DNA from: a virus | Taxonomy: Duplodnaviria > Heunggongvirae > Uroviricota > Caudoviricetes | DNA: 42,281 nt | IMG/VR virus record: IMGVR_UViG_2778261538_000003 | Strand: one strand, 5' to 3' | Shown: in pieces, positions 1-42,281 of the stretch | How positions within the stretch are numbered: position 1 is the stretch's first letter | How the letters are laid out: each line of letters starts with the position of its first letter | Position numbers and translations under genes: made by a program | The notes under the pieces: generated by a model | Database searches by the model: none | What the model was told of the DNA's origin: nothing | The model's input: the letters and a program-made list of their open reading frames with translations, nothing else

Positions 1-267
1 ATGCGCAGAAAAGAATCAAACGTTAGCAGTTTGCCGGAACTCACCAATTTTGAGGTAAGCTATTCCCTAGTTACCAATGAAGTTTACTTGTCTGCATCCT
101 TCACTGATAACATGGCCTGTATACCAAACTGGCCCTTACAAGAATTTCCGGATCAACTAATATGCATTTCTCGAGCAAAAGCTATTGCCCTAATCGAAGA
201 GCTCCAGAAGACCATCGACTATATGGACGCAGGAATCGATCGACAATCAGGTAGCCTGCTCCAGTAG
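1..267 (+). CDS. hypothetical protein, possibly 5'-truncated by the window edge
   Basis: Open frame running from position 1; no recognisable motif; lies in the AT-rich region left of the prophage tail-fibre module. Confidence 0.3.
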   Translation: MRRKESNVSSLPELTNFEVSYSLVTNEVYLSASFTDNMACIPNWPLQEFPDQLICISRAKAIALIEELQKTIDYMDAGIDRQSGSLLQ

Positions 268-400
268 CTGGCGAGTTTTATACTCGTTCCCTGCAACAAT
301 GGGCTTTTGGTAAGGCACTCACAAATAAGGAATTCGTTAAGGCTTTTGTTCTGGAGACTCTGAAAGATACAAGGAATCAGTTGATGGCTGGTTTGATCAT

Positions 401-441
401 ACTAATTAATATATTGTCAGACTCACAATATATTAATTAGT
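401..441. repeat. perfect 17-bp inverted repeat with 7-bp spacer (ACTAATTAATATATTGT-cagactc-ACAATATATTAATTAGT)
   Basis: Read directly: 425-441 is the exact reverse complement of 401-417. AT-rich, no flanking T-run, so more likely a protein-binding operator than a terminator. Confidence 0.8.
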
Positions 442-568
442 GGTAGAACATAAAACCGAGTTCTTGACTTTCAATAGCTATTATATGCGATCAACAACCT
501 TAACCACCTCCTTATATTTTATGAGATACTCAAACAATTTAAATTTATGAGCAAAGGAAAATAATAAA

Positions 569-1414
569 GTGAATAAAAATCCCTGGGATATTCCAGCATG
601 GCACGCTCTGGGCCGAGAAGCATCTTTAGTTACACAGCTCATTGGTTCTGGGGCAACAGCCATAGGTAAAGCCAATTATGCAGACAAAATAGGTGAATAT
701 TACACAGCATTTTTTGGGCTTTCTGTAGGTTTTGAGAGACTTGCTAAACTAATACTTGTTGCACACTATGCCATTGAACACAAAGGGAAAATGCCTGATG
801 AGAATATTGTAAGAAAATTTGGACATAAGCTCATTGAATTAACCAACGAGGTTGATAGTATTTCTAAAAAAATGCAACTATCTCTGAGATATTCACGTCC
901 TACACATAAAATTACCTACAAAATACTTGAATGTTTAGATTCCTTTGCTGATGCCCGACGGGGACGTTACGCAAATTTCTCCTCATTAAGCAGCCCCAAT
1001 TTAACCAATAATGAACCTATTAATAAATGGTGGGGAGAAGTAGCCGAGAGTATCCTTGAAAAACATTATTATTATACAGTTGAACAAAGACGTGTTGAAG
1101 AAAATGCTAGGTTTATCAATGCCACTCTTTCACCGTATACAACGGTCATGTATATGAATGAAAGTACCAACATTATGCAAGACCTTATATCAGCCTCCAT
1201 CCGTACTGGACAAAATACCATTGTTCAAAAGTGGGGAAGATTCTATTCTCTTAGCATCGCTCGTTGGCTTGCCACAGTATTAGCAGAACTGTCTGATATA
1301 GCTTCTCATAAATATGGAATAATTAGTTTTTATGGCCTTAGTGAACATTGTTGCAGTTATATAGTTGAAGATAGTTTTTTAAAAAACAGAAAAATATGGC
1401 CACTTCGCCAATAG
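569..1414 (+). CDS. hypothetical protein (AT-rich cargo gene; candidate defence or abortive-infection function)
   Basis: 281-codon ORF with GTG start preceded by AGGA; visibly lower GC than the phage backbone; no family recognised; contains R-x5-H (RYSRPTH) of uncertain meaning. Confidence 0.55.
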   Translation: MNKNPWDIPAWHALGREASLVTQLIGSGATAIGKANYADKIGEYYTAFFGLSVGFERLAKLILVAHYAIEHKGKMPDENIVRKFGHKLIELTNEVDSISKKMQLSLRYSRPTHKITYKILECLDSFADARRGRYANFSSLSSPNLTNNEPINKWWGEVAESILEKHYYYTVEQRRVEENARFINATLSPYTTVMYMNESTNIMQDLISASIRTGQNTIVQKWGRFYSLSIARWLATVLAELSDIASHKYGIISFYGLSEHCCSYIVEDSFLKNRKIWPLRQ

Positions 1415-1418
1415 TTAA

Positions 1419-1733
1419 CTAGAAAATCTGCATAAGGGGGAGAAATCCCCCACCTGTAATAACATAACTACTAAAATTAACACCTTGTTCGCACAACTCC
1501 TCCACCAGCACGACAAGATGCCGCACACTGCGCCCCAGCCGATCCAGCTTCCAGACAACCAGAGTGTCACCTGCCGATAATGTCCTGAGCAGTTTTTTCA
1601 GTCCCGGCCTTTCGGACTTTGTACCGCTTATCTTGTCTTCAAAAAACAGCTCGCATCCTGCACAGTTCAGCGCATTACGTTGTAGATCTGTGTTCTGGTC
1701 ATTTGTTGACACACGTACATAGCCAATAAGCAT
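1419..1733 (-). pseudogene. truncated Gin/Pin/Hin-family DNA invertase (serine recombinase catalytic core only, C-terminal HTH missing)
   Basis: N-terminus MLIGYVRVSTNDQ...GDTLVVWKLDRLGRS matches the resolvase/invertase catalytic motif; ATG at 1733; homology ends near VNFSS and the frame stops after about 104 codons versus roughly 190 expected. Confidence 0.75.
1421..1451 (-). terminator. possible rho-independent terminator (GGGGG-agaaat-CCCCC hairpin then T-rich tract on minus strand)
   Basis: Hairpin at 1436-1451 followed on the minus strand by TTATGCAGATTTTCT; it encodes the non-homologous C-terminal tail of the truncated invertase frame. Confidence 0.35.
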
Positions 1734-1759
1734 AGTGGATCCCTCTGACAAAAGCAGGA

Positions 1760-2257
1760 ATGATGCCATTTGCTCGTTATTTCTGCATTTTCATAAACGT
1801 TGGTTTGGGAGAAGGTGCTCCAGCTATTGGCGTTCCGTTCTTCTGGCCGTCCGCTGCAATGCCAAATACTGTAATCGACAGCTGGTCCAGTATGGTGTTT
1901 TTGAAGTTCAACGGCGCGAAATTCTCTGCCACTGATTATCCTGTGCTGGCGAAAGTATTTCCTTCGCTGGTATTACCTGAAGCCCGCGGTGATTTCATTC
2001 GTATCTGGGATGACGGGCGAGGTGCAGACGGTGGTCGCGAATTATTAAGCTGGCAGGCAGCTACAAACTTTTCTCAGTTTGCCGGGAATATAGGCGAAGG
2101 TGCGGGACACGCAATTAACTTTCATGATGGCATCGCCGGAAATCAGCCAGGATTTTCACGATTTAATTTCACCAGTAACTCTGTGGGTGATGGTGTGAAT
2201 TTTGTTGCTGTCAGACCGCGAAATATTGCATTTAACTTTCTGGTGAGGGCTAAATAA
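1760..2257 (+). CDS. alternative tail-fibre C-terminal segment (silent cassette of an invertible segment; no own start)
   Basis: Frame carries IFINVGLGEG...VPFFWP, parallel to IFGFPVGQTG...FPLPFP in the expressed fibre gene on the other strand; followed directly by a tail-fibre assembly gene. Confidence 0.55.
   Translation: MMPFARYFCIFINVGLGEGAPAIGVPFFWPSAAMPNTVIDSWSSMVFLKFNGAKFSATDYPVLAKVFPSLVLPEARGDFIRIWDDGRGADGGRELLSWQAATNFSQFAGNIGEGAGHAINFHDGIAGNQPGFSRFNFTSNSVGDGVNFVAVRPRNIAFNFLVRAK
1788..1813. other. hix/gix-like 26-bp inversion crossover site (TTTTCATAAACG-TT-GGTTTGGGAGAA)
   Basis: Two 12-bp half-sites ending in AAACC-type sequence around a 2-bp core, resembling hixL as recalled; sits at the junction of the silent tail-fibre cassette next to the invertase. 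Confidence 0.5.
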
Positions 2258-2850
2258 TGAAACCTGTTTTTGATGAAAATGGGCTGGCTACAGTGCCGGG
2301 CGATATGCGTTGTTTTTATTATAATGCAGTAACGTATGAATATACCGGCTGGTCTGATGAATATATTAATACTGGCGTAAGTATACCCGCCTGTTCCACT
2401 GGTATTGACCCGGGCGAAAACATTCCGGGAAAAGTGGCAGTATTTACGGGTAAGGGATGGAGCCATGAAGAAGACCATCGCAATGAGACCGTTTACTCAA
2501 CTGAAAATGGCGCAGCTGTTACAGTGGATTATATCGGTGCCATCAAAGACGGTTATGTCACGATTTCACCGTTAACGCCATACGATAAATGGGATGGTGA
2601 GAAATGGGTGACAGACACTGAGGCACAACACAGTGCCGCAGTAGACGCGGCAGAAGCACAGCGCCAGTCACTGATTGATGCAGCAATGGCTTCCATTAGT
2701 CTGATTCAGCTGAAATTACAGGCCGGGCGGAAACTGACGCAGGCAGAAACAACCCGACTTAACGTCGTGCTGGATTACATTGACGCGGTGACGGCAACAG
2801 ATACCAGCACCGCGCCTGATGTCATCTGGCCTGAGCTGCCGGAGGCGTAG
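2257..2850 (+). CDS. tail fibre assembly protein (Tfa/U'-like, alternative copy)
   Basis: 197 aa ending ...TSTAPDVIWPELPEA, the typical Tfa C-terminus; position after the alternative fibre segment. Confidence 0.8.
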   Translation: MKPVFDENGLATVPGDMRCFYYNAVTYEYTGWSDEYINTGVSIPACSTGIDPGENIPGKVAVFTGKGWSHEEDHRNETVYSTENGAAVTVDYIGAIKDGYVTISPLTPYDKWDGEKWVTDTEAQHSAAVDAAEAQRQSLIDAAMASISLIQLKLQAGRKLTQAETTRLNVVLDYIDAVTATDTSTAPDVIWPELPEA

Positions 2851-3265
2851 GCCATTCAATATCGGGTGCTGTTGACGTATCAACACGCATCAGCAGCACA
2901 CGGTATTTCTTCCATTGGGTGAGAGTTGAAGTTTCTTCATCAGTTGCGATACCAGCATCAACAGCATCCTGACGCCAGGATATTTCACTGTCAGCTTTTG
3001 CACGAAATGTGGCTTTCATGTTTTCTGCATCTGATATTTTCTGTTCTGGTGAAAGCGGCGGCTCATCAACCCATGCAAGGGTCCCTGAAACCATTCCCAG
3101 CATTTTTCCTGTTGGCTTATTTCCCCCATTAAATCTGACAGCATCCTCATCGCTGATTTCAATACCATCCTGCGGCCATGTCCCCTCCTTGATATAACTT
3201 TCATATAGCGCTGCGTTGTAGATTGCATTTTCGGACGGGCTGTAAACACTTTTAACTTTATTCAT
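2822..3265 (-). CDS. tail fibre assembly protein (Tfa/U-like, expressed orientation)
   Basis: 147 aa ending ...VDTSTAPDIEWPTPPA; immediately downstream of the minus-strand tail-fibre gene. Confidence 0.8.
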   Translation of the reverse strand: MNKVKSVYSPSENAIYNAALYESYIKEGTWPQDGIEISDEDAVRFNGGNKPTGKMLGMVSGTLAWVDEPPLSPEQKISDAENMKATFRAKADSEISWRQDAVDAGIATDEETSTLTQWKKYRVLLMRVDTSTAPDIEWPTPPAAQAR

Positions 3266-3269
3266 TCTG

Positions 3270-4016
3270 TTATCTCCCTTTCGCTATATAGCAAAGATTA
3301 AACCCACCGGCGCCTGACATACGGGCTGTAAAACCCGTTCTTGAAGTACCAGTTGAGTTAACTCCATAAGCAGGCATGGTTGCTGGAGAAAGCAGAGACT
3401 CCTGGATATCTGCCATTGTCAGTGTAATTGATTCGACCCGCGCGGGGAAAGGTAGCGGGAAAACAACATTCGTCCCTGTCTGTCCAACGGGGAAACCGAA
3501 AATACCCCATTGTGTAATTACCCCATCCGGCCCCTTACTCCATCCAGATTTAGGATTCGGCCAGTCTGCTGCTCCAGAGTGCCCCGTTGTAAAACTACTC
3601 ATATCTGGTACTTGCCCGGTATCCGTTCCGACGTTCCTCGTTGCCGCTTCTCCCAAACCAAGGTTTTCGAGAGCTGTTTTCACCGTGCCGTCCGATTTGA
3701 TATCGCCAAACGGATTCTTGCGGCTCAGGTATTCAACAGCAAACCCCGATCCCAGCAATTCAACAAAACCGGGCAGATCACCATTATCAAGCACATCCCG
3801 TTGCGTTTTATCACTTACAAACTGGGCCAGAGCTGCAGCAATAAAGCTGGCCTGCCGAATAACCTTATTGACTTGCGCACTGGAGGCTTTCCCTGCTGTA
3901 AATCCAGATAAAAGCGCGGGCAACGCTTCCCATTCCTCCTGCGATATAACATTGGCATTTCGATCCGTTGCAAACGCTTTAAAGTCATTTTTCGCCATCA
4001 GAGTAATACTCCCCAT
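3270..4016 (-). CDS. tail fibre protein
   Basis: 248 aa, Gly/Thr/Ser-rich; last structural gene of the tail operon, followed by Tfa. Confidence 0.7.
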   Translation of the reverse strand: MGSITLMAKNDFKAFATDRNANVISQEEWEALPALLSGFTAGKASSAQVNKVIRQASFIAAALAQFVSDKTQRDVLDNGDLPGFVELLGSGFAVEYLSRKNPFGDIKSDGTVKTALENLGLGEAATRNVGTDTGQVPDMSSFTTGHSGAADWPNPKSGWSKGPDGVITQWGIFGFPVGQTGTNVVFPLPFPARVESITLTMADIQESLLSPATMPAYGVNSTGTSRTGFTARMSGAGGFNLCYIAKGR

Positions 4017-4678
4017 GCTCCTACATCAAAACCACTGATGAATTCGTTATCCATATCAAAACCAAAAAATTTTGAGCCTTCCGATGGGGTTTCCACCGAA
4101 GGTGTTTCAATGCCACCCGCCCATACCCCGGCGGCTTTTACTGTGAGATACCCCTGTTTAATTGCCGCAATTAACTCACGCGATACATCTGAAATATCAG
4201 TATCAGGAAAGACCCAGACCGATATCGTCATGTCCTGGTTATCGACTATCTGCATTCGCAGCCCGGATCCTGCTGTTGCCGCGTCAAGAATTGCCGGAAG
4301 CGAATCATTCCGTCCGTCCCAGTTATTAATCGCAATCTTCGCTTTAAGAATGACACGATAAGTTTCATCGCTGAGATACATGTATCCTGAATCAGGATCG
4401 TATGGTCCCTGCCATACCCCCTGATCATATCCAAGCCCGTCGGTATCCCAGCTGAAATAGACACCTGAGATAGGCTGGCTGACAACACGGCTACGTCCGA
4501 TCCACAATCCAAGGATGTCAAGTTGCACACCAACCGCAGAGTCAATATCAAATGCACTAATCAGCCCTCTGGTGGCAGCCGCAACATCAATAAGTGGCCG
4601 GGTCATCAGATCAACATGCGCAAGAAATTTAGGTTTGGTGGCGTGGTAGTTCGTGATTAGTTCGGTGTATTTGCTCAT
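3998..4678 (-). CDS. baseplate protein (gpI/XkdU-like position)
   Basis: 226 aa, overlaps neighbours by a few bases; gene order between baseplate J-like protein and tail fibre. Confidence 0.5.
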   Translation of the reverse strand: MSKYTELITNYHATKPKFLAHVDLMTRPLIDVAAATRGLISAFDIDSAVGVQLDILGLWIGRSRVVSQPISGVYFSWDTDGLGYDQGVWQGPYDPDSGYMYLSDETYRVILKAKIAINNWDGRNDSLPAILDAATAGSGLRMQIVDNQDMTISVWVFPDTDISDVSRELIAAIKQGYLTVKAAGVWAGGIETPSVETPSEGSKFFGFDMDNEFISGFDVGAWGVLL

Positions 4679-5874
4679 GACTCCACCGTTATAACGATAT
4701 TTTTCGGGGTACAGGACGCAGATTCGTTGTATCTGATATCAATGTTTGATGACGACAAAGCCCCCGGGGATTTCCCAATCGTCAGTTCCTGAATATCGTA
4801 ATAGCGTGCATTCCCGCCACTCACCACGCCAAGATTCGCCGGTGAGTAAATGCGACTTAAAAGGACCGAATCACCAATCATCAGACTATTGATATAGTCG
4901 GAAATAGCCTGCTGGATCTGCTGCCCTATCTGTGAGGTATAACCCGTAAAAACTTTTAATTTAATCAGGGCATAAACAGGCACATCACTGGAACGCGAGA
5001 ATTTGATTACATGGGGATTGCCGTATTTATCCGGAACCGTAACGGATGTTGTACCGTGAGTGGCTGTCCCCTGGCCTTTATTCCCTCTGATAGCCTGAGC
5101 AATATCCGTTACATCACCGCCATCCACAATTACAGCAACAGAGTGTGGCGGTAACCCGTTACCGTCCTCCGAACCAGTATCGTTTTCATAGAGTTTGTGG
5201 CGGGTTACACCGGTAACATTAGAAACAGCACCATCCAGTGCTTCAAATGGGGTTATTGATGGCAACGCAACACTTTGCGACTGGCGGATACGTAACTCAG
5301 CGTCAGTTTCTGCCGGAGTGCCCACAGTGGCTGCAGCAGGATTGGTTACCGAAACCCAGCCACGGGTTGGCGTATTAATTTCAGTGATAGTTCCAGCCAG
5401 CGCCGCCACTGCACCACTGACGGAACATGTTGCGGTCACCATCACTGTACCATCCACGCCTACCACCACTGAAGCAGGCAAACGCCATATCACATTATTA
5501 CTGTCTTTCACGCTGCCATTAATGATGGTTGTTCCGGCAGTTCCTGTAAGAAGCAAATCAACCGTAGAGTTCGTCGCGCCTTTACGTGAAATACCATTTA
5601 TTTTCACGTTACAGGTCAGTGCAGCCCCATAGCCGGTTGCCGGTGAAAAACAGTTGTAGACAGTTATCGCAGTATTATTGGCATCATGAATCGCCAGCGC
5701 CATCAGAGCCACCATCTGGCCGTCTTTGCTGTCCGGTTCGAGGTAGGCATCACTGCCATAAATCTGCTGAAAATAGCTAATCAGGGTGCTGAGTATCGTC
5801 TGATAATCAGGCGCACTGATCCCCTCCGCGGTTACCTTTGCAGATAAACCGAGAGAATCAAGGTTCAGAGCCAT
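4675..5874 (-). CDS. baseplate J-like protein
   Basis: 399 aa; size and position typical of the baseplate wedge protein in contractile-tail operons. Confidence 0.6.
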   Translation of the reverse strand: MALNLDSLGLSAKVTAEGISAPDYQTILSTLISYFQQIYGSDAYLEPDSKDGQMVALMALAIHDANNTAITVYNCFSPATGYGAALTCNVKINGISRKGATNSTVDLLLTGTAGTTIINGSVKDSNNVIWRLPASVVVGVDGTVMVTATCSVSGAVAALAGTITEINTPTRGWVSVTNPAAATVGTPAETDAELRIRQSQSVALPSITPFEALDGAVSNVTGVTRHKLYENDTGSEDGNGLPPHSVAVIVDGGDVTDIAQAIRGNKGQGTATHGTTSVTVPDKYGNPHVIKFSRSSDVPVYALIKLKVFTGYTSQIGQQIQQAISDYINSLMIGDSVLLSRIYSPANLGVVSGGNARYYDIQELTIGKSPGALSSSNIDIRYNESASCTPKNIVITVES

Positions 5875-6227
5875 TACGCCTCCGATGTAACAGTCGTTAT
5901 TCCATAAAGAGTGTCGATTTCAGCGGAAAACATGACACGTCGGGTCGTGGTATCCAGCGTCGTATTGAAAGAGAGGATTGATTTAACGCCCTGCGTTTCG
6001 AGGATGCGCTTACGGATCGCCAGGTTGTAGGTTTCCGGCTTCTGCTTACCGAGTACGGACTGGATCCACGGAGTCCCCTCGGTGGTGTCGAGAAACCATT
6101 GCCCATACCACAATTCGAATCGCGTTTTTACCGCCTGCGCCACGGCCTCCGGTGAGTTAATCAGCCAGGTGTCATCACCGCTGCCAAAGGTGTAATCGCC
6201 ATCGGCGTCTTCACGTCTGTATCGCAT
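5874..6227 (-). CDS. small baseplate protein (gpW/gp25-like position)
   Basis: 117 aa; stop/start overlap with the flanking baseplate genes. Confidence 0.45.
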   Translation of the reverse strand: MRYRREDADGDYTFGSGDDTWLINSPEAVAQAVKTRFELWYGQWFLDTTEGTPWIQSVLGKQKPETYNLAIRKRILETQGVKSILSFNTTLDTTTRRVMFSAEIDTLYGITTVTSEA

Positions 6228-6979
6228 CAGTTTACCCCGTCGGTACTGCTTCCACCGCGCTGAACACCACCATGAGTGTGCGTATCATCGATTGGCTTGC
6301 CGTTAGCCTTCACGCTCCCCAAAAACTCAACAGCACCAGTGATTTTTGAAGCCACACCAGAAACCACAGACCCCACCATGCCCCCCATCCAGGTTAACAG
6401 GCCATGAATGGTTACTTTCTCAGAAAAATCAGCCAGGGGGGCAACCACATCAAGCCCCCCCGGAGCGACAATTTTAATTTTCCTGGTATCAGGATTAAGC
6501 TCAAAATAGGTGCTGCCGTCGTCACTACGCAACTGTGTGGCACTGGTATTAATACCGCTAATCTTCCTAGCCTGCGACTGGGGACCGACAATACAAAACG
6601 CATCCGATAAATCATGCATTCTGTCATCAACCGTCTCCTGTATCCCGCCGCTCTGCCACCAGAAATCAATACAACGATCGGCAAAAACGACAAGACACTC
6701 ATCCCCAGCTTTTACCGGAAAAGTCAACGTACAGCCTCCGCCGCGCGGGAATACCACTGGCACATCCACCAGCAATGGGTAATTTTTGGTAATGCGGTTA
6801 CCGTCGTTATCCTTTTCAACTGACCGGATAGCTGGCTGCACAACCGCCGTCACCGCGTCAGGATCGAATGACTGAATAATGCCAGGCAAGGCGACACGGA
6901 TCTGGTTCTTTGTTGTTTCCCGTTCAGATTTAAATGTTTCGGCAAGATCGCCACTGCGGGTCTGGTCAGTTACTGCCAT
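6227..6979 (-). CDS. baseplate assembly/spike protein (gpV-like position)
   Basis: 250 aa with Gly-rich C-terminus; first gene after the cargo cassette in the baseplate block. Confidence 0.5.
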   Translation of the reverse strand: MAVTDQTRSGDLAETFKSERETTKNQIRVALPGIIQSFDPDAVTAVVQPAIRSVEKDNDGNRITKNYPLLVDVPVVFPRGGGCTLTFPVKAGDECLVVFADRCIDFWWQSGGIQETVDDRMHDLSDAFCIVGPQSQARKISGINTSATQLRSDDGSTYFELNPDTRKIKIVAPGGLDVVAPLADFSEKVTIHGLLTWMGGMVGSVVSGVASKITGAVEFLGSVKANGKPIDDTHTHGGVQRGGSSTDGVN

Positions 6980-6990
6980 TGGTAGGCTCC

Positions 6991-7013
6991 AAAAAGCAAA
7001 AAACCCGCCGGGT
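6991..7013 (-). terminator. possible terminator downstream of the tail-module cargo cassette
   Basis: Short GC hairpin (ACCC-GGC-GGGT) followed by TTTTTTGCTTTTT on the minus strand; weak stem. Confidence 0.3.
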
Positions 7014-7039
7014 GGCAGGTTTTATCTCATGAAGAATGA

Positions 7040-7552
7040 CTATCGGTGGATAGTATTAAAGTATTCAGAAAGCTGATTATCAGTTATCAAACACAACTGC
7101 ATCAAATAAATAGAGTATTTCAATAACTTTTCATCACGAACGGGGGCGGGACGTAAATACTTCCCGCCGTGAAAGAGATTATTTCTTATATACGGGATCT
7201 GCTTTAATGCTTCAGCAAGAGAATGAGGTTCGATTGGAGGTTTATCCTCCCACGAAAAATCATGCCTCTGCTGCTTCACAGGTTGCTGACATAGATACTC
7301 AACTGCCCTATCGACATTTCTATTTCCAGTAGGATATAAAGGCCGCGTATCATCAGTAGCGTAGCGGCTCCAGTCAGCACCGATTAGATAATTTCTACGA
7401 TCAGTTTTTTTGAAATTAATTCTTTTTAACGCATATTCGAAACGCGAAAAATAATTAAAAAACCTTATAACAAGAGTAATATCAATTCCGCCGAGAAGTT
7501 CCTGAAAGTCAGGGTCTTGAAATGAATTCAAAGGATCATCATCAACTGTCAC
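7040..7552 (-). CDS. hypothetical protein with a HEPN-like R-x4-H motif (cargo gene in tail operon)
   Basis: 170 aa, AT-rich; contains IRNNLFHGG; start overlaps the upstream gene by 4 bp. Confidence 0.5.
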   Translation of the reverse strand: MTVDDDPLNSFQDPDFQELLGGIDITLVIRFFNYFSRFEYALKRINFKKTDRRNYLIGADWSRYATDDTRPLYPTGNRNVDRAVEYLCQQPVKQQRHDFSWEDKPPIEPHSLAEALKQIPYIRNNLFHGGKYLRPAPVRDEKLLKYSIYLMQLCLITDNQLSEYFNTIHR

Positions 7553-7884
7553 TTGCTGCTCACTTTTTTACACGGGAAAGATCCAATGATTTTCGGCGCG
7601 TCCATGCTGTTCTGCAGCAGCTGGACGTTCAGGAAAGCTTTTCCGTTACGTTTCACAAACTCAAAGCCGTAATTGTTACCATCACGGGAAGGCATCAGGC
7701 CCATGTCCATTTTCATGTTTGAATAGTCACCATCTTTTCCCAGAAATTTTATCTTCTGTGATGTGACAGTTTCACCGTTAATAACAGTCATTCCGTCACC
7801 GGTCATCGTGTAGTTGCCGCACTGAATTGCAGCCATCGCCGGAGCAGTAACCATCATAACTAACGCCAAACATAACCGTTTCAT
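7549..7884 (-). CDS. secreted/periplasmic hypothetical protein (cargo gene in tail operon)
   Basis: 111 aa; N-terminus MKRLCLALVMMVTAPAMA-AIQ reads as a Sec signal peptide with AxA cleavage site; start overlaps the stop of the upstream tail gene. Confidence 0.55.
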   Translation of the reverse strand: MKRLCLALVMMVTAPAMAAIQCGNYTMTGDGMTVINGETVTSQKIKFLGKDGDYSNMKMDMGLMPSRDGNNYGFEFVKRNGKAFLNVQLLQNSMDAPKIIGSFPCKKVSSK

Positions 7885-8948
7885 TAAAGCCCTCTTTCCC
7901 TCGCTGATGAGGAAACAAGATCCGCCGCGCCACGCGCTTCACACATCATATCCATGTACCACGCCTGGCCCCTTGTGTCGCCAGTGTACATAATCCCGCG
8001 CACAATATAAACGCCATCCGTTGCGATGCTGGCAGGCTGCGATGTGGTGCCGCTGAGCGTGATATTTCCGTCCGTGTTCTGGTCGGTGATCTGACCACCA
8101 GCCATCGCAATATCGTTGTTCGACAACGCGGTACGATAGACGGAAGCCTGATCCAGCTGAATGAGCCCGTTAACCCGGATGTTCGGATTAATAAGCGCGC
8201 GGACGTTTACGCCGTTACCGATAGTCTGCTGCGGCATTCCAATAAGCCCGGTAGCGCTGTTGAGCACAATCGCTTCGTGAACATATTCGTTATTCACCAC
8301 CATCTGGCGCTGACCGTCCACGAATTGCCATGTTGCGCCACATTGTCCGGCTACGTTATCCATTAGATGCCGCGTCATGCCAAAGAGTACCCGCCCCCGG
8401 GGGAATACAGTAGCAGGCATTTCAGGCGTCAGGCCTTCGGTCGCGCCTTTGGCTTCGAAGTCTTTCATCAGCGCACGGTTCACATCAGCGACCGTGTAAC
8501 CGGCAGCCAGCGTCTGTGAGGTTATACTGGTAGCAAAAGCCAGATCAGTATCTGCTGCCTGAATCAGGACGTAGGTATCAACCGGACTGTCTTTTCCTGT
8601 GACCGAGTAGCGAATTTCACCGCTGAAAATCAGTCCGTAGTTGCGGCCATCTCTCTGGCCCACGTCCGCCGCGTCAACTTCCCGCACGGTCCCTACGTCG
8701 CTTGCTGACACCTCCGGCGCGATACCGTCGTAACCGGCAATCAGACGCACTTTCGAAAACTCCTGCCCGGTAATTCGGTTCACAGTATCTGCCGAGAGGT
8801 TATAAATTTTGATAGTCCCTACCCGGGACGCGCTGCTGATGTTGAACCAGTCGATCGTAAAGGTGACTTTGAAATCACTTAGCTCAATTCCCTGACCGTT
8901 CCCGTCCACAAGCTGCAGCTCGAAATGTCTCATCCAGTTCTGTGACAT
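7884..8948 (-). CDS. tail/baseplate hub protein (gpD/XkdQ-like position)
   Basis: 354 aa; gene order after tape measure in a sheath-tube tail operon. Confidence 0.45.
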   Translation of the reverse strand: MSQNWMRHFELQLVDGNGQGIELSDFKVTFTIDWFNISSASRVGTIKIYNLSADTVNRITGQEFSKVRLIAGYDGIAPEVSASDVGTVREVDAADVGQRDGRNYGLIFSGEIRYSVTGKDSPVDTYVLIQAADTDLAFATSITSQTLAAGYTVADVNRALMKDFEAKGATEGLTPEMPATVFPRGRVLFGMTRHLMDNVAGQCGATWQFVDGQRQMVVNNEYVHEAIVLNSATGLIGMPQQTIGNGVNVRALINPNIRVNGLIQLDQASVYRTALSNNDIAMAGGQITDQNTDGNITLSGTTSQPASIATDGVYIVRGIMYTGDTRGQAWYMDMMCEARGAADLVSSSARERGL

Positions 8949-8950
8949 GC

Positions 8951-9253
8951 TTACTCCGTTGATACCAGTAAATGGCTGCGACCGCCCAGGTCAGTTTTTG
9001 TGGGGTAATCCTGTGTGTTGTCATCACAGACCACCACCAGCTTAAAACCAAGCCCCATACAGGCGTACTGCGCCAGCAGGTCAGCACCAGTGACGAGAGG
9101 AATACCGGAGATTACCGGCTCCCCTCTGTCGTTCTGCAGGTCCATAATCCAGTACAGATCGCGCCATATGATGCTAATCCGCCAGGTGACACCACCCAGG
9201 ACGATGCTGAACTGCTGGTTGTCCGCTGTCAGCGGAATTTCCTGAATTGTCAT
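8951..9253 (-). CDS. tail protein
   Basis: 100-aa ORF coupled to neighbours in the tail operon. Confidence 0.4.
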   Translation of the reverse strand: MTIQEIPLTADNQQFSIVLGGVTWRISIIWRDLYWIMDLQNDRGEPVISGIPLVTGADLLAQYACMGLGFKLVVVCDDNTQDYPTKTDLGGRSHLLVSTE

Positions 9254-9840
9254 TAGCCGCCCCCCAGTAATGACGCCACGTTACCCGTGATGCTTTTCAG
9301 CAGTGAAGTATCTGGAGGCTTTGTGGTTTTGTTGCCGCTGTTCTGTACCGCCGACGTGCTGGCCCCTTCCTTCATGTTGGTTTTATCCGCGACGGTAATC
9401 TGCTGTGTCCGGGAGATAATGACCTCCCTCAGGGTGAGGACGGCGGACAGGACGTTTTCGGTTGTCTTGTCCGTCGTCACTTCCAGCGCCCGGATCAACA
9501 TGTTGCTGTACAGCCGTTTACCGGTTACCACATCGAAGGGGATACGGCTTTCCTGCAGACCCAGTAGCTCCTGATACGTCTGCTGAGGACTCAGGCCGAG
9601 CAGGCTGGTAGCCGTCAGGTTACTGGCAAAATCCAGCAATGCGCCGCCACCGGCGAAACCAACCTCCATCACCACTTCTGACGGTTTTTTATAGGCATGA
9701 TCAGCGACAGCGGCCCCGACCTCTACCGGATGCTCTGTTATTTCAAGCATATCTGTATGCTTCTCTGAAATAACAACACTGGGAACAATCATTCCTATTT
9801 TTCTGCTCTGCTGATGAAAAAGTGTAGAGAGAATATCCAC
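9253..9840 (-). CDS. tail protein
   Basis: 195-aa ORF immediately downstream of the tape measure gene. Confidence 0.4.
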   Translation of the reverse strand: MDILSTLFHQQSRKIGMIVPSVVISEKHTDMLEITEHPVEVGAAVADHAYKKPSEVVMEVGFAGGGALLDFASNLTATSLLGLSPQQTYQELLGLQESRIPFDVVTGKRLYSNMLIRALEVTTDKTTENVLSAVLTLREVIISRTQQITVADKTNMKEGASTSAVQNSGNKTTKPPDTSLLKSITGNVASLLGGG

Positions 9841-11825
9841 TAACCCACCCTCACCTGATTACTTCGCATGACCTGAGCATTTGCAGACTGTTGCCGACGT
9901 GCAACCTCATTACCGACAGCGTGCGGATCTCCGCCACCGTAAATGTGGTAGGTATTTTGCTGGTTAACCTCTGTCACTTTGCCACTAATTCCCGCCACGG
10001 CAGCCTTATTAATCAGCTCTCGAGAATAGATATTTCTTCCATTCTCATGCTGGATAATGCTGCTCATCAATGCTGACATGGTTTGCGGATCGCTCATATT
10101 CAGGGCAGCCCGGGGATCCACTCCCAGTCGTTGCGATACAGCCCTGATATACGCTGTTGTGTTGTTATTATCAGACGCAGGTGCCCAGGTAGAGATAATT
10201 TTCTCCACACTGTTTATTCCCCGTCCGGCGTACAGCATTAACTGACGAGCAAGAGCCCGTAATCCATCAAAGGCAGTTTCAAATCTGGCAAATCGCCCGC
10301 CCGGGCGTTCAAGAGAAGCCCCTGCCTGACCAGCAAAATTAAGGTTTCCCGGATTGTTATTCCGTTCTCCTCGTTTCGTAGCCTGTGCATATTGTTCCGG
10401 CTCAGCACCTGGAATATCTGACTGAATATTTGCGCCTTTTACGGTATGAGGATTACGACCAAAATCGGTATCAATGCCAAGCCAGCGCAATGAATCTCCA
10501 ATATTTTGTTTCGTGTAATCCCAGGATGACTTCGCACTGGCACCAATATTTTCGCGATCAGAGTACAAATACGCAGCATAAGCCATCCAGCCTTTTAACC
10601 ACGGCGGGACCGGCAAACCTGATATTTTCCCGAAAGCCCCCAGAACCCTGGATACCCAGACACCCGCGATGAATGTACCAAGGATTTCCAGTGCATTTTG
10701 CCAGCCGCCAACACCATCTTTTAGTTCCAGAAGGTGATCACGAAGCCAGGTGATCGCATCCTTCGCTTTATCTATTGCCGGTTGCCATTTTTCCCAGTCG
10801 ATAAGACTGTTACCGCCTTCTTTCCATGTTTTGTAGTCTTCCCACAAGAGACCGAGAGCCACGATCAGACCGGTAATCAGCCCTATAGGTGACATCCAGA
10901 AAGTAGAGTTAAGTATCCGCATGGCGACAACCAGACCGCCGATAACCTCTATCAGGGTTTTCGTTTCGGCATCCAGTTTCCCCCACCACTCGATGATATC
11001 TCCGACACCATCGACTATCCGAAATGCTACCCGCCCGACTATCTCACCCAGCCAGAGGATCCCCTTTATGACCTTTGTGATGGTGACTTCAATTTTGGGA
11101 AAATTTTCAATTATCTTTTTGCGCAGGTTATCAATCTGCCCCGCCAGTCCGTCCGCAAGATTCGATCCGATTTTGTCCCGCGCCATCCTGGCCATTTCAC
11201 CGAGCGATTTCAGCGAGGTCATAAACCGGTTTGACGATAAGGCAGCCTGATCGGCATTAAATCCGATCGCTTTCACCATTTCTGAATACTGAGCGCTGAA
11301 CTGCCCCACTCCGCGACGCATAGCCATCAGGGTATTTTCGTCAATGCCCAGCATCTGCGCATACTGGTTAGCCCGGTAATACGGCATGCTGCTGAGTTTC
11401 TGTCCAACGCCCGTAAAGATAGCAGCCATGTCACGCATGTTACCGCTGGCATCACGGGTCTGTACGCCCAGGCGATTCAGAAAGCCTTCTGCTCCGGGAT
11501 TGTTACGAATAAACCGGGAGAGGCTTTCCAGAGAAGATCGCGCAGCGTCCACACTGCCGCCAACCTGCGAAACCGCATAGCCAATAGACTGAATTCCCTG
11601 GACCGTCGCGCCGGTGCGCTGTGACGCCCAGTAAAGATTATCCAGGCCGGAGGCGATCTTAGCCGTGAAGGCCACCACGGACAGCGCAGCCCCTTCAACA
11701 GCCAGCCCCATTTTGATGACATTTGCAGTTGTACCGGCGAGGACAGAACCGAACTTTTTCGCTCCTGCATCATCCACACGGAAGCCAAGCGAGACGAGGA
11801 AATCTTTAATAGTTTCAGCGTTCAT
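9840..11825 (-). CDS. tail tape measure protein
   Basis: About 660 aa, Ala/Gly-rich with predicted helical and TM-like segments; lies after the chaperone pair. ATG at 11825 with GGAG/AGGA upstream is preferred over the TTG at 11846. Confidence 0.7.
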   Translation of the reverse strand: MNAETIKDFLVSLGFRVDDAGAKKFGSVLAGTTANVIKMGLAVEGAALSVVAFTAKIASGLDNLYWASQRTGATVQGIQSIGYAVSQVGGSVDAARSSLESLSRFIRNNPGAEGFLNRLGVQTRDASGNMRDMAAIFTGVGQKLSSMPYYRANQYAQMLGIDENTLMAMRRGVGQFSAQYSEMVKAIGFNADQAALSSNRFMTSLKSLGEMARMARDKIGSNLADGLAGQIDNLRKKIIENFPKIEVTITKVIKGILWLGEIVGRVAFRIVDGVGDIIEWWGKLDAETKTLIEVIGGLVVAMRILNSTFWMSPIGLITGLIVALGLLWEDYKTWKEGGNSLIDWEKWQPAIDKAKDAITWLRDHLLELKDGVGGWQNALEILGTFIAGVWVSRVLGAFGKISGLPVPPWLKGWMAYAAYLYSDRENIGASAKSSWDYTKQNIGDSLRWLGIDTDFGRNPHTVKGANIQSDIPGAEPEQYAQATKRGERNNNPGNLNFAGQAGASLERPGGRFARFETAFDGLRALARQLMLYAGRGINSVEKIISTWAPASDNNNTTAYIRAVSQRLGVDPRAALNMSDPQTMSALMSSIIQHENGRNIYSRELINKAAVAGISGKVTEVNQQNTYHIYGGGDPHAVGNEVARRQQSANAQVMRSNQVRVG

Positions 11826-12057
11826 TATCCTCTCTCCATTTCTCAATGCGTCGCTGGTTATCCGCTTTTACCGCCAGATGGTCATTCAAGAGAGCAATGT
11901 CATACAAATCGACAGAGCCATCTTTAAGTGCTGTATAAGGAATTAACCCGGCGTCAACCGGATTGAGAAGGTAGGACAGCCCGTCCGGCAGGCTGTTAAA
12001 CGTCAGCCCTGTTGCAGGCTCTGCGTCGTGCTGGTAAGGGGTGTAGGCAAAAAATTT
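11815..12057 (-). CDS. -1 frameshift extension of the tail assembly chaperone (GT-like product)
   Basis: Slippery heptamer A_AAT_TTT at 12051-12057 in the zero frame; the -1 frame then stays open for about 80 codons to a TGA at 11815 that overlaps the tape measure start. Confidence 0.5.
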   Translation of the reverse strand, partial: KFFAYTPYQHDAEPATGLTFNSLPDGLSYLLNPVDAGLIPYTALKDGSVDLYDIALLNDHLAVKADNQRRIEKWREDNER

Positions 12058-12455
12058 CCCAGCGAATCGGCGACCACCCGCGCCACCAGCTGCAGCATGA
12101 CCAGCAAGTCAATATCATCAAACATCAGTTCGCCCTGGGTAAATACCGGCACCCATCCGTCCATATGACGCCGCGATACCACCGCAAGACAGGGATGAAT
12201 AATCGCATCGGTGTCATCTTCGGTCAGGGAAGACAGTTCCTCAGCGATACGCGGGAGCATGGTTTCAAACACCGGTTTTAACTGTTCGAATTTCACGGTG
12301 TCGATTTTGCCGTCAGCAGGCAAACGGGAGCGAATACTCCCGAAATCTGACATCATTCCTGCCAACACCGGCAGAAGTTTGCGGGTCACTTTCAGTTGGT
12401 CAAAAACGCTGAGTTTTGCCGTGCGATATTTCACGCCTTTAATTTCGAATTCCAT
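12003..12455 (-). CDS. tail assembly chaperone (G-like)
   Basis: 150 aa, acidic; located between tail tube and tape measure genes. Confidence 0.6.
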   Translation of the reverse strand: MEFEIKGVKYRTAKLSVFDQLKVTRKLLPVLAGMMSDFGSIRSRLPADGKIDTVKFEQLKPVFETMLPRIAEELSSLTEDDTDAIIHPCLAVVSRRHMDGWVPVFTQGELMFDDIDLLVMLQLVARVVADSLGNFLPTPLTSTTQSLQQG

Positions 12456-12458
12456 GCA

Positions 12459-12899
12459 TTAAAACTCCCCGAGAACCTGGTCAATCTTGCCGCAGTCAAA
12501 CACCCACGGCATCGTATTACCGGTTTTAGCGTTGGCGTTATCCGGTTGTTTCTGGAACGCAACACTGCGTGCCGTGATGATGTCGCCGCTGACCTTGTTG
12601 CGGATAACGATAACGTTATTCCCCCATGTGGCAGAAGACTGGCTCTGTGCGTTATACGCCAGCGACAATTTTTTATTTGTCGGTGATGTCTTCAGAAGGT
12701 TAACGGTAATCGTCCCGCTTTTATCTGCATGGAGGCTGTGCATCACTTCACCATCAGCACCGATGGTCATGGTGTTTTTAGGACCGCCCATCGCAACCAC
12801 AATCCCCTCTTCAGAACTTGCCGAACCGTACCCGAGGTCAATCGAACCGGTCGGCCCGGTCAGCGTCGCAGTGACATCCATAAAAGAATAGGTAGACAT
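12459..12899 (-). CDS. tail tube protein
   Basis: 146 aa directly downstream of the sheath gene. Confidence 0.6.
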   Translation of the reverse strand: MSTYSFMDVTATLTGPTGSIDLGYGSASSEEGIVVAMGGPKNTMTIGADGEVMHSLHADKSGTITVNLLKTSPTNKKLSLAYNAQSQSSATWGNNVIVIRNKVSGDIITARSVAFQKQPDNANAKTGNTMPWVFDCGKIDQVLGEF

Positions 12900-12909
12900 T
12901 CACTTCCCC

Positions 12910-14055
12910 TTAGCGAACAACGTTAATCTGTACGTCAGCGTAATGAACCGCGCCTGCAAGTTTTATTGCAGCCTGAATCACCGGAGCCTTACGGGCTTCA
13001 CGTTCTGATTGTGCCTGTTCATCCAGCGGCTGGGCGTATACGTAATAACCTTTGGGCAGCGTGTCACCTGATGACAACTGGCCAAGGTCGCCACCGTTCC
13101 ATACGCCCGGAGCAATCAGTCCATTCTGAACGGCCTGATCCAGTGATTTTTCAACATTTGATAACAGTCGGGTAATACCGGCTTCAGTCTGGGGAACCTT
13201 CGTGGTGCTGGTATAAAGCAGGTTATAGAGGTTGGTCTGCACATAATTCTGTAACCAGTCCAGGCCGTGGCGTTCATCAAAGAAATCGCCGTTAGCCATC
13301 ACTCCCTGCTGGAGGATAGCTGTATCATTCTGGTAGTACACGAACACATTGCAGTTTTTTGCATCAAGTGCCGATGCCTGGCTGACTGTCAGTGTTTCAT
13401 ACCCGACACCCGGCTCCTGCTTAAACTTGAGCGTAATCGCGGTATTACTGCCATTGAAATTAACCGTGAATGCCCGGCCAAATGCAGATAACGCAGCGAA
13501 TTTATTACCCGATGAATATTGTATAAAACTGCGTGAATATCCGGCGCTTTTCAGTTTTGATGCCAAATCATCTCTGGATGCAGTCTGCAGGCATTTCTCA
13601 TCGCTTGTCGTAATCGCCAGAATACGGCTTACAGAAGAGGATTCGATCGCCGCAGCCACTTTCAGCCAGTCTGCATCCGGAATATCTGCATCGTCTGCAA
13701 TCCCCAGCCCATACCATGAAGTATAATCAAGCATGGCATTCACAGCCTGCTCCAGCGTCTCAGGCGTGGCCTGTTCGCTGTCTCCCTTCGTTTTCACCCA
13801 ACGACCAACAAAAACCTCCTGAGGTTTCGGTGATTGTGAGAAAAACACCTGCGCAGCTTTATATTCTGGTGATTCCACGCCAAAATCTTTTCCAATATCT
13901 TCCGCGGCAGAATAACGGCGAATGCGCTCACTTACCGGAATGATTGTGGACGGGCCGAGAATGAGTAATGCACCAAAATTTCGCCCTGATGCTGCACGCG
14001 GCGACATGATCACATCAACATTAACAACGTTTGATACAGGCAAGCCCTGTGCCAT
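12910..14055 (-). CDS. tail sheath protein
   Basis: 381 aa; size and position before the tube gene typical of contractile tails. Confidence 0.65.
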
Positions 14056-14058
14056 AGC

Positions 14059-14625
14059 TTAATCTCCGAAAAAGATGACTGGTGCTTCCACCAGCGATTT
14101 AATACCGTACTCGCGCACAACCTTCCGGCGCAGGCGCACCGTCATATCGTAGCGGCGGACCCATTGCTGATTAATAAGTTCAGGGAAGGGAGTCAGACCT
14201 GTGTAATCGCCAAGAGACAGCCCCAGCGCATTCAGTGCTGCATTGTTCTGCGGCACAGATATACCGTCACGAAACCGGGACGCATACACCATCCCCGCCG
14301 GTCCATAAAACGAAGCCATACACTCAATCGTTTCATGCCGCCAGAGCTGAGAGCCATCATCGGTCTGTCTGGTGAATGCCGGACTGTCATCACCTGACCA
14401 TCCGATAACCCCAAACGCACACCAGTTCGTTTCAACCGGTAGCAGTGGCGGCTGCTCTTTCTGCCAGCGCGGGCGAACCATCCCGGCAGACAGGCCGGAA
14501 ACGTTACGCATCCACTGGCTTAACAGCCTGTCGAGCGCTTCGTCATAATCCGGATCGCCACTGGTTGGTATTAACCATCCGCGCTCTGTACTGGTGTTAT
14601 TGCTCAACCGGAGTTCCCCCATCAA
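14059..14625 (-). CDS. neck/tail completion protein
   Basis: 188-aa ORF between head and tail modules; family not recognised. Confidence 0.4.
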   Translation of the reverse strand: MMGELRLSNNTSTERGWLIPTSGDPDYDEALDRLLSQWMRNVSGLSAGMVRPRWQKEQPPLLPVETNWCAFGVIGWSGDDSPAFTRQTDDGSQLWRHETIECMASFYGPAGMVYASRFRDGISVPQNNAALNALGLSLGDYTGLTPFPELINQQWVRRYDMTVRLRRKVVREYGIKSLVEAPVIFFGD

Positions 14626-14986
14626 ACGGCATCAACTCACAATGCGCCTGAACGAATCCGGCACCATACGCTGTATACGGGTCGACGAAAGTCACACGAT
14701 AATCACGGCCCTGATACGTCACGATATCGGCATCACGGCCAGTCTGTCCCTGTGTCAGTCGCTCAGTCGTCACAATCAGAATTGCACCACTGATTACCTG
14801 CCCGGCCTGCATACGACGGTTTTCCAGAGAGCGATCAACAGTTACGACTCCGGCAAACTGCTTTTTAACTTCACTGTCGCTGCCGATCCCGTCCTCATCC
14901 ACCGTTTGCACTCGGCGTGTTACCCATAAATTGAAGCCGCAAAAATCGGGGTCAAAAAGCACATCTGTTACATCAAGAGTCGGCAT
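14597..14986 (-). CDS. neck/tail completion protein
   Basis: 129-aa ORF in the head-tail joining block. Confidence 0.4.
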   Translation of the reverse strand: MPTLDVTDVLFDPDFCGFNLWVTRRVQTVDEDGIGSDSEVKKQFAGVVTVDRSLENRRMQAGQVISGAILIVTTERLTQGQTGRDADIVTYQGRDYRVTFVDPYTAYGAGFVQAHCELMPFDGGTPVEQ

Positions 14987-15527
14987 CTTTATCCCTCACT
15001 ACATGGGTAATAGCTCTGCGATATTGCCCGGTGTCAATTAATGGTTTCGCCAGATCGGTTCCGGGAGATTCGCCAGCAACACGCCGGGCAAGTTCCAGTG
15101 TTGCCCCCTTGCGCCCCCGACGAGCCCGGGCTTCAACAGTGCTGTCAGCAAGCGGCGTAAAGCCGGTAATAGTCATGTAACGCCTGACGCCATTAGCGGC
15201 CAGCGTTCCGGCACGGTTGAGTGCGCGTTCTGCTCCCGCAGCATTACCATCAAGAGCAGCCTGCGCCGCGGTTTTGAGCTGCGGCACCGTCTGCTCTTCT
15301 GCCGATTTAACGCCGGGGACCAGGTGAGGTCGTGGCGGGATGTTCTGCTCTGGTGAGCCGTATTCGTTGAGGTAACCGATGCCCGCATTACCAAACGGAA
15401 CATCATCCCGCCCGCTGTCTTCCGAAGGGATGCCGACCAGCACATCTTTTTTGGTTAACGACCTGAGCGCATCCAGAATGGCCTTAGCGTTATCCACCCT
15501 CGTTGTTACACCGCTTTTGAAACTCAT
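14973..15527 (-). CDS. head-tail joining protein
   Basis: 184-aa ORF with overlapping start/stop to neighbours. Confidence 0.4.
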
Positions 15528-15931
15528 AGCTGGCGACCGCCTGCACCGAACATCGTGATCAACTGATAAAATTCAGCGCCATATCGGGTGTTATTCCAGA
15601 AACCTGCATCAGGATTCAGCGTCGCGCTGGTGTCATAGCTGACGCTTACCTTGTCAACGGACTTTGAGGACTGAACACCATTGGTTGAACCGCCCGGCCC
15701 GCCAGCCAGCATCGCCCGGCTGTCTGCCGCCCAGAGCGTCATGTAGTGTGCAACGAACAATCCGGCAAAATACGGAAACAACTTTTTGCCGGTGACGTTT
15801 TCGCTCAGCAGTTCATCGGCCAGATTCAGACGAAACTGGATTTGCGCTTCGGGATATTTGGCAGGGTCAGCAAACTGCGGGAAGTCGCGGCGAAAATCAC
15901 TTACCGCTGGCAGATTTTGATTCTTTGGCAT
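15524..15931 (-). CDS. head-tail adaptor protein
   Basis: 135-aa ORF downstream of the capsid gene. Confidence 0.4.
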
Positions 15932-16118
15932 TTTTTACCTCGTTACGCGCGTCTGTGGCTTTGCCAACGGATACTTCCGCGTGCGCACGAGTGAACCAGT
16001 GCGTGGCAACGTCTTCCTCCACAGCATGACGGCCTTTAACAAACTCGCGCCGTGAACCGTCGGGAAGCGTGAGCACAAACGGGGTATGTACGTGTATTAC
16101 TGCATTATTTTTTGCCAT
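15897..16118 (-). CDS. small hypothetical structural protein
   Basis: 73-aa ORF between capsid and adaptor genes. Confidence 0.3.
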
Positions 16119-16159
16119 CGGGTCATCCTTAATGGCCCCGCCAGGGGGCCATGTGGCTG

Positions 16160-17101
16160 TTAAATGCCATCAACGTACGAAATGGTTTCTTTGTACACTG
16201 GCTCAACCGCACCCAGCTTGCCGTAGTAAGTGACGATCTGATACAGACCGCGATACTGCACCGGCACGCTCTGAAGCGGAACCAGCGGGTAGCGAACGTA
16301 TTTTTTATCGTTGGTGTACGCAACCATGCGATCCTTTTTCCTCACACCACGGCCTTTCAGCCATTTAACCGCGCGGATATTCAGCGGAACACCGTTCTGG
16401 TGATAGCTGATGGTGTTGGTCTGAAGATACGTCAACAGGGACTGGTTACCCGCAGATGAAACGATGATGCTGGACAACAGAGCAAACTGCTCAGGCGGGA
16501 TCAGCAAATCACGCGGAACCACAGAGTAACCGGAAGCGGCCCACGCATCAGACAGCACCTGGTTAATGCTTGCGCGGATTTCGTCCGGTGTTGAGGTTGC
16601 CCACGTTTTGGCAGCGTTGTTGACAGGCACGCCGTCCAGGGTAACAAGGCCTTTCAGGTTTAATGCGGAATCGCCAACATATACCTGTTCATCGTTATCC
16701 ATCTGCCATTTCAGTTGCATACCGTCATACTTCTGCGTATCAATCGGGCGGCCGACCTTCTGAGCAGCCTGCAATTCTATGACCGTCCAGCCAAGTTCCA
16801 TCCCCCACAGGTTCAGCGGGTTACCGGATTTGCCGATATCCACGTTCACGCCAGCAATAGCGGTTGAGTCTTTGCCTACCCAGTTTTTGCCATTCGGATT
16901 TGCACCAGTACCCGCAGCGGCGAAGCTGGTATTCGTCCAGCTGGAAATGTCATCTGCGATAGAGACATCTTCACGCAACTGAATATCGCGGGTCCAGGTG
17001 TACCCCACCAGTGGCAGGTTCAGCGTCTGGTCGAGTCGCTCCAGCTCCCCGATGAGAAAGGCACCAGAGCTGTCAACGGTTGCCTGATCAAAAGTAATCA
17101 T
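16160..17101 (-). CDS. major capsid protein
   Basis: 313 aa; position after scaffold and decoration genes. Confidence 0.65.
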   Translation of the reverse strand: MITFDQATVDSSGAFLIGELERLDQTLNLPLVGYTWTRDIQLREDVSIADDISSWTNTSFAAAGTGANPNGKNWVGKDSTAIAGVNVDIGKSGNPLNLWGMELGWTVIELQAAQKVGRPIDTQKYDGMQLKWQMDNDEQVYVGDSALNLKGLVTLDGVPVNNAAKTWATSTPDEIRASINQVLSDAWAASGYSVVPRDLLIPPEQFALLSSIIVSSAGNQSLLTYLQTNTISYHQNGVPLNIRAVKWLKGRGVRKKDRMVAYTNDKKYVRYPLVPLQSVPVQYRGLYQIVTYYGKLGAVEPVYKETISYVDGI

Positions 17102-17112
17102 TCGTCTGTTCC

Positions 17113-17619
17113 TTAAATCTTCCAGGAAATTTCTGCATTGCCGTCAGCATCACCGGCACCTGTGAATTCAGCGTTGGTCAGCACCACATTTTTGCCACTG
17201 ACTGACGTGGACATGAATCCCCCCAGCGGCACTTTGATGGATTCATCAGTGGAGACGACAACGTATACCGGGTCGCCTTTTTTGATGGTGCTGGCATCAA
17301 AATCAGAACCGAGATTAACAGTCACGTAGCCACGCTTCATGGCGTCGCCCGGGAAGTTCTTGCCTGTTCCCACCTGGCGAACCATGTCCGGCTGCGACGT
17401 GGTCGGATAAGGGCGCACGTAGATCCCCTTTACCTTGTCTGCGGTATCACCATCTGCCAGCGGCACGAAAAAACCGTCATCATCGTATTTACCAGCCAGG
17501 CCATAGGCAGCGAAGGCGTTATCGGATTTAAGGACCACCGGTTCGACGGTTAAGTCCTGCGGGCGAGAGACAGCCCCGGCAATGCCAACAGGCATCCGGT
17601 ACAGAAATACATTATTCAT
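17113..17619 (-). CDS. head decoration/structural protein
   Basis: 168 aa between scaffold and capsid genes. Confidence 0.4.
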   Translation of the reverse strand: MNNVFLYRMPVGIAGAVSRPQDLTVEPVVLKSDNAFAAYGLAGKYDDDGFFVPLADGDTADKVKGIYVRPYPTTSQPDMVRQVGTGKNFPGDAMKRGYVTVNLGSDFDASTIKKGDPVYVVVSTDESIKVPLGGFMSTSVSGKNVVLTNAEFTGAGDADGNAEISWKI

Positions 17620-17622
17620 TTT

Positions 17623-18843
17623 TTACCCTTTACGGTTTGCCCAGAATTCAGCGTTTTGTTTGTTCAGGGAAGCGATACTGGTCATGCCCATGTTTAGGCG
17701 CTGTGCATCGCCGGTGGTGGCGCGGGTGTTTCGCCCTTTGGCAATCTCAGACACGGCATTAAACGCCATGTCGACCGATTGTTTCGGCAATTTGCGGATA
17801 TCCGCATCACCGACAATCTGGCGAACCAGCGTTTTATCTGCGGAAGCCAGAACCTCGCGTTTGAACTCGGTCGGTTTCATCTTACGGCTCAGATCGATAC
17901 CCGGAACGATAACTTCGGCACGCCAGGCTGAGTCACCAGTAATCGTGGTTTCCTCTTCATCGTCCTCGCCGTCACCGGTCGGATTATCGTCAGGCTTATT
18001 ATCGTTATCGCCCGTGGCATTTCCTTCCAGCTTAGCCAGCAGGGCTTTCAGTAATGTTTTGAGGTCATCATCACTGTCGCCGGTTGGACCTCCACCCATC
18101 TCTGGTGCTTTGTCCGGTAGTGGTTGCTGCGGGGACAGGTTGATGTTGAGATTAACGCCCTGCGGCAAATCCCCCTCATCTCCTGTAACCGATGCGGGAG
18201 CCGACTCCACCAGTTCGTTCATGGTGTCGGCATCTCCTGTCTTGATGGCTGCACGCATGCGGTTCCACCAGTTTTTCTTTTGATTTGCCATTGTGTCTCT
18301 GTCTCCAATTGCACAACGATTTCCGGCTCTGCCTTTGGGGACAAGAGCCACATGGTTTCCGGTAATATCGACCTGCCCGGCTTTACCTGGCTCGGTCTGC
18401 TCGTACTCCGCGTCATAGCCGCACGACACTTCTCGCAGGCCATCTTCGATAAGCTGAATGGCGTTTTCGTCTTTGACGATAAGGTCAGCCAGCATCAAAT
18501 CAGACTGCTCACCCGTCCCGCGCCGGACATTCTGGAGGTGCCCGACAGCAAGCTCTTTCCAGTTCTCGGGATTTACCAGCCGCACATTCCCGTTTTCATC
18601 TTCAGGATGCAGGATCGTGATGCTCATCCCTTCGAATGAGGCGAGCGTGGCCGGATGGAATACCTGCTCAGGAGAACGCGTGACGACTATTTCACCGAAC
18701 TTATCGGGTTTCAGTTTTGGCAGGTCATCAGCACCATAGAGCTGCTTACCTGTTCGTCCTATCGGCACGTCTTTGCACAGCAACGAGCCGTCAGCCAGCT
18801 GATAGCGGGTTTCCCCCAGCCGGGTATTGAAAAAATATTTCAT
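17623..18843 (-). CDS. head scaffold/maturation protein
   Basis: 406 aa with an acidic Gly/Asp-rich central region; located between MuF-like and capsid genes. Confidence 0.45.
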   Translation of the reverse strand: MKYFFNTRLGETRYQLADGSLLCKDVPIGRTGKQLYGADDLPKLKPDKFGEIVVTRSPEQVFHPATLASFEGMSITILHPEDENGNVRLVNPENWKELAVGHLQNVRRGTGEQSDLMLADLIVKDENAIQLIEDGLREVSCGYDAEYEQTEPGKAGQVDITGNHVALVPKGRAGNRCAIGDRDTMANQKKNWWNRMRAAIKTGDADTMNELVESAPASVTGDEGDLPQGVNLNINLSPQQPLPDKAPEMGGGPTGDSDDDLKTLLKALLAKLEGNATGDNDNKPDDNPTGDGEDDEEETTITGDSAWRAEVIVPGIDLSRKMKPTEFKREVLASADKTLVRQIVGDADIRKLPKQSVDMAFNAVSEIAKGRNTRATTGDAQRLNMGMTSIASLNKQNAEFWANRKG

Positions 18844-18857
18844 GTGTTACCTGCGAT

Positions 18858-19631
18858 TCAGGCGGGATAAGAATGGGAGGTGGGAAAAACGATTTCTTTA
18901 TAACAGCGGCAATTCGGGAGCTCGCCAGCGTGACCGGTCATGCCATCAAGCGTTGGAGGTTTGCCCCATTCGACAAATTTACCTTCCATTTCCCGATGAG
19001 AATGCCTGACGTCACCATCTTCGGCTGTACGCCAGATATAACCATTCGAACCAATTGCCAGCGCACGCGCCTGATCCAGCGCGCCGGTTGCACGTCCAAG
19101 TTCAGTACGGGCAATCAGGTCAGCTCTGGACTTTGCTATATCACCCGATGCGGCTATTTCTTTAGCAAAATGTTCCGCTCTCCCACCGGTCACAACAGCT
19201 TCAATCGCCCGATTCTGGATGTCGTACACCCTGTCAGCCGCCTCGAGGGGTAGCGATTTAATGTACTTAACCTGTTCAGCAACGATGGATTTCATCACCT
19301 GCCCTGGCGGGGCACTGTTTACCAGATTGCGTAGCTCACGGCTGATGGTTTTGCTGTGTTTACGCCACTGCTCATCATTCTTGCGCACAATATCGGCGGT
19401 AAAGTTTTCCGCGACCTTTGTCGCCCAGGGGGTGATGATTTCACTGTAGCGCTCCAGCGCCTCAATAATTTCCGTGATACTGTCATTTGAACCATCGTAG
19501 TGACCATTTACGATGTCCCCGACCGCCCGCGCTATCCTGCGTAGGCTGGTTCGATACCGGATTTCCGCCTGACGGTTCCTGCGGTTCGTCATCAGGTTCG
19601 CCGATGCCGGGCGGCGCTTCATCTTCGGCAT
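18858..19631 (-). CDS. head morphogenesis protein (Mu F-like / SPP1 gp7 family)
   Basis: C-terminal motif ...DGDVRHSHREMEGKF...GELPNCRCY typical of the MuF family; annotated start overlaps the portal gene, so the true start is probably further downstream. Confidence 0.75.
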   Translation of the reverse strand: MPKMKRRPASANLMTNRRNRQAEIRYRTSLRRIARAVGDIVNGHYDGSNDSITEIIEALERYSEIITPWATKVAENFTADIVRKNDEQWRKHSKTISRELRNLVNSAPPGQVMKSIVAEQVKYIKSLPLEAADRVYDIQNRAIEAVVTGGRAEHFAKEIAASGDIAKSRADLIARTELGRATGALDQARALAIGSNGYIWRTAEDGDVRHSHREMEGKFVEWGKPPTLDGMTGHAGELPNCRCYKEIVFPTSHSYPA

Positions 19632-20949
19632 TCTCGATGTCCTCGTCGGTAATGGATGCCCCGATGCCGGTTACGTCAGAATTTTCTCGCAAATCAGTCA
19701 TAGCGGCTTTCAGTGTCATCAGACCATCACCCAGCGCTGTACTGATTGCGTTGGTAGTGTTTAACGCCACCGTTGAGCGATCGACATCAGACATTTGCCA
19801 GAGCGGGTTAAACTCAAACGTGAAATCGTCCGGCAGCGGCTTGCCAAGTTCCGAACGATGCATGATGTCCAGTATCCGCCGCACCGGAAGACGTAAACGC
19901 CTCTCCTGCAACGAGCTTACCCGGTCGTAATAGTTGGCAAGGTCTGCATCGCCGGTAGAAAATCCCTTCGGGGACTGTCCGAACAACCGCACCAGTGGGA
20001 TACCAACAGCGCCACTAATCTGTTCTGCAAACTGTGAAAGGATGTCATCCAGACCACTGAAGCTGTACTGATGGGTTTCAAACTTATCCCGCGAGTCCAT
20101 GAGAGTCATGCCTTCATTGCTCTGGAACTGTCGAATCAGGTCAATATTCTTCAGCAACGCTTCATACGCAGGACCACCAAGTGCGATAAGCTCGCGTAGC
20201 TTCTCCACGCTGTAGGTACGCAAATGCGCTTTGTAGACCAGCTGCGCCGCGCCGACAGTAGCGCTGTCGAACGCGGTAAGACGATCCCAGATACGCTCTA
20301 CAACCGACATTCCCCATTCGTTCTCGGTCATCTTCTGCTGAAATGGCAGCGTGACGCCATCAAAGCGAATCAGTCGACTGTGATGAATGCGCCAGGCAGG
20401 AATTCCCGTTGCTGTGGTCACCACATCGTAAAACTCAGGTTTACCCAGGTCCGGCCCCATATCTTTAATGCGGCGGGTCAGTACCGGGTCAATCATCCAG
20501 CGGTCGAGCGGGAGAATTCCCTTAAACTTGCCCTTACCGATGGTTTCGGGTCGCAGCGGGGTCATTGGTGCCTGCCCCTCAATCATGATGAAACCCACCG
20601 CGCCGCCGTAGAGGCGCGACCATTTCAGCACGTCATTCAGCGCATCCCAGATTTGCAACTCATCCAGTTGTGATTCGAGAATGCCACGATCTTTTGCATC
20701 AATTTCCGAAGTGATGCGAATGCCTTTGCGGGTCATATCATCCGGGATAGCATCGACTGCTTCGCCGATGATCCAGGACGAACGATAGGACCATTCCACC
20801 AGCATGCGGTTACGACTGGTGAAATTAGCCCGGTAGGTGGATGCTGAGTGCTGGTTAGGTGTCTGCATCCCTACGCGGGCAATAAAATTCTCATAACCAT
20901 CAGCTGTGGCCTGCGCAGTTCGCCGCAGGGCTTGTTTGTTTCGTGCCAT
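19483..20949 (-). CDS. portal protein
   Basis: 488 aa with acidic low-complexity C-terminus; directly downstream of terminase large subunit. Confidence 0.8.
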   Translation of the reverse strand: MARNKQALRRTAQATADGYENFIARVGMQTPNQHSASTYRANFTSRNRMLVEWSYRSSWIIGEAVDAIPDDMTRKGIRITSEIDAKDRGILESQLDELQIWDALNDVLKWSRLYGGAVGFIMIEGQAPMTPLRPETIGKGKFKGILPLDRWMIDPVLTRRIKDMGPDLGKPEFYDVVTTATGIPAWRIHHSRLIRFDGVTLPFQQKMTENEWGMSVVERIWDRLTAFDSATVGAAQLVYKAHLRTYSVEKLRELIALGGPAYEALLKNIDLIRQFQSNEGMTLMDSRDKFETHQYSFSGLDDILSQFAEQISGAVGIPLVRLFGQSPKGFSTGDADLANYYDRVSSLQERRLRLPVRRILDIMHRSELGKPLPDDFTFEFNPLWQMSDVDRSTVALNTTNAISTALGDGLMTLKAAMTDLRENSDVTGIGASITDEDIENAEDEAPPGIGEPDDEPQEPSGGNPVSNQPTQDSAGGRGHRKWSLRWFK

Positions 20950-22571
20950 CAGGCCTGTCTCCCTAGCAGCTCCCAGATGTTCAGGGCTGAATTCATTGGG
21001 GCATAGTTGATCATCACCGAGTCGGCAAGGTTTGGCGATCGGGTTCCATCAGGCTGTTTATCAATAACTATTTTTCCCACACCATTAATGGAATAGGTCG
21101 GCTGCGAAAGCTCGATGATGAGTTTATCTTTGAGTGCCATGCTACTGCTGATTGAGATGATTTCGTCCGGGTTGTAAGCCATACCTTCAACCACGGCGCG
21201 CCAGGTATTCTGAAAAAGTTTACGTAACCGCCACCAGCTCTGGGCTTTGGCGTTAGCGAAGAAGTCCTTGTTCAGACGTGCGGCTTGCCCGTTGTCCCCG
21301 CGAACAGCTTCATCATCCGGATCAAATACCGCGCCACTACCTCGAAACGGTGTGGCAAGTATTGACGGTCGACGCGCAGCGTTACGCAGTTCGTTGATAG
21401 CGCGTGCATCGCCGCGAACGCCAGCGCCCAGCCCGTCCTCGTCAAAGCGAAACTCTTCGAGGTTGTCCTGTTCGCAAAAGCCGAAAACCTTCTCGACGGA
21501 CTGATAAATGTCGCTGCCCACACCGGACCATTCCCGCACATTTTCCAGGAGGAAGCCATGACGGGTGGAAAAGGCATTTTTGTCCCTGCCTTCGTCGGCG
21601 ACATCCATCGCGCCAAGTCGTTTGCCTGTTGGCTGGATACCCAGTTTGATATGCGCATCAACGGCAGCCTGTACCCATTCGGATGGAATCAGGACTCCTT
21701 CCGCTGATGCGCTGTAGTTCAGATCAAGTTCCTGTGCCACCACCACCGGATTATCGATTTTCTCGCATTCCCTGCGATACCACTCTTCATCCTTGCGAGG
21801 ATCATCCCGCCAGTGGAATGTGAATACCGGTATCTTCCCGCCATGACGCTTCTGAGCGAACGGGTTAGCCATGCCGTTAACTGAACTCAGGTCGATACGG
21901 CAACGCGTCGTTTGTGACAACGCCGCATCAATCAGCAGAGGACGCTGAAGGAATGCAGCCTCATCAACCAGATAAAGCGTGGTACGGTCACCACGACCAA
22001 TATTATCGCCAGCCTCGCCTTTGATAACGGCACCAGTTTCAGGAAACTCAACACGCATATATGGCGCGTGCTTCTTCTCGCTCCACGAACCGCGAAACTC
22101 TACAGGCAGTGTTTCCACGAACTTGCGCGCCTTCCAGAACAATGCTTTCGGGTCACCGGTGCTGTCGACGTATTCCTCTTTACGGGAGCCGAAACCGATA
22201 ACCATTTCTTTGTTGAAGAGACAAAGCGAACATGCCAGTCCGATCGCGGTCCAACTGAGCCCCATTTCACGGGATTTTTCGGTAATACCATTCTCCCGAT
22301 TGCCCCAGCGTTCCATAATCCAGTGGATCCACTCCTCCTGCTTAGGGAAGAGTAAAAACGGAATGGTCACCGGCAGGCCATAATCAATATTACGCGGGTC
22401 CGTTGTCATGCCCCAGTCGATGATGAACTGAGCCGGATTGGTTCGGTAAAACTGTTTTAGTGCAGGCAATATTTCAGGATTCTGGCGAATGCGCTGTAGG
22501 CGTTCCATCCGCCATTCAAAAACCATCTGGTAATCAGGATGTTTAAAATCGAAGGGGAATGGTAACGGCAT
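20949..22571 (-). CDS. terminase large subunit
   Basis: 540 aa; position after the small subunit and before portal; N-terminal ATPase-like and C-terminal nuclease-like regions. Confidence 0.85.
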
Positions 22572-22573
22572 AC

Positions 22574-23146
22574 TTAGCCCATCATTTTTCTATACGCCTC
22601 TGCAGCCTGCTCCGGCGTTAAGTTGGTAATTTCTGTTCTGACTGGTCCTCCATCAGCGCCAGTCACTTCATTTTTGACGTTGTCTTTAAACGCCTGAACA
22701 GAAACATGACGCCCAAGCAACTCAAGGTTTTTAACCTTATCAGGCCACTTAATCTTTTTAAGGATCCCGACCATTTCTCTGTCATCTCCTCGCCCCTCAA
22801 ACATTTCAGCGAGGTTAAATCCACTCAGGTACCGACGCCACGATTCCGGCCACGCAGACAGAGGCTTAATACTTAAATCGTCCTCTAGGATGTCAGCCAC
22901 ATCGAGCCTGTCGATCTCAACCAGTCGCATCAGCACATAATTCGCATCAATGCCCAGTTGATCAATACGCTCCTGCTTTAGCTCGTTAATACGGGCGCGT
23001 ATCTCAGGTTTACCGTATAGTTCAGCCCCCGTAACATGTGCTCGCCTGGAGACGTAGCCTGCGCGAATAGCTGCTTGTGTAGCATTCAGATCGACAAGAA
23101 ACTCGCGACAAAACACCTCGTGTTTTGCTTTCAGCTTCTTAGTCAT
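22574..23146 (-). CDS. terminase small subunit (Terminase_2-type)
   Basis: N-terminus ...[24 protein letters not shown] matches the characteristic small-subunit motif. Confidence 0.8.
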
Positions 23147-23207
23147 TTTATTTTCCAGTTATCAGGTCATTATCGAAGCCCCTCCTGGAAGAGCTTCTGT
23201 AATGCTA

Positions 23208-23732
23208 TTACCGGGACTGTTCTATTTGTCGGACACCAGCCAACTGGTTATTCGCCTTCTCGATGGCTGCCAACAATGGGTTAATCCACAGAACAGCCTG
23301 GCAATATGTCAACGTTCTGGTGGTAGTGGCACGATCACCGGCTGGGTCAATGTACCCGGAATCGGCGTGCAATGCGCTGGCGCGTAAACGGTTCGCGTAG
23401 TTGAGCAACCCGACAGCAATATCAGCAGGAACAGGGAAATCACAGTTCTTTTCACGGAGCAGAACCTCACGGTATTTGATGACTGTCTTCTCGTGACCGA
23501 TGTCGACCAGAGAATTTAATCGGCTTGCGTTTTCTGCTATCTGGTTAAAACGATTGAAGTTTAATGCCTGATTAGCTATCACTTTCCCTTGATATTCAGC
23601 TTCACCTTCCGCTTTATCAGCCCGCAACTTTTCTGCCTGATACTTGCTGTGGTAATGGTTTGCAGACCAGACGAGCGCCCCAAAGGCAGAGAAGAAAAAT
23701 GCCGCGATGACAATCTTATAAGTCAGCTTCAT
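23208..23732 (-). CDS. i-spanin Rz
   Basis: 174 aa with N-terminal TM helix and coiled-coil body; directly downstream of the endolysin. Confidence 0.8.
   Translation of the reverse strand: MKLTYKIVIAAFFFSAFGALVWSANHYHSKYQAEKLRADKAEGEAEYQGKVIANQALNFNRFNQIAENASRLNSLVDIGHEKTVIKYREVLLREKNCDFPVPADIAVGLLNYANRLRASALHADSGYIDPAGDRATTTRTLTYCQAVLWINPLLAAIEKANNQLAGVRQIEQSR
23309..23455 (-). CDS. o-spanin Rz1 (embedded in the +1 frame of Rz)
   Basis: Hand translation gives (V)KRTVISLFLLILLSGC-STTRTVYAPAHCTPIPGTLTQPVIVPLPPER: lipobox LLSGC and Pro-rich mature part; GTG start at 23455 or 23443, no ATG present. Confidence 0.55.
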   Translation of the reverse strand: MKRTVISLFLLILLSGCSTTRTVYAPAHCTPIPGTLTQPVIVPLPPER

Positions 23733-24192
23733 TTACCACCCCACCAGCATCTTTAAACCTGGAAATCAGGTCACCGATTTTATGTTCATACTGACCGTAA
23801 CCTGCACCAGGTAACGACGCCCAGATATTGCTGCAACGGTCGATTGCCTGACGAATATCGCCACGGTCAATCATCGGTAAAGCGCCACGCTCTTTAATCT
23901 GCTGCAGCGCCACAGCGTCCTGACTTTCTGGCGAAAAATCTTTCAGGCCAAGCTGCTTGCGGTAGGCATCCCACCAGCGTGAAAGAAGCTGATACCGGCC
24001 TGCGGCTGTTGATTTAAGCTTCGGGTTTAGCGTGACAAGTTTGCGAGGGTGATCGGAGTAATCAGTGAACAACTCACCTCCGACGATAACGTCATAACCG
24101 TGATTACGTGTCGGTTGTCGCCCGTTATCCGTTCCTTCTGACCATGCCACCATATCCAGGAAAGCTTTACGTTGGGAATTTAGTGTCTGCAT
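23716..24192 (-). CDS. endolysin, lambda R-type lytic transglycosylase
   Basis: Near-identical in long stretches to lambda R as recalled (NQRKAFLDM-AWSEGTDNGRQ-TRNHGYDVIVGGELFTDYSDHPRKLVTLNPKLKST-AGRYQLLSRWWDAYRKQLGLKDFSP). Confidence 0.92.
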   Translation of the reverse strand: MQTLNSQRKAFLDMVAWSEGTDNGRQPTRNHGYDVIVGGELFTDYSDHPRKLVTLNPKLKSTAAGRYQLLSRWWDAYRKQLGLKDFSPESQDAVALQQIKERGALPMIDRGDIRQAIDRCSNIWASLPGAGYGQYEHKIGDLISRFKDAGGVVNEADL

Positions 24193-24195
24193 GAA

Positions 24196-24537
24196 TTACT
24201 CCTTAGAGCCACCAAACTTGTTACCGATTACTCGCATTGCAGCCCCACGAATAGCATCGACACCGATCAGCCCAACACCACCACCAATGGCAACAGAAAG
24301 CGATTTAGGCCATCCGACATACTCAAGAGCGGATGCAAAAGTCAGCGTCAGAGCACCACAGAGCAAAATCTCAAGCGTTTTTCGTTTCCAGCCGCCGCCA
24401 CCGCCAAAATAGGCAATGCGCAAGCCAGCCATAACAATTGACATAACCACTGCGCCCAACGGCGTATCTCCACGCCACCAACTTTGTAAGAGTTCCAGTA
24501 AGTCAGGCCAGGAATGAGGAGCATTGTGCATTTTCAT
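24196..24537 (-). CDS. holin, lambda S-like with Met-Lys-Met dual start
   Basis: ATG-AAA-ATG at 24537-24529 preceded by GGAGG; the ORF-track start at 24555 lacks an SD. Predicted TM segments; upstream of the endolysin. Confidence 0.85.
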   Translation of the reverse strand: MKMHNAPHSWPDLLELLQSWWRGDTPLGAVVMSIVMAGLRIAYFGGGGGWKRKTLEILLCGALTLTFASALEYVGWPKSLSVAIGGGVGLIGVDAIRGAAMRVIGNKFGGSKE

Positions 24538-24638
24538 ACTTCCCACCTCCGCCATTACGGGGTGTTGTTGAAAGGCGGGCCCTGCGTATACGCCCGTAGG
24601 ATTGGGTTATGAGCCGTCCTTCGGTGGGCCCTGAATAC

Positions 24639-24662
24639 AAAAAAAAGTTCGCCATAGCGAAC
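24639..24662 (-). terminator. rho-independent terminator (GTTCGC-TATG-GCGAAC then T8 on minus strand)
   Basis: Perfect 6-bp stem with 4-nt loop followed by eight T on the transcribed minus strand; between Q and the holin. Confidence 0.6.
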
Positions 24663-24889
24663 CTTGTTAAATTTGTTAAAAAAGGAAGTTATTTAACATA
24701 ATGTACGTTATAGGAACCACACGATCCCCGCTCGCAATAGATTTGCGATGAAAGGCCTATTTAATCAACTTAAGTGGTCCAGAATGACGAAATTCGAGTG
24801 AATAAAAGGTGCATAAAAAAGGGCAAAAACTGCATAGCGTTTTTTCGCAGCGAAAGCCCTGTTTTATTAACTTTTCCCCAGAATGGGGC

Positions 24890-24916
24890 AATAAAAAAGG
24901 CCCCCTTGCGGAAGCC
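24890..24916 (-). terminator. rho-independent terminator, candidate tR'-like site
   Basis: Minus strand GGCTTCC-GCAA-GGGGGCC (two G-U pairs) followed by TTTTTTATT; about 80 nt downstream of a plausible late promoter. Confidence 0.5.
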
Positions 24917-25070
24917 TCTTCGTGATGAACTGTTTTCAACAGATATCAGGCTAATCGGCTTTTTGGAATTCCACAACTATTTTTTATCTTACCTTGATAC
25001 CTGAAGCCGTCAGGTGTTTACGGCAATCCTGAATACCATCTGATTCCCTTACGTGATTGATTACTGGATA

Positions 25071-25493
25071 TTATGCCGCCGGGCAGCTCCTTCGCAAAGT
25101 CCTGATAGCCTTAGGCTTTGACTGAACTGCTTGATCCATTTCCAGAACCACGTCCAGCATAGCCAGGCAGCCGTCGATAAATCCCTCTGCAGCCTGGAGC
25201 CTCTTCAGAACTTGAGTGTGTGATACGCCGAGCTTCACACCCATAGCCCTCACAGGCATCGCCTGGATGTAATGCCACTCAAGGAGCGTACACAGGTACG
25301 GATCTTTTTTCTTCAGGCAGTTCATAGCAGAGCTGATGATCAGACCGTCATTGTCACTGCACTTCAGCCGCCCGGCTTGCGTTGCAGGTAGCAGATTCTT
25401 AAATCCAGCGGAAACAGGTGGATAGTAGACACTGCAACCTTCGCTCGCAGCCCAGCCCCCCCATCGCTCTAAAACCAGTCGAATATCACGCAT
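25071..25493 (-). CDS. late gene antiterminator Q
   Basis: N-terminus MRDIRLVLERWGGWAA and C-terminal ...KRLQAAEGFIDGCLAMLDVVLEMD resemble QuuD-type Q proteins as recalled; immediately upstream of the lysis cassette. Confidence 0.8.
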   Translation of the reverse strand: MRDIRLVLERWGGWAASEGCSVYYPPVSAGFKNLLPATQAGRLKCSDNDGLIISSAMNCLKKKDPYLCTLLEWHYIQAMPVRAMGVKLGVSHTQVLKRLQAAEGFIDGCLAMLDVVLEMDQAVQSKPKAIRTLRRSCPAA

Positions 25494-25518
25494 AGCTCTG
25501 ACCTCTACGTTTTGCTAC

Positions 25519-25809
25519 TTACCGTTCATCTTTCATTTTGAGGTTAGAAAGATGTTTAAGCCGCTGGCAATACGCTTTCCAGTAAGCCTCAGAGTGCATC
25601 GGGTGCTCGATATCGCTATACAGCCATACACAGTCGTCGCGCTGAGTTACCGGCGGTGGCGCCAACACATCTCGAGTGGCCTGCGTTAGTGCTCTTTTGA
25701 AGAAAAAAGCCTCCCCTAAGGGCTGGTAGTCTCTGTTGAATGCTTCCCAAGCCCCCTCAGCTGTTTTGCGGATACCGTAAGGCATACATTGGCGGAATAT
25801 CTTTGACAT
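25519..25809 (-). CDS. hypothetical protein (nin-region equivalent)
   Basis: 96-aa ORF between the origin repeats and Q. Confidence 0.4.
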   Translation of the reverse strand: MSKIFRQCMPYGIRKTAEGAWEAFNRDYQPLGEAFFFKRALTQATRDVLAPPPVTQRDDCVWLYSDIEHPMHSEAYWKAYCQRLKHLSNLKMKDER

Positions 25810-25858
25810 CGTCGTATCCTCATTTAGTTATTTGCTAATTTTTTCAAGTTAATTTCCG

Positions 25859-26122
25859 GGTGACGGCTAGGTGACGCGTAATTACATATCCGTCACCTGC
25901 TGCAAAGCGCGCCATATAAGGCCTGAAGATGTTTTAGGTGACAGGTGACGGTTGATTTTAGTTCTCTATATATAAGCGATCGTATAATACCTAAAATACA
26001 CACTATCGCGTATATAGTTTTAAATTCTGCCGTCACCTGTCACCTTTAGCACATTTCCCATTGTTTTATATATACTTTTTAAGGTGACGCTTAAGCGTTT
26101 TGCCGTCACCTAGCCGTCACCT
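25859..26122. repeat. iteron array, putative phage origin of replication
   Basis: Ten copies of GGTGAC(G/A)G in both orientations, arranged as nested inverted pairs around an AT-rich centre near 25990 (25859-25878 vs 26103-26122; 25890-25899 vs 26082-26090; 25936-25951 vs 26030-26045). Confidence 0.7.
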
Positions 26123-26124
26123 TT

Positions 26125-28386
26125 TTACAATCCAGATTGCAAAATTTCGCAAGATTTATATATTTCGCGCAATTCTTCGTTGCTGAAATCGTTATTTTTT
26201 ACAAGAATCCAAATCCTATATACAAACCCGTCAATTTTTACGCGTACGGGTTCCCGCTTTGTTCTTTCTTTCAAAATGCGAGTAATATGCTTCTGGTTAA
26301 TTTCTACATCCATTCCTGCTTCTGCCAGTATTGCGTTAACAATTTGTTGATAAGTCATTGCTGGCACAGGCGGATTATCCAGGATTTCAATAAGAGCAGC
26401 CTCCACATCGCTCTTATTGCTTTCAATCATCAGAAGGCGTTCTTTCGTCTCGGGGGCGCGCTGCCAGTTAAAGCGAGACAGGTCAACGCCCATCAGATAC
26501 CAGTACACCTGGGCGATAAAGTCGCTGTCGCTTAGCGCACCGTACAGGCTGGCGTAATGCTCTTCAGTTGCGGCGAAGTCAGGGCCCCCCAGCACAGCGA
26601 TACGTCGGTCTTCCTCTGGCAGCGCCAGCGCATCAAAGTGGTTGGTGTAGAACAGAAAGCCGGTGTATATATCCATCGTTTTTTTGCTGCCATATTTGCG
26701 GTTCACTTCAAACCGTGGTTCTGTCAGCACGTCACGGATCTTATCGTTCACCTCATACCGCTTATCATTTTCGCGCACCTCGTCAATGGTGCATAGAAGC
26801 GTATTGTACAGATAGTCATGGAACTGGTTATCGCACAGGATCTTCATGCGAGTACGAGCACAGTTCCACGGACCAAGCACGCGCTCCATTAACTGGCTGA
26901 CCCATCCTCTGCCCGTACCATGTGCGGAAGCCACATGCAGAATAGAAATCGGGCATCGACGCTCCGGACGCTGAACCATCCACCCCAGACGGGCGATGAA
27001 AAACTCGCGCTGCCAGGCATCAGGTACCAGATACGCCATATGATTAAGGAACGTGGACACCTTACTTGTATCCGCTGTACGTGGATGCTCAGGCATATAA
27101 AATTCGTTTATCTCAAACCGCCCGTCGAAACGCTCGATAATACGTCCCGCACCGGGCTTATAGCCTGTCGTCTCAGCAATCTTCTTATGCCGATGCTCTA
27201 TCCACCGTTTGGTTGCGGGAGTTGGTTGCCCTTTCCCTTCTGGCGGGAACTGGTAAGGCGCCATCAGGTTTTTGAACGACTTCATATCCATCATGCACTG
27301 ATATGGCGGTCGGCTAAGATCACATACCTGGTCACCCTCGATGACGTAGATAAAGCGTTCCAGAAAATGAGCTGTCATATCTGTATTAATATCGGTAAAT
27401 TCAGGCTTATCGCCATCTTCAACCACCGTGAGATCTTCGAACAGGGATTGCGTATAGCCGTAGCCTTCCAGCCAGTCGGCATCAGTAAGCCCCGCATCGG
27501 TGTTGTGCATGCTTTTAAAATGTCCCTGTTCAAATCCCCCCGTCCCTTTTGGGAAATACTTAATGGATGTTTCGCTGCAACCGTTGCTGTATTCTGACTC
27601 ATCCCGAAACGGTTTCAGATTGCGGGAACCATCAGAGCTGACTGACAGAGTCCACCCGTTCGCGTCAAGCCAGTCGGCGACATCATCTGTCGCGGAAGGA
27701 TCAACACAGGAAAGATCACGCTGACGTCCTGCACCTGCGGTATAGCTGTCTTTCACGGGTAAGTTATCCGCCAGACGCTGCCACAGGCTTTCGAGCTGTT
27801 CAGATGTAATTTTCAGAGGTTCGCCGGGCAGACCGCAGTCCCACTGAATACGTTCGCCTGCCGGATGGGTACCACAAGCCACAAACTGCTGGCCCTTAGC
27901 GAGCAGCTCTATTTGTTTGTTTTCGCCTTCCAGGCGGTGACCACGTTTACGGTAGTCGCCATCAACAGCAATCAGGTACAGGCATTTATGACTGTCAGCC
28001 CGCCAGCGACGTGGCGGAAGTTCCCCCAGGCATGACAGGATAATATTGCGTACGATCTCCTGCATCCCGGCGTCATTGATATCGCAGTCCAGAGCCACCA
28101 CCCCGTCGCCAGTACGAACGCAAATACCGTAATCGGGTTCGTTCGACCACCGGGCAAAATCGTTTTCCGTAACAACATAGTTAGCCCAGTCGGGGATACC
28201 AACAACCTTACGTTGGCCATTGTAGCGACTGGGGGTTTTGCCGAAATTATGAGACAGCTTGCTATTAGGCGACAGTTCTGCACAGGGATTGGACACCACA
28301 GGTAAAAGCCTGTCTGTCATCCCCAACACCAGATCGAAGTGGAACCACTCATCGGGCGTAGCTCCCCATGGTTTGTTATCAGACAT
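26125..28386 (-). CDS. replication protein with N-terminal Prim-Pol (AEP-type primase-polymerase) domain and C-terminal primase/NTPase-like region
   Basis: Motifs GDGVVALDCDIND, SHKCLYLIAV and IELLAKGQQFVACGTHPAG fit the three Prim-Pol motifs; 753 aa; next to the iteron array. Confidence 0.65.
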   Translation of the reverse strand: MSDNKPWGATPDEWFHFDLVLGMTDRLLPVVSNPCAELSPNSKLSHNFGKTPSRYNGQRKVVGIPDWANYVVTENDFARWSNEPDYGICVRTGDGVVALDCDINDAGMQEIVRNIILSCLGELPPRRWRADSHKCLYLIAVDGDYRKRGHRLEGENKQIELLAKGQQFVACGTHPAGERIQWDCGLPGEPLKITSEQLESLWQRLADNLPVKDSYTAGAGRQRDLSCVDPSATDDVADWLDANGWTLSVSSDGSRNLKPFRDESEYSNGCSETSIKYFPKGTGGFEQGHFKSMHNTDAGLTDADWLEGYGYTQSLFEDLTVVEDGDKPEFTDINTDMTAHFLERFIYVIEGDQVCDLSRPPYQCMMDMKSFKNLMAPYQFPPEGKGQPTPATKRWIEHRHKKIAETTGYKPGAGRIIERFDGRFEINEFYMPEHPRTADTSKVSTFLNHMAYLVPDAWQREFFIARLGWMVQRPERRCPISILHVASAHGTGRGWVSQLMERVLGPWNCARTRMKILCDNQFHDYLYNTLLCTIDEVRENDKRYEVNDKIRDVLTEPRFEVNRKYGSKKTMDIYTGFLFYTNHFDALALPEEDRRIAVLGGPDFAATEEHYASLYGALSDSDFIAQVYWYLMGVDLSRFNWQRAPETKERLLMIESNKSDVEAALIEILDNPPVPAMTYQQIVNAILAEAGMDVEINQKHITRILKERTKREPVRVKIDGFVYRIWILVKNNDFSNEELREIYKSCEILQSGL

Positions 28387-28389
28387 GGG

Positions 28390-28590
28390 TTACGCCTTTT
28401 GTCTAGCTGTCACTTCCTGAAAAAGCTTTTCTATCGCACGTACTGTAGAAAAGCGAGGGTCAGAATGAACCCCGGTGAGAAGCCGACTAATAGAAGACTG
28501 CTTCACGCCTGCAATTTCGGCAATTTGGTTTTGGGTATACCCTGAATCAATCAAGCTTTTGACCATCTCTTGTGGTGTTAGTCCGGACAT
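28390..28590 (-). CDS. Cro-like HTH transcriptional regulator
   Basis: 66 aa with HTH (TQNQIAEIAGVKQSSISRLLTG); divergent from the CI-like gene, first gene of the minus-strand early operon. Confidence 0.7.
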   Translation of the reverse strand: MSGLTPQEMVKSLIDSGYTQNQIAEIAGVKQSSISRLLTGVHSDPRFSTVRAIEKLFQEVTARQKA

Positions 28591-28731
28591 ATTTAAGTCT
28601 CCACTTTCGTCTATAGCGCAAATTTATACGAAAACGGATTATTCAGCAATACGGCAATTCTATATCATCCTGGATTAAAATATCCGATAACGCATAATCA
28701 CCGTCCCTGTATACAACATGGATGAATCCAA

Positions 28732-29406
28732 ATGATTGATACTACCGATATCCTTTCTCAAAACATCAAGTACCTGATGGACAAAGCCAAGATAAGCTCG
28801 ATAACTGAGCTGGCACGTCGGTTACAACTGAACCAACCAACGCTACACAGGCTGGTATCAGGAGAGGTGAAAGATCCGAAATACGCAACGTTAAAGCAGA
28901 TCGCCGACTACTTCCACGTGTCACCAATAGACCTGGCAGAAAGGAGCCTTCAAGAAATGGAGAAAGAGGACGCGACGGGTATAAAAACGTATATTTCTCT
29001 TAGGTTTAATAAAGTACCTGTTTTGGGAAACACTCAGCTAGGCGTTGGAGGACTTTGGAGCGACACCCAATATTCAGTAGGTAGCAGTGATGGTTTCATA
29101 TACTGGCCGACAAAGGATGAAGATGCATACGCCCTGAAATGTGTTGGTGATTCAATGATGCCTAGAATCAAAGAGGGTGAGTTCGTAATCGTCGAACCCA
29201 ACCACGACTACACTCCTGGTGATGAAGTACTTGTGGTTACCCGGGACGGTGAGGTCATGGTTAAAACCTTCTTGTTCGAACGCGATGGCCTGTTCCATCT
29301 AATGTCTGTAAATGAAGATCATCCACCAGTCAGAGTACCACGCGAAAACATTGAAAAAATCCATTACGTGGCGGGGATCGCCAAATCCGCGCTACGCATG
29401 TACTAA
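28732..29406 (+). CDS. CI-like repressor (N-terminal HTH, C-terminal LexA/S24 autopeptidase domain)
   Basis: HTH near the N-terminus; S24 Ser/Lys dyad context CVGDSMMPRI ... VMVKTF. Confidence 0.9.
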   Translation: MIDTTDILSQNIKYLMDKAKISSITELARRLQLNQPTLHRLVSGEVKDPKYATLKQIADYFHVSPIDLAERSLQEMEKEDATGIKTYISLRFNKVPVLGNTQLGVGGLWSDTQYSVGSSDGFIYWPTKDEDAYALKCVGDSMMPRIKEGEFVIVEPNHDYTPGDEVLVVTRDGEVMVKTFLFERDGLFHLMSVNEDHPPVRVPRENIEKIHYVAGIAKSALRMY

Positions 29407-29436
29407 CCTTTACAGTCTGATAACTTACTTCTGATC

Positions 29437-29469
29437 AAACCGCTCTCCACAAGGGCGGTTTTCTTATTT
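29437..29469 (+). terminator. rho-independent terminator downstream of the CI-like gene
   Basis: AAACCGCTC-tccacaag-GGCGGTTTT followed by CTTATTT on the plus strand. Confidence 0.5.
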
Positions 29470-29490
29470 GCAAAATAATTCATTTTCGTA

Positions 29491-29519
29491 TTGACGCAAA
29501 ATCCCATAACGCATATAAA
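29491..29519 (+). promoter_or_regulatory. near-consensus sigma70 promoter (TTGACG - 17 bp - TATAAA)
   Basis: -35 at 29491-29496, -10 at 29514-29519; points into an ORF-free region; the spacer contains the 10-mer ATAACGCATA also found upstream of the CI-like gene. Confidence 0.5.
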
Positions 29520-29781
29520 TACGATGCCGCATAATTAATGCGTTTTTTAATACCAGCTCTTTAACAAACTGAACCGCGTGACAGGTAAGCCGCAGTACTC
29601 CTGGCAAAATGAAATGGCACCCGATGGGATCGAGGTAAGCGCCGAGTCCGTATGCGTACGGTAAGCGTAGAGGACAACACCGCGACGAACTGATAAGTCA
29701 CGCAAGTTGAAACGCCCCGACGATGGGGCGCTTAGTTCCTTTAACTCTGGGTGGCCGGAAGGGTACCCATGCTTAAAGAAA

Positions 29782-30351
29782 TTACTGGTTGTAAGGATCG
29801 TAATCCGTGATTGCCTTCCCCGGATTTTCATCTTCAGCAGGCAGTCTGGCCTCTAAAGCATTTCGGTTGAACAGATAGGAAGCCCTACAGTGCGAACAAA
29901 CCATATTAACGGCTCGCCCAAGGCCTGGCTTAATAACCAGACCTTCCGCTTGCAATATAGATTTTCTCTTTTGCTCGTAGCAATTGGGACAAATATAAAC
30001 CGGAGATTGGTCAGTATCTGCAGAAAGCTTGCTGCGATAGACCAGAGTACCCCGCATAGGCTGGTAAAGTTCATAGCTCGCCGCTTCAGCGGCCCAGTTC
30101 TCTTGCTTTACTTTCTCATTTTCCAGTTCAACAATTTTCTCCTTAGCCGCAATCAGCAGCTCCTGAAGCGACATTTGCTGCATCTGAACATCCATTAGCT
30201 TATCGAGTAAGGTGTGCGTCTTCTCTTTAACTGCATAGTCGACAGTCAGATTCTGAATCTCTCTTGCTGCTCCAACCGCGCCTTTAATTGCTCCTCCCAC
30301 GCCGGATAACGATTCAGTTATCCGGGAAAGAATTCCTTTTTCTTCAGACAT
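29782..30351 (-). CDS. hypothetical coiled-coil protein with C-terminal CxxC...CxxC zinc ribbon
   Basis: 189 aa; ATG with GAGAG upstream; CPNCYEQ...CSHCRA; transcribed opposite to both the CI-like gene and the early-left operon. Confidence 0.5.
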   Translation of the reverse strand: MSEEKGILSRITESLSGVGGAIKGAVGAAREIQNLTVDYAVKEKTHTLLDKLMDVQMQQMSLQELLIAAKEKIVELENEKVKQENWAAEAASYELYQPMRGTLVYRSKLSADTDQSPVYICPNCYEQKRKSILQAEGLVIKPGLGRAVNMVCSHCRASYLFNRNALEARLPAEDENPGKAITDYDPYNQ

Positions 30352-30481
30352 ATCTAATCTCTCTCAAACTGTAGGGGTGAAGAGATATTAGACGATTTCT
30401 CACTGTAGGGGTACAAGGAGAACCACCTCGCCTGATGTGGTTAAAAGCAGGCACTCGATGATATCCATGTAATTGCTGTGT

Positions 30482-30507
30482 GTAGTCTTTGCCCGCCGCA
30501 AATGACG
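30482..30507 (+). terminator. rho-independent terminator preceding the early-left operon
   Basis: GCCCG-ccgcaaatga-CGGGC followed by TTTTTT on the plus strand. Confidence 0.6.
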
Positions 30508-30554
30508 GGCTTTTTTATGTCTGAAAGCGCACTCGCAACAGCGCGCTCCCCGAT

Positions 30555-30725
30555 ATGAAAAAAGGAATACAACCGATGAAACCTGAACACCTCTATCGAC
30601 TGACGGGGCGCGATGTTCTCCGTTATCGCCGTAAAAACTTCGATTTGATGACCGGTCTGGCCGTTGCCACTGCGCTCGGTCTGATCATCACTTTCATTCT
30701 CCTTGTAGCGAGGACCACAGTATGA
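30555..30725 (+). CDS. small membrane protein (56 aa), translationally coupled to the next gene
   Basis: Hand-translated [56 protein letters not shown]; its stop overlaps the downstream start (ATGA); below the ORF-track size cutoff. Confidence 0.3.
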   Translation: MKKGIQPMKPEHLYRLTGRDVLRYRRKNFDLMTGLAVATALGLIITFILLVARTTV

Positions 30726-31624
30726 GTTTAGAAACCAGTCTCGAACTTAATAATCAACTTCTGGCACAACATAATGCGCTGCTTGAACGTCTTATCCGCA
30801 CAATGGCATCAGGTATTGTTATGCATCCTGACACGATTTCACGAGTGCAGGAATGTCGGGATACAGCAACTGAAACTGAAAATATGTCAGCGGCAATGAC
30901 ACTGGATGATCTGGAGTTCAGCGACGTTATCGCACTGGCTGGTTTCTACCCAGTAGCCACCCCTATCACAGAAGACATGCTGCAACGTGCTGTTGCCTAC
31001 CGTGATGCTGAAGGCGATAAACGAGTAGTTCAGATTGATGCTCTCGACAGCGCATTGCAGGGCGTCAAACGAGCCAGGGCGCTGCTTAAACCTGCTCTCC
31101 TGGACCTGTCCCGTAACATCCTTAAGTTCTGGGACGACCTGCCAACCATCGGCGAGCGACGTGCTTTTGCCGAGCAGCTACTTGATGCACCTGCGGATGG
31201 GCGTGATGAAGTTAAGCCGAAAAAGGCCAGTAACAAAGATGGAGAACGCACGGGGCCGTTTTACGTCAAAAATGTATCCGGCACAGCAGCCAGTGAACTC
31301 CACACCTTACGCAAGTTGAACGAGATGCTGAAAAAAGGCCATATCGAGACCAACCGTGTTGAGTACCTTCAGCTGCAGGAAGAATTTGCACGCAGAGACA
31401 CAGCAAATTCCAGCCAGAATAATGACGCCAAAGATGACCATACAATTGATTTCGCGGCACTACGCAAACAAGCTGAAGGGTTGATCCTCCAGTTAGCAAA
31501 AGGGGGTTACCGGGCAGAAGCTATTGCAATTCTGGAAAAACAGGGAGCCAGGAAACTTGGTGAAGTAACGGATGAAAATCTCGCTGAAGTAATCACCCTG
31601 GCTGAAAAAGCACTGGAGGGTTAA
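30722..31624 (+). CDS. hypothetical protein (early operon)
   Basis: 300-aa acidic ORF, first large gene of the plus-strand early operon; no family recognised. Confidence 0.5.
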
Positions 31625-31626
31625 TC

Positions 31627-32928
31627 ATGCCAGACGTTCATGCACAACTTTCTCCATCATCAGCGCATCGATGGATGCGCTGCCCAGGAAGTCTGGCGCT
31701 GGAGGCCACACAACCGGATAAAGAAACAACTTTTGCAATCGAGGGCACTGCAGCGCACGCGCTTGCTGAAAAAGTTCTACGAAACAGGCAAAGCCACCCG
31801 GAACACTACGCCGGATGCAATGTTTCTATGTTTCTCGGCTCATACCCCCTTCGCGAAAATCCTGATGATACATCTGGCCCACAGGTGGATGATGAAATGG
31901 TCGAAGCCGTTGGCCGGTATGTTGATACGGTCTGGACTCTTGCACAGAATAATGAACTATTGGTTGAACAACGTGTTGATTTCTCACATATAACGGGTGT
32001 GGAAGAATCTTTCGGAACTGCCGACGGCATAATCATCGCTGGTAGCGAATTACAAATCCACGACCTGAAATATGGCAAAGGCGTCCGCATTGATGCAGAA
32101 CAAAATGAGCAACTACAACTGTATGCTCTGGGTGCTCTCGAACAATTCAGCATGCTGTATGACTTTGAGACTGTAAGATTATTTATTCACCAGCCAAGGC
32201 TCAACCACGTTTCAGAATGGTCGTTAACCGTGCAGGAACTTCAGTCTTTCGGTAAACGAGCACAGGAGGCCGCAACCAGTGCGATCCTTGTTCTCAATAT
32301 TGCTGAATGCGAAGGCATTGAGACACTACCGCTGGAAAACTTCATACCTGGAGAAAAGCAGTGCCGCTTCTGTAAAGCAAAAGCTATTTGCACTGCCCAG
32401 AAAATGCAGCATTTACAAACAGCGGCCAGCGACTTTGAAGATCTGACAAAGCCTGTCAGCGAAATAATCACCAATGCCAGCGCACGTGTACCTCTGTTAA
32501 CCATTGAGCAGCTTGCGGAGATCTATAGCCAGGCCGACTTTATTGAGTCCTGGCTAAAGGCAGTACGGGACCGGGTTCACAATGAACTCAATGCCGGACA
32601 TCCGGTACCGGGGTTTAAACTGGTAACAGGAAAACAAGGTAACCGGGCCTGGAGTGATGAAGAGGCAGCTCGCGCACTTCTGAAGGACCAGTTCAGGTAC
32701 AAAACTGAAGAAGTATTCGACTTTAAACTTATTAGTCCCACAAAAGCCGAAAAACTTATCAAAAAGGCCAGTCCACGCCGTTGGTCAAAAGTCGAGGCAC
32801 TGATAACACGAGCTGATGGTAAACCAACCGTCGTTCCCGAGTCAGACCCACGCCCCGCACTCAATATCAACCCTGTAAATGATTTCGACGACGTATCCGA
32901 CGATACGCTAACCGCAGACCTCATCTGA
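31627..32928 (+). CDS. Cas4/RecB-like PD-(D/E)xK nuclease (DUF2800-type)
   Basis: N-terminal Cys (MRCPGS), IHDLKYGKG core and C-terminal [10 protein letters not shown] cluster fit the Cas4-like nuclease Fe-S pattern; commonly paired with DUF2815 and PolA. Confidence 0.75.
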
Positions 32929-32943
32929 TTTAAGGAAATACCC

Positions 32944-33492
32944 ATGAAACTGAAGCTGAACAATGTTCGTCTGGCCTTCCCGTCTCTGTTTGAAGCTAAA
33001 ACTGTAAACGGCGAAGGCGATCCGCGTTTCTCCGCAGTATTTTTAATGTCTCCCAAACACCCACAACTGGAAGAAATCCGTAAAGCTATGAAGCAGGTAG
33101 CGAAGGAAAAATGGGGAGAGAAGTGGGAGCCCATTTATAACCAGCTGGAGAAAAAACTCAATCTGTGCCTGCATGATGGTGATGAAAAAGCAGAGTATGA
33201 AGGCTTCCCCGGCAATTTCTTCCTGAATGCTGCTAACAAAGCGCGCCCAGCTGTTCTTGATCGCGATCGTTCGCCACTTATTCAGGCTGACGGACGTCCT
33301 TATGCAGGGTGCTATGTAAACGCCGTTATCGATATCTGGGCACAGGACAATAATTTCGGTAAACGCATTAATGCCTCACTCGGCGGAGTCCAGTTCCTGC
33401 GAGACGGCGATGCATTCGCTGGCGGCGGAGTGGCAAGCGCTGACGATTTCGACGATATCAGCGAAGGTGCTGATGCTGAAGCACTAATTTAA
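32944..33492 (+). CDS. SSB-like protein (DUF2815-type) with acidic C-terminal tail
   Basis: 182 aa; acidic tail ...ADDFDDISEGADAEALI resembles SSB C-termini; sits between the nuclease and polymerase. Confidence 0.6.
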   Translation: MKLKLNNVRLAFPSLFEAKTVNGEGDPRFSAVFLMSPKHPQLEEIRKAMKQVAKEKWGEKWEPIYNQLEKKLNLCLHDGDEKAEYEGFPGNFFLNAANKARPAVLDRDRSPLIQADGRPYAGCYVNAVIDIWAQDNNFGKRINASLGGVQFLRDGDAFAGGGVASADDFDDISEGADAEALI

Positions 33493-33544
33493 CCCTACTT
33501 CATAGACGCCCGGTTAAACACCGGGCTACTGATTAGGCGTATAA

Positions 33545-34174
33545 TCACTCAGGAATCTTAATCTTTCTCAATTCTTTATTTAGTTCACAGATCTTTTTCT
33601 TAGACGGGAAAGTATCATACATCCAAAAACCAACAGTCTCTAAAACTATTATCATAACCATATACACAAGATAATTTAAAAGGCCTTCATTTTGCCCTAT
33701 GGAAATAATGCAGATAATAGAAAAAAGGGTAAACAGCACAAAACACAGAAAGGAAAACAGACGACTAATAATAAATAAAAAACCTGAAAAATCAACATTA
33801 ATAAAAAACACTCCGTTATCTTTCTCTATATAATTCTGAAGCTTAATCAACTGATTTATATACTGTCTTTTTTCTAATCTATTGCAAATGTAAATAACAT
33901 CTCTTCGGTTATAAGAGGATTGCAATTTCAGCGCATCACGAATAATTTTATCATTTATTCTTTTTTCTATGGCTTTCTTATCCTCCTTATCCAGATAACG
34001 TTCATACTTAATTAAATATAAAATTAACTTCTTGACATATTTAGGCTCTTTATACTTATAATTAAAAATGATCTTTCTTATCCAGACTCCCATAACAATC
34101 AAACATGAAAAAATATATCCAGCTATTTTCTCCAGATGCTCTGTATGGTCAATCAAGTATTGGATCATATGCAT
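33545..34174 (-). CDS. hypothetical membrane protein (very AT-rich cargo gene on the opposite strand)
   Basis: 209 aa, Lys/Ile/Tyr-rich with one N-terminal and two to three C-terminal hydrophobic helices; GC far below the flanking genes. Confidence 0.55.
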   Translation of the reverse strand: MHMIQYLIDHTEHLEKIAGYIFSCLIVMGVWIRKIIFNYKYKEPKYVKKLILYLIKYERYLDKEDKKAIEKRINDKIIRDALKLQSSYNRRDVIYICNRLEKRQYINQLIKLQNYIEKDNGVFFINVDFSGFLFIISRLFSFLCFVLFTLFSIICIISIGQNEGLLNYLVYMVMIIVLETVGFWMYDTFPSKKKICELNKELRKIKIPE

Positions 34175-34220
34175 AATTAATCTTTTAATCAGTTAATAGA
34201 ATAAAAACCTAGGTAAACAC

Positions 34221-36284
34221 ATGTCCAATATACTATGGGGCGACCTGGAAACCTATTGCGAAATCCCTATTACGAACGGTACCCATGCGTATGCCGAAGG
34301 CGTTGAAGTGATGCTTTTCGCATGGGCTATCAACGACGGGCCAGTAAACGTGTGGGATATCACTGCCGGTGGTGGTATTCCACACGGCTTATACGAAGCA
34401 ATCGCAGACCCTGAAACCCTGCTTTATTTCCATAACTCTCACTTCGACCGCACCGTTCTGCGTTATGCAATGCCGCGACTGGCACCGCCAGTCGAACGTT
34501 GGCGCGACACGATGGTGCAGGCGCTGGCGCACGGTCTCCCGGGGTCTCTGGGGGAACTCTGCGAAGTACTAGGCGTCCCGCAAGACAAAGCGAAGGACAA
34601 AGAAGGTAAAGCGCTGATCCAGCTGTTCTGTAAGCCACGTCCGAAAAACAGCAAACTGCGTCGGGCCACCAGTAAAACCCATCCGGAAGAATGGCGGCGC
34701 TTTGTTGCTTACGCCGGACTGGATATCGAAGCAATGCGTGAAGTCTATAAACGTCTGCCGAAGTGGAATTATCAGGGGACAGAGCTGGCGCTCTGGCATC
34801 GTGATCAGCAGATCAACGACCGGGGCGTCTGCATGGACATGCAACTCGCGCGCGCTGCGATCGAAGCGGTAGACCAGGAGCAAAAGCGCCTGGCAAAGCG
34901 TACACAGGAAATGACTGATGGCGAAGTGCAGGCAGCCACACAACGGGACGCGTTGATTAAGCACATCGTTGAATCCTACGGTGTGGAGCTACCAGACATG
35001 CAACGCAGTACCCTGGAACGTCGTATGGCCGACCCCGATTTATCATCTGCCGTGAAAGAACTGCTGGCTATCCGCCTGCAAGCCAGTACTACCAGCACCA
35101 GTAAATACAAGGCACTGATGAAAGGCGTAAGCCACGACGGGCGCTTACGCGGTACGCTACAGTTCTGCGGGGCGTCACGTACCGGTCGTTGGGCCGGACG
35201 GCTATTCCAGCCCCAGAACCTTCCCCGCCCTTCACTAAAACAGGAACAAATAGACGAAGGCATCGAAGCACTGAAAGCCGGATGTGCAGACCTGCTGTTT
35301 GACAATATCATGGAACTAACCAGTTCAGCGTTACGTGGCTGCATTATCGCGCCAACAGGCAAAAAACTAGTGGTAAGTGACTTGTCAAACATTGAAGGCC
35401 GTATGCTGGCATGGCTGGCGGGAGAAGAATGGAAACTGAATGCATTCAGAGAGTATGACGCTGGAACGGGTCCGGACTTATATAAACTGGCGTATGCAAA
35501 AGCTTTCGATATTGCACCAGATGATGTTGATAAACACATGCGTCAGATCGGTAAAGTCATGGAACTCGGTCTGGGTTATGGAGGTGGTGTATCGGCTTTC
35601 ATCACTTTTGCTCTGGTTTACGGTCTCGATCTCGACGAGCTGGCGAACGCCGCACTGCCAAACATTCCCCGCGATGTTATCCGCGAGGCAAAAAGCTGGT
35701 ACGACGAATCGGTTAAGCGTAAGTCGACCTTTGGCCTGTCCGAGCGTGTATTCATCGCATGTGACTCGCTCAAGCGCCTGTGGCGCAGGGCGCACCCGGC
35801 GACCTGCGATTTCTGGTACGAGCTGGAGCGCACTGTCCGCACAGCAATCGCCACACCGCAAAAAACATTGTATTGCGGCTATCTTAAAATCCGACGTGAT
35901 GGCGCGTGGCTGCGCATACAGCTACCATCCGGACGCGCTGTATGCTACCCGTCTCCGGTTATCGAACAAGGGAATATCACCTACATGGGTGTTAACTCTT
36001 ATTCGCGTAAATGGCAACGACTCAAAACCTACGGCGGAAAGCTGGTGGAGAACGTCACCCAGGCGGCCGCCCGCGACGTTCTAGCCAGAAACATGCCGCT
36101 GATCGAGGGTGCCGGTTACAGCATTGTGCTAACGGTACACGACGAGGTGATCACCGAAGCACCAGACACAGAAGATTTCAACGATAAAGCGCTTTCCGCG
36201 CTTCTCTCCACTAACCCCGAATGGGCACCCGATATTCCGCTGAACGCTGGCGGCTTTGAGGCGTACCACTACAAAAAAGATTGA
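34221..36284 (+). CDS. family A DNA polymerase with 3'-5' proofreading exonuclease domain
   Basis: Exo I DLETY; motif [11 protein letters not shown]; motif [13 protein letters not shown]; motif C VHDEV. Confidence 0.92.
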
Positions 36285-36348
36285 TATAACTCACCTTATC
36301 GAGCTATGGCGACATGCTGAATTCGAGTAAATTAAAGGAACAATACTT

Positions 36349-37110
36349 ATGCAGGAACTAACTGAAATGCCGATCAACTATCCATACCCGAGAGAATCTT
36401 TTCCTGACTTTTTGAGGGAGTGTGGGTTCACCAATTTTTCCCACGAACAGCGTGAGACTTATGACTGCTATCGTTTAACGAATGGCGTAATTGTTAACCT
36501 TTACACCACCCGGACCATTCAGTTTCAAGGGAACCCTCAAGAACGTCCCAATGTTGAAACTGCAATAATGTCCCATTTAGGAACGCCCCCCACGGCAACA
36601 CCACTAGCCGTAGAACAGCCATCTGAGCTTCCCAAAAAGATATTCATTGTTCACGGCCATGACCATACTGCAAAGGAACAACTTGAGCTAATCCTTCATA
36701 AACTTGGATTACCAGACCATTTCATTTTGCAGAATACGGGAGGGACTGGACTCACCATTATTGAAGAGCTTGAACGTGAAATTGGGCAAGGACAAACTGC
36801 TACTCGTTTCGGGATTGTTCTTTTGACACCTGATGATATGGGATACTCAAAGCGCGCCGGTGAAGCAGAAATCCAACCCCGCGCAAGACAGAACGTTGTA
36901 CTCGAGATGGGTATGCTTCTTTCGTCCTTAGGGCGCAGCAATGTAGCAATCCTTCAGAAACAGCACCTAGAACAGCCTTCTGATGCTAACGGGATTTTGT
37001 ATCTGAATTTCAACGACCATGTACGTGAAACAGTTCCTCGTCTAGTGCAACGGTTACAAAATTCTGGTTTCGAATTTACACAAGCTCAAATAGCTAACGC
37101 TTCCTCGTAA
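36349..37110 (+). CDS. TIR-like domain protein (COG4271-type) with unknown N-terminal domain
   Basis: C-terminal half carries KIFIVHGHD ... FGIVLLTPDD ... RARQNVVLEMGML ... VAIL, matching the TIR-like nucleotide-binding fold as recalled; own terminator downstream. Confidence 0.6.
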   Translation: MQELTEMPINYPYPRESFPDFLRECGFTNFSHEQRETYDCYRLTNGVIVNLYTTRTIQFQGNPQERPNVETAIMSHLGTPPTATPLAVEQPSELPKKIFIVHGHDHTAKEQLELILHKLGLPDHFILQNTGGTGLTIIEELEREIGQGQTATRFGIVLLTPDDMGYSKRAGEAEIQPRARQNVVLEMGMLLSSLGRSNVAILQKQHLEQPSDANGILYLNFNDHVRETVPRLVQRLQNSGFEFTQAQIANASS

Positions 37111-37132
37111 TTACCCCCTTATTGTTGATTAC

Positions 37133-37159
37133 AACCCTGCATTGCGGGGTTTTTTATTT
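37133..37159 (+). terminator. rho-independent terminator after the TIR-like gene
   Basis: AACCCTGC-att-GCGGGGTT followed by TTTTTTATTT. Confidence 0.7.
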
Positions 37160-37345
37160 GGGAATAAAAACCCTATGTCATTTAAATACCGGGACAGTCC
37201 GCTTTATTACCGGACTGCGCGGGAGGCTTTGCGCCTTGAACAGTCCAGCGGGTACGACCGGGCGATGCAGGTCTGGGCCAAAGCGAACGTCGGTTTGATT
37301 TTTGTCTGATGCAGAACATGCGCGAAAAGCGTAAGGAGGTGGACG

Positions 37346-37540
37346 ATGTCTAATATCGATAATAAAGGTTGGGGGTTCCCCGCCCTGTCGAAAAAAGCAC
37401 ATTTCTTTAATTCGGGGGAAGCCATATCACTATGCGGAAAATGGATGTTCACAGGTATCAGGATTGACGAATGGCATGACCATCCTGAGAACTGCGCTAT
37501 CTGCATGAAGAAACGCAAAAAGCAGGAAGGCGAAAGCTAA
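37346..37540 (+). CDS. small Cys-containing protein (possible zinc-binding)
   Basis: 64 aa with Cys/His scattered (CGKWMF...HPENCAICMKKRKK); stop overlaps the start of the VRR-NUC gene. Confidence 0.4.
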   Translation: MSNIDNKGWGFPALSKKAHFFNSGEAISLCGKWMFTGIRIDEWHDHPENCAICMKKRKKQEGES

Positions 37541-37824
37541 TGGCCTATGAACGTGAAAACCTAATCGAAAAGCACCTCGTCGCTGAAGTAAAAAAGGCTG
37601 GCGGGGTTGCCTTTAAGTTCGTATCTCCCGGTCTCCGCTCGGTACCAGATCGCATTGTTCTGCTACCCGGCGGTCGCATCGTCTTTGTCGAATGCAAAGC
37701 ACCAGGCAAACCACCACGACCTGATCAGTTGCGCGAGCATGAACGTCTGCGAAAACTGGGCTTTACCGTGGTAGTACTGGATAGTAAGGAGCTTTCATGT
37801 ATATTAGGCAAAAAATTACAATAG
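37540..37824 (+). CDS. VRR-NUC domain nuclease
   Basis: 94 aa with PD-(D/E)xK-like core (VPDRIVLLPGGRIVFVECKAPG) and downstream Q...LG..V motif typical of VRR-NUC. Confidence 0.7.
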   Translation: MAYERENLIEKHLVAEVKKAGGVAFKFVSPGLRSVPDRIVLLPGGRIVFVECKAPGKPPRPDQLREHERLRKLGFTVVVLDSKELSCILGKKLQ

Positions 37825-37839
37825 GAGTCTGTGTAAGCT

Positions 37840-38757
37840 ATGGCTAAGCAACAAACGAAAGAAATAAACCAAGATGATGTAAAAGACAACAAAAATATGC
37901 CACCTCATATATGCGGCATTATTATGCCAATTGCGGACATAGAAGGTTATCCCACTGGACATTGGAGAAATGTTCATGACATTATTTGTGAAGCATCAAA
38001 TGATGCCGGATTCAAGGCAAATTTGGTAAGTTCAGATGATGATGTTGCAGTAATACAAAAACGAATTGTTCAAAATCTTTATGAAAACCCCATAGTTGTT
38101 TGCGATATAAGTGCTCGAAACGCTAATGTAATGTTTGAATTAGGAATGCGTCTCGCATTTGACAAACCGACCGTAATTATTAAGGACGAGCGCACTCCTT
38201 ATAGCTTTGACATTTCATCAATTGAACATTTAGAGTACCCTTCGGATTTAAGATACCAATCAATCAATTTATTCAAAGAAAGACTTGCGAGCAAGATAAA
38301 AGAAACATATTTAAAGTCAGTAACTGATCCTGAATACACAACATTCCTCAAACATTTTGGCACTTTCAAAGTTGCACAACTAGACCAGAAAGAAGTATCA
38401 GAAACTGAGTATCTGGCATCTGAGATTAAAGATATCAAATCATTATTGATATCTCTTAGGGCAACAGCAACGACAAAATCCAGATTTTTCGACTCACCGA
38501 AAAATTACTCGCAGCAGGAAATTGACAACTCTGTAGATATTATTAAAAATGGAGTTGCCAGTTATACTATAAGGAGTGAAGGATTTAGTATATCAAAATC
38601 AGCACTAGAAAAGTTACGCCAAAGACTACACAACGCAGGATTTCAAGTCGAGCAAATAGTATTGACAGGAAAAGAAGTAATTATTCATCTGTCATCACCT
38701 TTAATAAATGAAGAAGAAAATATTTTTAAAGATGCAATAGTAACAGCACTATTATAA
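37840..38757 (+). CDS. NDT/TIR-superfamily domain protein with unknown C-terminal domain (AT-rich cargo gene)
   Basis: N-terminal ...NPIVVCDISARNANVMFELGMRLAFDKPTVII resembles the nucleoside 2-deoxyribosyltransferase-like / TIR-like catalytic strand-Glu motif; low GC; own hairpin terminator. Confidence 0.55.
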   Translation: MAKQQTKEINQDDVKDNKNMPPHICGIIMPIADIEGYPTGHWRNVHDIICEASNDAGFKANLVSSDDDVAVIQKRIVQNLYENPIVVCDISARNANVMFELGMRLAFDKPTVIIKDERTPYSFDISSIEHLEYPSDLRYQSINLFKERLASKIKETYLKSVTDPEYTTFLKHFGTFKVAQLDQKEVSETEYLASEIKDIKSLLISLRATATTKSRFFDSPKNYSQQEIDNSVDIIKNGVASYTIRSEGFSISKSALEKLRQRLHNAGFQVEQIVLTGKEVIIHLSSPLINEEENIFKDAIVTALL

Positions 38758-38770
38758 ATAACATTTTTAA

Positions 38771-38804
38771 AACAACAAAAGGTCTAAATTGGCCTTTTGT
38801 TGTT
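38771..38804. terminator. long hairpin, probable bidirectional terminator
   Basis: AACAACAAAAGGTC-taaatt-GGCCTTTTGTTGTT, a 14-bp stem with T-rich arms, immediately after the AT-rich gene and before the helicase RBS. Confidence 0.6.
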
Positions 38805-38819
38805 TAGGAGCCATATTAT

Positions 38820-40214
38820 ATGCCCCCAAAATATATACCTCGCCCCTACCAAGTTCTCATTATCAACCACGAAACCGAAACCCTGCGCGGCAACATCTGG
38901 GCGGGGATGGGAATGGGTAAAACCGTGGCAACGCTCACTGCGCTGGAAGATCTCTTTATGGCAGGGGCAGAAACATGCCCCGCACTGGTCCTCGCGCCGC
39001 TGCGCGTGGCTGCCAGCACATGGCCGGATGAAGCACTGAAGTGGGGACATTTGCGCAATATCGAGGTGCAGCCAATTATTGGTAATGCCAAAGCGCGCTC
39101 TATGGCGCTGACGAACAGCAACGCAAGCGTGTTCACCATCAACTACGATAACCTTGTCTGGCTGATTGAAGAATTGGGAGAACGATGGCCGTTCGGTACT
39201 GTCATTCCAGATGAAAGCACCCGGCTAAAATCCTTCCGGCTGCGCGGTGGTGGTAAGCGCGCGGCGGCGCTGGGCAAAGTGGCGCATAAGTATGTCCGGC
39301 GCTGGATAAATCTCACCGGTACGCCAGCACCGAACGGCCTGGTAGATTTGTGGGGACAATCGTGGTTTGTGGACCAGGGGCAACGTCTCGGGCGCACTTA
39401 CGGCGCGTTTACCTCACGCTGGTTCAACTCGATACAGTTTCCGGGGCAGAGCTGGACCAAACTGGAGCCTTTTGCTCACTCACAGGGTGAAATACAGCGA
39501 GCGTTAGCCGATGTAACCCTCTCGCTGGATGCGGCCGACTGGTTCGATATCAAAGACCCCATCCATAACGTAATCCGCGTGGATATGCCACCGAAGGCCC
39601 GTCAGCAGTATCGTGAAATGGAAAAGGAAATGTTCCTCGAGCTGAATGGCGAAGGCATCGAAGCACCGAACGCCGCGGCAAAGACACTGAAGTGTCTGCA
39701 AATCGCCAGCGGCGCAGTATACACAGATGACACCGGAAGTTGGTCAGAACTGCATGACACCAAACTACAGGCGCTGGACAGCATACTGACCGAAGCAGCT
39801 GGCGCACCTGTGCTGGTTGCTTATCACTGGAAACACGATCTTGAACGCTTGCTTAAAGCATTCCCTCGCGGTCGTCACCTCGACCAGGATCCACAGACAC
39901 TGCGCGACTGGAATTCCGGAAAGATTCCTGTTCTCTTTGCACACCCAGCCAGCGCGGGCCACGGCCTGAACATGCAGGACGGCGGAAATATACTGGTATT
40001 TTTCTCACACTGGTGGGACCTGGAGCAATATCAGCAAATTATTGAACGTATCGGCCCCACCAGGCAGATACAGGCCGGACACAATCGTCCGGTATTTATT
40101 CACCACATTATTGCTGCCGACACTATGGATGAAATGGTGATGGAGCGGCGCAACTCAAAACGAACAGTGCAGGACATCCTGCTCGATGCCATGAAAAAGA
40201 GAGGTATAGCATGA
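38820..40214 (+). CDS. SNF2-family helicase/ATPase
   Basis: Walker A GMGMGKT, DExx box VIPDESTRL and a C-terminal helicase region; 464 aa. Confidence 0.85.
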   Translation: MPPKYIPRPYQVLIINHETETLRGNIWAGMGMGKTVATLTALEDLFMAGAETCPALVLAPLRVAASTWPDEALKWGHLRNIEVQPIIGNAKARSMALTNSNASVFTINYDNLVWLIEELGERWPFGTVIPDESTRLKSFRLRGGGKRAAALGKVAHKYVRRWINLTGTPAPNGLVDLWGQSWFVDQGQRLGRTYGAFTSRWFNSIQFPGQSWTKLEPFAHSQGEIQRALADVTLSLDAADWFDIKDPIHNVIRVDMPPKARQQYREMEKEMFLELNGEGIEAPNAAAKTLKCLQIASGAVYTDDTGSWSELHDTKLQALDSILTEAAGAPVLVAYHWKHDLERLLKAFPRGRHLDQDPQTLRDWNSGKIPVLFAHPASAGHGLNMQDGGNILVFFSHWWDLEQYQQIIERIGPTRQIQAGHNRPVFIHHIIAADTMDEMVMERRNSKRTVQDILLDAMKKRGIA

Positions 40215-40411
40215 GCGAGAAACCCGACGATTTACTCACCCCGGATGAAGTATGCCAAAAGTTAGGTATTACACAGAAAACGCTATGTGAGTGGAATATT
40301 AAGCATCGTCATCGGGCTATCCTGGCACCAATTCGTTTCAGTGCAAAAGTAGTTCGTTATGAGCGCCGAAATATCGACGCTTTTATTCAAAAATGTCGCA
40401 GCCAGTATTAA
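40211..40411 (+). CDS. AlpA/Xis-like excisionase or regulatory protein
   Basis: 66 aa with HTH (LTPDEVCQKLGITQKTLCEW); adjacent to and overlapping the integrase gene end. Confidence 0.7.
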   Translation: MSEKPDDLLTPDEVCQKLGITQKTLCEWNIKHRHRAILAPIRFSAKVVRYERRNIDAFIQKCRSQY

Positions 40412-41811
40412 CCTCGCCGCCGTAGCAATGCCACCTGCGCAAGTATGCTCCGCTCGTGAGCCTCGAAAGCTTCGCGCTTCAACGCAATCTCTTCCTGTAA
40501 AATCTCATCAGAAAAGTCGTAATGTTCTGCCATCGGGTCATCTGACTTGCTGGAGTGGTGAAGGCAAAGGAGGCTGATTTCCCTTCGGTCTGAGCGGGAA
40601 TAGCCTCTTTCCTTCATCAAGGCAATAACATTGCTCTTAAGGAATTTACGGCACATCGTATTAAATGCACCGTCTTTCCCTTTAACAGTCCCATCATGTT
40701 TTATTCCTTTTACAGCCCCGTCCGGGCTGTATGTTTTCACCAGCTTATCCAGTGATCGTTTTGAAAATGGCTGCATTGGATCACGTGGCTGCAAAAATAC
40801 ATAATCCCTGTTGCACTCAGGAACTGAATCACGCCAGGCTTTCTGCTCGTCGATAATCCGCCGGATCTCAGGGGTTATCGGCAGGCGGAAAGCCTTTTGT
40901 GTTTTCATAGCCCCTCGCATGCCGATAACCCCTTCCGGATAAACAATTTCACCAGCCTCCTCGTGAACGTAGTCCCAGCGCAGGTTATGGACATTAATCG
41001 GACGAACACCAGTGATGATCATGAAGCGAACAGCATTCTTCTGGTGTACAGAGGTGCAGGCAGCAACATTGAGCCAGAGTCGGGCGATTGATTCAATATC
41101 GGTAAAAAGCCGTGTGGGGGTAGGTTTCTGTACGCGGGAGGAAACATAATCATCTGGCAGACTGGCGGCAACATTGCGGCCGTTGCAAAGAGTAGGTGCG
41201 CAGAACTTCCAGAACCGACGGAGCTCGGCAAACAACTCCAGGGCGTTATTGTTCGAGCGAGTAGCGATCCACTCGTCCAGCACTTCCACCAGCCGATTGT
41301 ATGTTACGTCGCTGAACACCTCGCGCTCGCCGAACGTTGCTTTAATCCGGTCGATACGCACCCCGTAGGTTGTGAAACTGTCCGGGCTCAGCTTCTGCCG
41401 GGCGACTTTGGCTTTGAGGTCATCCCGGTACATTTCCAGCGCTGCATGTACGGACTCTGCCCGCAGGCCACCGTCAGCCATACCTAGCGCTTTTTCGCGC
41501 GCCAGCTGGATAGCGAGCTCCGGCCACTCGCCGAGCTTTTTACCTTTGAGGCCCATCTTTTTTGGAAACTCGGCGTAAAATGTAACCTTACCGGCTTTGC
41601 TGAAATCGATACGGAGATAGTTCTCTTTTTCGTATTTGGAACGGCGAGCCACGCCGGAAGCAGCGAGGATGATTTTGGCGGCAGCAACACAGATTTTCAT
41701 GTGTGCGCTGGTATAGGGGGGTTTACAGGCGTCCCATTTTTCAGATGCGGCTAAAACATCGTCATTATTGGGGCTATCCGGATTATGTGTTACAGTGCGC
41801 GGCATTCTCAA
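40408..41811 (-). CDS. tyrosine-type site-specific integrase
   Basis: 467 aa; C-terminal region with TGVRPINVHNLRWDYV and a terminal ...HYDF tyrosine context; located at the prophage-host junction. Confidence 0.75.
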   Translation of the reverse strand: MRMPRTVTHNPDSPNNDDVLAASEKWDACKPPYTSAHMKICVAAAKIILAASGVARRSKYEKENYLRIDFSKAGKVTFYAEFPKKMGLKGKKLGEWPELAIQLAREKALGMADGGLRAESVHAALEMYRDDLKAKVARQKLSPDSFTTYGVRIDRIKATFGEREVFSDVTYNRLVEVLDEWIATRSNNNALELFAELRRFWKFCAPTLCNGRNVAASLPDDYVSSRVQKPTPTRLFTDIESIARLWLNVAACTSVHQKNAVRFMIITGVRPINVHNLRWDYVHEEAGEIVYPEGVIGMRGAMKTQKAFRLPITPEIRRIIDEQKAWRDSVPECNRDYVFLQPRDPMQPFSKRSLDKLVKTYSPDGAVKGIKHDGTVKGKDGAFNTMCRKFLKSNVIALMKERGYSRSDRREISLLCLHHSSKSDDPMAEHYDFSDEILQEEIALKREAFEAHERSILAQVALLRRRG

Positions 41812-42011
41812 TCCTTATCTGCGTAGGCGCAGAAAACAAGCACACACATACAAGTCTTTTCTACGGGACAAAATGCAATGTGTTGCGGCTTTGTGTTACT
41901 GGACTGAGTTTATCAAGGTTAAATACACTGGATCAACATACAGTAAGTTAATGACAGTAAAGCATACAAACTCGATACAACTTACTGATTTTTAAAATGA
42001 TTTAACGGTAA

Positions 42012-42281
<270 letters not shown>

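Follow-up and report, generated by a model that had tools for sequence, protein, structure and literature searches.

Cargo exchange beside the tail-fiber invertase gene of an Escherichia coli prophage introduced a candidate HEPN-like, single-gene anti-phage defense

The 42,281-nt stretch of DNA analyzed here (the window) is an ~42-kb myovirus-type prophage inserted in the 5' end of yfhL. At one end of this E. coli prophage, the tail-fiber end that adjoins attL, illegitimate recombination has swapped out a resident 215-aa cargo gene together with the 3' half of pin, and the incoming 1.18-kb AT-rich block consists of a dinI remnant, a palindrome, and one intact gene (569 to 1414). Judged from the genomic context of its relatives and from its predicted fold, the 281-aa product of this gene is most likely a new single-gene anti-phage defense. 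The context supports this reading strongly and the fold modestly.

Results

A Cargo Block Has Replaced a Resident Gene and the 3' End of pin

The attL site lies ~207 to 244 bp to the left of window position 1, and the positions of the att core and the integrase show that the module lies within the prophage. Strains 2013C-4465 and Rb-50 have sister prophages in the same att site of yfhL, and these carry an 88-aa ORF, a 215-aa gene, an intact 183-aa pinE, and the invertible tail-fiber segment, in that order. When the window was compared with these intact-pin sisters, the sequences aligned over positions 1 to 282 and again from 1467, with a gap lacking homology (282 to 1467) in between. The block from 283 to 1466 therefore stands in place of the 215-aa gene and of the last ~94 codons at the 3' end of pin. 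The equivalent block in a sister prophage (locus L016) holds that 215-aa gene and the pinE 3' end. The original prediction, made from the window alone, had placed the replaced block at 1 to 1465; the replacement itself stands, but its left boundary does not, as positions 1 to 282 are conserved backbone (Table 1). The predicted low GC content of the cargo is evident, with 36.3% for 283 to 1466 versus 49.6% for the remaining window. The left arm recurs with 95 to 96% identity in ~80 further E. coli genomes, in which the prophages carry other cargo, and a gene of Salmonella phage SEN34 shares 80% nucleotide identity with it. The ORF at 1 to 267, previously taken to be partial, is a complete 88-codon phage backbone gene that is annotated as a full CDS in the L016 sister prophage (WP_001253101).

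Table 1. Features at the tail-fiber end of the prophage (window coordinates)
Feature	Position	Strand	Details
Conserved prophage left arm	1..282	+	Complete 88-aa ORF 1-267; backbone, not cargo; GC 43.6%
Replacement (cargo) module	283..1466	none	1184 bp, 36.3% GC; replaces sister prophage L016 5283-6327
dinI-like gene 3' remnant, frameshifted	290..409	+	74-76% nt identity to annotated dinI genes
Near-perfect palindrome	401..441	none	20-nt arms, 1-nt spacer; from repeat search
Two weak sigma-70-like promoter matches	491..565	+	Upstream of 281-aa gene; consensus match only
281-aa all-alpha protein gene, candidate defense gene	569..1414	+	GTG start, AGGAA RBS 554-558
Din-family invertase (pin) pseudogene	1419..1733	-	89 Pin codons (1467-1733) + 15 read-through codons
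GC hairpin GGGGGA-GAAA-TCCCCC	1436..1451	none	Between 281-aa stop codon and pin breakpoint
Invertible tail-fiber segment	1795..3666	none	20-nt inverted crossover sites 1795-1814, 3647-3666

Among 5426 complete E. coli genomes, 44 contain the module; it is chromosomal in every case and at this locus in every carrier examined, and its junctions are identical in lineages that are 95 to 96% identical (L006 and L017). Strain IAI1 carries a third cargo variant, the 215-aa gene plus an acyltransferase without pin, and thus the slot from the tail-fiber module to attL is a variable cargo site. That this junction is a cargo site had been anticipated by analogy with the e14 element, and both the claim and the analogy hold: the sisters and IAI1 carry different cargo between the tail-fiber module and attL, and in e14 mcrA sits immediately between pinE and the att end at icd'. 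The likeness to e14 is one of position: a defense gene, in the window a candidate one, lies between a tail-fiber invertase and the att end of a defective or temperate phage. McrA belongs to the HNH type IV restriction enzymes; the window protein is unrelated to it, with no HNH or other Pfam match (E ≤ 1) and an all-alpha predicted fold, as the description of it as not McrA-like implied; moreover, the e14 pin gene is intact, whereas that of the window was truncated by the arrival of the cargo. Three GenBank "phage" records (vB_EcoM-606R2 and two others) contain the module. They include the host genes tadA, yfhB, and yfhH and are therefore prophage regions excised in silico, and we rejected them as proof of packaging. 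The donor arrangement, dinI followed by the 281-aa gene, was not found in collections of E. coli genomes, phages, or plasmids.

Against pinE of e14 and other pin genes, homology breaks off at 1467 to 1473, where the match to pinE (93 to 95% nucleotide identity) ends, and the read-through ends at a stop at 1419. The invertase homology does stop as had been predicted, although after 89 codons rather than near codon 95 (~1460). Pfam recognizes only the N-terminal Resolvase domain in the 1419 to 1733 ORF (profile positions 2 to 98 of 145) and no C-terminal helix-turn-helix; a complete Din-family invertase comprises a catalytic domain plus a C-terminal helix-turn-helix in ~183 to 190 aa, and this ORF is not one. 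RefSeq labels it "recombinase family protein, missing C-terminus." In strain 82.0312, the entire 1795 to 3666 segment lies in the opposite orientation between flanks that are 100% identical. Loss of pin would be collateral damage of the cargo swap, and the tail-fiber segment would still invert, presumably via a Din-family invertase acting in trans.

The dinI remnant matches dinI genes in 57 lambdoid and Stx phage records and in several plasmids; one frameshift is required for its translation, the C-terminal end of which reads ...KESVDGWFDHTN followed by the stop. The palindrome folds with a free energy of -17 kcal/mol (z of -4.6 to -5.2; 0 of 200 shuffles equally stable) and may have served as a terminator for the dinI gene that once stood here, or may be an operator. 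The two promoter matches, TCAACA-16-TATATT (491 to 518) and TTTAAA-16-AATAAT (538 to 565), each agree with the consensus at 9 of 12 positions and lie in a region that is not conserved with homologs elsewhere. A hairpin terminator had been proposed at 1421 to 1451. The hairpin there spans 1436 to 1451 with a 6-bp stem, the surrounding 66 nt folding with -14.6 kcal/mol (z = -2.2); it has no U-tract, is absent from the terminator scan calls, and lies outside the unit common to homologs in other contexts. We therefore rejected it as a canonical intrinsic terminator and as an element that travels with the gene.

The 281-Residue Protein Belongs to a Large, Mobile Family

The 281-aa protein has no match in Pfam (E ≤ 1), NCBIfam, PADLOC, or PHROGs, confirming that the gene has no recognizable family. 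A structure-based search of the kind that had been suggested for 569 to 1414, Foldseek against PDB and BFVD, likewise gave no family match, with nothing better than E 0.09. In PADLOC-DB v2.0.0, the window protein hit 0 families at E ≤ 1, and 46 diverse family members gave only three single-member noise matches (E 0.006 to 0.014); searches of these 46 in Pfam, NCBIfam, PADLOC, and PHROGs returned nothing meaningful. Profile searches of PDB sequences with two family alignments yielded only noise, and querying the literature with the protein accession brought up nothing.

The family nevertheless comprises 962 clusters at 50% identity, nearly all of ~270 to 285 aa and single-domain. Besides E. coli, it is present in Klebsiella, Enterobacter, Serratia, and Vibrio, within a patchy spread over Gamma-, Alpha-, and Betaproteobacteria, Mycobacterium, Nitrospinota, and Gemmatimonadota. 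Comparison with ten homologs gave dN/dS values of 0.04 to 0.14, indicating purifying selection. At least 1000 E. coli contigs encode exactly this protein; truncated E. coli copies also exist, as a 113-aa form on 25 contigs and in lineage L006. In 56 of 57 species-representative loci, the GC content of the gene is below that of its flanks (median -10.5 points). The RBS and ORF are the sole unit common to different contexts, and nothing downstream of the stop codon of the window gene is shared with them. On these sequence data, we consider the gene functional and mobile.

The AlphaFold2 (AF2) model of the protein is all-alpha, and its N-terminal ~130 residues can be read as a HEPN-like four-helix bundle. 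HEPN domains, a superfamily with metal-independent endoribonuclease activity, carry an Rx4-6H motif where helix 3 ends, plus a conserved acidic residue on helix 2, usually as E-x3-[KR] (PMC3710099). In the model, E56...K60 form an E-x3-K motif of this kind on the second helix (41 to 70), and neither residue varies across 46 of 46 diverse members or in the homologs from IncX and Rhodococcus. R133, kept in 45 of the 46, follows the third core helix, where the arginine of Rx4-6H is expected, but no histidine lies 4 to 6 residues beyond it; its R133-Y134-x-N136 motif (R-Y-A-N-F-S-S-L) falls inside the low-confidence segment 129 to 146 (pLDDT < 50). H86 is conserved in 46 of 46 members and is modeled in the insert that links helix 2 to helix 3, before the later core helices. 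We rejected [R/K]82-x3-H86 as the HEPN motif, given its wrong spacing, its R/K/M/V variation, and its position preceding the helix. In the AbiV/AF0298 variant, the motif arginine is kept, the histidine is lost, and another conserved histidine from the helix 2–helix 3 insert is placed beside the arginine (PMC3710099). The sequence pattern, with R133 and H86 kept, fits this variant, although segment 129 to 146 is modeled at pLDDT < 50. The predicted active site appears non-canonical and of AbiV/AF0298 type, an arrangement that would bring H86 close to R133 and E56. The helix assignment comes from the AF2 model, and neither the window protein nor any family member matches the Pfam HEPN or HEPN_AbiV models. 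The invariant set of E, R, K, H, R, and Y residues suggests catalysis.

Relatives Lie in Restriction–Modification Operons and Mobile Elements

In 10 of 57 species, the homolog occupies an hsdM–hsdS–homolog–hsdR arrangement in which the genes are co-directional, their ORFs overlap or abut, and the hsd genes are confirmed by Pfam. The same hsdS–hsdR slot also holds a PDC-S35 TIR protein in two of these ten species and a protein weakly similar to PD-T4-4_B in two others. An Enterobacter homolog follows hsdR at a distance of 86 bp; the island around it is bounded by an integrase and also holds HNH, Vsr, and DUF4917 genes. Others are found immediately 3' of Gabija gajAB, ~3.5 kb from Thoeris, and at prophage ends in Klebsiella and Citrobacter. 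One homolog sits in the G–FI slot of P2, which we take to be the Z/fun site. Another, in the gpA–portal hotspot, adjoins a PvuII restriction–modification (R-M) system; in P2-like phages this slot is an experimentally validated defense hotspot, and P2 hotspots also carry non-defense cargo (PMC9122126). Thus, both P2-like hotspots, old/tin between gpA and portal and Z/fun between G and FI, contain homologs, whereas the window phage is not P2-like and its invertase-to-attL slot is not described as a hotspot. In Vibrio cholerae, a homolog forms an integron cassette between 133-nt VCR-like repeats (2884 to 3016 and 3883 to 4015 of locus L088, with ten repeat copies in 8.9 kb). As a separate observation, the only described domain of Esos, a validated V. 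cholerae integron cassette, is HEPN-like.

The remaining 47 of 57 loci lack an adjacent R-M system and are mostly lone insertions among assorted housekeeping genes, with few toxin–antitoxin or Abi neighbors, which we counted against the defense reading; the window copy likewise has no R-M gene nearby. An all-against-all comparison of the flanks of the 57 loci, made to find an antitoxin or sensor gene as a conserved partner, recovered only the hsdMSR set, and outside the hsdMSR loci the nearest neighbors are heterogeneous. Conjugative IncX plasmids, >100 of them, carry a distant homolog (33% identity across the ~160 N-terminal residues) as part of their backbone, where it adjoins a resolvase and lies near hns, hha, and topB. 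This backbone position could reflect another mobile-element function.

Discussion

A single account that joins the cargo swap to a self-contained, HEPN-like single-gene abortive-infection defense is the one we find somewhat probable. The 281-aa gene would be expressed from the lysogen, with abortive infection as the most likely mechanism, the protein staying latent until a phage cue. That cue may be a phage protein or, where the gene lies within a type I R-M operon, inactivation of the R-M enzyme, as for PrrC. The C-terminal helical half (~150 to 275) may be the sensor or regulator, and the activated protein would cleave tRNA or mRNA and so stop translation, protecting the lysogen population and its prophage. 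A precedent for a single-HEPN-domain effector is HepS of the Salmonella prophage Gifsy-1, an abortive-infection anticodon nuclease (PMC13043305). However, HepS shows no detectable sequence similarity to the window protein, has a canonical R100-x4-H105 motif that the latter lacks, and is 218 aa long, whereas the window protein has 281 aa and a further helical half at its C terminus; minimal HEPN proteins are only about half as large as the window protein.

The second precedent is PrrC of the EcoprrI type Ic locus (hsdM–hsdS–prrC–hsdR), whose gene position is identical to that of the homologs in the ten species. The PrrC effector fold is HEPN-type (PMC3710099), as is the predicted fold of the window protein. 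By analogy, the shared position suggests the same logic of a second line behind R-M. It also gives rise to an alternative that we consider quite improbable, namely that the protein is an accessory or back-up module that operates only in concert with a type I R-M enzyme, so that the copy in the prophage would need the chromosomal hsd genes of the host in trans, or else be inactive. In the PrrC model, EcoprrI silences PrrC, and phage anti-restriction attack on the R-M enzyme releases it. The exact hsdS–hsdR position and the Enterobacter copy behind hsdR are in keeping with such a role, and at least 16 HEPN clades are R-M-linked, with the same logic proposed (PMC3710099). Yet most family members are, unlike PrrC, unlinked to R-M: 47 of 57 loci, the P2 Z/fun, Gabija-adjacent, and integron copies, and the window copy have no adjacent R-M. 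PrrC and RloC carry, fused to a C-terminal nuclease domain, an N-terminal ABC-type ATPase that neither Pfam nor NCBIfam detects in the window protein, which has no sequence similarity to PrrC, and the presence of the unrelated stand-alone candidate PDC-S35 TIR in the hsdS–hsdR slot indicates that this slot may be a mere cargo site.

A benefit to the mobile element other than defense, as an anti-defense protein, an addiction or maintenance factor, a regulator, or a nucleotide-binding non-catalytic HEPN-like protein, is fairly unlikely in our estimate. The IncX backbone homolog and the lack of a conserved partner gene are compatible with it, as are the non-defense cargo of hotspots (PMC9122126) and the existence of non-catalytic HEPN domains (PMC3710099). 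Against this, an anti-restriction gene inside R-M operons is implausible, the immediate neighbors in mobile contexts are overwhelmingly defense genes (R-M, Gabija, PDC-S35), and the invariant residue set points to catalysis. That the module is inert debris of recombination between prophages, with a decaying ORF, is highly improbable: the adjacent dinI pseudogene fragment, the destroyed pin, and the truncated copies in some E. coli would suit it, but the ORF is intact with dN/dS ~0.1 across genera, the same protein recurs unchanged on at least 1000 contigs, the junction is kept across lineages 4 to 5% diverged, and the family is large and conserved in length.

Beyond the single-gene abortive-infection defense favored here lies a broader proposal that we advance only tentatively and hold to be doubtful. 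The 281-aa protein may be the founder of an unrecognized, widespread family, whose ~960 clusters (50% identity) span several phyla and whose members would be abortive-infection RNases, each encoded by a single gene and bearing a non-canonical HEPN site of AbiV type. It would move as a bare ORF cassette among type I R-M operons (at the position of prrC), integrons, the hotspots of P2, and the ends of prophages, and would act as a second line that fires once the first is neutralized.

Should the defense prediction fail, the locus would represent no more than an ordinary moron exchange that brought in an orphan gene. If it is true, a large family of "hypothetical proteins" would be a new single-gene defense system, and E56, R57, K60, H86, and R133 would form a ready set of putative catalytic residues. 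The hsdS–hsdR placement in ten species would extend the idea of a PrrC-style RNase back-up to a protein that is considerably smaller and far more widely distributed. The locus also reveals a third cargo slot in prophages, from tail-fiber invertase to att site, alongside the pin–mcrA arrangement of e14, and it indicates that an exchange of cargo can eliminate the host-range switch of the phage itself while inversion goes on, presumably in trans.

Replacement of the 3′ End of the Invertase Gene

The window contains nearly an entire E. coli prophage, with 99.9 to 100% identity to many chromosomes, among them that of strain 82.0312. The prophage is inserted at the 5′ end of the ferredoxin gene yfhL: homology with prophage-free genomes stops 207 bp left of the first window base, a 38-bp yfhL stretch is duplicated at the prophage ends, and the start of yfhL is rebuilt by the phage end on the integrase side. 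From these att sites and the integrase gene next to attR, it follows that the module with the 281-aa gene sits at the extreme attL-proximal end, just past the tail-fiber genes.

The invertase ORF at this end matches positions 2 to 98 of the 145-position Pfam Resolvase profile (E 1e-28). Nucleotide homology with e14 pinE, and with some 2300 further pin-like genes, stops at 1467–1473, leaving 89 Pin codons followed by 15 read-through codons; thus, the loss of homology noted in the original prediction holds, but its position, put near codon 95 (about 1460), shifts to codon 89. Full-length pinE is retained in sister prophages that share the att site, those of strains 2013C-4465 and Rb-50; their order is 88-aa ORF, 215-aa hypothetical gene, pinE (183 aa) and invertible tail-fiber segment. 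The window aligns with them over 1–282 (96%) and from 1467 on (94%), with the sequence between unaligned. There is therefore little doubt that 283–1466 (1184 bp) took the place of 1045 bp holding the 215-aa gene and the last ∼94 pin codons. The replaced block is low in GC, as predicted (36.3%, compared to 49.6% for the remaining window). However, it does not span 1–1465: positions 1–282 (43.6% GC) are a conserved phage arm. The ORF at 1–267 (annotated WP_001253101), previously taken to be partial, is complete and belongs to this arm. Some 80 genomes whose cargo differs carry it at ∼95% identity, and it has a relative in Salmonella phage SEN34. The identical two junctions occur in lineages that are 4 to 5% diverged across the region (L006 and L017), which indicates a single old replacement event that has spread since. 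The module is carried by 44 of 5426 complete E. coli genomes, chromosomally in every case.

Features of the prophage (window coordinates)
Feature	Position	Strand	Description
attL	about −244 to −207		Copy of the 38-bp yfhL stretch
dinI-like gene, 3′ remnant	290–409		Frameshifted; 74–76% identity to dinI genes from numerous lambdoid and Stx phages
Palindrome	401–441		20+20 nt, near-perfect, AT-rich; right after the dinI remnant, upstream of the 281-aa gene
281-codon gene	569–1414	+	GTG-initiated
Truncated pin ORF	1419–1733	−	Begins MLIGYVRVST...; N-terminal part of Pfam Resolvase, DNA-binding domain absent (Pfam)
Invertible tail-fiber segment	1795–3666		Intact; 20-nt inverted crossover sites at 1795–1814 and 3647–3666
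TIR-domain protein gene	36349–37110	+	253 aa
Tyrosine integrase gene	40408–41811	−	Adjoins attR
attR	42031–42068		Copy of the 38-bp yfhL stretch

Two observations concern the prophage as a whole. An IS21 (istAB) insertion at 27084–27087 splits the primase/helicase gene in strain 82.0312; the window copy is free of IS21 and its replication gene is thus intact, so this prophage may be functional. Three GenBank "complete phage genomes" (ON470579, ON470588 and ON470593; vB_EcoM-606R2 and two others) contain the host genes tadA, yfhB and yfhH, and look like prophage regions cut out of bacterial assemblies rather than packaged genomes.

Module Anatomy and the Cargo Slot

Within the module, the palindrome, which may be an old terminator, an operator or a recombination site, folds with a z of about −5, none of 200 shuffles being equally stable, and the 281-aa gene is preceded by weak promoter-like hexamers and then an AGGAA ribosome-binding site. 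The hairpin terminator proposed beyond the gene was not borne out: the 6-bp GC stem at 1436–1451 lacks a U-tract, gave no call in a terminator scan and is only modestly unusual in stability (z −2.2). The dinI remnant ahead of the gene suggests that the module was probably lifted from another prophage with the 281-aa gene downstream of dinI; this donor order was not found in the E. coli genome, phage and plasmid collections.

Prophages of this family show at least three states of the slot: the 215-aa gene beside an intact pin; the 215-aa gene with an Acyl_transf_3 acyltransferase in IAI1, where pin is lost along with part of the invertible segment; and the module of the window. As the original prediction stated, e14 of K-12 has mcrA beside pin (tail fiber, pinE, mcrA, icd′). 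Together, these arrangements support its view of the invertase-to-att interval as a cargo site. The displaced 215-aa gene (5326–5973 in the intact-pin sister prophage L016), which has no Pfam or PADLOC match, is another cargo gene of the same slot without an assigned family.

Tail-Fiber Inversion after Loss of pin

In strain 82.0312 the tail-fiber segment lies in the opposite orientation (99.9% identical once reverse-complemented) between flanks 100% identical to the window, including the same truncated pin. Thus, inversion took place after the truncation. The invertases Gin, Cin, Pin and Hin are interchangeable, and the simplest explanation is presumably a Din-family invertase provided in trans. 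Of 5426 E. coli genomes, 2374 contain pin-like sequences, and a second pin-like locus is present in at least one module-carrier genome.

A Constrained and Mobile Protein Family

Consistent with the original prediction, neither the 281-aa protein nor 46 diverse relatives matched Pfam, NCBIfam, PADLOC or PHROGs; profile searches against PDB sequences revealed no similarity, and family members are named "hypothetical protein" throughout. The gene is nevertheless real and constrained. Its homologs (486 word-indexed; 962 clusters at 50% identity) are nearly all 270 to 285 residues long, the exact protein sequence occurs on at least 1000 contigs, and dN/dS is 0.04 to 0.14 against ten homologs, with dS saturated or near-saturated. 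E17, E56, R57, K60, H86, Y134 and W154 are invariant in all relatives, including distant ones from IncX plasmids and Rhodococcus, and R133, N136 and R232 are nearly so.

The family is patchily distributed (Gamma-, Alpha- and Betaproteobacteria, Mycobacterium, Nitrospinota and Gemmatimonadota), and gene GC is below that of the flanks in 56 of 57 species-representative loci (median −10.5 points). Only the ORF and about 15 to 40 nt upstream of the start codon are conserved between contexts; thus, the gene travels as a bare RBS and ORF. Conjugative IncX plasmids from E. coli, Salmonella and Klebsiella encode a distant homolog of 273 aa in their backbone (1847–2668 of L018, the IncX1/X3 plasmid pB16EC1060-4, and >100 other plasmids). 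This homolog is 33% identical over the N-terminal ∼160 residues, retains every invariant residue, adjoins a resolvase gene with hns, hha and topB nearby, and is mislabeled RsfS in one source.

Relatives Lie in Defense-Rich Neighborhoods

The strongest functional evidence comes from the context of relatives. In 10 of the 57 species a type I R-M operon holds the homolog in its hsdS–hsdR gap, in the orientation of the R-M genes and with abutting ORFs; the R-M genes are identified by Pfam (HsdM_N/N6_Mtase, Methylase_S, HSDR_N/ResIII/SWI2_SNF2). In the EcoprrI locus, the anticodon nuclease PrrC occupies exactly this operon position (PMC3710099). The slot is shared in two of the ten operons by a ∼240-aa TIR protein (PADLOC candidate PDC-S35, E 1e-95) and in two others by a 204-aa protein weakly similar to PADLOC PD-T4-4_B, so the hsdS–hsdR gap seems to collect small defense genes. 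The latter protein (L071 and L085, 9368–9982; Erythrobacter and Qipengyuania; E 5e-7) is encoded between hsdS and the homolog.

Phage and island locations recur as well. In a Morganella P2-like prophage the homolog lies between a tail-fiber assembly gene and the sheath gene, which we take to be the P2 Z/fun slot. In Klebsiella variicola and Citrobacter it lies at a prophage end, and in Serratia P2-like prophages it occupies the gpA–portal interval, next to a PvuII R-M system. This interval is the P2 defense hotspot that has been validated by experiment (PMC9122126). Enterobacter and Klebsiella carry it after hsdR in an integrase-bounded island that also contains HNH, Vsr and DUF4917 genes, Pectobacterium immediately after Gabija gajA–gajB, and Chromohalobacter about 3.5 kb from Thoeris. 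In V. cholerae (L088, 2884–4015) it is a single cassette between 133-nt VCR-type repeats of a ten-repeat array in the chromosomal integron, with SieB, RES-Xre and acetyltransferase cassettes as neighbors; the V. vulnificus homologs (L090 and L091) lie in same-strand small-ORF arrays of similar layout. Esos, a validated V. cholerae integron cassette with an HEPN-like domain as its sole reported domain, might belong to the family. Elsewhere the homolog stands by itself as a low-GC insertion with unrelated housekeeping genes around it, and in some cases an IS110 element is adjacent. Flank comparison across the 57 species loci found no conserved partner gene. Overall, the gene looks like a self-contained single-gene module that often turns up in defense slots.

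Another protein encoded in the window (253 aa) has a TIR domain of the CAP12/Pycsar type (Pfam PF10137, E 3e-31) and matches, along its entire length, the PADLOC candidate single-gene defense PDC-S35 (E 1e-108); its gene adjoins the phage DNA polymerase gene. The protein is 48% identical to the TIR protein beside the 281-aa homolog in an Acidocella type I R-M operon (L056), so the same two cargo families occur together at both places.

Predicted Fold and Proposed Function

An AlphaFold2 model built with a 34-sequence alignment is all-alpha (pLDDT 80.5, pTM 0.80), with low confidence at residues 1–7, 129–146 and 270–281. Measured against the HEPN-defining features (PMC3710099), the E-x3-[KR] motif of helix 2 is present and invariant as E56...K60 (helix 41–70), but the end of helix 3 lacks the canonical Rx4-6H motif. 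R133 lies in a flexible loop after helix 114–127, and H86 in an insert that separates helix 2 from the later core helices. For AbiV and AF0298-type HEPN proteins, an alternative His supplied by an insert has been proposed as the missing part of the active site (PMC3710099); the residue pattern of the 281-aa protein fits this arrangement, in which R133 and H86 would lie close together.

We consider a role in anti-phage defense probable, and an HEPN-RNase mechanism a more tentative proposal. The protein would be an HEPN-like RNase, latent in the lysogen and activated by infection, and the resulting translation arrest would amount to abortive infection, as with HepS, Tha, AbiV, PrrC or RloC. The trigger of R-M-embedded copies may be loss of R-M function; for the prophage copy, a phage protein is more likely. 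The family itself is absent from the libraries searched and from the experimental record, but its kind is already known, that of prophage- or R-M-linked HEPN-type abortive-infection genes and of cargo swaps at phage hotspots.

Follow-up and report, generated by a model that had tools for sequence, protein, structure and literature searches.

A tail-fibre inversion switch of the e14 type with a truncated invertase, probably operated in trans, in a prophage of Escherichia coli

The region described here is an invertible tail-fibre switch of the e14 type (P segment; Hin/Gin/Cin/Pin family) located at the end of a prophage. The DNA that was analysed, a stretch of 42,281 nucleotides referred to below as the window, holds a complete E. 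coli prophage of roughly 41 kb which is inserted between yfhH and yfhL and possesses tail genes of the DUF2612 and baseplate-J types. The invertase of the switch is dead, and the segment is probably an orphan which has remained competent in cis and is inverted in trans by the Pin-type invertase of a co-resident prophage. The switch had been predicted to be a locked fossil. This is not supported, because both crossover sites are intact and near-identical genomes from three lineages, all of which carry the truncation, show both orientations. The features of the region are as follows.

569-1414, plus strand: ORF of 281 aa adjoining the truncation point; 37% GC versus 49% for the window
1419-1733, minus strand: truncated serine DNA invertase of the pinE type, 104 aa (ORF 1419-1769, start most likely the ATG at 1733)
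1623-1687: expected position of a putative Fis-dependent enhancer, within what remains of the invertase gene at its 5' end; distance to the left site 100-165 bp
1760-2257, plus strand: silent-slot ORF, consisting of a short leader (MMPFARYFCIFINV) and then an alternative fibre C-terminus, 'Y'
1788-1813: left crossover site, pix-type, 26 bp, TTTTCATAAACGTTGGTTTGGGAGAA; 0 mismatches to the hix/gix-type pattern
1801-3660: invertible segment, 1860 nt, with two convergent cassettes; exact reverse complement of a stretch of strain 82.0312 (0 mismatches)
2257-2850, plus strand: Tfa' of the silent cassette, 197 aa; Pfam PF02413 Caudo_TAP, 1.4e-27, 96.9 bits
2822-3265, minus strand: Tfa of the expressed cassette, 147 aa; Caudo_TAP, 9.8e-33, 113.5 bits
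3270-3998, minus strand: expressed tail fibre, 242 aa; Pfam Gp53-like_C
3648-3673: right crossover site, pix-type, 26 bp, TTCTCCCAAACCAAGGTTTTCGAGAG; 0 mismatches to the hix/gix-type pattern

The left site is made up of TTTTCATAAACG-TT-GGTTTGGGAGAA, with the central TT at 1800-1801, and the right site of TTCTCCCAAACC-AA-GGTTTTCGAGAG, with the central AA at 3660-3661. The central dinucleotides are thus complementary and the two sites, which are imperfectly palindromic, are inversely oriented. The right site falls on codon 113 of the expressed fibre (..ALENLGLGE..). Of all inverted repeats in the region, the highest-ranking one pairs 1795-1814 with 3647-3666 (20 nt, 95% complementary). Across the 42 kb of the window the site pattern has no match other than these two sites (4 strand-hits versus 0.12 expected), and none of 100 shuffles reached 4 strand-hits. 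The reverse complement of each site is identical at 26/26 positions to a site of the K-12 prophage e14: the left one to that adjoining pinE (e14 locus position 4606), and the right one to that within stfP/ycfK (e14 locus position 2779). Both recur in the two relatives with a full-length pinE that were read. Their inner arms are the published inverted repeats of the P segment, TTGGTTTGGGAGAAGG and CCTTCTCCCAAACCAA (PMC12529663). Inversion of the K-12 e14 sites has been shown experimentally (PMC12529663), and flipping of e14 in culture has been reported (PMC4272514). The original prediction had correctly recognized the left site as hix/gix-like. It had placed a degenerate partner at 3486-3511, where 10/16 specified positions mismatch, which is the chance level; a scan of 3440-3560 with the hix/gix-type pattern gave no position below 7 mismatches, and this candidate was rejected. 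Since the true partner is the perfect site at 3648-3673, the invertible segment extends from 1801 to 3660 rather than from about 1790 to 3500.

The expressed fibre and Tfa genes do face an inverted silent fibre C-terminus and Tfa', as had been proposed from the sequence, and the ORFs and their Pfam and PHROG domains bear this out. Both Tfa genes score above the Caudo_TAP gathering cut-off of 22.1 bits, and their 3' ends overlap by 29 nt. The start of the fibre gene at 3998 is the one used in the RefSeq annotation of relatives, including 82.0312; there is an in-frame ATG upstream at 4016. The expressed fibre consists of a constant part (codons 1-113) and a variable tip, 'X' (codons 114-242), which contains the Gp53-like C-terminal domain. 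Residues 1-118/121 match the tail fibre N-terminus of PHROG 1396/11303, and the N- and C-terminal parts of the fibre correspond to opposite ends of one tail-fibre PHROG. The silent-slot ORF, whose leader begins outside the invertible segment, matches the tail fibre PHROG 3100 (positions 209-381 of 382) and is the homolog of e14 stfE in both position and sequence, with 44% identity to StfE over the whole length. Tfa' has 64% identity to e14 TfaE. When a flip of 1801-3660 was simulated, 'Y' joined fibre codons 1-113 in frame and uninterrupted, with Tfa' directly after it, giving a fibre of 264 aa from the ATG at 3998 or 270 aa from that at 4016. This fusion gene is annotated in strain 82.0312 (locus positions 21905-22699).

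The evidence on orientation is a comparison between assembled genomes, in which three exact-inversion pairs were found. The simulated flipped window is 100% identical to the sequence of E. coli 82.0312 over 2801/2801 nt. Base by base, the 1860-nt segment of one is precisely inverted relative to the other (0 mismatches); outside it the two sequences agree as far as 1814 on one side and from 3647 on the other, and the next 20.4 kb contain 2 SNPs. Strains 22AR0747 and 15.TR.026_OXA are identical over 10,763 nt apart from an exact inversion, while between 97-3250 and O111:H11 8D a stretch of 1611 nt is exactly inverted, with 2 SNPs beyond its limits. In all three pairs the breakpoints are confined to the same 15 nt at the site cores, and every member has the same truncation of the invertase. 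Both orientations, whose presence in a population would speak against the locked switch of the original prediction, do occur among sequenced genomes.

The invertase was claimed to lack its DNA-binding domain, and it has in fact lost more. Nucleotides 1-267 of the gene (codons 1-89; 1467-1733) align without gaps to a full-length 184-aa pinE at about 96% identity; beyond codon 89 the homology stops, and the frame runs on through 15 unrelated codons to its stop codon. The Pfam Resolvase profile matches residues 15-101 of the ORF only (profile positions 2-98 of 145), and the DNA invertase family PHROG 125 matches residues 1-89. The catalytic Ser in YVRVST is retained; with residues 90-184 gone, the oligomerisation helix E as well as the helix-turn-helix DNA-binding domain is missing. 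A tblastn search of the whole window did not find PinE residues beyond about 112, and the C-terminal coding sequence of PinE is absent both from the window and from 42.8 kb of strain 82.0312. The possibility that the truncation stems from a frameshift or an error in sequencing was rejected, the DNA homology to pinE ending at nt 267, and no full-length invertase frame could be recovered by correction, the 3' half of the gene being absent from the window. No second invertase was found within the 42-kb prophage.

The 281-aa ORF and its AT-rich surroundings stand where an intact invertase gene would have its 3' half. This ORF has no match in Pfam, PADLOC or PHROGs, and a hairpin (GGGGGAGAAATCCCCC) follows it at 1436-1451. 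A tag comprising positions 1-1420 of the window, with this ORF in it, was found in 44 complete E. coli genomes (97.9-100% identity), and in every carrier that was read the same truncated invertase directly adjoins it. Of the loci read, 8/9 contain the 41-mer of the junction (window 1440-1480) unchanged; in 14EC029 it has diverged. Since 44 complete genomes have the truncation in common and the flipped pairs are essentially identical, the truncation predates the flips. The cassette content of the 44 carriers is mosaic. A search of a phage collection gave no close full-length match to the region, the best coverage being 39%. A consensus scan of 1350-4100 for promoters and terminators gave fewer matches than shuffled sequence, so that its matches carry no weight.

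In Hin the enhancer spans 65 bp and is located about 100 bp from hixL (PMC3798978). By analogy an enhancer may be present and functional at 1623-1687, a stretch which aligns collinearly with K-12 e14, 2/65 positions being different. In a loose scan with the 15-bp Fis consensus no Fis sites were assignable.

Because the prophage encodes no other invertase, the flips would have to be catalysed in trans, and the flipping enzyme would be a Pin-type invertase of the same host. At icd, strain 82.0312 carries a prophage of the e14 family whose pinE (NZ_CP122451.1, 2885684-2886238) is full-length; its 184-aa product agrees with K-12 PinE at 176/184 residues, and this prophage has one site identical to the right site of the window. 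Two PinE-type 3' halves were counted elsewhere in its chromosome, as judged with a chimeric query. A sister prophage at pphA was considered as the helper in 82.0312 and rejected, the pphA locus being empty there. A chromosomal PinE-like or PinR-like gene is absent from 11/19 ST38-like genomes with the majority orientation, and from O111:H11 8D; WP3-W18-ESBL-08 likewise counts as a helper-free carrier. A helper is present in 3/3 ST38-like genomes with the minority orientation versus 8/19 with the majority orientation, a difference which points the predicted way but is not significant (Fisher p = 0.21) among genomes that are phylogenetically non-independent. PinQ, encoded by the Qin prophage, acts in trans to invert the P segment of e14, and deletion of pinE in K-12 was reported to lock the P segment at native expression levels (PMC12529663), so that not every co-resident recombinase will suffice. 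On the helper-dependent reading the segment would be locked only in those hosts which lack a helper invertase.

The proposed sequence of events is of a known kind, and mechanistically there is nothing new in it. A serine invertase would cut both 26-bp sites at the central dinucleotides, 1800-1801 and 3660-3661, and invert 1801-3660. This would exchange the tip (X or Y) which is joined in frame to fibre codons 1-113, together with the Tfa chaperone encoded downstream of the fibre in the late operon, and the outcome would be an altered receptor specificity of the released virions. The cis elements, that is both sites and the 5' gene segment with the usual position of the enhancer, have persisted after the loss of the prophage's own enzyme, and a co-resident prophage would supply the Pin-type invertase that inverts the orphan segment in trans.

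The closest known system is the P segment of e14 with PinE, in which both 26-bp crossover sites are base-for-base the same as here. The layout is shared as well: invertase, site, stfE-like leader ORF and tip, tfaE-like gene, convergent tfa, and a fibre gene bearing the other site. From the site through invertase codon 89 the two are collinear, gap-free and about 94% identical. They differ in that the invertase here is cut after codon 89, with the AT-rich 281-aa ORF in its place; in that the host element is a complete prophage of roughly 41 kb at yfhH/yfhL, whereas e14 is a 15-kb remnant at icd; and in the expressed tip, which is of the Gp53-like_C type and about 36% identical to StfP. The G segment of Mu with Gin and the C segment of P1 with Cin belong to the same mechanism class, with 26-bp sites of the same half-site pattern (the sites were compared for Mu only). 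As in these phages, a constant fibre N-terminus is combined with alternative C-termini that are oppositely oriented and accompanied by separate assembly genes, and a Hin-family serine invertase adjoins the segment; Gin is 65% identical to the part retained here. Unlike those of the window, the Mu sites have 2 mismatches to the pattern used, and their variable positions are different; Mu also has a 3 kb segment and an intact invertase. Inversion by an enzyme encoded elsewhere, as proposed here, has precedents: besides PinQ acting on e14, Fin of Fels-2 reportedly acts on the Salmonella H segment (Kutsukake in 2006), and Pin is said to complement gin mutants (Plasterk and van de Putte in 1985). 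The segments in these cases also have a functional invertase of their own, whereas here none of the carriers examined has kept the enzyme encoded in cis, and helper dependence would therefore be obligate.

Could the switch nevertheless be a fossil, permanently locked by the truncation of its invertase and the decay of one site, with the orientation frozen at the time of inactivation? Invertase residues 90-184 are truly missing, and a segment in helper-free hosts would be expected to be static; no helper was detectable in 11 ST38-like genomes, and these share one orientation. The relative 14EC029 has the same truncated invertase and no recognizable site pair, from which it follows that true fossilisation does occur in this prophage family. 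For the window, however, this explanation is very improbable. The partner site has not decayed, agreeing with e14 at every position; the truncation, common to the 44 genomes, is older than the flips; and in each of three truncated lineages both orientations are found, the segments agreeing with 0 mismatches and the sequence around them differing by 0-2 SNPs. It is also quite unlikely that the orientations arose without a site-specific recombinase, either through RecA acting at short inverted repeats or through import of a flipped segment by way of homology in the flanks. Related prophages with a full-length pinE and the same X/Y cassettes are found at another locus, pphA, and the mosaic cassettes of the 44 genomes indicate that recombinational exchange does occur in this region. 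Against this, the inverted repeat that the two sites have in common measures only 15-20 bp, far below the length which RecA uses efficiently, and the breakpoints of all three pairs coincide to within the same 15 nt at the site cores. Moreover each flipped segment matches its partner at 100%, a degree of identity not reached by the closest possible donors of these cassettes, which diverge by 2-7%.

It might also be supposed that the 104-aa product of the truncated gene retains an activity or a regulatory role, for example by forming mixed oligomers with the helper and so modulating inversion. The high identity of its 89 codons to full-length pinE (about 96% at the nucleotide level), the catalytic serine motif, and the presence of the same truncated ORF in every tag carrier read are in keeping with this. 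We consider it very improbable, however. The missing helix E includes the counterparts of Phe105 and Met109, which in Hin control tetramer formation (PMC4513852), and the missing DNA-binding domain those of Gln151, Arg154 and Leu155, the proposed Fis contacts of Hin (PMC3798978). In addition, the enhancer and promoter expected within the fragment explain the conservation of its DNA equally well.

An extension of the preferred reading, inversion in trans of an orphan segment, is that the switch represents a stable outsourcing of inversion in which the tip protein of the leader ORF would serve as an invertase-triggered defence against other phages. The 5' fragment of the invertase gene could then have been kept for the enhancer and for the start of the outward-reading leader ORF (ATG 1760). 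From this ATG a short free fibre-tip protein would always be made, of 165 aa in the present orientation and 143 aa after a flip. By analogy with StfE2 of e14, the tip protein of the silent slot could block the adsorption of competing phages such as T2. We regard this extension as rather unlikely. If true, the host range after induction would depend on the other prophages of the lysogen, and the segment would double as an invertase-triggered defence of the lysogen.

An invertase pseudogene beside an invertible segment does not imply a dead switch, because enzymes of the Pin family work in trans on shared sites. Annotation pipelines and surveys of phase variation should accordingly score the sites and not the adjacent recombinase alone. 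The virion host range of a widespread prophage, present in 44 complete genomes, among them the ST38 strain and strains of O111, would depend on the other prophages of the cell, and the region would provide a small but concrete case of dependency between prophages.

The first 4 kb of the window carries the components of a tail-fibre switch, laid out as the original prediction had described and borne out by the ORF listing and domain searches:

1419-1769, minus strand, serine-recombinase fragment, start most likely the ATG at 1733 (ORF listing and domain searches)
1760-2257, plus strand, ORF for the C-terminal end of a tail fibre (residues 13-164 match positions 209-381 of the 382 in PHROG 3100)
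1788-1813, left 26-bp site, TTTTCATAAACG-TT-GGTTTGGGAGAA (inverted-repeat search)
2257-2850, plus strand, tail-fibre assembly gene Tfa', Caudo_TAP (domain search)
2822-3265, minus strand, convergent tail-fibre assembly gene, Caudo_TAP (domain search)
3270-3998/4016, minus strand, fibre gene with a C-terminal Gp53-like_C domain
3648-3673, right 26-bp site, TTCTCCCAAACC-AA-GGTTTTCGAGAG (inverted-repeat search)

The fibre families whose C-termini are matched by the 1760-2257 ORF are matched at their N-termini by the N-terminus of the fibre at 3270-3998/4016; downstream on the minus strand lie DUF2612, baseplate J and the remainder of a contractile-tail module. Judging by the RefSeq annotation of relatives nearly identical to it, the window essentially amounts to a single complete prophage of ~41 kb inserted between yfhH and yfhL, with integrase, replication genes, antiterminator Q, lysis, terminase, head and tail genes.

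The two sites are defined by the longest inverted repeat within 1400-4100 (1795-1814/3647-3666; 20 nt, 95%). A scan of the whole 42-kb window for the hix/gix-type pattern, allowing ≤2 mismatches, returned these two sites only (4 strand-hits against 0.12 expected; no shuffle reached 4). The left site had been recognized correctly as hix/gix-like, and the second had been misplaced at 3486-3511, where 10 of the 16 specified positions are mismatched and the resemblance is noise. Each true site covers the motif ..N(L/V)GLGE.. in frame, and reverse-complementing 1801-3660 in silico creates an uninterrupted fibre of constant codons 1-113 plus the tip now silent, with Tfa' directly after it. In the same scan the two sites of the K-12 e14 P segment proved 26/26 identical to their respective counterparts here, and the published e14 inverted repeats (PMC12529663) equal the inner arms; the gix sites of phage Mu follow the same pattern but differ at its variable positions.

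The invertase is collinear with the full-length 184-aa pinE of a sister prophage over nt 1-267 (codons 1-89; ~96% identity), beyond which homology ceases and 15 unrelated codons lead to a stop. The truncation is therefore a replacement, not a frameshift. The catalytic serine region is kept, and helix E, which in Hin is the oligomerisation helix (PMC4513852), is absent, as is all of the helix-turn-helix domain. Elsewhere in the window no coding sequence resembling PinE or PinR was found, and the prophage itself encodes nothing able to flip the segment. In Hin, a 65-bp Fis enhancer lies ~100 bp from hixL (PMC3798978). The equivalent stretch here, 1623-1687, falls within the retained 267 nt, differs from K-12 e14 at two positions and may function as an enhancer; Fis sites within it could not be confidently assigned.

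The sister prophage carries the same pair of fibre cassettes at a different chromosomal site, adjoining pphA. At two such loci (L002 and L007) pinE is full length; at a third, in E. coli OkiPb01676 (4004-4096 of the locus), 93 nt of the invertase are left. With the truncation in the yfhH/yfhL prophage, this remnant indicates that the invertase has decayed independently at least twice in the family.

That the invertase lacks its DNA-binding domain had been noted correctly; the deduction that the switch is a fossil, probably locked, is contradicted by comparative genome data. A flipped isomer of 1300-4100 was built and searched against 5,426 complete E. coli genomes. E. coli 82.0312 (NZ_CP122451.1) aligned with its full 2801 nt as a single piece at 100%; with the native form, the match is confined to the invertible segment and runs on the other strand. 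A base-level comparison of the window with 82.0312 shows identity up to 1814 and again from 3647; the segment is reverse-complemented exactly (0 mismatches), and just 2 SNPs turn up over the 20.4 kb that follow. Farther on, 82.0312 is ~2.1 kb longer at some point within 17300-42281 (against 1297136-1324252; two aligned pieces, 27,117 nt versus 24,982), so the window derives from a close relative and not from that assembly. Exact inversion is likewise the sole difference between 22AR0747 and 15.TR.026_OXA across 10,763 nt, and 97-3250 and O111:H11 8D differ by a 1611-nt exact inversion, with 2 SNPs outside it. These last two pairs belong to other lineages, with cassette pairs differing from that of the window. 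Each genome of the three near-identical pairs has this same invertase truncation and, flanking it, the same 281-aa ORF. The exact configuration of the window was found in no complete genome of the collection.

The flanking sequence (1-1420) was found in 44 complete E. coli genomes, with identities of 97.9-100%. Every member read has the truncated gene, and the 41-mer spanning the junction (1440-1480) is exact in 8 of 9; the group thus inherited the truncation from its ancestor, and the flips came much later. Both orientations could also arise if relatives donated segments already flipped, but this is unlikely: each flipped segment matches its partner at 100%, and the closest other donors diverge by 2-7%. 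RecA-type recombination is also unlikely, the inverted repeat being only 15-20 bp, well under the length that RecA uses efficiently. The truly fossilised switch appears instead to be that of a relative, E. coli 14EC029 (NZ_CP024141.1), where a pix-site scan gave no recognisable pair (best match 3 mismatches, single copy) and the fibre is a different, 355-aa glycine-rich protein; the flanking ORF and the invertase with the same truncation are present there too (5467-8526 of the locus).

The most likely reading is therefore site-specific inversion by an enzyme supplied in trans. A recombinase of another prophage has been shown experimentally to invert the e14 P segment in trans, and P-segment orientation differs among deposited genomes (PMC12529663); e14 itself flips continuously in culture (PMC4272514). 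Potential helpers were counted per chromosome as places matching chimeric queries (the flanking sequence joined to the PinE 3' half or to pinR). In 82.0312 two further PinE-type C-terminal halves were detected (3 places with the PinE-half query versus 1 with pinR). Gene order led to an e14-family prophage at icd; its pinE is full length, encoding 184 aa of which 176 agree with K-12 PinE, and one of its sites equals the right site of the window. The sites of this prophage lie at 6293 and 8120 of the locus (features 7901-8422), the left one divergent (TTTTCATAAATGTTGGTTTAAGAGCA) with an inner arm unlike its partner's; annotation marks its fibre gene as a truncated pseudogene. The strain may therefore pair a working invertase beside an impaired segment with a working segment beside an impaired invertase. 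In an ST38-like set, all 3 genomes of the minority orientation carry one or more PinE-like or PinR-like genes, and 11 of 19 of the majority have none. These chromosome counts, which leave out plasmids and phylogeny, fit a switch locked unless a helper is present, the association not being significant (p = 0.21).

The invertase abuts an AT-rich stretch (37% GC, the window as a whole having 49%) whose 281-aa ORF (569-1414, plus; WP_001039127.1, "hypothetical protein") occupies the exact place of the missing 3' half and is conserved in the 44 genomes. With it go 1-267 (plus) and a hairpin at 1436-1451. Pfam, PADLOC and PHROG searches with the 281-aa ORF gave no match; it resembles a prophage-end moron or cargo gene and may serve in defence. 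Elsewhere, two small minus-strand ORFs (7040-7552 and 7549-7884; one, of 111 aa, with a signal-peptide-like N-terminus) separate the spike gene from the upstream baseplate gene, both ORFs being negative in PADLOC. Since relatives have an HMG-box protein (OkiPb01676) or DUF4282 (L002 and L007) there, this is a variable moron slot. In the early region, RefSeq annotation of a 100% identical relative (L016, 22049-22810) places a TIR-domain protein at ~36348-37109 (plus), beside DNA polymerase, VRR-NUC and SNF2-related proteins; a defence or counter-defence role is possible.

The segment belongs to the classical Hin/Gin/Cin/Pin inversion systems and, among them, to the e14 P-segment type. Since the adjacent invertase, a defining component, is defective, we name it an orphan, cis-competent P-type segment, not a complete Pin system. 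Its novelty is low, as systems of this kind are well known and Pin-family enzymes are established to act in trans; an apparently intact and widespread prophage whose host-range switch would depend obligately on other prophages is a modest point of interest.

What the first reader, a model, noticed from the sequence alone, without database searches (positions are those of the whole stretch)
24560..25070. ORF-poor 500-bp late regulatory region with two tandem terminators between Q and the holin
Two good minus-strand terminators (24890-24916 and 24639-24662) lie about 230 bp apart with several hairpins between them and no convincing ORF. The first fits a tR'-like site for a short Q-modified leader. 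The interval between the two could hold a small RNA or a decayed moron; this is the slot where lambdoid phages carry tRNAs or toxin genes.
Basis: partly seen in the sequence, partly recalled or inferred. Interest (0 to 1): 0.4.

Follow-up and report, generated by a model that had tools for sequence, protein, structure and literature searches.

The report
Plasmid-type Xer recombination site in phage
The gene-free stretch between the phage's late-gene switch (Q) and its lysis genes does have two real transcription terminators, and the 200 bases between them are a copy of the psi/cer-type site that small plasmids use, with the host's XerC/XerD enzymes, to cut joined-up circles back into single copies; this had not been noted in tailed phages in the papers I could search.

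Summary
T1 (24917-24891) and T2 (24665-24638) are genuine minus-strand hairpin-plus-U terminators, and the interval has no credible ORF, no tRNA and no Rfam family.

The ~205 nt between the terminators (24875-24671) is one copy of an element found in more than 120 viral contigs, about 25 phage records and 146 of 5426 E. coli genomes. It sits in at least four late-operon contexts, always in the same orientation.

Its 3' end is a 28-bp XerC/XerD core, GGTTCCTATAA-CGTACA-TTATGTTAAAT. The XerD arm is identical to that of E. coli dif.

On the XerC side lie ~155 bp of conserved accessory sequence. It carries an 11-bp-spaced TATKCA repeat 101.5 bp from the core centre; the ArcA site of pSC101 psi lies at 102 bp.

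A profile of the element matches psi (E=1.4e-10) and matches a 13-kb plasmid end to end (E=1.4e-20).

The best reading is a psi/cer-type multimer-resolution site for the circular phage replicon, shielded from transcription by the two terminators.

A conserved promoter-like site on the opposite strand suggests an Rcd-like RNA; this is unproven.

The "decayed moron" is real but lies upstream of T1, as the remnant of a 113-aa gene.

Whether T1 is tR' remains open.

The parts
25071..25493 (-). Q antiterminator gene (140 aa), Q21/933W family
   Evidence: PF06530 E=8.3e-41 over the full profile; annotated 'antitermination protein Q' in the near-identical phage ON470579.
25070..25097 (-). Sigma70-like promoter match TTGCGA-16-CATAAT overlapping the Q stop codon. 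It is a candidate pR', or the promoter of the deleted phiTE_015-family gene.
   Evidence: Only promoter-like site on this strand in 23500-26500. It is kept in the 140-aa Q allele loci and absent from the 136-aa and 144-aa allele loci. Function is inferred only.
24984..25039 (-). Remnant of a 113-aa 'phiTE_015 family' gene: RBS and ATG (25039) followed by an out-of-frame 3' tail, left by a 286-bp deletion
   Evidence: Alignment with E. coli EL361 (L002 2552-2893, WP_001174014.1), where the ORF is intact; coordinates.
24891..24917 (-). Terminator T1 (hairpin plus T6)
   Evidence: Fold -17.1 kcal/mol, z=-3.9. Present directly after Q in all three Q alleles with compensatory stem changes.
24671..24875 (-). 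Whole conserved element E: a psi/cer-type Xer site (accessory sequences + core + 3' block)
   Evidence: The pattern ACGCTATGCA-N13-TTTATGCAC hits more than 120 viral contigs and 12 genuine hits among species-representative genomes, 11 labelled Enterobacterales. nhmmer profile against pSC101 psi E=1.4e-10 and against a 13-kb Citrobacter plasmid E=1.4e-20, end to end.
24719..24875 (-). Accessory sequences on the XerC side (~155 bp), A/T-tract rich
   Evidence: Conserved blocks in a 26-sequence alignment. Family lengths are 196/206/236 nt, so the indels are 10-bp quantised. AA/TT periodicity peaks at 11.5-12 bp.
24797..24839 (-). Three TATKCA boxes (24839-24830, 24817-24808, 24806-24797). The last two form TGCAC-N5-ATTCA, the candidate accessory-protein site.
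   Evidence: Box centre to core centre is 101.5 bp, against 102 bp for the psi ArcA site and 121 bp for the cer ARG box. The half-sites resemble plasmid ARG boxes TGCAT-N4-ATGCA/ATTCA, but the spacer is one bp longer, and the match to the ARG consensus is no better than in shuffles.
24691..24718 (-). 28-bp Xer core: XerC arm GGTTCCTATAA (24718-24708), central region CGTACA (24707-24702), XerD arm TTATGTTAAAT (24701-24691)
   Evidence: E. coli dif is GGTGCGCATAA-TGTATA-TTATGTTAAAT (PMC2731167); psi and cer cores were read from L149 and L148. TAA-N6-TTATGTTAAAT is unique in the window, 0.02 expected by chance. Across 130 copies the XerD arm is invariant while the XerC arm and central region vary.
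24673..24702 (+). Promoter-like site on the opposite strand, TTGTTA-18-CATAAT. The -10 overlaps the XerD arm and the site reads into the accessory sequences (candidate Pcer/Rcd analogue).
   Evidence: Flagged independently in the window, in a class-3 locus and in Klebsiella phage Mulock. The -35 is absent in the terS-E-terL class. A similarly placed match exists in pSC101 psi. Not shown to be active.
24813..24861 (.). Hairpin at the distal edge of the accessory region (CAGGGC...GCCC), with an A run on one side and a T run on the other. It could end the opposite-strand transcript.
   Evidence: An opposite-strand terminator-like site was called at the equivalent place in class 2. The A run 5' of the hairpin is present in all classes. 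Weak evidence.
24638..24665 (-). Terminator T2 (hairpin plus T8)
   Evidence: z=-4.2. Different sequences with the same form sit at this place in other Q-holin loci. Absent where the element abuts a start codon.
24556..24637 (-). Conserved untranslated leader in front of the holin gene, with two CAGGGCCC repeats; function unknown
   Evidence: Conserved between the window and divergent loci L041 and L016.
24196..24555 (-). Holin gene (lambda S family), first late gene
   Evidence: PF05106 E=1.2e-27.

Best explanation
The core of the finding is a psi/cer-type multimer-resolution site carried by a tailed temperate phage.

Proposed mechanism:
- On the supercoiled circular form of the phage genome, host XerC and XerD bind the 28-bp core (24718-24691).
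- The ~155 bp on the XerC side wraps around host PepA plus a second accessory protein bound at the TATKCA repeat, ~102 bp from the core.
- This interwrapped synapse forms only between two directly repeated copies on one molecule. Circular dimers or multimers made by homologous recombination (or two tandem prophage copies) are therefore resolved to monomers, and never the reverse.
- T1 upstream and T2 downstream keep early and leaky transcription out of the site. Antiterminated late transcription reads through both terminators and the site into the holin gene.

Shown here: the sequence identity of the core, homology of the element to psi and to plasmid sites, its architecture, its wide conservation, and the reality of the terminators.

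Inferred: Xer/PepA dependence, the identity of the second accessory protein, the stage of the life cycle at which it acts, and the insulating role of the terminators.
For: 1. Core site.
   - A text search for the invariant 13-mer returned only dif/Xer papers.
   - E. coli dif is GGTGCGCATAATGTATATTATGTTAAAT; the window has GGTTCCTATAA-CGTACA-TTATGTTAAAT.
   - Many family members have GGTGCGCGCAA-CGTCCA-TTATGTTAAAT, against psi GGTGCGCGCAA-GATCCA-TTATGTTAAAC.
2. Variation in 130 copies follows the published rules for Xer sites (rules).
   - The XerD arm is invariant.
   - The XerC arm varies, but position 5 and the inner TAA are kept.
   - The 6-bp central region is variable.
3. Published plasmid Xer sites include GGTGCCGATAACGTCCATTATGTTAAAT. 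This is one central base away from a core found 13 times in the phage family.
4. Profile homology: psi E=1.4e-10 over the core plus ~70 nt of accessory DNA; a 13-kb plasmid E=1.4e-20 over profile positions 6-202.
5. Architecture.
   - The conserved DNA lies only on the XerC side.
   - The repeat sits 101.5 bp from the core centre, against 102 bp for the psi ArcA site.
   - Indels come in steps of 10 bp (91/101/131).
   - A/T tracts are periodic, as described for cer.
6. The window phage and Klebsiella phage Mulock share the element and the virion module but no early or regulatory gene. This fits a site served by host proteins.
7. There is one copy per phage record.
8. The window phage has its own Prim-Pol primase, PolA and helicase, so it replicates as an autonomous circle. 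Relatives occur as a 77-kb circular plasmid and as 37-42 kb extrachromosomal records.
Against: - No experiment: Xer binding and recombination were not tested.
- The second accessory-protein site is unresolved. The box matches the ARG consensus no better than shuffled sequence, its half-site spacing is one bp longer than in plasmid ARG boxes, and its sequence is not the ArcA TGTTA repeat.
- The window's XerC arm differs from dif at 3 of 11 positions.
- The phage has its own integrase and is integrated here, so the need for dimer resolution is an inference. Phages that package from concatemers do not obviously need monomers.
- In the terS-E-terL and terL-E-portal contexts the site is not insulated by terminators.
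- The constant orientation relative to late genes is not required for recombination and is unexplained.
Confidence: 0.75

Rival explanations
1. First reader's model. The whole interval is a lambda-like late leader: pR' just after Q, T1 as tR', a second terminator, and between them a small RNA or decayed moron.
For: - Q is a PF06530 protein.
- A sigma70-like site overlaps its stop codon.
- T1 always follows Q.
- Both terminators are real.
- A deleted gene exists nearby.
Against: - The conserved content between T1 and T2 is a Xer site that also occurs in phages without this Q and in mid-operon positions.
- The gene remnant is upstream of T1.
- I saw no -10-like pause element and no direct-repeat Q-binding element of the Q21 type (TGAGCA x2) by eye.
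- In two Q alleles only ~25 nt separate the stop codon from T1.
Confidence: 0.3
2. The element is primarily an autonomous small-RNA gene on the opposite strand: promoter 24673-24702, an RNA of ~155 nt, ending near 24860. It would be a moron expressed from the prophage, and the dif similarity would be incidental.
For: - The promoter-like TTGTTA-18-CATAAT is found in three contexts.
- A hairpin plus U run lies at the far edge.
- The edges of conservation coincide with the -35 and the U run.
- The orientation is always opposite to the late genes.
Against: - The -10 is part of the XerD arm, so its invariance is already explained.
- The -35 is missing in ~45 of 127 loci (class 2).
- Folding is not better than shuffled sequence and there is no Rfam family.
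- The full-length and psi homologies and the 10-bp-quantised indels point to a DNA-level role.
- An Rcd-like RNA nested in the site remains compatible with the main explanation.
Confidence: 0.12
3. The element is the late promoter and Q-loading region (qut), with TATGTT as the -10 and T2 as tR'.
For: - The element ends 25-90 nt before the next gene's start in every context.
- T2-like terminators follow it in most Q-holin loci.
- In some copies a direct GTGCCGAT repeat lies just upstream.
Against: - There is no conserved -35.
- The same element sits between terS and terL, and between terL and portal, in phages with other or no PF06530 Q.
- Mulock and the window share no regulator, so a constitutive sense promoter would express virion or lysis genes in lysogens.
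- In L004-type loci no terminator separates the element from the holin.
- The 'repeat' is the XerC arm plus proximal accessory DNA, which psi-like plasmid sites also have.
Confidence: 0.05
4. The element is a packaging (pac/cos) site recognised by terminase.
For: - It is often next to terS or terL.
- It has phased repeats and a bipartite layout.
- Its orientation is fixed relative to the head genes.
Against: - It is associated with at least three unrelated small-terminase families and with large terminases only 35% identical.
- In the window it lies 1.4 kb from terS.
- Truncated copies end at scattered points, not at one cut site.
- The right half is a Xer core.
Confidence: 0.03
5. The element is an IMEX-type attachment site used for Xer-mediated integration at the host dif, or a functionless relic of plasmid-phage recombination.
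For: The XerD arm is identical to dif. Filamentous and other non-tailed phages integrate this way.
Against: - The site is internal to integrated prophages that carry their own tyrosine integrase.
- The central region differs from dif and varies.
- Accessory sequences impose intramolecular selectivity.
- Against a relic: the XerD arm is invariant and the blocks are conserved across more than 120 contigs and four contexts.
Confidence: 0.05

Closest known systems
psi, the multimer-resolution site of plasmid pSC101 (XerC/XerD + PepA + ArcA)
   Same: - 28-bp core with a 6-bp central region. Many family members have an identical XerC arm (GGTGCGCGCAA) and a central region of the form xxTCCA or xxxxCA.
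- The XerD arm differs only in its last base.
- Conserved accessory DNA lies on the XerC side only.
- The proximal ~70 nt are alignable (CGAGTG-N10-GGTGCG).
- An 11-bp-spaced direct repeat is centred 101.5 bp from the core centre, against 102 bp in psi.
   Different: - The repeat is TATKCA, not the ArcA TGTTA/TAACA motif.
- The distal accessory DNA is not alignable with psi.
- It is carried by 36-45 kb tailed temperate phages inside or at the head of the late operon, not by a small plasmid.
- An extra conserved block (GTTTTTTAACAAAT) lies beyond the XerD arm.
- In the window it is flanked by terminators.
cer of ColE1 and related ArgR-type sites, with the Pcer promoter and Rcd RNA
   Same: - ~180-200 bp of accessory DNA next to the XerC arm.
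- Phased A/T tracts.
- TGCA(T/C)...AT(G/T)CA half-sites like plasmid ARG boxes.
- Constant orientation within its replicon family.
- A promoter-like site overlapping the Xer core that reads into the accessory DNA.
   Different: - The central region is 6 bp, not 8 bp.
- The profile does not hit ColE1 cer.
- The box spacer is one bp longer, and the box sits 101 rather than 121 bp from the core.
- No evidence that an Rcd-like RNA is made.
dif, the chromosomal XerC/XerD site
   Same: Identical XerD arm TTATGTTAAAT, 28-bp layout, 8 of 11 XerC-arm positions.
   Different: dif has no accessory sequences, depends on FtsK and sits at the replication terminus. This site has accessory DNA and sits in a prophage.
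loxP/Cre of phage P1 and the attP sites of Xer-exploiting (IMEX) phages such as CTXphi, VGJphi and TLCphi
   Same: Phage-borne tyrosine-recombinase sites. P1 uses loxP to keep its circular prophage monomeric, and IMEX phages borrow host XerCD.
   Different: - P1 encodes its own recombinase.
- IMEX sites lack accessory sequences, serve integration at dif, and are known from filamentous and other non-tailed phages.
- Here a tailed phage with its own integrase carries a plasmid-type resolution site.
Lambda-type late regulatory cassette (Q, pR', qut, tR', 6S/StxS-like leader RNA)
   Same: Q gene followed by an intrinsic terminator and then the lysis genes. A short terminated transcript is possible.
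   Different: No pause element or Q-binding repeat was identified, T1 is very close to Q in two alleles, and a recombination site lies in the leader.

Membership tests
psi/cer-type (accessory-sequence-dependent) Xer multimer-resolution sites | 28-30 bp core: 11-bp XerC arm, 6-8 bp central region, 11-bp XerD arm, with the inner arm bases conserved and palindromic | tested here: met
   The core is GGTTCCTATAA-CGTACA-TTATGTTAAAT at 24718-24691. dif, psi and cer were read for comparison. Near-identical cores are in a published plasmid list.
psi/cer-type (accessory-sequence-dependent) Xer multimer-resolution sites | XerD arm better conserved than the XerC arm; central region not conserved | tested here: met
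   Over 36 distinct cores from 130 copies, information per column is 2.0 bits (XerD arm), 1.28 (XerC arm) and 1.10 (central). That scan required TTATGTTAAA, so its 2.0 bits is partly built in. The arm is also invariant in the alignment of copies picked by the left-hand pattern only, apart from L006, which has a 2-nt deletion.
psi/cer-type (accessory-sequence-dependent) Xer multimer-resolution sites | ~180-200 bp of accessory sequence adjacent to the XerC arm only | tested here: met
   ~155 bp (about 185 bp with the core) of block-wise conserved DNA lies on the XerC side. Conservation stops ~25 nt beyond the XerD arm.
psi/cer-type (accessory-sequence-dependent) Xer multimer-resolution sites | ArgR or ArcA binding site at a defined distance (~100-120 bp) from the core | tested here: inconclusive
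   A repeat sits at the right place (101.5 bp, against 102 in psi and 121 in cer). The match to the ARG consensus is at shuffle level, the spacer is one bp longer than in plasmid ARG boxes, and the sequence is not an ArcA motif.
psi/cer-type (accessory-sequence-dependent) Xer multimer-resolution sites | Phased A/T tracts and helical-phase dependence between the accessory site and the core | tested here: met
   Box-to-core distances are 91, 101 and 131 bp in 36, 59 and 1 distinct sequences. AA/TT periodicity peaks at 11.5-12 bp. The sequences are related, so the statistics are inflated.
psi/cer-type (accessory-sequence-dependent) Xer multimer-resolution sites | Sequence homology to an experimentally characterised member | tested here: met
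   nhmmer profile against pSC101 psi: E=1.4e-10 in a 16-kb search space. No hit to ColE1 cer.
psi/cer-type (accessory-sequence-dependent) Xer multimer-resolution sites | Recombination that depends on XerC, XerD and PepA, is independent of FtsK, and acts only on direct repeats in one molecule | not testable with these tools
   Needs the two-site plasmid deletion assay in xerC, xerD, pepA, arcA, argR and ftsK mutants.
cer-type sites with the Rcd checkpoint RNA | A promoter within the site that drives a short RNA across the accessory region | tested here: inconclusive
   A 9/12 sigma70 match overlaps the XerD arm in the window, class 3 and Mulock. It lacks a -35 in class 2. There is no structure signal and no expression data.
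Lambda-type Q antitermination cassette | Q gene directly upstream of the late genes | tested here: met
   PF06530 Q at 25493-25071; holin at 24555-24196.
Lambda-type Q antitermination cassette | Constitutive pR' with a Q-binding element and a -10-like pause element in the first ~25 transcribed bases | tested here: inconclusive
   There is one 9/12 promoter match at 25097-25070. By inspection I found no pause element and no direct-repeat Q-binding element (the reference QBE is). The promoter is absent in other Q alleles.
Lambda-type Q antitermination cassette | Intrinsic terminator (tR') between pR' and the late genes | tested here: met
   T1 and T2.
tRNA or known small-RNA genes in the Q-to-lysis slot | tRNA fold or a match to a curated RNA family | tested here: not met
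   ARAGORN finds 0 genes in the window. The best Rfam hit scores 26 bits against a gathering score of 50 and covers only the T1 hairpin.
IMEX (Xer-mediated integrating elements) | The dif-like site is used as attP, so the integrated element is flanked by hybrid sites at dif | tested here: not met
   The site is intact and internal in integrated prophages that carry a tyrosine integrase.

The most novel reading that the evidence does not exclude
Tailed temperate phages of Enterobacterales have taken over the complete plasmid dimer-control module, meaning both the recombination site and an Rcd-like checkpoint.

When circular phage genomes multimerise, or when two tandem prophage copies synapse, XerCD would leave the core and the opposite-strand promoter (24673-24702) would fire. 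The resulting ~155-nt RNA would act on the host, as Rcd does through tryptophanase and indole.

The same site would also let host XerCD/PepA excise one copy from tandem polylysogens without the phage integrase.

The accessory protein bound at the TATKCA repeat could be neither ArgR nor ArcA, which would define a third type of accessory-dependent Xer site.
Probability: 0.25. Interest if true: 0.75.

Novelty: new member of a known kind. Interest (0 to 1): 0.6.

Why it matters
Accessory-sequence-dependent Xer sites are described as a hallmark of small multicopy plasmids. A recent survey of enterobacterial replicons found that mid-sized replicons (30-100 kb) mostly lack them and use their own recombinases.

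Here the same kind of site is conserved in many ~36-45 kb tailed temperate phages that also encode an integrase. This suggests that dimer or multimer control of the circular replicative or plasmid-like form is under selection in phages thought of as purely integrative. It also suggests that host XerCD/PepA are unrecognised host factors for them.

The finding gives:
- a concrete, testable function to a widespread unannotated intergenic block, which some GenBank records currently cover with a spurious 'hypothetical protein';
- a marker for phage-plasmid exchange;
- a caution for prophage engineering and polylysogen stability.

It also shows that an 'ORF-poor regulatory region' can hide a DNA-level site rather than an RNA.

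Tried and rejected
- tRNA and Rfam searches: nothing.
- Structured RNA, on either strand:
  - The RNAalifold consensus was weak.
  - MFE z-scores against dinucleotide shuffles averaged -0.8 and -1.0.
  - No stem was common to all classes.
- Late promoter or Q-loading site: rejected. There is no conserved -35, the element occurs in mid-operon positions, and the phages share no regulator.
- pac/cos site: rejected on the diversity of terminase subunits and the lack of a common truncation point. The EKP1 record breaking inside the element is explained by the convention of opening a record just upstream of terL.
- Motifs considered from memory of their consensus sequences, none of which fitted or was universal: replication origin/DnaA boxes, sigma54/28/32/E promoters, BoxA, an IHF site, a 7-codon mini-ORF (MLNxxxF*) and a 15-31-codon ORF across the TATGCA boxes.
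- ARG-box scoring: no better than shuffles.
- Searching for pR' by eye in three Q alleles and downstream of T2: no convincing site.
- Literature: no paper on vB_EcoM-606R2 and none linking cer/psi-type sites to tailed phages. Subscription-only literature was not searchable.
Full report
**What is at the coordinates**

All late genes in this part of the window are on the minus strand. In order they are:
- a 140-aa Q antiterminator of the Q21/933W family (25493-25071; PF06530, E=8e-41);
- a 515-bp gap;
- a lambda-family holin (24555-24196; PF05106);
- endolysin, Rz/Rz1, and the small and large terminase subunits.

The window is almost identical to Escherichia phage vB_EcoM-606R2 and to prophages in 146 of 5426 complete E. 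coli genomes.

- T1 (24917-24891) folds at -17.1 kcal/mol (z=-3.9).
- T2 (24665-24638) folds at -10.4 kcal/mol (z=-4.2).
- Six other T1 sequences from related loci keep the hairpin plus U run through compensating changes. Two other T2 sequences do the same.

No ORF in the gap is credible. There is no tRNA and no Rfam family. The hairpins between the terminators are no more stable than shuffled sequence.

**The decayed gene is real but lies upstream of T1**

Most E. coli relatives are 286 bp longer between the Q stop codon and T1. The extra DNA completes a 113-aa ORF that RefSeq calls a 'phiTE_015 family protein'.

The window keeps only its ribosome-binding site, its ATG (25039) and an out-of-frame 3' tail running to 24984.

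This gene, or its remnant, co-occurs with the 140-aa Q allele and with the only sigma70-like site on this strand, TTGCGA-16-CATAAT at 25097-25070, which overlaps the Q stop codon. Promoter, gene and T1 may therefore have been a small expression unit. In the window that unit would now yield only a ~150-170-nt non-coding transcript.

In two other Q alleles (31% and 41% identical), T1 begins ~25 nt after the stop codon and I could not find a promoter.

T1 could therefore be tR', or the end of the early/Q transcript, or both. I cannot decide between these from sequence.

**The stretch between the terminators is a widespread element**

Relatives with different Q alleles share the DNA from T1 onward. 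A 67-nt piece of it also turned up between terS and terL in an unrelated E. coli prophage, and in a Yersinia phage.

The pattern ACGCTATGCA-N13-TTTATGCAC then hit:
- 12 genuine hits among species-representative genomes, 11 of them labelled Enterobacterales.

BLAST with class variants added Klebsiella, Hafnia and other phage records.

The element is 196, 206 or 236 nt long. It occurs in at least four contexts:
- Q-T1-element-(T2)-holin, or another first late gene;
- terS-element-terL;
- terL-element-portal (lambdoid Klebsiella phages such as Mulock);
- primase-HTH regulator-element-structural genes of a podovirus-like group.

It is always co-oriented with the downstream late genes.

The window phage and Mulock share the whole virion module but not one early or regulatory gene. 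So the element needs no shared phage protein.

**Explanations I tested first**

I tested four explanations before the identification:
- a structured RNA;
- a late promoter or Q-loading site;
- a packaging site;
- an autonomous opposite-strand small-RNA gene.

The RNA tests were weak on both strands.

The promoter idea fails on three counts: there is no -35, the element sits in mid-operon positions, and there is no common regulator.

The packaging idea fails because the neighbouring small terminases belong to at least three unrelated families.

The opposite-strand transcription unit had some support.
- A TTGTTA-18-CATAAT match was called independently in three contexts.
- A hairpin plus U run lies at the far edge.
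- However, the -35 is missing in the large terS-element-terL class.

**Identification**

A full-text search for the invariant 13-mer CATTATGTTAAAT returned only papers on dif and Xer recombination. E. coli dif is GGTGCGCATAA-TGTATA-TTATGTTAAAT.

The right end of the element is a 28-bp site of exactly this form.

| Site | XerC arm | Central | XerD arm |
|---|---|---|---|
| Window (24718-24691) | GGTTCCTATAA | CGTACA | TTATGTTAAAT |
| Many family members | GGTGCGCGCAA | CGTCCA | TTATGTTAAAT |
| pSC101 psi | GGTGCGCGCAA | GATCCA | TTATGTTAAAC |
| ColE1 cer | GGTGCGTACAA | TTAAGGGA | TTATGGTAAAT |

Across 130 copies (36 distinct cores) the XerD arm never varies. The XerC arm varies except at position 5 and the inner TAA. 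The two middle bases of the central region are almost free. This is the published pattern for Xer sites.

Cores one base away from a common phage type are in the published list of plasmid Xer sites with psi-like accessory sequences.

A profile built from 26 non-redundant copies matches:
- psi with E=1.4e-10, over the core plus ~70 nt of accessory DNA;
- an intergenic region of a 13-kb Citrobacter plasmid, end to end, with E=1.4e-20.

**Architecture**

Plasmid sites of this kind have ~180-200 bp of accessory sequence on the XerC side. This DNA is bound by PepA plus ArgR (cer) or ArcA (psi) at a defined position. It carries phased A/T tracts, and the sites keep a constant orientation within a plasmid family. 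In cer an internal promoter, Pcer, makes the Rcd RNA.

The phage element has:
- ~155 bp of conserved DNA on the XerC side only;
- A/T periodicity;
- indels in steps of 10 bp, giving box-to-core distances of 91, 101 and 131 bp;
- an 11-bp-spaced TATKCA repeat centred 101.5 bp from the core centre.

The psi ArcA repeat is centred at 102 bp and the cer ARG box at 121 bp.

The repeat's half-sites, TGCA(C)...AT(G/T)CA, look like plasmid ARG boxes (TGCAT-N4-ATGCA/ATTCA). But the spacer is one base longer, and the match to the ARG consensus is no better than chance. It is not an ArcA motif either. The second accessory protein is therefore unresolved.

The opposite-strand promoter-like site overlaps the XerD arm and points into the accessory DNA. 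pSC101 psi has a similarly placed match. This is a possible Pcer/Rcd analogue. It also accounts for the extra conserved block beyond the XerD arm (24683-24671), which recombination itself would not need. It is not shown to be active.

**How it most likely works**

The window phage is an integrating temperate phage that also carries its own replication proteins:
- CI-like repressor;
- tyrosine integrase;
- Prim-Pol primase;
- family-A DNA polymerase;
- SNF2-type helicase.

It therefore spends part of its life as a supercoiled circle.

Relatives are found as a 77-kb circular plasmid and as 37-42 kb extrachromosomal records.

I infer that host XerCD, PepA and a second factor use this site to resolve circular multimers of the phage genome, and possibly tandem prophages, into monomers.

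I also infer that T1 and T2 keep early and leaky transcription out of the site until antiterminated late transcription runs through it.

Shown here: sequence identity, homology, architecture, conservation, and the terminators.

Inferred: activity, protein requirements, timing, and insulation.

**Comparison with what is known, and novelty**

The element passes the sequence-level membership tests for psi/cer-type sites. The ArgR/ArcA site is left inconclusive, and the biochemical tests could not be run.

It is not a dif-type site, because it has accessory sequences. It is not an IMEX attachment site, because it is internal to prophages that have their own integrase.

Three literature searches found no report of such sites in tailed phages. 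Known phage uses of Xer concern filamentous and other non-tailed phages, and P1 uses its own Cre/loxP. I could not search subscription-only literature.

I rate it a new member of a known kind, found in an unexpected class of replicon.

**Verdict**

- Observation: confirmed.
- Interpretation: partly supported.
- Main content of the interval: a plasmid-type Xer multimer-resolution site (confidence 0.75).
- Interest: 0.6.

Noticed in passing
window 36349-37110 (+): A 253-aa ORF in the early-left region has a CAP12/Pycsar-effector TIR domain (PF10137, E=2.9e-31). It may be a prophage-carried defence gene.
   Followed up: no
window 28650-28605 (-), upstream of the cro-like gene: The likely early promoter reads TTGCTG-17-TAAATT, followed 5 nt later by the -10-like hexamer TATAGA. 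This resembles the -10 / pause-element pair of lambda pR' (as I recall that sequence). It raises the idea that Q loads at the early promoter and that late genes are expressed by read-through of T1 and T2.
   Followed up: partly
window 24556-24637 (-): The ~80-nt leader between T2 and the holin start is conserved in divergent loci (L041, L016) and contains two CAGGGCCC repeats. Its function is unexplained.
   Followed up: no
L001 4087-4293 (ON470579 URC08712.1), about window 24775-24985 (+): The GenBank record annotates a 68-aa hypothetical protein on the opposite strand, across T1 and part of the accessory region. Nothing supports it as a gene, and the RefSeq E. coli records leave the region unannotated.
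   Followed up: partly
L124, L020, L098 (IMG/VR contigs): Copies of the element are interrupted by mobile DNA. L124 has what I recognise as an IS26 end in the accessory region. L020 and L098 have an insertion starting TGTCAAGGCTCAATTG immediately before the XerC arm.
   Followed up: no
L006 about 2655 (E. coli EC2001): This copy has a 2-nt deletion at the junction of the central region and the XerD arm (CATT--TGTTAAAT), so it is probably an inactivated site.
   Followed up: no
L152 (Enterobacter sp. E76 plasmid pE76_003, 76.9 kb, circular) and L150 (K. pneumoniae 'plasmid p5', 37.4 kb): pE76_003 carries replication protein-Q-element-holin-lysozyme. Ten Klebsiella 37-42 kb 'plasmid' records match the core, and the one I inspected (p5) is a Mulock-like phage genome with the element between terL and portal. 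These phages may persist or be recovered extrachromosomally.
   Followed up: partly
L129/L131 (Elizabethkingia phage EKP1) and L132 (Chryseobacterium sp. 18061): These two records are assigned to Flavobacteriia hosts. They carry the enterobacterial-type element, with the dif-type XerD arm of E. coli, and the same terL. The host assignment or the purity of the cultures looks doubtful.
   Followed up: no
L026, L107, L115: In these loci a convergently oriented gene, with a hairpin that looks like its terminator, is inserted directly after the element. This is a moron-like insertion at the same boundary.
   Followed up: no

Follow-up and report, generated by a model that had tools for sequence, protein, structure and literature searches.

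A set of ten octamer repeats lying directly past the stop codon of a phage primase-helicase gene is probably the replication origin of this phage, read by the protein that is encoded immediately upstream, a reading to which we give a probability of roughly three in four. Sequence comparison makes it very probable that this adjacent initiator-helicase has its cognate sites in the repeats, and the SaPI Rep/ori, P4 alpha, and pRN1 systems suggest by analogy that replication starts at the array.

The repeat array and its genomic setting

Judged by its sequence, the window (the whole stretch of DNA analyzed, 42,281 bp) is an E. coli temperate phage, and four Escherichia phage records (vB_EcoM-606R2 and relatives) match its positions 25400–28500 at 100% identity. 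The array is placed between the primase-helicase gene and the Q antiterminator (Table 1), and from this local gene order it occupies the position of the lambdoid replication and nin region. The other side of the immunity region encodes a DUF2800 nuclease, an Enc34-type SSB, a family-A DNA polymerase, a TIR-domain protein, an SNF2 helicase, and an integrase. The replication set among these (nuclease, SSB, polymerase, and SNF2 helicase) is parted from the primase-helicase gene and the array by cI/cro. The TIR gene sits inside the early-left replication operon, with the family-A polymerase on one side and the SNF2 helicase on the other, and is possibly a defense or counter-defense gene. The 96-aa ORF between array and Q matched nothing in Pfam or PHROG, and in one related locus (L030) it is swapped for unrelated sequence next to an unchanged array. 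GC skew was discarded as an origin indicator, as it is monotonic and dominated by transcription direction.

Table 1 Positions of the array, its component sites, and neighboring genes in the window
Feature	Position	Strand	Remarks
Holin, lysis, terminase, and structural genes	beyond Q	-	
Q antiterminator	25071-25493	-	
96-aa ORF between array and Q	25519-25809	-	
Intergenic gap holding the array	25810-26124		315 bp
Sites in + orientation (starts)	25859, 25870, 25937, 25944, 26083	+	
Sites in - orientation (starts)	25890, 26030, 26037, 26103, 26114	-	
Gene-distal outer block	25859-25897		25859-25866 (+), 25870-25877 (+, GGTGACGC), 25890-25897 (-); mirrors 26083-26121; in I1
Gene-distal inner pair	25937-25951	+	GGTGACAGGTGACGG; mirrors 26030-26044; in I2
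A+T-rich center, presumed unwinding element	25952-26029		core palindrome 25969-25983 / 26002-26016
Gene-proximal inner pair	26030-26044	-	CCGTCACCTGTCACC; one-base overlap; faces center
Gene-proximal outer block	26083-26121		three repeats: 26114-26121 (-), 26103-26110 (-), 26083-26090 (+, GGTGACGC)
Putative initiator gene	26125-28386	-	753-aa Prim-Pol + DUF5906 protein
Candidate specificity segment	26128-26259	-	aa 710-753 (wing and last helix); exchanged with the array
Predicted winged-helix DNA-binding domain	26128-26409	-	~aa 660-753
Cro-like HTH	28390-28590	-	
cI-like repressor	28732-29406	+	
Phage replication set	30722-36284	+	DUF2800 PD-(D/E)XK nuclease, Enc34-type SSB, family-A DNA polymerase
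TIR protein, 253 aa	36349-37110	+	CAP12/Pycsar-type TIR effector domain (Pfam 2.9e-31)
SNF2 helicase	38820-40214	+	part of the phage replication set

The array comprises ten octamers with a GGTGAC core within 263 bp (25859–26121), and 3 nt separate the nearest repeat from the stop codon of the Prim-Pol gene (array end 26121, gene end 26125). Across the window, GGTGACRS was observed 19 times against 4.06 ± 2.06 expected, a count reached in 0 of 100 shuffles, and 10 of these 19 occurrences fall in 25859–26121, where chance would place about 0.025 per 263 bp. The enrichment and the coordinates together confirm the original prediction of a repeat array next to the Prim-Pol gene. Its description of the array as ten copies of GGTGAC(G/A)G holds for eight of the ten; the other two, at 25870–25877 and 26083–26090, are GGTGACGC.

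The prediction had further proposed three nested inverted pairs near 25990 on an A+T-rich, imperfectly palindromic core, all of which was recovered. The outermost inverted repeat (I1, 25859–25898 / 26082–26121) spans 40 nt at 78% complementarity, the second (I2, 25936–25970 / 26011–26045) 35 nt at 80%, and the core (I3, 25969–25983 / 26002–26016) 15 nt at 87%, while the 78-bp center (25952–26029) is 73% A+T vs 51% for the whole window. In terms of sites, these nested repeats form two blocks containing five mirrored pairs, to which the palindromic core is added, and every pair is centered on 25990 ± 0.5 bp. Counted in gene direction, the sites start 3, 14, 36, 80, 87, 175, 182, 227, 249, and 260 nt past the stop codon, oriented ++- ++ before the dyad center and -- +-- after it. 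The gene-proximal outer block has center-to-center spacings of 11 and 20 bp.

Covariation of the repeats with the C-terminal wing

We compared 20 reference-genome loci and 42 viral-contig loci, along with the contexts of four mosaic proteins. Full-length homologs, at 36–99% identity, were found in Escherichia, Salmonella, Citrobacter, Klebsiella, Trabulsiella, Serratia, Xenorhabdus, Arsenophonus, Limnobaculum, and Avibacterium. Of the loci compared, nearly all have an array past the stop codon with the same spacing and orientation (about 50 related loci, from Enterobacterales as well as remoter Gamma- and Alphaproteobacteria), its sites lying at offsets of approximately 3+, 14+, 36-, 80+, 87+, 175-, 182-, 227+, 249-, and 260-; the outer-block offsets of 3, 14, and 36 thus recur, and the inner pair keeps its 7-bp spacing. 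The octamer word, on the other hand, varies by lineage: it is GGTGACGG in the window, one of GGTGACGG, GGTGACAG, GGTGTCAG, GGTGGCAG, GGTAACAG, or GGTTGCAG in Enterobacterales loci, GGTACCAC in Algicola, GGGTGACAC in a Rhodobacteraceae MAG, and GGAGACGC in IMCC1989. A fixed geometry combined with a changing word points to a binding-site array for a co-evolving protein. Among complete E. coli genomes, 45 of 5426 carry the array, and in those 45 it is an intergenic stretch unannotated in RefSeq. Degraded versions were also seen: in L059 (2775–2826) a deletion has removed the array and the primase-helicase ORF is fused to downstream sequence, and in an Arsenophonus endosymbiont (L016/L060, downstream of 6175) the gene has a broken C-terminus and GGTGGCAG-type repeats survive only as remnants.

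The adjacent 753-aa protein is laid out as an N-terminal Prim-Pol (AEP primase-polymerase) domain, an SF3/D5-like helicase (DUF5906, NrS-1-like), and a C-terminal winged-helix domain. It matches Pfam Prim-Pol (3.1e-07) and DUF5906 (5.8e-14) and PHROG 1156 ‘DNA primase’ (8.4e-87), and its helicase part has a PDB profile match to the NrS-1 helicase region (6k9c/6k9e, 2.6e-19). The fold of the C-terminal domain is a winged helix as modeled by AlphaFold2 for residues 620–753 (17-sequence alignment, pLDDT 80.8), with the element order helix-strand-helix-helix-strand-strand-helix; the recognition helix H3 is predicted at aa 698–709 and the wing strands at aa 714–718 and 721–727. A Foldseek search of the PDB with the C-terminal model gave no significant match, and a profile of this domain found no sequence relative of a solved structure in the PDB. 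The recognition helix is nearly invariant among the enterobacterial proteins, which matches the invariant GGT...C.G frame of the octamer.

Exchanges between near-identical phages delimit the segment that travels with the repeats. Relative to the window, L032 has 9 mismatches over gene nt 1–2129, 110 mismatches in a 395-bp block (window 25863–26257), and 0 mismatches for at least 270 bp past this block. The edges of the exchanged block lie at gene nt 2130 (aa 710) and at 25863, within the last repeat, and inside it ten of ten repeats switch from GGTGACGG to GGTGGCAG. A like exchange is found in L036 and L048, with its left edge at residue 700 and with GGTAACAG repeats. Overall, three of the protein backbones each carry at least three cassettes, and the Xenorhabdus backbone carries two.

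Genes flanking this unit show no such association. L030 combines the repeats of the window with another downstream ORF, L031 combines them with another cI/cro region, and L032 has other repeats next to an identical downstream ORF, i.e., the repeats do not covary with cI, cro, or the downstream ORF. This bears on a quite different reading, in which a different transcription factor (cI, Cro, the product of the downstream 96-aa ORF, or one from the host) would use the repeats as operators to regulate the 96-aa ORF and Q, a scenario that the original prediction had itself named as the contrary case. The array is indeed intergenic and upstream of both genes, and short dyad-symmetric repeats are typical of operators, but besides the independence of the repeat class from the cI/cro region and the downstream ORF, GGTGAC is absent from the cI–cro intergenic region where operators lie, a promoter and terminator scan found no such site within the array, and the repeat class varies among E. 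coli prophages and between close hosts in a way that a host factor could not account for. We therefore consider control by a separate transcription factor very improbable.

Within the primase-helicase itself, the repeats do not follow the Prim-Pol domain, because an E. coli prophage (L022, 2501–4720) that keeps the N-terminal 44% of the protein at 97% identity, joined to a helicase of the VapE type and to another C-terminus, has different repeats: its array (4721–5034) consists of GGTTGAGTA in a different site pattern, with a 39-nt alternating center beginning ATATACGCG. Across 38 loci, mutual information with repeat class was highest at aa 721, 723, 722, 715, 745, 725, and 714, with 713 further down, and given the predicted strand positions, the class-tracking residues 713–715, 721–723, and 725 are located in the wing. 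Specific wing motifs go with specific classes, namely x-T-[N/Q]-R-F with GGTGTCAG, [G/A]-Y-R-F plus a one-residue insertion with GGTAACAG, and T-[V/L]-R with GGTGGCAG, the last on four of five backbones. For pairs of proteins at least 95% identical over aa 334–689, identity over the C-terminal 63 aa is 95% if the two share their repeats and 78% if they do not. The wing is encoded less than 300 bp from the repeats, and linkage contributes to this covariation; a coupling beyond linkage is nevertheless indicated, because the ten copies change together, because the exchanged block is bounded by the start of the wing on one side and ends within the last repeat on the other, and because the wing motifs recur on diverged backbones.

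Symmetry, array center, and secondary structure

Over 15 arrays, mirror symmetry amounted to 97% at repeat positions and 53% in spacers, and it is therefore a symmetry of sites and not of a selected stem. The two long spacers (25898–25936 and 26045–26082) have no mirror relation to each other: A+T content is 79% in the gene-proximal spacer, which has a conserved AAATCAAT, and 54% in the gene-distal spacer, which has a conserved GCCTTA, both being conserved throughout the repeat classes.

The same figures weigh on the possibility that the element acts via DNA secondary structure, as a cruciform or a pRN1-like single-strand hairpin origin in which the octamers would be only stem sequence. The array strand does fold as a long hairpin (-57.6 kcal/mol, z = -8.5 vs shuffles), as any dyad would, and assembly of a Prim-Pol/SF3/winged-helix protein at a stem-loop 3′ of its gene has been proposed for pRN1 (PMC4234260). 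Yet the low symmetry of the spacers is not that of a stem, the octamers are also direct repeats within each arm, which a stem does not need, and their sequence changes along with a protein segment. In addition, an Rfam scan of 25000–27000 returned just miRNA-hairpin matches far below threshold, by which the array was also ruled out as an RNA family. A structure-based origin thus appears quite unlikely compared with an array of protein-binding sites.

Conservation at the array center is independent of the octamer word. The window has a mirrored motif there, CTATATACGCG (26007–26017, -) and CTATATATAAGCG (25966–25978, +), and across loci a mirrored CTATATACGCGAGA ... TACGTATATAGA is found at fixed offsets irrespective of repeat class; of 53 distinct arrays, 37 have TATAYRYG at a constant offset, vs a background of 0.016 per 100 bp. 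In many arrays (L008, L007, L022, L028, and L010 among them), a tract of alternating purines and pyrimidines (CG/CA/TA steps) spans the dyad; it reaches at least 12 nt in 23 of 53 arrays vs 5% of shuffles, and is longest in the Xenorhabdus innexi locus (50 nt) and in L022 (39 nt), while that of the window is short (10 nt, TATATACGCG). Alternating purine–pyrimidine sequences unstack readily. We take the center to be the melting and possibly the priming site, at which the alternating dyad tract may be Z-DNA-prone or easily unstacked.

Candidate initiation mechanism and known counterparts

In the mechanism that we propose, the C-terminal winged-helix domain of the Prim-Pol/SF3-helicase would bind the ten octamers, with its beta-hairpin wing reading the variable bases at octamer positions 4, 5, and 7. 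The two mirror-image sets of five sites would assemble one helicase ring per arm, each facing the center, on helically phased spacings of 11, 20, and 46 bp plus the inner pair 7 bp apart. The 78-bp A+T-rich center, with its mirrored CTATATACG motif and purine–pyrimidine alternation, would then be melted, the Prim-Pol domain of the protein itself would prime, and the family-A polymerase, SSB, and nuclease of the phage (31627–36284) would take over. The original prediction had likewise envisaged an initiator bound to both arms and unwinding at the center. What stands of it is that the repeats show the behavior of sites bound by the adjacent protein, in two arms around an easily melted center, given an architecture conserved in about 50 loci and ten copies that change with the wing; physical binding, double-ring loading, and melting and priming at the center are steps that we infer. 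Against the scheme, five sites per arm do not fit simply to a six-subunit ring, and in a Devosia locus (L015) no array is visible past the gene.

Satellite P4 offers a precedent by position, and also the main ground for a competing interpretation. In the P4 record, crr (4291–4590) adjoins the alpha gene (4636–6969), and the array corresponds by position to this crr and not to the P4 ori. Because the gene-adjacent crr of P4 is a required cis element and not the annotated ori, position alone is no proof of initiation. The array could accordingly be bound by the primase-helicase yet serve as an auxiliary cis element, with initiation elsewhere: a crr-like enhancer or loading element, a copy-control or handcuffing site, or a roadblock by which occupancy by the replication protein would be coupled to transcription continuing from the early operon into Q. 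Such a role would fit with crr lying at the same position past the alpha stop codon while the annotated ori is kilobases away, with an array in the transcription path from the replication gene to Q, and with an array in which no promoter-like or terminator-like site was found. However, no second octamer cluster was detected across the 42-kb window, even with one mismatch allowed, and the array has its own conserved, A+T-rich alternating center between inward-facing sites, a self-contained origin design as in SaPIs. We regard the auxiliary role as unlikely, and retain it mainly because of the crr precedent.

Beyond position, P4 alpha and the protein studied here are both multifunctional primase-helicases with a C-terminal origin-binding domain (predicted in our case), and crr and the array both consist of octamer repeats in both orientations directly past the stop codon of the gene. 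The differences are as clear: P4 needs two separated clusters (ori and crr) in cis and this phage has one, crr is made of two 120-bp direct repeats and the array of a single dyad, and the N-terminus here is an AEP-type Prim-Pol by Pfam, while the P4 primase is of the Toprim/DnaG type. Homology to P4 alpha was sought and rejected (best BLASTP E-value 0.32; hhalign probability of 0.1% between the C-terminal profile and the alpha C-terminus). The P4 type I repeat given in the original prediction (TGTTCACC / GGTGAACA) agrees with the annotated P4 record, but the resemblance that had been drawn between it and the octamer does not support a relationship, as GGTGACGG shares only GGTGA, five contiguous bases, with GGTGAACA.

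Close functional parallels come from SaPIs, the pathogenicity islands of Staphylococcus aureus (PICI-type elements), whose origins lie immediately 3′ of rep with 6–12 iterons around an A+T-rich center, and whose Rep derives its iteron specificity from a C-terminal winged-helix domain, with probably one hexamer loading per side (PMC9371898). In SaPI Rep1, Rep2, and PriRep5 systems, the origin is found directly 3′ of the initiator-helicase ORF, as the candidate origin is here, and many specificity types exist among related elements, again as here (PMC9371898). Also shared are a set of 6–12 short repeats, at least two per side (here ten, five per side), split by an A+T-rich center and pointing in opposite directions on the two sides, specificity conferred by a C-terminal winged helix (here computed from the tracking of wing and repeats and from the predicted fold), and, with PriRep5, the fusion of primase and helicase in one polypeptide. 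Unlike in SaPIs, the octamers are nested in a fixed 5+5 arrangement whose inner pair overlaps and whose center has a conserved CTATATACG motif, and the host element is a complete temperate phage of Gram-negative bacteria whereas a SaPI is a satellite. A profile of the protein family, searched against all PDB chains, which we take to include the SaPI Rep cryo-EM structures, found only NrS-1 at E ≤ 1. Because profile searches find no relationship, we consider the protein an analog of SaPI Rep and not a member of its sequence family. By analogy, the locus would work like the SaPI Rep/ori module and P4 alpha/crr, as a sequence relative of neither.

Joint exchange of initiator and iterons is also familiar from lambdoid phages, in which initiator specificity and iterons are swapped together, yielding several replication types. 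In lambda, four iterons of ~19 bp inside the O gene are read by the N-terminal domain of O, and host DnaB is recruited through P. The present phage has the same cI-cro-replication-Q neighborhood as lambda, but unlike those of lambda O, its iterons lie past the gene, and their reader would be the C-terminal part of a self-contained primase-helicase. An origin of the iteron-plasmid or lambda O type, with tandem direct iterons of 17–22 bp and a recruited host helicase, was rejected, since the repeats are 8 bp long, in both orientations, and not tandem, and since the adjacent protein brings its own helicase and primase. In the origins of SV40 large T antigen and papillomavirus E1, mirrored short sites around a central melting region load two SF3 hexamers head to head. 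The analogy with these viral proteins is functional only, as their origin-binding domain is N-terminal to the helicase and of a different fold, with no sequence relationship.

The origin of pRN1 lies just 3′ of a Prim-Pol/SF3/winged-helix gene, and its product ORF904 and relatives (e.g., in Bordetella phage BIP-1) have the same three-domain architecture as the protein studied here (PMC4234260). This origin is described as a ~100-nt stem-loop of low sequence conservation with no defined binding repeats (PMC4234260), in contrast to the discrete octamers that covary with the protein at our locus.

Among the papers searched, none describes the origin of this phage. The kind of origin is already known and the array was previously unannotated here; what the present analysis adds are the sharply bounded wing-plus-iteron cassettes and the conserved center. 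These results assign a likely origin and a likely origin-binding domain to an unannotated prophage replication module, which is also present in prophages of Salmonella, Citrobacter, Serratia, Xenorhabdus, Arsenophonus, and beyond. They would also extend to complete temperate proteobacterial phages a design in which iterons directly follow the gene of a primase-helicase, which is established in SaPIs and of which P4 and pRN1 give hints. Where the phages are otherwise identical, their cassettes represent ready-made specificity-swap experiments, and the cassettes could also yield several mutually orthogonal E. coli replicons.

More tentatively, the locus may be a case of naturally programmable origin recognition, in which a wing cassette of ~44 residues would rewrite two to three bases of the octamer while the rigid 5+5 scaffold and the central CTATATACG/alternating element stay fixed. 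The center would then be read by a conserved part of the Prim-Pol or helicase as the melting or priming site, and cassette diversity would be driven by competition for initiators between co-resident phages and satellites. We hold this extended interpretation to be a speculative one; if true, it would provide a tractable wing-to-DNA recognition code along with a set of orthogonal replicons.

Finally, when viral contigs were scanned with the inner repeat pair, simpler arrays came up, made of three copies of GGTGACGG, a purine–pyrimidine center, and three inverted copies. These minimal 3+3 GGTGACGG arrays are found in high-GC metagenomic viral contigs (L127 6404–6510, L092 6273–6385, and L135 4267–4375), and in two of them directly past Prim-Pol/D5_N/DUF5906 genes (L127, 4127–6415, +; L092, 6399–8579, -). 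The L127 protein showed no BLASTP similarity to the window protein, and by this comparison, for which the L127 protein was the one used, the same word and design are present in an unrelated subfamily. The design therefore seems to be general for this primase-helicase class. No orphan array without an adjacent primase-helicase was seen among the few loci inspected in the viral-contig scan: full-array matches belonged to the same prophage family, and L092 and L127 adjoin unrelated Prim-Pol/D5 helicases. Another metagenomic viral contig (L142, 2689–2731) carries six head-to-tail copies of GGTGACG followed by (GCTCGT)n, which is probably an unrelated simple tandem repeat that shares the word.

Follow-up and report, generated by a model that had tools for sequence, protein, structure and literature searches.

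A 14-bp dyad as the probable operator of a CI/Cro-type immunity switch in an APSE/YeP4-like Escherichia coli prophage

Genes and repeated sequences of the immunity region

The DNA analysed here, referred to as the window, is a stretch of 42,281 nucleotides from a caudoviral genome (IMG/VR record IMGVR_UViG_2778261538_000003). It represents a prophage with an early region of the APSE/YeP4 type. Within the immunity region that was compared, it is 99.9% identical to Escherichia phage vB_EcoM-606R2, and 104 of 5426 complete E. coli genomes (~2%) contain it; a search of genome contigs with its repressor returned four loci only. The immunity region contains two divergent genes separated by 141 nt, namely a cro-like gene (28390..28590, minus strand; 66 aa; Pfam HTH_3, 1.2e-9; phrog_6831, transcriptional regulator), immediately 3' of which lies a prim-pol/DUF5906 primase gene, and a cI-like repressor gene (28732..29406, plus strand; 224 aa). 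The CI-like protein is composed of an N-terminal HTH domain and a C-terminal S24/LexA-type peptidase domain (Pfam Peptidase_S24, 2.6e-18; HTH_26, 3.7e-12, and also HTH_3; phrog_4, transcriptional repressor), and its GDSM and VKTF motifs are kept in the alignment. At the level of structure, only LexA-type C-terminal domains were matched (E ~0.004), with no close solved relative. The motif RL(V/L)(S/T)G..DP(K/R)(Y/F)xT is common to the CI- and Cro-like proteins, which is consistent with both of them reading the same sites. The cI transcript is predicted by a terminator scan to end at an intrinsic terminator (29437..29461, plus strand) consisting of a 10-pair stem and a T-rich tail.

A preliminary description of this DNA had pointed to an identical decamer, ATAACGCATA, on either side of the cI-like gene. 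Both copies are exact, the first at 28687-28696, 36 nt upstream of the cI-like ATG (28732), and the second at 29506-29515, since the position originally given for it (29507-29516) was one base too high. The second copy covers the spacer and the first two -10 bases of the promoter-like sequence TTGACG (29491-96), 17 nt, TATAAA (29514-19). A rival explanation would be a chance repeat or shared promoter sequence to which no protein binds, stemming either from the A/T-rich context of a -10 hexamer or from a promoter that was duplicated long ago: in a sequence of 42 kb, about 850 pairs of identical 10-mers are expected by simple arithmetic, and -10-like hexamers abut both copies. The similarity around the decamers reaches 16 of 18 nt, and a repeat search places the decamer within a family of 17-nt repeats with four members (28626, 28682, 29501, and 29519), beside a 24-nt inverted pair (28626-49 and 29468-91) that could itself reflect a duplicated promoter. 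Alignment of the repeat copies yields a 14-bp dyad, ATnCG-N4-CGnAT, with a 5-4-5 geometry of half-sites and spacer. In the two sites designated B and D below, the decamer consists of the spacer (ATAA) followed by the right half-site (CGCAT) and one A from the flank, and it is therefore not itself a half-site, contrary to the earlier proposal.

The pattern ATNCGNNNNCGNAT has five exact matches in the window compared with 0.78 in shuffled sequences, and about 160 nt of regulatory DNA hold three exact matches and two matches with one mismatch; the remaining exact matches (6004 and 22989) fall within long open reading frames and were taken as chance. A weight matrix built solely from the sites of relatives and scanned over the whole 42-kb window ranks site B (28682) first, site D (29501) second, site A (28626) sixth, and site C sixteenth, and 6 of its 20 top matches fall in the two regulatory stretches (~160 nt). 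Site B scores 18.9 bits, which is reached by 2% of the shuffles, and is the only site that is individually significant with this matrix; site E scores low. High matrix matches at 12195 and 17514 lie inside long open reading frames and were likewise attributed to chance. The similarity of 16 of 18 nt together with the repeat family, the enrichment of the pattern, and the ranks obtained with the relatives' matrix argue that the decamer pair is not a chance repeat.

Positions of the dyads in promoters and conservation among relatives

Five copies of the dyad, here termed operators A to E, were located, two of them (A and B) in the cro/cI intergenic region and three (C, D, and E) downstream of the cI terminator; compared loci are given by L numbers. 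Operator A (28626..28639; ATACGAAAACGGAT) is an exact match to the pattern and fills positions -25 to -12 of a putative lytic leftward promoter, Pcro (28621..28649, minus strand), which has the -35 hexamer TTGCTG (28649-28644), a 17-nt spacer, and the -10 hexamer TAAATT (28626-28621). The TTG of the -35 hexamer and the A2 and T6 of the -10 hexamer are kept at the same offset in L019, YeP4, and L026 (TAGATT, TAGTTT; TTGATA, TTGTTT). Operator A shows no variation in nine distinct variants of the same immunity, and ATCCGAAAACGCAT is found at the equal offset in YeP4 and L026. Operator B (28682..28695; ATCCGATAACGCAT), again an exact match, includes the first copy of the decamer and is also free of variation in the same-immunity variants, relatives having ATGCAATAACGCAT or ATGCAAATTCGCAT at the equal offset. 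It lies at two candidate -10 hexamers for a cI (maintenance) promoter (28676..28698, plus strand): TAAAAT (28676-81) directly adjoins it in the window and in L026, and CATAAT (28693-98) overlaps it; neither candidate has a good -35 hexamer. A third operator between A and B was considered and rejected, as the sequence ATACG at 28650 lacks a right half and has a G that is not constant among relatives.

The three downstream sites are arranged along a PL-like early rightward promoter (29491..29519, plus strand), formed by the TTGACG-17-TATAAA sequence mentioned above and probably starting transcription near 29526. Operator C (29478..29491; ATTCATTTTCGTAT; one mismatch) abuts the -35 hexamer and overlaps its first base; relatives vary in it at one N position only (CGTAT to CGCAT), and YeP4 has ATGCATTTTCGGGT there. 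Operator D (29501..29514; ATCCCATAACGCAT; one mismatch) includes the second copy of the decamer and fills positions -25 to -12 of PL, the very slot that operator A occupies in Pcro. Its variation is confined to N positions, and its YeP4 counterpart is ATGCAATATCGCAT. Operator E (29519..29532; ATACGATGCCGCAT) is an exact match covering about -7 to +7 of PL; three of its four spacer bases vary in close relatives with both half-sites constant, and the YeP4 counterpart is ATGCGTTAACGGAT. The centres of C, D, and E are spaced by 23 and 18 bp. A TTGAC -35 sequence at a fixed distance upstream of a boxA was found in all immunity types inspected. A consensus promoter scan called neither PL nor Pcro, in the first case because the -10 hexamer TATAAA is without T at position 6, and in the second because the -35 hexamer matches at three of six positions only.

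In a comparison of nine distinct same-immunity variants per region, 32 of 226 intergenic columns vary. The 40 operator positions that the dyad specifies are all constant, and variation is seen at 6 of the 30 N positions and at 26 of the 156 remaining columns (hypergeometric P = 0.0012). The dyads are kept at a greater distance as well: YeP4, L080, L113, and the L026 group, with repressors of about 61% identity, have matching dyads at identical offsets in both regions within diverged intervening DNA. YeP4 also has the same gene order, its second promoter reading straight into the early operon. In L064, where the repressor is 55% identical and its recognition helix starts with PQPT instead of NQPT, the operator reads ATTCA-N4-TGAAT in the same 5-4-5 geometry. 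L022 and L023 combine the same phage backbone with an unrelated LexA-family repressor and have TTACAGG..CTTGTAA palindromes at the equivalent places, and the lambdoid prophage L021 has a further, different operator motif. In four immunity types, the two regions flanking the repressor gene share 5-9 octamers compared with 0.6-1.1 expected, and the shared words differ from type to type.

On these sequence comparisons, the enrichment of the dyad, its conservation, and its change with the repressor are the signature of repressor operators. The alternative of a chance repeat or duplicated promoter sequence is very improbable: promoter function is unrelated to dyad symmetry, only N positions vary, the same dyad is kept at the level of 61% repressor identity while its flanks diverge, and heteroimmune phages have different palindromes at the equivalent places. 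The earlier proposal that the decamer belongs to a shared operator element linking the divergent cro/cI promoters to the promoter downstream of cI is thus supported by conservation, by co-variation with the repressor type, and by overlap with promoter elements. A repressor homologue of 63% identity was also observed in L003 (2200-3520), preceded by two matching dyads and followed by chromosomal-looking genes, including a ferredoxin-like open reading frame with Cys-rich motifs; no OL/PL cluster and no leader are present there, and the locus is apparently a stranded repressor remnant.

A lambda-like layout and its alternatives

We consider it probable (about 80%) that the decamer is a fragment of the 14-bp operator of a prophage CI/Cro-type immunity switch, which would comprise five copies at three promoters in the layout known from phage lambda: cro and cI diverging from OR, followed by the cI terminator, OL/PL, a boxA leader, and the early operon. 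In the lysogen, dimers of the CI-like protein, with its HTH and S24 self-cleavage domains, would occupy A and C to E and thereby switch off both lytic promoters. Operator A would act from within the spacer of the leftward lytic promoter reading cro, the primase gene, Q, and the late genes, and operators C, D, and E, downstream of the cI terminator, would cover the upstream edge of the -35 hexamer, the spacer, and the start site of the promoter in the role of PL. Operator B, on or beside the -10 hexamer and start of the cI promoter, may serve either autoregulation or the shut-off of cI by the Cro-like protein.

It is unlikely that the dyads, as real binding sites, serve only one regulator, for example the Cro-like protein, or some other factor of phage or host, to the exclusion of the maintenance repressor. 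Such a restriction would agree with the recognition region being only partly common to Cro and CI, but each change of the cI/cro pair is accompanied by a change of the motif, so that a host factor is excluded, and coverage of both lytic promoters is what a maintenance repressor needs. The reading as a CI/Cro-type switch is also consistent with the features shared with lambda-type switches, that is, divergent genes, a repressor with HTH and LexA/S24 domains, two operator clusters, and co-variation of operator and repressor.

Like lambda, the prophage has operators between divergent cro and cI genes, a three-site cluster on a promoter that lies 3' of cI and reads in the direction of cI, a CI protein with HTH and S24 self-cleavage domains, and a boxA soon after the PL-like start. 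The centres of lambda operators are spaced by about 20-24 bp, comparable to the 23 and 18 bp of C to E. Unlike those of lambda, which are 17 bp long, the dyads have 14 bp, the distance between the two operator clusters is about 0.85 kb instead of 2.4 kb, and the rest of the phage is APSE/YeP4-like and not lambdoid. Furthermore, only two conserved sites, 56 bp apart, are present between cro and cI, so that a cooperative three-site switch in the style of lambda is not supported. With phages 434 and P22, the system has in common short dyad operators, a Q-rich recognition helix in an HTH_3-type domain, and Cro and repressor sharing sites; the operator of phage 434 likewise has 14 bp. It differs from them in the half-site, ATnCG, and binding is in this case deduced from the sequence. 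Gene order and homologous proteins agree with the APSE/YeP4 early module (repressor P1, regulator P2, primase/ATPase P3, and Q), and the dyads occupy the same offsets in YeP4, whereas an additional reverse gene and an RprA-like element are found between leader and early operon in the E. coli phage.

The operator map, consisting of a 14-bp dyad, five sites, and three promoters, is one for the APSE/YeP4-like immunity switch of which we found no earlier description: a literature search on YeP4 and the vB_EcoM phage names returned no operator study, and the word "operator" is absent from the comparative paper on APSE/YeP4 (PMC8579659). It allows the immunity group to be predicted from sequence and indicates that the arrangement OR, cI, OL/PL, boxA known from lambda is also found in phages that are not lambdoid. 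For the most part this is a confirmation, because an ordinary lambda-like immunity switch is textbook biology.

An inverted repeat further downstream, CCGGATAAC-gattca-GTTATCCGG, had been regarded as related to the decamer and as marking a second control point. It is present exactly as described (30302-30325), yet it is at chance level and does not fit the dyad. It lies in the coding N-terminus of a 189-aa open reading frame (29782..30351, minus strand; phrog_1244, function unknown; C-terminal CxxC...CxxC), and it is identical in L022 with its unrelated repressor and different operators, which indicates that the repeat travels with the 189-aa gene and not with the immunity system. The gene has been inserted in reverse orientation in the interval from the leader to the early operon; YeP4 and L023 lack it. 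A model that unites decamer half-site and inverted repeat in one regulon and takes the repeat for an additional operator could draw on the heptamer GATAACG common to the repeat and the site B region and on a one-mismatch pattern match at 30320 that overlaps the right arm of the repeat. This model has hardly any credibility, given the coding location and the identity in a heteroimmune phage, and because the window contains GATAACG 21 times (4.5 expected from dinucleotide shuffles) and 42 short inverted repeats of the same class, and the match at 30320 is missing from the top 20 of the relatives' matrix. The occurrences of GATAACG lie nearly all in coding DNA and are probably a codon-context effect.

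The boxA-led leader and the DNA preceding the early operon

About 30 nt past the probable start of PL lies the only exact copy in the window of a boxA (29556..29567, plus strand; GCTCTTTAACAA), which fits the gamma-proteobacterial consensus GYTCTTTAANA (PMC5725501). It forms the 5' end of an unannotated leader RNA (29556..29739, plus strand, with the 3' end at 29730-39) that is structured and about 175-185 nt long. The fold, derived by hand, comprises the helices P1 (29576-82/29697-703), P5 (29589-97/29678-86), P5' (29599-602/29671-74), P3 (29620-35), and an optional P4 (29640-67) as well as a 3' hairpin (29713-30). When this fold, which is based on compensatory changes, was tested on 64 distinct sequences, the same ones as used for its derivation, pairing was found in 92.5% of the cells (slid controls, 25-48%) and changes on both sides in 17 pairs (controls, 4-7), and the covariation score was 0.121 (controls, at most 0.042). 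Thermodynamics alone does not support the fold, since the z-score of the single sequence is +0.56, and RNAalifold recovered only fragments of it from automatic leader alignments.

The leader is a discrete module that is 85-100% identical behind at least 12 operator/promoter (immunity) types. It is present in 104 E. coli genomes, where the annotation among the matches listed is none or hypothetical protein and in no case an RNA gene, and no leader family was found in Rfam, whether the region or the leader by itself was scanned, even at E up to 10. Among deposited phages, the full-length leader was detected only in four vB_EcoM-6xx isolates; YeP4 gives a weak match to the covariance model (E = 5.6e-5). 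This model finds a single leader at each locus and no other one in the window, and no second, nutR-like copy was found with it in the window or in L001-L099.

Transcripts from PL would have to pass the reverse 189-aa gene and a canonical terminator (~30490-30520) before reaching the early replication operon at 30555 and onwards, and the scan gave no consensus promoter downstream of that terminator. Because of this obstacle, we infer that the leader is most likely a nutL-like, possibly N-independent, signal for processive antitermination, which is the least secure part of the present account. Its own 3' hairpin is not a clear terminator, as a clean U-tract is lacking, and a hairpin at 29528-29542 followed by a T-run was rejected as an attenuator, its stem being broken by a G-to-A change in the close relatives L016 and L007. 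A boxA shortly downstream of an early promoter is what an N-dependent nut site would have as well. In contrast to such sites and to lambda, what comes after boxA is the P1 stem of a large fold and not a small boxB-type hairpin with an A-rich loop, and no N-like arginine-rich protein was found among the first downstream open reading frames of the window, L021, and L023.

Lambda nutL and the put element of phage HK022 share with the leader the location directly downstream of a PL-type promoter, a structured nascent RNA, and terminators ahead of the early genes. HK022 put is about 70 nt long, consists of two stem-loops, has no boxA, and occurs as putL and putR (PMC9378689), in contrast to the longer leader with its consensus boxA first, its multi-helix fold, and its single copy per phage; a homology to put was therefore rejected on length, boxA, helix layout, and copy number. 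An RNA of the put type also has no requirement for Nus factors or boxA and is located downstream of both early promoters. The "Nus-dependent non-lambdoid" phages of the mEpimmI type (PMC11893012) were also set aside as a different group, for which an N-like Gp17 and another nut arrangement have been described, and the blastn matches did not include mEp021. The conserved boxA-led leader is the more interesting by-product of this analysis, as Rfam has no family for it and it could act as an antitermination element of a new kind. Tentatively, and with considerable doubt, it may represent a new class of cis-acting processive antitermination RNA, in which boxA and a covarying multi-helix fold would act as an equivalent of nutL or put by means of host Nus factors and independently of a phage N protein, and which would be a mobile module of at least 12 immunity types in temperate enterobacterial phages, both APSE/YeP4-like and lambdoid.

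Several minor features were observed around the leader. Its lambdoid hosts (L021 at 2900-3000 and about 15 others, e.g., L030, L032, L035, L058, and L082) have an extra conserved stretch of about 60 nt between promoter and boxA, CATCGAAACGAAACATCGACAGCTGAGCGAAGTTAGCCAGCGGCGGACAGCAAGTCGCCTG, which is absent from the type found in the window. At the place equivalent to that of the 189-aa gene, the lambdoid prophage L021 has a reverse-strand gene annotated as "ECs_2282 family putative zinc-binding protein". Upstream of the 189-aa gene, the sequence (A/C)ACTGTAGGGGT occurs at 30367-30377 and 30401-30411, 34 bp apart, and an inverted copy is located at 29883-29892 in the 3' part of this gene. The segment 30356-30454 around the first two copies, a possible regulatory region, has 83-87% identity to DNA, for the most part unannotated, of about 1200 E. 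coli genomes. Finally, the DNA separating the PL leader from the early operon also holds an RprA-like small RNA element (30407..30520, plus strand; Rfam RF00034), which is found in 19 of the loci compared. Its score of 50.2 bits is below the gathering score of 70, with good alignment restricted to the 3' third and the terminator. A 25-nt stretch, AATTGCTGTGTGTAGTCTTTGCCCG, is common to the RprA consensus and the element, which ends at a canonical terminator and shows no relation to RprA in its 5' part. The element could mimic, on the part of the prophage, a host regulatory RNA.

Follow-up and report, generated by a model that had tools for sequence, protein, structure and literature searches.

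The DNA analysed here, a stretch of 42,281 nucleotides from a tailed phage (IMG/VR record IMGVR_UViG_2778261538_000003; hereafter the window), carries a conserved 176-nt module, present once in each phage, that represents a new RNA family. By computational comparison, this module was found just 3′ of a repressor-controlled early-left promoter, was conserved and non-coding, began with a boxA identical to that of the Escherichia coli rrn operons, had a covarying structure, and was exchanged in a mutually exclusive manner with the antiterminator RNA put of phage HK022. The probable function of the module is processive antitermination in the early-left operon, as a boxA-led and protein-independent RNA. 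We infer that it is transcribed from this promoter, as the plus strand, and that its antitermination activity depends on Nus factors. More tentatively, it may be a third, so far undescribed solution to early-operon antitermination, in which an rrn boxA and a pseudoknotted domain would give rise to a Nus-factor-bearing, rrnTAC-like polymerase with no phage protein, i.e. an RNA replacement for lambda N that is interchangeable with put.

The window belongs to a temperate E. coli phage or prophage and is present in many E. coli chromosomes. Escherichia phage vB_EcoM-606R2 showed 99.8% identity to a 401-bp query covering positions 29400-29800. The features surrounding the module and the elements of its fold are listed in Table 1. 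A long early operon on the plus strand starts at 30555/30576 and extends over more than 12 kb. It encodes a 49-aa protein, a 300-aa protein, DUF2800 and DUF2815 proteins, a DNA polymerase, a helicase and others, the first early gene being located at 30576-30725 (+). The early leader thus runs for about 1 kb ahead of the first plus-strand gene and is antisense over the convergent 189-aa gene.

Table 1 Features of the window around the conserved module (positions are those of the window; in the fold elements, "with" joins the two strands of a helix).
Feature	Position	Strand	Remark
Prim-Pol/DUF5906 replication protein	26125-28386	-	
Cro-like HTH protein	28390-28590	-	
cI-like repressor gene	28732-29406	+	HTH and Peptidase_S24 domains
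Intrinsic terminator of the cI-like repressor gene	29437-29461	+	10-bp stem, then T-run
PL-type early promoter	29491-29519	+	TTGACG (29491-29496), 17-nt spacer, TATAAA (29514-29519)
Operator-like site ATCCCATAACGCATAT	29501-29516		Overlaps -10; matches 28682-28697 in the cro/cI intergenic region
Perfect 15-bp palindrome CGCATAATTAATGCG	29528-29542		Followed by T6, to 29548
Whole conserved module (boxA and structured domain)	29556-29731	+	Alignments; covariance model R1
boxA GCTCTTTAACAA	29556-29567	+	E. coli rrn boxA and start of its spacer
P1	29576-29582 (GCGTGAC) with 29697-29703 (GTCACGC)	+	Closes the domain
Three GGTAAGC repeats	29584, 29634, 29660 (29584-29666)	+	Helix end, UAA linker, start of next helix
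P2′	29590-29597 with 29678-29685	+	4/8 pairs with double-sided changes; 76% of cells paired
Pseudoknot, 3 bp	29608-29610 with 29706-29708	+	Links multiloop to tail
P3 hairpin (ACCCGAU GGG AUCG-A-GGU)	29619-29636	+	6/7 pairs covary
P4	29639-29643 with 29664-29668	+	Encloses P5; GC to AU and CG to GC changes
P5 hairpin CCGUA-UGCG-UACGG	29648-29661	+	AU to GC in L053
P6 GC-rich terminal hairpin CGCCCC-GACGAU-GGGGCG	29713-29730	+	
Convergent 189-aa gene	29782-30351	-	Stop codon at 29782; no Pfam match
Terminator-like hairpin GCCCG..CGGGC and U6	30491-30521	+	Just 5′ of the first early gene

The 189-aa protein has a coiled-coil-like N-terminal half and a zinc-ribbon-like CxxC...CxxC motif at its C terminus. 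The slot of this gene holds variable cargo, since siblings encode a 174-aa protein there, or a 68-aa protein together with an HNH endonuclease. The gene is probably a moron expressed in the lysogen, and early transcription would oppose it. An 11-nt direct repeat, ACTGTAGGGGT, is located just 5′ of its start (30368-30378 and 30402-30412, 34 nt apart) and may be a regulator-binding site for its promoter. Inside the early replication operon, the annotation of ON470579 shows a gene with a TIR-like domain (about 36349-37110, +), 3′ of which lies a plus-strand terminator (37133-37151), as well as a minus-strand gene (33545-34174, -). These two genes are further candidate defence or moron inserts for early transcription to cross.

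The preliminary description had reported a TTGACG-17-TATAAA promoter at 29491-29519, and the promoter is present at exactly these positions; a consensus scanner missed it only because it required a T at position 6 of the -10 element. Transcription is predicted to start near 29526. In siblings of this immunity type, the promoter reads TTGACA-17-TATAAA (11/12 matches). A separate -35/-10 pair was seen at the same spot in nearly every heteroimmune relative. Most heteroimmune left-flank types hold their own TTGACx-17/18-TAxxxx promoter there, pointing into the module, which lends comparative support to the promoter. The distance from the end of -10 to the boxA of the module was 16-66 nt in the heteroimmune types with a called promoter. 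The operator-like site ATCCCATAACGCATAT across -10 is a repeat of ATCCGATAACGCATAA in the cro/cI intergenic region, and the slightly longer segment 29501-29517 (ATCCnATAACGCATA) is identical to a cro/cI intergenic site at 15 of 17 positions. About 10 of the 11 immunity types had type-specific 12-mers in common between the cro/cI region and the promoter, clearly more than in shuffles. The palindrome CGCATAATTAATGCG is restricted to the window's own immunity type, and its half-site CGCATAAT also occurs at 28691 in the cro/cI intergenic region. Given this half-site and the sharing of operator words within immunity types, the palindrome is probably an operator just 3′ of the start site. This is more likely than the second cI terminator that had been considered for the hairpin at 29528-29548, because as RNA the palindrome forms only a weak hairpin (-4.8 kcal/mol) and is immunity-type-specific.

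A repressor ORF with the S24 motif (G[DN]SM) was located upstream of the module and co-oriented with it in nearly all of the 95 loci with enough upstream DNA, usually ending 124-173 nt ahead of the module. The promoter at 29491-29519, which is 3′ of cI and its terminator, co-oriented with them and accompanied by operator-like sequences, is by these sequence features the equivalent of lambda PL. Lambdoid loci are homologous from the predicted start site onwards, and their 63-nt leader is 100% identical to the annotated pL leader of phi80.

Both edges of the module are sharp, the left one at GCTCTTTAACAA (29556) and the right one after GGGGCG (29730/1). The flanks in relatives belong to many unrelated types on the left and to several on the right. 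BLAST found copies in 104 of 5426 complete E. coli genomes, and many of the matches were limited to query positions 157-331 with unlike DNA on both sides. Pattern scans recovered the module from more than 100 IMG/VR viral contigs, and it also occurs in Citrobacter, Pseudocitrobacter, Trabulsiella and Pluralibacter. Annotated examples include modules behind two different repressors, ahead of differing cargo, and in a lambdoid prophage. Covariance model R1 scored 217 bits at 29556-29731 and gave one match per locus in 63 loci. Rfam 15 had no match at the gathering threshold across the window; at E values up to 10, its sole match in 29400-29850 was a chance snoRNA match outside the module, with no rRNA-like match in this region. 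No tRNA or tmRNA was found in the searched region, and a literature search of incomplete coverage returned no relevant prior description of such a module.

The module is non-coding because its relatives have 1- and 2-nt indels. The earlier observation that the region has no credible ORF therefore holds, and the minus-strand ORFs are not kept as frames. Minus-strand ORFs of 46-94 aa across the module were considered and rejected, given the 1- and 2-nt indels and substitutions without codon periodicity. In RefSeq, the region is either blank or covered by a called ORF (one in strain CX21). Hypothetical-protein ORFs are annotated over the module or its promoter in locus L003 (3921-4148, -) and in ON470579 (31989-32132, -, corresponding to 29464-29607 of the window). 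The indels of related copies suggest that these annotations are spurious.

The first 12 nt of the module, GCUCUUUAACAA, exactly match the E. coli rrn boxA and the start of its spacer (boxA-spacer ugcucuuuaacaauuua; Table 1 of PMC2724277). Positions 29556-29567 are the only exact rrn boxA match within the window, and 86 fetched loci had GCTCTTTAACA where the module starts. The boxA was unpaired in every fold considered, including the consensus fold. As in rrn-type boxA elements, the full GCUCUUUA consensus is single-stranded and would lie close to the 5′ end of a long, untranslated RNA. The sequence 3′ of the boxA is presumably unrelated to the rrn leader. No other boxA with up to two mismatches was found near the cro and primase genes.

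Further rrn-like sequences were noticed in individual loci. L053 has a solitary second boxA, TGCTCTTTAACAATT (1591-1605), about 590 nt 5′ of the module's boxA on the same strand and directly ahead of the SD-ATG of a 97-aa ORF. Solitary rrn-like boxA elements also occur in L121 (9814) and L170 (4477), and a boxA without an attached fold can occur in operons of the L053, L121 and L170 type. In L003, a lambdoid prophage of E. coli CX21, 47 nt (4913-4959, +) match positions 237-283 of 16S rRNA (helix 11; E = 2.5e-7). This stretch lies about 740 nt 3′ of the module in the PL leader region, inside an opposite-strand gene for a zinc-binding protein of the ECs_2282 family. It is curious to find such an rRNA-like fragment 3′ of an rrn-type boxA.

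The structured domain comprises six helices and a pseudoknot. Among its 41 pairs, 17 were changed on both sides (vs 0 of 500 shuffles; 1-6 pairs in slid-partner controls), and 92.4% of cells paired in the consensus fold of 62 distinct sequences, the alignment of which was fitted to the fold model and inflates the covariation counts somewhat. The divergent subtypes, for which a model-independent alignment was made as well, keep boxA and the unpaired blocks CCUGGCAAA, GAAAU and GUAGAGG. In P1, one position shows CG, AU, UA and UG, and a further GC to AU swap was seen in L181/L182. P3 is invariant in the main type, with fully swapped stems in three subtypes: CGAU/AUCG is replaced by GCGA/UCGC in the L125 group and by GGUA/UACC in L181/L182. 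In a divergent subtype, P5 is replaced by another hairpin and the P4 pairs are inverted. The pseudoknot column pair 55/152 was CG in 34 sequences, AU in 8, UA in 4 and UG in 1. Several lineages have U.G variants of P6, and L173 shows a swap from CG to UA in this hairpin. P2′ competes with a short hairpin, P2 (29589-29592 with 29602-29605), a possible alternative pairing. Two hairpins proposed by RNAalifold (34-37/47-50 and 91-94/117-120) were replaced by P2′, P4 and P5 on the basis of compensatory changes and the divergent subtypes.

Some of these elements had been noted in the preliminary description. The CCGTA-tgcg-TACGG hairpin was found as P5. The GC hairpin and the three GGTAAGC(G) repeats are real as well, and their positions needed correction by 1-5 nt, the former from 29718-29735 to that of P6 and the latter from 29582, 29632 and 29659 to those in Table 1. 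The repeats account for three of only nine GGTAAGC copies in 42 kb, all within 83 nt and on one strand. Natural deletions of the module in L149 (4965-5090), L083 and L118 have their endpoints in these repeats, and remove either the segment from repeat 1 to repeat 2 (51 nt lost) or that from repeat 2 to repeat 3 (26 nt lost).

Wobble pairs did not separate the two strands, since 92.4% of cells pair on the plus strand and 94.2% on the minus strand. The consensus-structure energies are equal on both, and folding of the plus strand of the window's own copy gave no stability beyond that of shuffles (z = +0.49). As a minus-strand sequence, P6 is a terminator-like hairpin with UUUCAACUU facing the convergent gene, and its equivalent in L004 was flagged as a minus-strand terminator. 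As such, P6 would also exclude minus-strand transcription from the module. The boxA, the promoters, the operon context and the U.G variants in P6 point to the plus strand as the functional one.

We collected 54 sibling loci via the 300-aa early protein: 28 had the module, 22 had a putL homologue, none had both, and four, which are partial contigs, had neither. The putL-like element of the 22 siblings is 70 nt long, starts right after heteroimmune promoters, shows 83% identity over 69 nt to HK022 putL, and is annotated as "putL: antiterminator RNA" in phages O276 and HK75. Its numbering agrees with that of the published put (A3-G7 with C15-U19; NANNAT at +23 to +28; PMC9378689). Locus L185 (put) and locus L013 (module) have both their left and right flanks in common, and the neighbouring genes of put-bearing and module-bearing siblings are 99% identical. 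With an adjacent gene that is 99% identical between the backbones, there is no nearby gene for a protein partner specific to either cassette. Three alternatives come after one and the same leader in the phi80-like backbone: phi80 nutL/N, the put-like RNA of HK639, or the module. No single protein was common to the two phage backbones carrying the module. Searches with the module region and with putL returned non-overlapping sets of phage records. As it replaces putL in the same slot of near-identical genomes, the module most likely does, by analogy, the same job as put, a protein-independent antiterminator RNA. It most likely uses host factors only, because the two backbones have no protein in common, phi80 N occurs in only one of 95 module loci, and nothing N-like was found in the window. 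It is known that put works in cis through the beta′ zinc-binding domain of RNA polymerase and needs neither Nus factors nor phage proteins, and the boxA in the module argues for a route different from that of put.

Relatives with minimal spacing place the module at the head of the early operon. In L125, only about 57 nt separate the module from the SD-ATG of the first early gene, and a small AAAGGCUUCGGCCUUUU hairpin lies between them. L164 has a canonical strong terminator (GCCCCUC-GCAA-GAGGGGC-UCUUUUUU) 20 nt ahead of the ATG of the first early gene. Neither locus leaves room for a second promoter between the module and the early genes, so that transcription must continue through the module. 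With the first early gene so close behind it, after a terminator, the module is, on this arrangement, the putative 5′ leader of the plus-strand early operon in these minimal relatives. The hairpin at 30491-30521 of the window is weak, and the homologous position is a strong canonical terminator in L164 and is conserved in L004. It is a candidate site for read-through by a leader-modified polymerase. In L004 and in the window, inserted genes separate the terminator position from the module by about 300-800 nt; among all loci, the shortest distance is about 57 nt and the longest about 800 nt. Action over such differing distances, with unrelated inserts in between, would fit a processive effect, unlike that of a local attenuator.

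Taken together, these observations suggest the following course of events. In the lysogen, the promoter at 29491-29519 would be repressed, and induction would lead to rightward transcription through the 176-nt module. The rrn-type boxA at its start would be a binding site for host NusB/NusE, and a pseudoknotted RNA domain of roughly 155 nt would come after it. The nascent module might then remain with RNA polymerase and make it termination-resistant (processive antitermination). This would allow the polymerase to pass through the antisense stretch opposite the 189-aa gene, which is not translated, and to overcome terminators both 5′ of the early operon and within it. The module would be the counterpart of lambda N plus nutL, or of HK022 put, acting in cis with no phage protein and probably with host Nus factors. 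In the absence of N, boxA/Nus complexes counter Rho-dependent rather than intrinsic termination, and it is for this reason that the role of the structured domain is suggested by the swap with put, by analogy.

It is conceivable, if unlikely, that the boxA alone matters: NusB/E-SuhB would guard the long untranslated leader from Rho, as happens at rrn operons and CRISPR arrays, and the fold would be a processing site, a stability element or a released stable RNA. Indeed, boxA alone shields untranslated RNA from Rho (PMC7665894), the leader measures about 1 kb and is antisense to a gene, and the boxA elements of L053, L121 and L170 stand in the same operon without a fold. However, boxA and fold always form one cassette with sharp boundaries, and L053 has a full module despite its upstream boxA. 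Moreover, it is the whole cassette that swaps with put, a suppressor of both intrinsic and Rho termination (PMC9378689).

A nut-type site, in which a large substitute for boxB tethers a phage N-like protein, is improbable. The order of boxA and then structure is the nut layout, and the boxA of lambdoid loci occupies the position of the phi80 nutL boxA. In lambdoid nut sites, the boxA in the leader RNA is followed after about 8-9 nt by the short boxB hairpin. The module has the boxA (29556-29567), but no short stem with a pentaloop; its boxA and spacer are followed by P1 of a 128-nt domain. When phi80 was searched with the covariance model, only boxA aligned. Early proteins of the window gave no Pfam match to an N-type protein, and the record annotates only a Q antiterminator; phi80 N had no significant tblastn match in the 42,281 nt (best E = 0.63). 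The single module locus with phi80 N is L003, where the gene lies downstream of the module and might supply a protein partner in the lambdoid backbone. The PR operon has no second, putR- or nutR-like copy of the module, each phage having one covariance-model match. The backbones without a common protein and the 99% identical genes beside put and module also speak against a tethered protein.

Equally improbable is a stand-alone small RNA acting in trans or as antisense on the 189-aa gene, or on host mRNAs, through its single-stranded 5′ end. The preliminary description had proposed a candidate small RNA, and the promoter and a non-coding structure supported by covariation bear out this part of the proposal; the stand-alone or antisense role gave way to that of an early-operon leader. 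An RNA of that kind would account for the own promoter, the conserved unpaired 5′ segment and the 3′ hairpin, and continued rightward transcription would be antisense to the 189-aa gene. The known RNAs oop and sar are short (about 70-77 nt) and overlap their target gene. The module shows no such overlap with, and complementarity to, a target gene, as it ends at 29731, about 50 nt before the stop codon of the 189-aa gene, and it is unchanged where this gene is absent or replaced by other cargo, which contradicts an oop- or sar-like regulator of the gene. In addition, the 3′ hairpin is without a U-tract in most relatives, the early genes of L125 and L164 have no room for another promoter, and the unpaired 5′ segment is accounted for as boxA.

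Even less probable is a ligand- or signal-sensing, riboswitch-like leader that gates the early operon and hence the lysis-lysogeny outcome. Its multi-helix pseudoknotted fold, invariant unpaired stretches, competing P2/P2′ pairings and downstream terminator resemble such a leader, but both the distance from module to terminator and the sequence between them vary, no common expression platform is visible, and the RNA with which the module is exchanged, put, is constitutive. Least probable of all is a function of the minus strand or of the DNA itself, either serving convergent genes as a terminator block or acting as a recombination site. In its favour, the minus strand folds at least as well, P6 resembles a minus-strand terminator, and the GGTAAGC repeats mediate deletions. 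Against it, the boxA, promoters and operon context are all on the plus strand, the module is conserved without any minus-strand gene to its right, a terminator at the minus-strand entry would block transcription of the remainder, and a terminator does not need six-helix covariation.

Few processive antitermination devices have been described, namely N/nut, Q, put, rrn boxA, RfaH/ops, LoaP and EAR. To our knowledge, put is the only phage RNA that antiterminates alone. The module is a second, unrelated RNA in the slot of put, bearing a perfect host boxA. If the proposed function is correct, the module links the put-type (RNA-only) and Nus-type (boxA) mechanisms, offers a compact system from nature for the reprogramming of RNA polymerase by an RNA fold together with host Nus factors, and accounts for early gene expression in many N-less prophages of Enterobacteriaceae. 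The exchange of antitermination cassettes at the edge of the immunity region matters for prophage annotation, and the module is a possible portable anti-terminator part for synthetic biology.

Among known systems, the order of cI, terminator, promoter with CI operators, leader and early operon is that of lambda. Like lambda oop and P22 sar, the module would be transcribed as a small non-coding RNA within the immunity region of a temperate phage. Unlike them, it is free of overlap with any gene, is conserved whatever its neighbours are, and would run on into an operon. The rrn leader (boxB-boxA-boxC) and the boxA of CRISPR arrays have the identical GCUCUUUAACAA ahead of a long untranslated transcript; in the module, neither rRNA nor a CRISPR array comes after this boxA, to which a large conserved fold is attached.

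Like lambdoid nut/N, the module has boxA first and RNA structure next at the head of the PL operon, and behind the identical 63-nt pL leader its boxA falls exactly on the annotated nutL boxA of phi80. Unlike nut, it lacks the 15-nt boxB hairpin and a counterpart of nutR, the window carries no N gene, and the boxA of the module is the full rrn consensus, whereas lambda has CGCUCUUA. HK022 put is about 70 nt long and forms two stem-loops without a boxA (PMC9378689). The module occupies the same slot just 3′ of the repressor-controlled early promoter PL, between the same flanks and never together with put, and both RNAs are non-coding and need no adjacent phage protein. It differs from put in its 176 nt, its leading boxA, its six helices and pseudoknot, and the lack of sequence similarity to putL or putR. 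HK022 has a second copy (putR) and the module is single-copy, as is put in the siblings of the module's backbone over the examined 3.5 kb on each side. The best-supported model is that the module works like put and nut and belongs to neither family.

What the first reader, a model, noticed from the sequence alone, without database searches (positions are those of the whole stretch)
29782..30351. Oppositely oriented zinc-ribbon coiled-coil gene wedged between the repressor and the early operon
This 189-aa protein is transcribed against both neighbours, in the position where lambdoid phages keep superinfection-exclusion genes (rexAB, sieB). Its coiled coil plus CxxC...CxxC ribbon does not resemble those proteins by eye. 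It is a candidate lysogen-expressed exclusion or defence factor.
Basis: inference. Interest (0 to 1): 0.5.

Follow-up and report, generated by a model that had tools for sequence, protein, structure and literature searches.

The report
Prophage Rip1-family pore-forming defence gene
The flagged gene is a previously unannotated member of the recently described Rip1 family, in which a small prophage protein senses ring-shaped assembly proteins of an invading phage and punches pores in the host membrane, so it is a real defence candidate but of a known kind.

Summary
The 189-aa ORF at 29782-30351 (minus strand) is real. It lies convergent with the CI repressor gene and divergent from the early replication operon. 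The window is 100% identical to E. coli prophage vB_EcoM-606R2, where the gene is annotated 'hypothetical protein'.

Pfam and PADLOC (2023) find nothing. The protein matches PDB 9oox, 'ring interacting pore 1 (Rip1)' of phage HK446 in complex with T6 small terminase (E=8.5e-48, 52% identity, full length). The AlphaFold model superposes on it (TM 0.89, 2.1 Å). It falls in phrog_1244 together with HK446 Rip1.

It keeps the family hallmarks: an amphipathic Gly/Ala-rich N-terminal helix, a long helix, and a four-Cys domain invariant in 149/149 family representatives.

Like its homologues in HK446, HK620 and JBD30, it is a swappable cassette set antisense in a phage operon. A second CI-operator cluster with a promoter lies upstream of it.

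Best reading: a lysogen-expressed, Rip1-type abortive-infection pore. Activity, trigger and expression are untested for this allele.

By-products: a covarying structured leader RNA, an RprA 3'-end copy and a PDC-S35 TIR gene.

The parts
29782..30351 (-). rip1-like CDS, 189 aa (stop codon TAA at 29782-29784)
   Evidence: ORF list. phmmer against PDB 9oox_L Rip1 gives E=8.5e-48 over residues 3-166. phrog_1244 E=6e-40. 52% identity to HK446 gp37.
30250..30339 (-). Codons 5-34: N-terminal amphipathic, Gly/Ala-rich helix (SGVGGAIKGAVGAA), the presumed membrane-inserting pore element
   Evidence: AF2 helix 7-34. Hydrophobic moment 0.38 against a shuffle mean of 0.18; 1.8% of shuffles reach it. HK446 Rip1 shows the same profile. 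The role is assigned by analogy to the Rip1 description in PMC13434031.
30082..30237 (-). Codons 39-90: long central helix
   Evidence: AF2 helix 39-90, pLDDT about 80-88. Heptad periodicity is not significant.
29854..30075 (-). Codons 93-166: C-terminal beta-rich four-cysteine (zinc-ribbon-like) domain, the presumed ring-binding half. Cys codons are at 29989-29991, 29980-29982, 29896-29898 and 29887-29889.
   Evidence: The four Cys are invariant in 149/149 family representatives; W86, Y93 and Y105 are conserved. Foldseek to 9oox_M: E=5.6e-11, TM(target) 0.89, rmsd 2.1 Å.
29785..29853 (-). Codons 167-189: disordered C-terminal tail ending in TDYDPYNQ
   Evidence: pLDDT below 50. The motif is shared with alleles P0004 and P0010 and with JBD30 gp30, which ends ...RYDPFS. 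HK446 Rip1 lacks it. Many family members end in acidic/aromatic tails.
30352..30468 (-). Cassette-specific upstream region (5'UTR and presumed promoter): SD-like GAGAGAG at 30359-30365, candidate -10 TAATAT at 30385-30390, flanked by two exact 11-nt direct repeats at 30368-30378 and 30402-30412
   Evidence: Read directly from the sequence. Repeats. The region is 83% nt-identical to the UTAK-2 allele, although the CDS is only 51% identical, and it is absent from the GF4 prophage. No consensus -35 is present and the promoter scan did not call it.
29713..29730 (.). 6-bp all-GC hairpin immediately 3' of rip1: probable terminator of the rip1 transcript, also the 3' hairpin of the + strand leader RNA. 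It marks the left cassette boundary.
   Evidence: Read from the sequence. The hairpin is kept through C-G to U-G changes in relatives. It was not called by the terminator scan because the T-run is weak.
29731..30468 (.). Swappable 'moron' cassette holding rip1 and its upstream region
   Evidence: Three-way alignment. Flanks are 93-98% identical. The interior is replaced by a 68-aa phrog_16707 ORF in strain GF4 and by a 45%-identical rip1 allele in strain UTAK-2.
29475..29535 (+). Second CI-operator-like cluster (17-mers at 29475-29491, 29501-29517 and 29519-29535) overlapping a sigma70-like promoter, TTGACG 29491-29496 / 17 nt / TATAAA 29514-19. Inferred to be the CI-repressed rightward early promoter, upstream of and antisense to rip1.
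   Evidence: The same 17-mers occur in the cI/cro intergenic region at 28626 and 28682. There are 8 matches in the window against 1.28 expected, and 5 of them fall in these two clusters. Promoter read from the sequence.
28732..29406 (+). CI-type repressor gene (context); its terminator is at 29437-29461
   Evidence: Pfam HTH_26 + Peptidase_S24 and phrog_4. Terminator scan.

Best explanation
The gene encodes a Rip1-family ('ring interacting pore') prophage defence protein.

Proposed mechanism, step by step:
1. In the lysogen, CI keeps the rightward early promoter at about 29491-29519 shut. The rip1 cassette is then transcribed from its own upstream region on the opposite strand (inferred).
2. 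The protein stays harmless in the cytoplasm (by analogy with Rip1).
3. When another phage infects and reaches late gene expression, its ring-shaped small terminase or portal oligomer is bound by the C-terminal four-Cys domain. This templates a ring of about 12 Rip1 subunits (by analogy with the HK446 Rip1-T6 TerS cryo-EM complex).
4. The N-terminal amphipathic Gly/Ala-rich helices insert into the inner membrane as a pore. This kills or lyses the cell before progeny mature, that is, abortive infection (by analogy).
5. During the prophage's own induction, strong early transcription running antisense across rip1 may silence it (inference from gene layout).

Shown here: homology, fold, conserved motifs, cassette architecture and operator layout. 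Not shown: expression, activity and trigger.
For: Sequence:
- phmmer of the protein against PDB hits only 9oox 'ring interacting pore 1 (Rip1)', E=8.5e-48 over residues 3-166. A family profile gives E=2e-66.
- Identity to HK446 gp37 is 85/164, or 52%.
- The window protein, HK446 Rip1 and the UTAK-2 allele all fall in phrog_1244.
- hhalign to Pseudomonas phage JBD30 gp30 gives probability 99.7%, E=3.7e-27. That gene lies between the terS-like and terL genes, as the founding P. aeruginosa Rip1 is described.

Structure:
- The AF2 model (pLDDT 72) matches 9oox_M with E=5.6e-11, TM 0.89 (normalised to the target) and rmsd 2.1 Å.

Motifs:
- Four Cys invariant in 149/149 representatives; W86, Y93, Y105 and L76 conserved and present.
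- The N-terminal helix is amphipathic, as in HK446 Rip1.

Context:
- Prophage-borne in 49 of 5426 complete E. coli genomes.
- A cassette with sharp boundaries, exchanged between related prophages.
- Antisense orientation within a phage operon recurs in HK446, HK620, JBD30, and the Yersinia and P0004/P0010 loci.

Published function of the family:
- PMC13434031 section 5, PMC12908700 and PMC13601566, all citing Patel et al. 2026, Nature 651:1060.
Against: - Nothing is measured for this allele: no phenotype, no trigger, no oligomer.
- A residue that is His in 93% of the family (position 118, three residues before the first Cys; His in HK446) is Val here.
- No consensus sigma70 promoter was found upstream, so lysogenic expression is an inference.
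- Identity to the characterised protein is only 52%, so trigger specificity may differ.
- PADLOC gives no hit, although that database (2023) predates the family.
Confidence: 0.8

Rival explanations
1. It is a Rip1 homologue that has lost or changed its defence role in this phage lineage. It could be an inactive relic, or an allele whose partner is no longer a terminase or portal ring.
For: The 93%-conserved His118 is replaced by Val here, and by Ile in the nearest relatives. Identity to the characterised protein is only 52%. The promoter is non-consensus.
Against: The ORF is intact and nearly identical across dozens of E. coli genomes. All four Cys and the other near-invariant residues are kept. 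Divergent alleles (45-64% identity) occupy the same slot in related prophages, which suggests diversifying maintenance rather than decay.
Confidence: 0.1
2. It serves the phage's own cycle rather than host defence. Examples would be an auxiliary lysis or lysis-timing pore gated by the phage's own terminase or portal, or a true superinfection-exclusion protein that blocks DNA entry.
For: Pore-forming chemistry is compatible with lysis functions. HK620 hkaP was annotated 'putative superinfection exclusion protein'. JBD30 gp30 sits among packaging genes.
Against: The gene is antisense to every surrounding lytic operon in all contexts seen, which argues against co-expression with lytic genes. The phage has its own holin, endolysin and Rz genes. 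Its own TerS is a Terminase_2/SF6-type protein unrelated in sequence to the T6 TerS in 9oox. The published phenotype is late-acting abortive infection.
Confidence: 0.06
3. It is a zinc-ribbon nucleic-acid-binding regulator, for example an anti-repressor or transcription factor of the immunity region.
For: Four-Cys ribbons often bind DNA or RNA. The gene lies in the immunity region, next to operator-like repeats.
Against: No match to any Pfam or NCBIfam DNA-binding family. The match to a solved pore/ring-binding protein is strong and full-length. The local ACTGTAGGGGT repeats are not the CI operators and occur only in this cassette.
Confidence: 0.03

Closest known systems
Rip1 of Escherichia phage HK446 (gp37, YP_007111990.1; PDB 9oox, complex with T6 small terminase)
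   Same: Full-length homology (52% identity, E=8.5e-48) and the same PHROG. Same three-part architecture: amphipathic N-helix, long helix, four-Cys domain. The model superposes at TM 0.89 and 2.1 Å. Both are prophage-encoded and sit antisense inside an early operon near the immunity region.
   Different: HK446 Rip1 is 164 aa and lacks the 23-residue tail ending in DYDPY. It has His where this protein has Val118. It sits beside gene N in a lambdoid (Hendrixvirinae) phage. This one lies between cI and a DUF2800/gp2.5-SSB/PolA replication operon of an unrelated temperate phage type.
Rip1 of Pseudomonas aeruginosa prophages (casadabanvirus gene between terS and terL, e.g. JBD30 gp30, D3112 orf25)
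   Same: Profile-profile probability 99.7% over 162 columns. The four Cys are shared, as is the C-terminal YDP[YF] ending. Orientation is antisense to the flanking operon.
   Different: Only about 28-34% identity. It is located in the packaging module rather than the immunity/early region. Escape mutations there map to the portal protein according to the review.
HK620 HkaP (also HK629/HK630 HkaP)
   Same: Same family (tblastn E=7e-7), 164 aa, antisense in the PL operon, and historically annotated 'putative superinfection exclusion protein'.
   Different: About 29% identity. As far as I could find, it has never been characterised.
Lambda RexAB / SieB and P22 SieB (classical prophage abortive-infection genes of the immunity region)
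   Same: Same logic: prophage-expressed genes near the repressor that abort superinfecting phages by membrane depolarisation (established knowledge).
   Different: No sequence or fold relationship; the Pfam scan found no family at all. Rip1 is a single soluble protein that acts as both sensor and effector, and it is triggered by late ring oligomers.
Direct sensors of conserved phage packaging proteins (Avs1-3 for the large terminase; TerI for the small terminase)
   Same: They recognise conserved packaging-machine proteins as the infection signal (PMC13601566).
   Different: Avs proteins are large STAND NTPases with separate effector domains. Rip1 is about 160-190 aa and uses the trigger's oligomeric ring as an assembly template.

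Membership tests
Rip1 (ring interacting pore 1) family / phrog_1244 | Significant full-length sequence homology to an experimentally characterised Rip1 | tested here: met
   phmmer against PDB 9oox_L: E=8.5e-48, residues 3-166 against 3-162. Profile E=2e-66. 85/164 identical to HK446 gp37. hhalign to JBD30 gp30: 99.7%. The window protein and HK446 Rip1 share phrog_1244.
Rip1 (ring interacting pore 1) family / phrog_1244 | Fold of the ring-binding C-terminal half plus long helix as in the cryo-EM structure | tested here: met
   AF2 model against 9oox_M: Foldseek E=5.6e-11, probability 1.00, TM(target) 0.89, rmsd 2.1 Å over 128 columns. Model confidence is moderate (pLDDT 72).
Rip1 (ring interacting pore 1) family / phrog_1244 | N-terminal amphipathic helix (pore-forming element) | tested here: met
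   Helix 7-34 in the model. muH is 0.38 against 0.18 for shuffles, and 1.8% of shuffles reach it. HK446 Rip1 has a comparable profile.
Rip1 (ring interacting pore 1) family / phrog_1244 | Invariant CxxC...CxxC and other family-invariant residues | tested here: met
   C121, C124, C152 and C155 are invariant in 149/149 representatives. W86, Y93, Y105 and L76 are present. The exception is that the 93%-conserved His118 is Val here.
Rip1 (ring interacting pore 1) family / phrog_1244 | Encoded by a prophage as an independently oriented accessory (moron) gene | tested here: met
   The window equals prophage vB_EcoM-606R2 and all matches in E. coli are chromosomal. Cassette swap shown. Antisense orientation recurs in the HK446, HK620, JBD30, Yersinia and P0004/P0010 loci.
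Rip1 (ring interacting pore 1) family / phrog_1244 | Non-toxic alone; activated by oligomeric small terminase or portal rings; assembles a roughly 12-mer pore | not testable with these tools
   Known only for HK446 and P. aeruginosa Rip1, from PMC13434031 and PMC12908700.
Rip1 (ring interacting pore 1) family / phrog_1244 | Confers antiphage protection (abortive infection) on the lysogen | not testable with these tools
   No phenotype data exist for this allele. The source records are in silico prophage extractions.
Classical immunity-region exclusion genes (RexA/RexB, SieB) | Sequence membership in those families; integral membrane segments (RexB, SieB) | tested here: not met
   The Pfam-A scan returned no family at E<=0.01. 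The PHROG hit is phrog_1244 only. The model is helical plus beta-rich and soluble, with no hydrophobic transmembrane stretch.
Known defence systems in PADLOC-DB v2 (2023) | HMM match to any catalogued defence protein | tested here: not met
   0 families at E<=1. The database predates the Rip1 description, so this says nothing against Rip1 membership.

The most novel reading that the evidence does not exclude
This allele may be a functionally distinct Rip1 variant with its own control circuit.

- Val118 and the disordered tail ending in DYDPY are both absent from the HK446 protein whose structure was solved. They could retarget it to a different ring-shaped trigger, or provide auto-inhibition or self-immunity against the prophage's own SF6-type small terminase and portal.
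- Its expression could be gated by CI-controlled antisense early transcription. That transcript begins with a conserved structured leader RNA and ends in an RprA-like 3' module. This would couple defence to the lysogenic state and possibly to the host RprA/Hfq network.
Probability: 0.15. Interest if true: 0.55.

Novelty: new member of a known kind. Interest (0 to 1): 0.3.

Why it matters
- The result puts a name and a testable mechanism on a 'hypothetical protein' carried by prophages in about 1% of complete E. coli genomes. These include clinical isolates (human urine and other human sources).
- It shows that Rip1 genes also occupy a swappable slot in a non-lambdoid temperate phage type, between cI and a PolA/DUF2800 replication operon.
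- The divergent alleles in that one slot (45-64% identity) form a natural panel for mapping how Rip1 specificity for terminase or portal rings evolves.
- Rip1 alleles such as this one could limit therapeutic or typing phages in strains that carry them.
- It is not a new kind of system.

Tried and rejected
- **Family scans.** Pfam, NCBIfam and PADLOC scans of the protein gave nothing meaningful. NCBIfam returned only sub-threshold noise (StgD, YnfU-type zinc finger).
- **Coiled coil.** The heptad-periodicity test on residues 39-90 was not significant, so 'coiled coil' is not endorsed.
- **Promoter and terminator scan.** It called no promoter for rip1, and it missed both the hairpin 3' of the gene and the TTGACG/TATAAA promoter because of its strict rules. 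Those features were read by eye.
- **ACTGTAGGGGT repeat.** I tested whether it is the CI operator. It is not; it occurs only in the cassette. The CI-operator-like 17-mer is a different sequence.
- **Single-sequence folding.** The leader and the RprA-like region gave no energy signal, with z = +0.7 and +0.3. Only comparative analysis supported the leader structure.
- **Leader RNA in other sequences.** It was not found in other phage records or in the P0004/P0010/lambdoid loci.
- **Primary paper.** Patel et al. 2026 could not be read. No preprint was found, so functional claims rest on secondary summaries and the PDB entry title.
- **C-terminal tail.** It first looked like a lineage-specific addition. 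That was rejected, because JBD30 gp30 and other distant members carry similar acidic/aromatic ends.

Full report
**1. Observation**

The ORF is real. An ATG at 30351 opens a 189-aa frame on the minus strand that ends at 29782. A GAGAG ribosome-binding-like element lies 7 nt upstream.

The flanking genes are as follows:
- Left: a cro-like HTH gene (28390-28590, minus) and a primase-polymerase (26125-28386, minus).
- Left, adjacent: a CI-type repressor (HTH + Peptidase_S24; 28732-29406, plus).
- Right, all on the plus strand: a 56-aa membrane ORF, a phrog_6784 protein, a DUF2800 PD-(D/E)XK exonuclease, an Enc34/gp2.5-type SSB and a family-A DNA polymerase.

The window is 100% identical to the E. 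coli prophage record vB_EcoM-606R2 (ON470579.1), where the gene is 'hypothetical protein' URC08719.1. RefSeq also calls it hypothetical (WP_001551500.1).

**2. Identity**

Pfam, NCBIfam and PADLOC (2023) give nothing usable. PHROGs places the protein in phrog_1244, 'unknown function' (E=6e-40).

The decisive result is a search of PDB sequences. The only hit is 9oox, 'ring interacting pore 1 (Rip1)':
- E=8.5e-48 for the single protein, covering residues 3-166.
- E=2e-66 for a profile of 15 homologues.

Foldseek identifies 9oox as 'Escherichia phage HK446 Rip1 in complex with the Enterobacteria phage T6 small terminase'. An AlphaFold2 model of the window protein (pLDDT 72) matches chain M with E=5.6e-11, target-normalised TM 0.89 and rmsd 2.1 Å over 128 columns.

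Further sequence links:
- HK446 gp37 is 164 aa and 85/164 (52%) identical to the window protein. It falls in the same PHROG.
- The Pseudomonas casadabanvirus homologue JBD30 gp30 aligns with hhalign probability 99.7%. It lies between the terS-like and terL genes. This matches the description of the founding P. aeruginosa Rip1 in the review PMC13434031.
- An exhaustive profile search finds 3351 representative clusters at E<=1e-3. The family is therefore large, as the review says.

**3. Family features**

In an alignment of 149 representatives, the four cysteines (C121, C124, C152, C155) are invariant. W86, Y93, Y105 and L76 are near-invariant, and all are present here.

The model has three parts:
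- an N-terminal helix (7-34);
- a long helix (39-90);
- a beta-rich C-terminal domain (93-162).

Residues 5-34 are Gly/Ala-rich (SGVGGAIKGAVGAA) and amphipathic. Their hydrophobic moment is 0.38 against 0.18 for shuffles, as in HK446 Rip1. This fits the published description, in which the N-terminal amphipathic helix forms the pore and the C-terminal half contacts the terminase ring. A heptad periodicity is not significant, so I do not endorse 'coiled coil'.

There are two differences from the solved protein:
- The 93%-conserved His three residues before the first Cys is Val118 here. It is Ile in the nearest relatives.
- The protein carries a disordered 23-residue tail ending in TDYDPYNQ. HK446 Rip1 lacks this tail. 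It recurs in alleles P0004 and P0010, in JBD30 gp30 (...RYDPFS), and as acidic/aromatic ends in many distant members.

**4. Genomic logic**

Comparison with related E. coli prophages shows a cassette with sharp borders at 29731-30468:
- The flanks are 93-98% identical.
- In strain UTAK-2 the slot holds a 45%-identical rip1 allele.
- In strain GF4 the slot holds an unrelated 68-aa phrog_16707 gene.

More distant alleles (P0004 at 64% identity, P0010 at 51%) occupy the same slot, in the same orientation, in the same phage type. In lambdoid contexts (HK446, vB_EcoP-720R6, HK620, a Yersinia prophage) the homologue sits antisense next to gene N in the PL operon. HK620 hkaP was annotated 'putative superinfection exclusion protein'. 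Antisense placement inside a phage operon is thus a recurrent property of the family.

In this window the same layout holds, although it is less obvious. The 17-mer ATMCGAWAACGSATWAT occurs twice in the cI/cro intergenic region. It occurs three more times at 29475-29535, just after the cI terminator. There it overlaps a good sigma70-like promoter, TTGACG-17 nt-TATAAA at 29491-29519 on the plus strand. The window has 8 matches in all against 1.28 expected.

I infer that this is the CI-repressed rightward early promoter. If so, rip1 lies inside the early transcription unit in antisense. Two observations support this: related prophages have early-direction genes on both sides of, or in place of, rip1, and no CI-operator-like site lies next to the early genes themselves.

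This layout predicts that rip1 is free to be expressed while CI is bound. It also predicts that rip1 is opposed by convergent transcription once the prophage is induced. Both predictions are inferences, not observations.

The rip1 promoter itself is not consensus. The best candidate is a TAATAT at 30385-30390, flanked by two exact ACCCCTACAGT repeats. That region is conserved at 83% between alleles whose coding regions have drifted to 51% nucleotide identity.

**5. Mechanism**

By homology I assign the Rip1 mechanism as summarised in PMC13434031, PMC12908700 and PMC13601566, all citing Patel et al. 2026, Nature 651:1060:
- The protein is harmless alone.
- Ring-shaped small-terminase (11-mer) or portal oligomers of an infecting phage nucleate a 12-mer Rip1 ring.
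- The N-terminal helices of that ring form a membrane pore. This aborts the infection late in the cycle.

The prophage's own small terminase is a Terminase_2/SF6-type protein with no detectable sequence similarity to the T6 protein in 9oox. That is compatible with self-tolerance but does not prove it. I could not read the primary paper. I therefore could not check experimentally defined residues, or whether this subclade was tested.

**6. Rivals**

- An inactive or retargeted allele (Val118, only 52% identity) cannot be excluded. It is disfavoured by the intact conserved core and by the maintenance of divergent alleles in the same slot.
- A role in the phage's own lysis, or in blocking DNA entry, is disfavoured. 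The orientation is consistently antisense, the phage has a complete holin/endolysin/Rz cassette, and the published phenotype is late-acting.
- A nucleic-acid-binding regulator is disfavoured by the specific structural match.

**7. Verdict**

The finding is a new, unannotated member of a known kind. Its modest distinguishing features are the tail, Val118, and a new phage backbone and slot. Interest is about 0.3.

**8. By-products**

(a) The 128 nt at 29576-29703, plus the hairpin at 29713-29730, form a conserved plus-strand leader directly downstream of the inferred early promoter.
- It recurs at 86-98% identity downstream of repressor genes in unrelated E. coli prophages, and in Citrobacter, Pseudocitrobacter, Trabulsiella and Pluralibacter genomes.
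- A multi-helix structure is kept in 98.8% of cells, with four compensatory pairs. The covariation score is 0.126, against 0.078 for shuffles (0/500 reach it) and at most 0.062 for slid controls.
- Rfam has no match.
- It may be a cis-acting antitermination leader or an early sRNA.

(b) Positions 30471-30494 are identical to nt 59-82 of E. coli K-12 rprA. They are followed by a homologous terminator. The Rfam RprA model scores 50 bits, E=1.3e-4, which is below the gathering threshold. This module belongs to the phage backbone, not to the cassette.

(c) The early operon also carries a TIR-domain gene at 36349-37110. It matches the PADLOC candidate system PDC-S35 (E=1e-108) and Pfam CAP12/Pycsar TIR.

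Noticed in passing
window 29576-29730 (+): Conserved structured leader RNA directly downstream of the inferred CI-controlled early promoter. It has a multi-helix core closed by GCGUGAC/GUCACGC, followed by a GC hairpin. It is found at 86-98% identity downstream of repressors in unrelated E. coli prophages and in four other enterobacterial genera. Four compensatory pairs are seen, 98.8% of cells are paired, and covariation exceeds the shuffle and slide controls. There is no Rfam match. It could be a put-like antitermination element or an early sRNA.
   Followed up: partly
window 29475-29535 (+): Second cluster of three CI-operator-like 17-mers overlapping a TTGACG-N17-TATAAA promoter, just after the cI terminator. 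It mirrors the two copies in the cI/cro intergenic region at 28626 and 28682. This implies an OL/OR-like dual-operator layout and places rip1 antisense inside the early transcription unit. A short hairpin with a T-run (29528-29542) follows the predicted start site.
   Followed up: partly
window 30407-30520 (+), core 30471-30516: RprA-like element. 24 nt are identical to nt 59-82 of E. coli K-12 rprA, followed by a homologous terminator hairpin with one compensatory change and a U-run. Rfam RF00034 scores 50.2 bits (gathering threshold 70), E=1.3e-4. This 3' module belongs to the phage backbone and is also present where rip1 is absent. It could give a 3'-end-derived sRNA that mimics processed RprA, or it could simply be a borrowed terminator. 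I found no literature on it.
   Followed up: partly
window 36349-37110 (+): 253-aa TIR-domain protein inside the early operon. It matches Pfam CAP12/Pycsar effector TIR (E=3e-31) and the PADLOC candidate single-gene defence system PDC-S35 (E=1.2e-108). It is a second likely defence or counter-defence gene on the same prophage.
   Followed up: partly
window 33545-34174 (-): 209-aa ORF oriented against the early operon, between the SSB and DNA polymerase genes. It belongs to phrog_10579 (unknown function) and has no Pfam or PADLOC hit. It is another antisense moron candidate.
   Followed up: no
window 30368-30378 and 30402-30412: Two exact copies of ACTGTAGGGGT, 34 nt apart, bracketing the candidate -10 of rip1. 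They are conserved with 1-2 changes upstream of the divergent UTAK-2 allele, and they are not related to the CI operators. They may be a binding site for an unknown regulator. A 14-nt inverted match lies inside the rip1 CDS at 29883-29896.
   Followed up: partly
L005 2890-3096, L012 3234-3921, L008 5613-6815: The slot between cI and the early operon is a hotspot for accessory genes in related prophages. It variously holds small phrog_16707 and phrog_20574 proteins, an HNH endonuclease and unknown ORFs, instead of or alongside rip1.
   Followed up: partly
window 38820-40214 (+) and 37840-38757 (+): A SNF2-family helicase with weak PADLOC similarity to DpdE/ZorD/DrmD helicase components, and a 305-aa protein with a weak TIR-effector match (E=1e-6). 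Both lie downstream of the TIR gene.
   Followed up: no
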